Of a stretch of DNA of 64,000 nucleotides, positions 1 to 64,000 are shown piece after piece. Source of the DNA: Convolutriloba macropyga. Its lineage: Eukaryota. The notes beneath the pieces were generated by a model. The model had not been told where the DNA came from, did no database searches, and saw only the letters and a program-made list of their open reading frames with translations. Both the position numbers and the translations under genes were made by a program. The stretch covers positions 65,844,001 through 65,908,000 of the forward strand of contig NC_134475.1 of assembly GCF_964194025.1 (NCBI RefSeq), read 5' to 3'. Numbering within the stretch: the first letter of the stretch is position 1; every line of letters begins with the position of its first letter.

Positions 1-699
1 TGAATTTATTGTTGTGCTTGCTTTGTAAAATAATCTTTATTTTCTTTTTCATTTCCTCTCTTTCACTTCAATTGAGTTCATCAATTTTAAACAATTAATG
101 AAAGTGTGTTAAATAATTTGATAATTAAACAATATCGTTCGGATGCTATTTTGATACCCTTTTCACTCAATAATTCATTTTCTCTTCTAATCCTTTTTTC
201 ATAGAAGACCACGTTTAATCTGTTCGTAGTTTCTGACTACTAGCAAATCATTGACTTCCGCCTCAGCTTCTCAGCAGACTATTAAAGCGCTCCTATTTTT
301 GTACAATACAAAGAATTTAGATTGTATCGAATCGCTGTTTTTTTTTAATGTGTTCACTTTTTCTGATGACTTTTTAGCTTTCGAAACGGGATAAACTGGT
401 AAAGCTCAGCGGGCACTAAGTTGCAATAGAAGCCCTCAGCGGGCTATAGTAGCCTTTTAAGTGTCGAATGTACTGAAGTTGCTAGCAGCGTCTAAGTTCA
501 AGGTAAAGTGTACCTTTTTGGAGTTTGACTACAAAATTGTCGGGTTTTTCATGCTTTTTGTCTTTTTCAATTGACATTGGTTAAAGCGCGTAGTAGTTTT
601 CTGCTAGAAATGTTTTTGGGTGATCTTTTTTATGTATGTTTTGGTAATAGAAACTTGATTACAATAATTTGTACTAATTGTTGCAACTTCAAAATGTTT

Positions 700-1700
700 G
701 GAATTTTCTCTGGTTTTTTATATATTTTTTAATCTTTGGGGTCCAAAAAATCTTTTTTGAGCTTTAAGATCGGCTAATGAGTAGTCTTAGTTAACAACAA
801 ATTAAATTTGATGATTTCAAAATGAGGAAATTTAGCAAGATCTAATTATGAATTGAATTTTTTTCCAAGGTTTTTTGAAAGTTTGTCATTTTTGGAGTTT
901 TTTATTTTTAAGAGACCAAAGAAGACTTCCATAAGTTAAAAGAGAAGAGACTGGATAAAGTCTTGAAAATATGTATCTGAAGATATGAATCTAGTTTTGA
1001 AGATATGTGTCTGAGGAATTTTAGCAAACTTGAATTAATGTTTGCCAATTTCATGCTTTTTGAAAATCAATGACATTTTATGAGTGCTTTGGTCTCTAGC
1101 CGACAAGAAAGTTTTTCAGGGGTTTTAAGCTGATTACTGGTTGTTTTTTTGCTACAACTAAATACTTATGAAGATTTTAATCTGCGGAATTTCAGCAAAT
1201 TTTTTTGAGTGCCATTTTTTTAAATGTTTGCTGTTTGTTGAGGTTTTCGCTCTTTAGGGGCCAGTGTATGCTTTTGAGGGCTTGGTGATGATTAACTGAA
1301 CAGTTTTTTGTGACAACTGAAAGTTCAAAAGATATTAGTACGATAAATTTTAGCAATTCTCTTTTAAAATCGGTTTTTTCATGCTTTCGAAATTTCTTGA
1401 TCTTTTGTGACTCTGACAATCTTTAGGGGCCAATGAAAATTTTCCAAGCTTGTTGATGTGATAGTAGACAAATTTTAGGGGCGTAGACTTTGATTTTGAG
1501 AACATTAGCTCAGAAGTTTTGGCTTTATTTATCCAAATTGTTAAGCATTTTTTGTCGTTTTTCCTGTACCTTTTATGTGCAAACCAATTTTTGCTGGACT
1601 GTAGTTTCTTCATTCTTTAAATCTTTACAGGAAAGAATTCGTCTTGGTGACAAACATAGGAAACCTATGTTAGTAATAAAAAGACGAATTTGCGATCATA
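700..1700. repeat. Highly degenerate tandem array, period about 160-190 bp
   Basis: A GAGGAA(A/T)TTTAGCAA-like anchor recurs at ~825, ~1013, ~1186 and ~1342 with similar T-rich context. No credible ORF. Confidence 0.45.
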
Positions 1701-2538
1701 TTATAGTTTTGAAGTGTTTTGGAGTTTTGTCAATTTCAATTCTGAACGTCAATAATGATGTTGACGTTGTTGCTAGCTACATGTGCAGAGTAACAGAATT
1801 ACCATTATTGTATTGAATATATTGAAATAAGAAAATTGAAGCAAACCTGCAGCACATTTGTTGAAGAACGGTCTTTAACATGATTTCCTAAAAGAGTTAA
1901 CATTTCGAATGACGTTATTGTTTCTCTAAAATTGTGAAACTGTTCTTTATTCATAATAATCATTTGATTTGCTGGTCAGATGGTTGACTGCTTAATTTTT
2001 CATTTATATATTTGGATTGTTCTTAGAACTTGTCCTTTTTTTCTACAATTCAATGAGTTTGAATTGAATTGGTGCGTTGCCTTTTTTTAAGATCCGTTCA
2101 CGATTTTTTCAGCGTTTTCACGTCAGTGAGAACTCAAAATAGAGTGGTGATTTTAGTCACAATTAAATAATTCATGGAATGAAAAATCAAGTTGGTTTGA
2201 GGCTTGAATTTTTAAGATGCCTCTAAAGTGGAGTGAGAAATTGGTGTCTGAACAATTTGGCGGTTTTTGGGATAGATTTTTTTTCAGGTGCGTCAATTTG
2301 ACCTCGACTTTTGGAGTTTCCTCGCCTTTATTGCTTTTAAGACGGTACATATGTGTTCTAACTGTGCCTGTTTGCCTTTGCTGGAATTCATTAAGGGGAA
2401 GCTACATCTTTTAATGAATTTGCCTTTATCTGTTATAATAAAATAGTAATGAATTTTAGATTTAAACCTCTTTAAAATTTTCTATTGTCTTTTCAATTAG
2501 CATCGTAAATTATAATTTGGACTGGGTACAATTTCGGC

Positions 2539-2947
2539 TGTCGTACTCAAATGAAATTACGTACTTGATTTTGAGTCGCGAGTTGCAATTATGGTTCTAC
2601 TTTGCTAAATTGCGCGGCGGGTGCGCTTAGTACAGTTTATAAATGAATTCGCTTAGCGAATCGCTTGGCAAATACTTGTCTAGCTTACTTGACTAGTTAA
2701 GACGGCTAGTAAAGAATAAGTTAATTACGCAACTGTTCGTGAAGTGCCAAACTAAAAGAGTGATACTGAAAGTAAAATGATATCTCAGAAGTCACAACGA
2801 TCATGAACAACAATTTCCCGATGCGGGAATTAAGATAACAGACTAGCACATGAACTACACTTGCCCTTCAGTAATAAGTACACTAAAATAAAATAAGTAC
2901 ATCGTATAATAAATTTACTGCACTATATTAATTGATGATGTATGACA
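2539..2947 (-). repeat. 3' LTR of E1
   Basis: TGTCGTAC...GTATGACA with inverted termini; direct repeat of 9335-9743. Confidence 0.97.
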
Positions 2948-2958
2948 TTTCTCCCTCT
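2948..2958 (-). other. Polypurine tract of E1
   Basis: Minus strand reads AGAGGGAGAAA immediately before the 3' LTR. Confidence 0.9.
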
Positions 2959-3104
2959 GTAATGCGAATTAAAATTGCGTAGAATAAAATTTTAGTAACA
3001 ATATGGATAAAATTAATACTTATTCACCGGTTAAATAGTTGTCAACAATATATGTACTGGTTATCATAGCTAGTCATATTTAATAATATATCAAGTTTAG
3101 CTTT

Positions 3105-3602
3105 TCAAAGTTTTTGGATATCTTCCTCATCAATTATGAGTTCATTGGATGAGTTGTGATCCGCTGGTCGGGTGCGAGGATCTGTCGGGGATACCTGTCC
3201 TGTGATAGGCGAGGGGAACTCATTCTCGATTAGTTCAACTCGCGATGCAGTGTCCACAATTGTTTGCACTATAGATGGTTGTACTGACTCAACATCGCCT
3301 GCCGGTCGTTTTTTTCGAGGTTGGACAAAATTTGGGGGACAAGAGTTTGTTGACTCGCCAGATGAATCATCTTTATCATAGCCATAGTATTTTGTCCTTT
3401 TTGTAGCTTTTGACTGAGCTTGTTGTAAAGCTGCTGTTGGAGCTGATGTAGATGGGATGGCCAATTCTGATTGATTGTTTGTTGGAGGAGGAGCAATCAA
3501 CACTTCAGTGGTGATGATTTGCTGTTCGGGAGCAGTTTCTTGAATTGTGGGTACTTCTTGCGGCGCGAAATTTTCGGGTATTATCGGCATGCGTACACGC
3601 AT
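3105..3602 (-). pseudogene. Disordered Pro/Gln/Thr-rich C-terminal tail of E1 Pol (frameshifted continuation of the integrase ORF)
   Basis: Overlaps the end of the integrase ORF. RVRMPIIPENF and YYGY match E2 RGRIPKIPNF and YYGF. Contains a basic PRKKRP patch. Confidence 0.75.
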
Positions 3603-6025
3603 CGCACGAGCAATATTCGACTTATTGGATGAAACACCCCTCCCGTTTCCCGTTTACGATGTTTCATCTCACGGTCTCCTTTTTGAATACGGGTCGACTC
3701 TTTGATGTGGCTAAATATTTTAGCCTCTGTTGTTTTTTCGTGGATGCGTGGTCCTCTACGGTTCACGTACTCCATGAGTTTTGGCTTTCGTTCTTGGTGC
3801 GTACCAAATTTGGCAATATCGCTATTGCGAACTGTTACCTCTACTTTTCCGGGCTCGCGTATTACGGAGGTATAATGGTCCGTTTTTTGAACAATAGATC
3901 CTGGGGCCAATACCTCGTACAGCCCGTCAAGATTCTTTTTGGATCGTTTGTGAGGATGCTTCTTTCGAGCAATGTTTATCTGCACGGCATGTTCTTTTAG
4001 TGGAATTGCTCGATGTGCTTTAATAGTGCGGATAAATCGTGACTCGATATCAGCAGCGAGTCGATCACGCGTGGTGGCATCTCTTGTAGTCTTGCACATG
4101 TTGCGTTCTACTTCATCATCACTACGATCATTTCCCCAGTGCTCTTCAGGCAACAATTTGTTAGGCGTGACTGTTTCTTCATCTAAATAAAGATTCAAAA
4201 ATTTTTCATAACTTAAATCAGATGAATTTGGTTTAGTACTTATATTGCTAAGCAGTGTATTTGCTTTGCGCCCAAAATGTGATTCGAATGGCGAAAGCTT
4301 AGTTAATTTATGTTTGCATATGCGGAGCTGGTATATAATTGATTTTAATGCGGTTTTAATGGTGAGCGAATTTAATTCTTTGTTTGCCTCTCTTATACAT
4401 GCTAAGCGTTGTTTTATTGTACTAATAAATCTTTCCACTAAGCCTATTGCACGATGGTCATTTGCCGGGGCTGGTATATAAGTAATATTGTTTTTCGTAC
4501 AGAAATTTTTTACTTGATAACCTATAAGGCAACGAGCCTGATCTATTCTTAAAGAACGGGGAACTCCTTGAGTATGTAAATAATTATCCAAAAATTTTAT
4601 TACATTCGATGCATTCGCGTTTTCAAAAATTTCTGCAAATGGGTATTTCGAAAATCTATCAAAACATGTTAAAATATAGATTTCATGTTCTTTTTCAATA
4701 TTTATAGGTCCTGCAAAATCTATTTGTATTTCTTGATCTGGAACTATACATGGTGAATGTGCTTTGAATTGCTTTGCCGGAATAACAGGTTTTAAGTTTT
4801 TACCGATGGCAGTGCAAGATTTACACTCTATGGCTTTGACCAGCAGGTCGCGATTTTTGTATGGCCACCAGCAGTGCTGTGCCTTACATATCATTCCCCA
4901 GCTGCCCGGGTGACTTGCGTGCAGATCCTCGAGCAGCGCATCTTTGAGGGCGTTCGGGATGGCCACCTTCTCGTCCATACATACGCACCCGCTACTGACA
5001 TGAAGATCACGCCAATAGCTGTGGAGATACGGGTTGAGAGCTTTGAGTCGGTCCTCATCTGATCTGATAATGCAATCCCGAACCTCTTTTAGAACGGCGT
5101 CCTTGCTTGTTAGGGAAGCAAGCAGCCCTTTGTTGATTACTTTGCCCACCACTTTCTCAAATGAAATCACTTGGGGACTATCCGTGAGTGGGGTGCTGAG
5201 ATTGGAATACGAAGAGGATCGGCGCGCCGTGTTGGTTGTTGGGTTTTCTGTGAATGATACGCGAGGCGTAGTTCTATTTGCTCGAGTTGAGACTGATTTT
5301 CCTTTCATAGATGATGCTTGCTGACTCATTTTGGATGAGGTTTTAGTTTTTTCAATTAAATTAATTGACAAGGAGGAAGACAATTGCATTTCAGGTTGAA
5401 TTTGGGCAAAAAGCGACTTTTTATTGTTTGTCAATTGAGCACGTGAATTATTTAAAATATGTGAGTTTTGGGTACTAAATAAGGTAGGAATGTGAGACTT
5501 TTTCGTGATTGACAAGTGAGACTGACTTATTTGAGTAAATTGAGGCTTATTTTGGTAAGCGAGTGACGCCTTTCCTGTATTTGAGTTTATTTGAGACTCA
5601 ATTTGTAGAGGTGTAGTTTCAATAGGTAGACTATGCGACGCGAATTGAGATCTATTTTGGTAATTGTTAACATGCCTTGCAAAAGAGGCATTTGAATTAT
5701 GTGATATATTCTGTTGATTACTTAATAGGGTATTATGCCCAGCGGGTGTTAATTTGTTATGAGAAAAGCGTACTCGCGCTGCGGAAGCAGGATTAAAATT
5801 AGTGTATTTGGGAGTGGTTACTTTTGGAGTATGACTTGATTGTGCATATACAAATTGATTTTGTATTGAATGTACTCGCTCAGCATGTGCACTAGTAAAA
5901 TTCATACAATTAGTATGATTGAAATCTGGATTATAACTTTGATCAGTGAGTGATTTAATATTTTGAGTTAAGCGTACGCGCGAGGCGTGTTCACTATACT
6001 GATTTTTGATTGTGAAAGAGGACAA
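3581..6025 (-). pseudogene. E1 pol: long RH-IN spacer plus integrase
   Basis: Zn-binding H..H..C..C (LHASHPG...CKSC); DDE core QIDFAGP / RIDQA / GLVERF. Same frame as 6062-6577, separated by a single TAG. Confidence 0.93.
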
Positions 6026-6061
6026 AGGGGAAGAGTATTTTTGCGTAGCGAGTGCTGAATT

Positions 6062-7310
6062 CTAATCTGCTAAGCGTACGCGCTTAGCGGGATCACTATC
6101 AAAATTGAAGTTTTGATTTAAGAATGGTTTTAAGCTATGATTTTGCAGAGCGAGTGGCTTATTAACTTTTGTTTGGGATATAGGTTTAGCATAATCTATA
6201 TTCAACACTTGTTTAGTATGTTTGGTGGAATTTTGTATTTCACATTCACTATCATGATATAGTTTAGTAAGTTTATGAGCTGAAATGTTGTGTTTTTGTT
6301 GAAGTAATTTTGCATCAAGGTGTATGCGTGATAATGTTGCGACTAAAAATTCCTCGTCGTATTTAGAAATACTTTTTGCCGGTTTATATGGGTTACGTGA
6401 TATATAATCAACAAGTCCCATCTTTGCGCCTGGCAGGTGTTCTATTTTAAACTGGTAAGGTAAAAGACGATCAACCCATCGTGATAAACGATTATTATAA
6501 CTTTTGTTTGATCTGTGTTCTTTTAAGATTGAGAGAAGTGCTCGGTGATCGGTGATAATAGAAAATTTTTTTATCATAAAGATAATTTTTAAAATATTCT
6601 ATAGACCATACCACTCCGAGAAGTTCCAGTTCGTTAATACTATAACGTTCTTCATTACTATTTAAAAATCGGGATGCAAAAGAGATCGGCTTCCAACCAT
6701 CAACTGTTAGTTGTTCTAGTGCTGCTCCCAATCCGGAGCGAGAGGCATCACATTTAATTCGTGTTTCGAGTTGCGGGTTATAGTGAATATTTTCTTTATG
6801 ATTTGCTATGCGTGTTTTTATTGCATTGAAATGTGGAGTGTGATCGTCAGTCCAAATGGATTTGGTTGATTTACGAAGAAGGGGTCTTAAAGGATGGCAG
6901 AGTTGAGCTAGATTGGGAATAAATTTACTAATATAATGGACTGAGCCTAAGAACGAACGTAATTTTTTAACTGTATTAGGTGGTTGTAATGACAGAATAG
7001 ACGATGTTTTAGTTTCGAGTGGTGATATCCCAGATTGAGTAATATTATATCCTAATGAGGAGATTTCTTGCTTTGCAAAATGGCATTTAAGGAGATTAAT
7101 TCGGAGGTTATCTGCATCTAGTTTCTCAAGACAATCTAATACAAGTTTAAAATGGTCTTCTTCAGAACCTTTACTCACAATTAATATGTCATCCAAGAAA
7201 CAAAGTGTATTTTTGAGGCCGATTAGCGTGTAGTCCCTTGCCTTCTGAAACTCGGCAGGCATGTCAGTGAGGCCATAAAATCCCGTTTTAAAACGATATG
7301 TGCCTGTCAC
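6062..7310 (-). pseudogene. E1 pol: reverse transcriptase C-terminal part and RNase H (frameshifted)
   Basis: FYGLTDMPAEFQK, CFLDDIL catalytic motif, CDASRSGLGA, YSINELELL, TDHRAL, IEHLPG, VDYISR. Confidence 0.95.
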
Positions 7311-7373
7311 ATCACCACTTACAATATTGAAATTACAGTGTTTAGAGGTTTCGGGGTGAAGATTCAGTTGACT

Positions 7374-9335
7374 CTACGTGTTTTTAAGGTCTATAGTAGA
7401 AAAGTATATTGTATCTGCTTGTTCTGTTTTATAGTTTGTTATTATTTGTGATATGGAATCCATAAGTGTTTCGATATTCGGCATCTGATGCTTATTTTTG
7501 TGTATAGACTTATTAAGAACTTTCCAATCCAATGCTAACTTTATTGTCTGATCTCGTTTGACTGTAATTACTATAGGTGAAATAAAATATTGATCAGAAC
7601 AGTTATTCAGTTTTTCTATGTGTCCTTCTTCAAGAAGTTTTGTAATTTCAGTATTGACTCGTTCTTGCAAATTAATGGGTACTCTTCTACCCTTTTGATG
7701 TTTTGGTTGAAACTTTTTATGAAACTTAGATTTAACAATATGGATTTTTGACCGACCAATTCGTGAAATGAGTTGTGGAAATTGCTTTGCAATGCGAGTT
7801 TTGAATGGACATAGAAGTGTGATTGCGTTGACCATACTACCTTCATTTGAGTTTTGGGTTTGAGTAACCGAGATTCCGTCCAACAAATCTCTACCAATTA
7901 GTGGTTTTAGTCCGTCACGCACTACCTTAAATTCTGCATCTTCGATTTGCCATCCATTGCTCGCTATTGGTGCTTGTATCATACCCATAACATTTATGGG
8001 TTCATTTGCGAATGTTTTGAGTTCCTGAGGGGGTGTTGTCATCAACCATCGGGCAAGAGGGGAAATGTTCACTATTTCCGCCACAAGGGACTCGGGCAAG
8101 ATACTACACACACTGCCTGAGTCAGTGAGTAGTCCTACTTGGGTATTTCCAGTTTGTAACGTAGTATTCTTTGGTTCGATTTGTATAGAGTTACTTGCAA
8201 TGCTGGCGACCATGTTATCATCTGAGCTATCGTAGTCAGATTCGCATTGAGGGTTATAGTCCATATTTTGAATTGCGTTCACCGTCTGATCAATTGGGGT
8301 GTCTTCAACAGAGTTAACATTCGATCGGGTCGGCATATTTGATGAGGACTTCGGTTTTCGGCACACTCGTGAAAAATGATTTTGTAAACCACAGTTATTG
8401 CAGATCTTGCCTCTTGCAATACACTTGTCCTTGTGGTTTGCTGACCAAGTTAAACCACAATTTCTACATAGTTGATTTGATCGTCGAGTGGAGCTAGAAG
8501 TTTGTGGCCGTTGACTTGGTTGTCGAAAGGGTCGTTGAGAAGTTACCTCGTTAACATGCGATGCGGGTTGCGGATTTGTGATTTGCAGTTGGTTTCTTTG
8601 TCCTACTTCCATATTTATGGCCAAACGCGGAGCTTGAGCTGGTTCAAGAGTTTCTCGAAGTAACTCCCTCTGAATTTCTGGGTTTTGCATGTTTGCAATA
8701 AACAAGTCTCTAATCAGAGTGTCCTCTTGGCTTCCAAGTTCACAATTCTCGGATAATTCCTTCAGTTTGCCGAAGAAGTGCTCGATAGACTCTCCTTTCG
8801 ACTGTTTGGTAGTGGGAAGCATATACCTATCAAAGGTAATGTTGCGTTGACGGATAAATGTGGCTTCCATGATGTTCCAAAGTTCAGCTGTTGTTAAGAT
8901 GTCCATCTTGAGGTGCGGATTCCTGCTTCAAACAATTCGTCTTCCATCGGTGCCCAAACTGAGATATAGCATTGACACAGTCTTTCGGTCTGCCTGTGTC
9001 CACGGTTTGTCCCCACACATGATTCTTATCTCCATCTGTTTCTGGCAGTGACTTTCCCAATTCATTTTTAGTTGTGCGTTCCTTGCTAGTCTTTCCCTCT
9101 CCTATTGTGCCGACGATCCTGTTATTGTACTCTCATAGATTGGTTCAAGTGGTAGTTGTACTGTTTCCGGTTTCGGTTCCAGGAGAGTGTCTAGAGAAAT
9201 ATTTTCCTTCCTAAGGAGAGCCAATTTAGCCTGCATCTGCGACTTCTCCCACTTCAGTGGAGGATCAACGCTAGGTTTTTCCCAAAAGGGCTCAATGCCA
9301 AGTAGGGTCCGCTTTTGGGCTGCTGACTGCGCCAT
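7374..9335 (-). pseudogene. E1 gag, aspartic protease and RT N-terminus (two in-frame stops in gag)
   Basis: Starts MAQSAAQKRTLLGIEPFWEKP. Two Zn knuckles (CRNC..H..C; CNNCGLQNHFSRVC). Protease LTDSGS and LIGRD. RT start FISPIVITVK. Confidence 0.93.
9320..9334 (-). other. Primer-binding site of E1, probably tRNA-Ser
   Basis: TGGCGCAGTCAGCAG abuts the LTR. It is the complement of ...CUGCUGACUGCG-CCA, a 3' end typical of invertebrate tRNA-Ser (from memory, not searched). Confidence 0.8.
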
Positions 9336-9743
9336 GTCGTACACAAATGAAATTATGTACTTGATTTTGAGTCGCGAGTTTCAATTATGTTTCTACTTTG
9401 CTAAATTGCGCGGCGGGTGCGCTTAAAACAGTTTATAAATGAATTCGCTTAGCGAATCGCTTGGCAAATGCTTGTCTAGCTTACTTGACTAGTTAGGACG
9501 GTTAGTGAAGAATAAGTTAATTATGCAACTGTTCGAGAAGTGCAAAACTAAAAGAGTGATGCTGAAAGTAAAATGATACCTCATGAGTCACAACAATCAT
9601 GAACAACAATTTCCCGATGCGGGAGTTAAGATAACAGACTAGCACATGAACTACACTTGCCCTTCAGGAATAAGTACACTAAAATAAAATAAGTACATCG
9701 TATAATAAATTTTTTGCACTAAATTAATTGATGATGTATGACA
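9335..9743 (-). repeat. 5' LTR of E1
   Basis: Direct repeat of 2539-2947; candidate TATAAA on the minus strand at 9432-9437. Confidence 0.97.
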
Positions 9744-9779
9744 TTGGCATAAAAGAACCTAATTAATGGCCCGAATTAA

Positions 9780-10400
9780 AAGCTAGTGGTTTTTCGTGAC
9801 TTTGACACTACTTTACTCAAATAATCTGAAAGAATTTTTGAGTTCTGCAAGTATTTATTGTACATTTTGATGTCGTATCATTTCATTTCAATGGGGAGAG
9901 GTCTCTCATTTGGCTAGTAGGAGTTAAGTTTATCGATTTAATCGTTTTTGTTCAAAGCCAGTGCTTTCTATGACTTTGACAAGAATTGTATTCAATAATA
10001 ATTACGAATTTTTTGAATCTTGCTTTTTTTTATTGTCAATTTTGTCGTCTTAACTCTTAGTCTCATTATTGACAGATCTCATTGGTTGCTAACAGGGCAT
10101 CACTTAAAGAAAGTCATTTCAGTTCCTAGCTTTTGCTTCTTCTGACTTACACGCCTGTTTGTTTTTTTTTAAAATCTTAGTAATTTTTTTTGTTTTGCTA
10201 GCATTTATTGTACTTATTGCTGTCTTAAGACTTAATCTGAATGATGACAAGTCTAATTGTTGGTCTTTGAGGAATTAATTGTTTGCTGTAAATGTATCTT
10301 TTAAAATTTGTTGCGTTCTGTAATTTTTATACTAAGTGTTTTCAGCCGGTTTTATTGCGATTTTTGATTATTTTTGTCTGATCATTTAATATTATTAATG
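9780..10400. repeat. Degenerate ~175-bp tandem array
   Basis: A TGACTTTGACA-like anchor occurs at ~9798, ~9971 and ~10143 with similar downstream sequence. Confidence 0.45.
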
Positions 10401-61477: not shown

Positions 61478-62674
61478 CACACTAAAGTTAAGTTAATTTT
61501 ACCTTAAAAAGCATCCTAACTCACCTTAACTGTTAAGGTAGATTTGCCTTTCCTGAACTCACCTTAACTAATAACTTTACCTGAAATTTACCTGAAAAGT
61601 TAAGGCCTCACTACCTTAAAAAAACCTTAAATTTTACTCTAACTCCCCTAAATTACCTTAAATAATTACCTTAAAATTACCTTAAAAAATCCCTTAACTT
61701 TGCCTTAACTAAACCTGAAGTTTACCTTAAAACTAGGGTAAGTTAGGGTAGACAATTAAAGTAAGTTAGGGTAAAGTTAGGGTAAATTTACCACCACAGT
61801 TAGGGTAATTATTTAAGGTGTTTTAAGGGAAGTTAGGGTAAAATTAAGGTCTTTATTAAGGTAGTGAGGCCCTAACTTTTCAGGTAAAGTTCAGGTAAAA
61901 TGGAGGTAAAATCTGCTGGAGTTAAGGCAAGTAAAGGTAAGTTTAGGTGGAGTACAGGTAGGGCAATTCTACCTTAACCGGTTAAGGTATAAAAATTTAA
62001 TGTAAAATTACCATAAAACGGCAAAAGTTAAGGTTGAAAAATTTAAGGTAAAATTACCTTAAAAGCGCAAGTTAAGATAAATGCAACCATGTAGGAAATA
62101 TTTCCTCCAGTCAATTTATGAACCGACTATTGAGAAAACCATTTCCAGTATACTGTAATTTTTCAGTGAATCTCAGCTCAGTATGTTCATAGTAAACACC
62201 TTAAACAGGACCGCCAGCGAGAAGGCGTCCACTAAGGCCCCAAATTTTTGGAGAGCTCTAATAGGACGAGGGGCAAAGCCGGATCTTTAAAGGCTCTCAC
62301 CATAAAAAAATAAAAGGAAAAAACAAACAACCAAACAAAATTTAATTGACGAAAAAAAAACAAAAAAAAACAATCAGAAAAAAAACAGACAAACAAAAAC
62401 AAGAAAAAAAACCAAAAATGAAACGAAACAAGAAACAAACAAACAACAAAAAAACTTAAATACAGTACTAATAATTTGCGGTAATTTTACTGCAGAACGT
62501 AAAAAAAAGAAAGTTCAATTATTTTAATGTAATTTTAATTTAACATAGTTAACGTAAATTTTTACATTAATTCGAGTAAAGGTAAAAATAAGGTAAACGT
62601 TACCTTAACGTTACCTTATCAACGGTTTACCTTAACTCCTTTTAGGTAAATATACCTTAACTTTATTTAGTGTG
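61478..62674. mobile_element. Non-autonomous DNA transposon with CAC..GTG ends (CMC-like)
   Basis: TIR CACACTAAA / TTTAGTGTG; AA 2-bp TSD; arrays of TACCTTAA / TTAAGGTA. Confidence 0.87.
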
Positions 62675-63244
62675 AAGTATCGTTCATACCTATTTTGTAG
62701 ATTGTGATGTTCTTTGTTGTTTCCAGCTACACAATGTGAGCAATTGAGGATTTTGTTTTCAATGATGCTTTTTTCTTTACTGTAACAATTTTTGTTACCA
62801 TCATCAAAAAATACAGCTAAATTTGCGTTCTTTTAAGGTAAATTTATTACCTTGGTCATCCATTATTGTCCGGAGTTGCTCAAAAAGTTTTTTAAGTGAT
62901 GCAGTAAGCTTTCAAATTTCATCTTCCTGTGCAATCCTTAAAGAATCAAAGGTTTTCCCCTTCGCACCCCCTCCCTGTATTAGTANNNNNNNNNNNNNNN
63001 NNNNNNNNNNNNNNNNNNNNNNNNNNNNNNNNNNNNNNNNNNNNNNNNNNNNNNNNNNNNNNNNNNNNNNNNNNNNNNNNNNNNNNNNNNNNNNNNNNNN
63101 NNNNNNNNNNNNNNNNNNNNNNNNNNNNNNNNNNNNNNNNNNNNNNNNNNNNNNNNNNNNNNNNNNNNNNNNNNNNNNNNNNNNNNNNNNNNNNNNNNNN
63201 NNNNNNNNNNNNAGTATTAGTAGTAGTGGTGGTAATAGTCGTAG

Positions 63245-64000
63245 TAACAGAGCAGGAAATAGACAATCTGATGTCAACGTGCCTGGCCGAGGCCTCTTTG
63301 GAATGGGCGAGGAGAATGATAACTCAGAAAATTGTTGTCGTTTTGTGTCTCTCATGACCTGTTGATTGGTGGAACCTGGTTTTGACACCGGTTAGTGCAC
63401 TGGTATTCATTTAACCCACCTGATCAACAGTTGCGAAAGAAGATGTTAGATCATATCTTATTCGGTTCGAGGCACAGGAGTTGTTTGCACAACGTTAGGA
63501 CAAGGGAAAAATCACTCTCACCGATCACAATTAGTGGCAGAGAAGCCACGCAGTCAACCGAAATCTGCTCTGCTAAGTTGCGCGATTAGGTCAGGCGTGA
63601 AACTTTCTGCGCAGAAGTGAACCGCTATCTTGATGAGAGCGATATTGTTGAAGGCGTAGAACAATCTTGGGCAAATTTTTGAACGGCTTTTAATGCAGCG
63701 GCAACAAAACTACTCATCCCCGAAAAGCGTGTGCACAAACCCTGGATTACAGTTGAAACGCTGGATTTTATTAGAAAACGGGCCGAGTTACTGTTGAGGA
63801 AGCATAGTAGCGCGGAGGCGCTGCTAGTGTTCTCTAATTGTTGCAAAGAAGTACGAAAAGTTTTAAGATCAGACAAAAGACAGTGGCTGAAAGACAAAGG
63901 TGAAATAATACAAGATCATTCAGACAGAGGTGACCTGAAAGAAGTGTTTGGGGAGTCAAAACAGTTATGCCGGAAGTGGAGTCTTCATATAAGTAAATTA
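63245..64000 (+). mobile_element. RTE-like LINE remnant: APE endonuclease C-terminus and linker, running off the window
   Basis: GLFGMGEENDN, HWYS...LDHIL, KPWITVETLDFIRKR, VRKVLRSDKRQW; stops and frameshifts present. Confidence 0.85.

Follow-up and report, generated by a model that had tools for sequence, protein, structure and literature searches.

The LTR/PBS junction of the E1 element

Where does the gag frame of an LTR retrotransposon start if the tRNA-complementary PBS directly follows the 5′ LTR? This question is raised by two elements, E1 and E2, within the window, the whole stretch of 64,000 nucleotides from Convolutriloba macropyga that was analysed. For E1 the original prediction held that the last A of the LTR and the TG of the PBS form the start codon and that the PBS itself encodes MAQSA in the gag frame.

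E1 (2539..9743, minus strand) is a complete yet dead Ty3/gypsy LTR retrotransposon of 7.2 kb, delimited by its LTR pair with TG...CA ends, its PPT and its flanks. The 5′ LTR (9335..9743, minus strand) runs from 9743 to 9335 (TGTCATAC...GTACGACA) and ends in ...ACGACA. The 3′ LTR (2539..2947, minus strand) runs from 2947 to 2539 and is immediately preceded by the PPT agagggagaaa (2948-2958, minus strand). Both LTRs share ~94% identity, and the 5-bp flanks of the element read GCCAA/GCCGA. Direct LTRs with TG...CA, a short flanking duplication, a tRNA-complementary PBS and a PPT identify E1 as an LTR retrotransposon.

The homology between the LTRs stops exactly at 9335/2539, beyond which the 5′ copy continues with TGGCGCAG and the 3′ copy with GCCGAAAT. 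With 9335 as the last position of the repeat, the ATG (9335-9333) takes its A from the very end of the LTR. The junction ATG (9333..9335, minus strand) thus consists of this LTR-terminal A and the TG of the PBS and lies in the context GAC ATG G, with a purine at −3 and a G at +4. The PBS TGGCGCAGTCAGCAG (9320..9334, minus strand) comprises 15 nt which are perfectly complementary to the 3′ end of the host tRNA-Ser(AGA) including CCA, and it also provides codons 1-5 (MAQSA). From the junction ATG the frame reads MAQSAAQKRTLLGIEPFW... and is the same as that of the gag-PR ORF 8906-7374, so that LTR border and ORF frame both agree with the predicted start codon. The junction coordinates likewise bear out the proposed absence of an LTR-PBS spacer and of a PBS-gag leader.

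The first 143 codons form an N-terminal Gag extension (8907..9335, minus strand; 9335-8906 = 429 = 3 x 143), which is in frame with the gag core and carries two in-frame stops in the window copy (9104-9102 and 8930-8928). According to the ORF translation the gag core, the protease and the start of RT follow in the junction-ATG frame (7374..8906, minus strand), with two CCHC knuckles and a D(S/T)G protease motif within this ORF. A Pfam search assigned no named domain to the 77-aa N-terminal piece or the 510-aa gag-PR ORF; it placed RVT_1/RT_RNaseH at 7310-6495 and rve at 6025-3581, both in broken ORFs. The resulting domain order gag - protease - RT - RNase H - integrase is that of Ty3/gypsy elements (Metaviridae). 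A putative TATAAA promoter element (9432..9437, minus strand) lies 102 nt 5′ of the start codon, and 24 of 30 E1-family copies have TATAAA at −98 to −102. This position implies a 5′ UTR of ~70 nt from a predicted transcription start. A search for sequencing runs yielded three contig-level runs of unknown type and none of RNA.

E2 represents a second, diverged family

E2 lies on the plus strand, with its 5′ LTR at 29759..30147, ending in ...GTACGACA, and its 3′ LTR at ~36166-36542. At the junction (30140-30162), where ...GTACGACA is followed directly by CGGCGCAGCCAGCA, the geometry matches that of E1, as had been proposed, with a degenerate start ACG (30147-30149) in place of ATG and AQPANKRTPLGIDAFW thereafter. 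Together with this ACG, the PBS variant CGGCGCAGCCAGCAA spans 30147..30162; it is of the GCAGCC form and matches tRNA-Ser(CGA). The N-terminal Gag extension of E2 (30147..30560) is homologous to its E1 counterpart and contains a stop and frameshifts. Like E1, the window copy is dead, as seen from the ACG and the frameshifts.

The junction is shared by many copies and families

All copies, families and counts refer to one genome. The junction ATG is retained in 29/30 E1-family and 26/30 E2-family copies, and the −3 base is G in 27/30 and 26/30 of them, respectively. Exact junction 16-mers occur ~2,050 times genome-wide. The exact 14-nt PBS was found 1,914 times, compared to 0 occurrences of the reversed control, and CA lies directly 5′ of 1,741 of these 14-mers (91%). 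The junction pattern exceeds chance. At least eight families share the overlap, i.e. E1, E2 and at least six more, and all of their frames start with MAQS or MAQP; conservation of the overlap within the family, on which the original prediction had been made to depend, was thus observed. Among 15 diverged Gag families identity is 83% at residues 1-5 versus 38% over residues 6-110.

In several copies the frame runs uninterrupted from the junction ATG, past both positions of the E1 stops, into the gag core and its Zn knuckles. In a random sample of 20 PBS sites, every site encodes the N-terminal domain of Gag and three are open over at least 500 codons. One young copy (L080) has 322-bp LTRs with TG...CA ends and 99.1% identity, is flanked by ATAAT/ATAAT, and encodes an unbroken polyprotein of 2088 aa from the junction ATG with the domain order gag - protease - RT - RNase H - integrase. 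Gene callers place the start of this polyprotein at the junction ATG. Among the best 150 matches of an exhaustive protein search only fragments from the organism's own assemblies were present; a word-indexed protein search returned such fragments again, plus one NCBI-named protein from Convolutriloba macropyga. Residues 1-160 of the intact polyprotein gave no match as a query.

Coding signal at the junction ATG

Conservation of the ATG triplet alone proves nothing, because CA, the canonical LTR end, and TGG, the PBS, yield ATG and the G at +4 automatically at a spacer of zero and are conserved anyway for integration and priming. The non-trivial part would be the use of this ATG as a start, which is argued here from the coding signal and from the absence of other candidate starts. 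Between families, pN is 0.23 versus a pS of 0.80 over codons 1-76 in the junction frame only; the comparison gives ~1 in the other two frames. Over codons 6-33 pN is 0.24 versus a pS of ~1, again only in the junction frame. Protein-coding constraint therefore begins immediately 3′ of the PBS. Replacement-site constraint in the junction frame alone also led us to reject the reading that the region behind the PBS is conserved only as RNA.

No other Met is conserved in the two families, the next being M34 in E1 and M57 in E2. Initiation at a downstream Met, which had been named as the outcome that would contradict the original prediction, was rejected in view of these Mets not being shared between families and of the constraint at codons 6-33. 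On the upstream side, no in-frame ATG is encountered ahead of an in-frame stop when reading away from the junction, and in most copies in-frame stops lie 15-60 nt 5′ of the junction ATG. The last 249 nt of the E1 LTR contain no ATG in any frame, a result equalled by 34 of 2000 shuffles, and the statistics for the ATG-free LTR tails of 249 and 214 nt are modest (p ~0.02 and 0.05).

PBS variants correspond to two host tRNA-Ser isoacceptors

The host tRNA genes were located by pattern search and ARAGORN. As suggested at the outset, both PBS variants could be assigned to tRNA-Ser isoacceptors: GCAGTC corresponds to tRNA-Ser(AGA) and GCAGCC to tRNA-Ser(CGA), both as perfect matches to the host 3′ ends, and the complementarity extends over 14-18 nt. 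Within their last 18 nt the two tRNAs differ at a single site, which is the one that separates the PBS variants; the GCAGCC variant changes Gag residue 4 from Ser to Pro. The predicted primer duplex starts at the U of the AUG and has an energy of −29 to −38 kcal/mol (−31.6 kcal/mol for the E1 PBS).

Exact junctions with the C variant number 308, compared to 18 with T>C at the T of the ATG, which served as control for decay after insertion. This is a 17-fold excess. Copies with either variant occur in E1 as well as in E2 and in further families. On a tree of 30 E2-family copies the T/C site needs 9 changes, similar to shuffled labels. Nevertheless its homoplasy is matched by 13 of 152 columns of similar allele frequency in E2 and by 39 of 95 in E1, and with so many columns equally scattered we do not count the tree pattern as evidence of primer switching. 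The variant data would fit primer copying and mere selection for primer match alike.

Comparison with known retroelements

The PBS of Ty1 lies inside the GAG ORF, with overlapping signals for translation, packaging and priming (PMC4974528, PMC5454406). The elements described here resemble Ty1 of Saccharomyces cerevisiae (Ty1/copia, Pseudoviridae; TIPIRT domain) in that the gag ORF runs across the PBS, so that this site is itself translated, as seen in several copies and the intact polyprotein. They differ from it in their Ty3/gypsy domain order, their tRNA-Ser primer (tRNAiMet in Ty1) and their animal host. Furthermore, the Ty1 AUG is located in U5, ~40 nt 5′ of the PBS (nt 95-104), whereas here it is split between LTR and PBS. 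In Ty1 the junction CA followed by TGG does not serve as a start codon and is read as His-Gly. The arrangement is a tighter version of the PBS-in-gag of Ty1, and a PBS inside gag is in itself already documented.

In the Drosophila gypsy lineage LTR and PBS overlap by one base, the last of the former being the first of the latter (PMC3286476), and in Cer1 of C. elegans the PBS directly adjoins the 5′ LTR (PMC3315495); both share with E1 and E2 a zero or negative LTR-PBS spacer. Insect Mag elements mostly use tRNA-Ser or tRNA-Leu as primers, and some of them carry tandem repeats in a long 5′ UTR (PMC3286476). The tRNA-Ser PBS found here is typical of Mag, but it is not defining for membership in this lineage (PMC3286476). 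The junction is not reported as gag start for the gypsy lineage, Cer1 or Mag in PMC3286476 and PMC3315495. In HIV-1, the gag AUG can be hidden by an RNA conformation that is tied to dimerisation and packaging, and translation is influenced by the PBS segment (PMC11181671). The HIV-1 AUG, however, lies ~150 nt 3′ of the PBS and becomes inaccessible through intramolecular U5 pairing, whereas here the occluder would be the primer tRNA.

A full-text literature search found no description of a gag start codon spanning the LTR/PBS junction, although absence from such a search is not proof. To our knowledge this is the tightest overlap of integration end, primer site and translation start at the 5′ end of a retroelement.

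Proposed explanation and alternatives

From the sequence data we consider it likely that the dead E1 and E2 copies represent two families within a large Ty3/gypsy group, and that the zero-spacer junction AUG is the genuine start of gag-pol. According to this, the U5 end ...CA would abut the tRNA-Ser PBS TGG... with a spacer of zero, giving a maximally compacted 5′ end. No AUG would precede the junction AUG in the transcript, and a single gag-pol polyprotein would begin with it, nucleotides 3-15(18) of the PBS serving as codons 2-5(6), A-Q-S/P-A-(G). Scanning ribosomes probably initiate at this AUG, as supported by the ATG-free R-U5 and the good Kozak context. The constant N-terminus MAQS/PA may then be maintained by the need to pair with tRNA-Ser and not by Gag function.

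The primer duplex would occupy positions +2 to +15/18 relative to the AUG, and a ribosome initiating there would in turn cover the PBS, so that translation and priming should be physically exclusive and the primed and the initiated state could not coexist on one RNA molecule. A translate-versus-package switch is physically plausible from the predicted duplex energy. Primer annealing in retroviruses and Ty elements takes place during assembly and is largely the work of Gag/NC, and for this reason the exclusion may never be rate-limiting; that it matters for RNA partitioning is conceivable, with our expectation leaning slightly against it. We are somewhat more hesitant about a copying of the primer sequence into progeny, by which residue 4 would become Ser or Pro depending on the primer used.

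A further-reaching version of this explanation states that the AUG-in-PBS evolved as a switch between translation and priming/packaging, and that the tRNA is recopied in each cycle and writes Gag residues 2-6, with residue 4 being Ser or Pro. The only PBS position polymorphic at high frequency is the only difference between the tRNA-Ser 3′ ends, and the alternative base is that of the other tRNA. The 17-fold excess of the C variant, the coexistence of both variants in E1, E2 and other families and the 9 changes on the E2 tree would be in line with recopying. Nevertheless selection is sufficient as an explanation, T<->C being the only PBS change which keeps perfect pairing with an available tRNA-Ser, and the homoplasy of the site is unexceptional. 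Recopying of the PBS from the primer tRNA, which the original prediction had called established, is indeed the rule in retroviruses. In the LTR retrotransposons examined for it, yeast Ty1 and Ty3, recopying was shown not to occur and primer sequence is not inherited, according to PMC5371799, which cites Lauermann & Boeke 1994/1997. On balance we regard this version as unlikely.

In mouse, 3′-tRNA fragments complementary to the PBS repress active LTR retrotransposons post-transcriptionally, as stated in a preprint (bioRxiv 10.64898/2026.01.22.698655). Where the AUG is part of the PBS, a fragment of this kind would lie on the start codon itself. Joining all of these ideas, the primer tRNA would be a trans-acting repressor of the start codon of its own template (a switch between mRNA and genome made of one duplex), the copied primer would write the first Gag residues with the AGA/CGA swap flipping residue 4 between Ser and Pro, and the start codon would be a target of host 3′-tRNA fragments. 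This combination appears improbable to us.

That the junction ATG is incidental, with Gag starting at M34 (E1) or M57 (E2) or from a non-AUG codon further 5′ in U5 and with RNA signals (packaging, extended primer contacts) conserving the region behind the PBS, could draw on the automatic origin of the ATG, on the cis-acting RNA signals adjoining the Ty1 PBS (PMC5454406) and on an in-frame GTG 9 nt 5′ of the junction in E1-family copies, but is very unlikely given that synonymous sites are saturated and replacement sites conserved in the junction frame only, including codons 6-33 ahead of any alternative Met, that downstream Mets differ between families, that upstream stops are frequent and the GTG is missing from E2, and that gene callers start the intact polyprotein at the junction ATG.

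Implications

For annotation, the gag ORFs of elements with the genuine junction start preferred here should begin at the LTR/PBS junction, and PBS-based masking or tRF-target prediction will strike coding sequence in them. If the joint reading were true, their start codon would be directly exposed to host 3′-tRNA fragments. The elements provide a simple natural system for asking how LTR-retroelement RNA is partitioned between translation and priming/packaging, and likewise for asking whether primer sequence is inherited in metazoan Ty3/gypsy elements in a retrovirus-like manner or as in yeast Ty1/Ty3. With MAQS/PA constant in families that are otherwise ~38% identical, the 3′ end of a host tRNA may dictate the N-terminal residues of a retroelement protein.

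Structure of the LTR-PBS junction in E1 and E2

E1 and E2 are Ty3/gypsy LTR retrotransposon copies, one from each of two families, for which a gag start codon built from the terminal A of the 5′ LTR and the TG of the tRNA-Ser primer-binding site (PBS) had been proposed. The original prediction described the LTR ends, the junction triplets and the homologous peptides of both copies accurately. The E1 LTRs (9743-9335 and 2947-2539, minus strand) are about 94% identical to each other, start with TGTCATAC and finish with GTACGACA. A polypurine tract (2958-2948, minus strand) lies directly before the 3′ LTR, and E1 is flanked by GCCAA and GCCGA (5 bp each). LTR homology ends exactly at 9335, beyond which the 5′ copy continues with TGGCGCAG and the 3′ copy with GCCGAAAT. 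Thus, the ATG at 9335-9333 consists of the terminal A of the LTR and the following TG. The frame opened by this ATG translates as MAQSAAQKRTLLGIEPFW... and is shared by the gag-PR ORF starting at 8906 (offset 429 nt, i.e. 143 codons); in this copy it is broken by two stop codons (9104-9102 and 8930-8928). The internal ORFs of E1, in several broken pieces, encode CCHC knuckles, a protease motif, RT, RNase H and integrase in Ty3/gypsy order. The E2 5′ LTR (about 29759-30147, plus strand) shows the junction ...GTACGACA/CGGCGCAGCCAGCA, with ACG as junction triplet (30147-30149) followed by a peptide homologous to that of E1. Both copies in the window are dead.

At 30134-30139, as in most copies of the E2 family, an AATAAA is found just 13 nt short of the LTR end. 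Cleavage would fall at or past the LTR end, so that U5 would be very short or missing, or the transcript would read through into the flank. E1-family LTRs lack an AATAAA at the corresponding position. Unrelated to the junction, tandem repeats of about 1.5 kb (D1-D12; 3-5 units, 64-97% identical) occupy 40800-45900 of the window.

Conservation of the junction in the genome

Thirty genomic copies per family were sampled for junction conservation. At the junction, 29/30 E1-family and 26/30 E2-family copies have ATG, and the LTR end ACGACA is retained in 26/30 and 24/30 copies, respectively. Across the 1.18 Gb of the genome there are 1,914 exact copies of the 14-nt PBS and none of its reversed control; at 1,741 of these sites (91%) CA directly precedes the PBS. 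A full HMMER search with an E2-family Gag as query revealed, among the matches listed, many diverged Gag fragments (33-57% identical) with the same starting Met (MAQS.../MAQP...). Across 15 such Gag families identity is 83% for residues 1-5 and 38% for residues 6-110. The LTR ends differ by family (GTACGACA, GATATCACA, GTATAACA, CTCTCACA, GATAACACA, CATAACA, ATACAACA, GTATGACA), so that the design is common to at least eight families. The overlap is conserved beyond E1 and E2 and characterizes a large group of this genome's elements.

All Gag matches came from this organism; one homologue (P0194) bears the NCBI name 'uncharacterized protein LOC142334924 [Convolutriloba macropyga]', and a host gene (L078:2913-4211) in ENA assembly ERZ25071359, deposited as a metagenome-type analysis, is 100% identical to the genome of the window. 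The source of the window is thus probably this acoel or a species very close to it. L078 also carries, at 10001-17600, three LTRs of another MAQS family about 3.8 kb apart with the same PBS after each, a tandem LTR-internal-LTR-internal-LTR arrangement as expected of unequal recombination between LTRs. Three LTR-end/PBS/gag-N-terminus segments (L019, L023, L024; G000:C4:57.729-57.734 Mb), spaced by about 975 bp on a single strand, represent a tandem array of a short E1-family 5′ fragment and not separate insertions.

The junction AUG as probable translation start

With zero spacer, the LTR end CA and the PBS start TGG (complement of CCA) always spell CATGG. Since CA and TGG are kept for integration and priming, the conserved triplet alone is no evidence of a start codon. 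Three facts are non-trivial: the junction ATG sets the frame of a conserved Gag domain, there is no other conserved start, and R-U5 is free of ATG.

As to the first, 20 PBS sites were sampled by position order along contig C1, taking every few among the matches listed. In all 20 the same Gag N-terminal domain follows in frame, and 3 stay open across the full 500 codons examined. Comparison of the E1 and E2 families gave pN 0.23 and pS 0.80 for codons 1-76, and pN 0.24 and pS about 1 for codons 6-33, which lie upstream of any alternative Met; in the other two frames the ratio is about 1. The conservation following the PBS is thus one of protein sequence, in the reading frame that the junction ATG opens. 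Between the families, codons 6-76 show saturation at synonymous positions, and consequently no cross-family sequence-conserved RNA element is evident there. The Gag N-terminal extension of about 140 residues (window 9105-8907, minus strand, and homologues) contains the motifs PFWEKP, W.KW, KLA.LAKE, EPIYE, ERER, CGDKPW and LYLS.G.EGRR; it had no Pfam match, and the matches listed in protein searches all came from this organism.

Regarding other starts, reading upstream from the junction to the first in-frame stop revealed an in-frame ATG in only 2 copies (30 sampled per family), and the next in-frame Met differs between families (M34 in E1, M57 in E2). In several natural copies the frame runs open from the junction ATG to the gag core, in two of them as far as the zinc knuckles. 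L080, an element of a further family, has 322-bp LTRs (99.1% identical) with TG...CA ends, matching 5-bp flanks and the junction ...CATAACA/TGGCGCAGCCA. Its uninterrupted polyprotein of 2088 residues, with RT, RNase H and integrase, has the junction ATG as first codon. Initiation of intact copies at a downstream Met, named beforehand as the contrary outcome, was thus not seen.

The LTR tail has no ATG in any of its frames over the final 249 nt in E1 and 214 nt in the E2 family; among dinucleotide-shuffled sequences, 34/2000 and 103/2000, respectively, were equally ATG-free. A TATAAA retained at −102 in the E1 family would imply a 5′ UTR of about 70 nt. The start context is GAC ATG G, with the +4 G supplied by the PBS and the −3 G retained in 27/30 E1-family and 26/30 E2-family copies. 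The ATG-free tail, the TATAAA position and the context are consistent with a start reached by scanning. Judged from sequence, translation of gag-pol very probably does begin at the junction AUG.

The tRNA-Ser primer and the Gag N-terminus

Both PBS variants match tRNA-Ser, as anticipated. A whole-genome pattern search gave 64 sites ending in TTCGAAT-N6-GACTGCG (control: 3), and those checked by ARAGORN were tRNA-Ser(AGA). The gene 3′ end is ...GGTTCGAATCCTGCTGACTGCG; with CCA added, its reverse complement starts TGGCGCAGTCAGCAGGAT, matching the PBS over 15 nt in E1, 14 in most E1-family copies and 18 in a relative (L079). The GCAGCC variant matches a second gene set ending ...CTGCTGGCTGCG, identified by ARAGORN as tRNA-Ser(CGA). 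Large tandem tRNA-Ser clusters are located at G000:C12:7.085-7.166 Mb, C13:11.331-11.372 Mb and C4:80.387-80.394 Mb, with dozens of copies at 0.5-2 kb spacing and AGA and CGA isoacceptors interleaved.

Within their last 18 nt the two tRNAs differ only at the GCAGTC/GCAGCC position, which is also the sole high-frequency polymorphic PBS position (T 24, C 6 in the E1 family; T 19, C 11 in the E2 family). The T>C change turns codon 4, TCA (Ser), into CCA (Pro). With CA, the GCAGCC form occurs 308 times genome-wide, 17 times more often than T>C at the T of ATG (18), the control for post-insertion decay; this excess indicates that the variant arose and spread in active lineages. On flank-built trees the T/C site needs 4 (E1) and 9 (E2) changes, and 39/95 and 13/152 columns of similar allele frequency, respectively, are as homoplastic. 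The polymorphic site and the genome-wide excess of its C form fit copying of the PBS from an alternative primer, so that it is plausible that the tRNA templates the Gag N-terminus. They fit equally well with selection tolerating only the single PBS change after which pairing with an available tRNA-Ser stays perfect. The re-copying of the PBS from the tRNA, taken as established in the original prediction, holds for retroviruses but not for yeast Ty1 and Ty3, where, according to PMC5371799 (citing Lauermann & Boeke 1994 and 1997), the sequence of a mutant primer is not inherited; this precedent speaks against copying.

Known systems and possible consequences of the overlap

The nearest documented case is Ty1, in which the GAG ORF follows a 53-nt 5′ UTR and contains the PBS (nt 95-104); in its 'TIPIRT' domain, signals for the initiation of translation, for packaging and for priming overlap (PMC4974528, PMC5454406). 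Superfamily, primer and host set the present elements apart from Ty1, as does an AUG that is itself split between LTR and PBS. Zero or negative LTR-PBS spacers are known from the gypsy lineage and Cer1 (PMC3286476, PMC3315495). The insect Mag lineage frequently uses a tRNA-Ser primer (PMC3286476), but assigning the present elements to it would take an RT phylogeny. No description of a junction-built start codon was found in the literature searched, which misses most older subscription papers on such elements, and a prior mention is therefore possible.

The PBS also serves as codons 1-5(6). The primer duplex (14-18 bp, predicted −29 to −38 kcal/mol) starts with the U of the AUG, and a primed RNA would therefore not be expected to initiate at this codon; conversely, an initiating ribosome would cover the PBS. 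A functional analogy is HIV-1, in which U5:AUG pairing occludes the gag AUG (PMC11181671). Regulatory use of the exclusion does not follow from the duplex, because in Ty elements and retroviruses Gag/NC promotes primer annealing during assembly (PMC5371799). It is plausible that these elements use the exclusion as a switch between translation and priming. As there is no leader to hold them, packaging signals would need to sit in R-U5 or, as they do in Ty1 (PMC5454406), within gag coding sequence.
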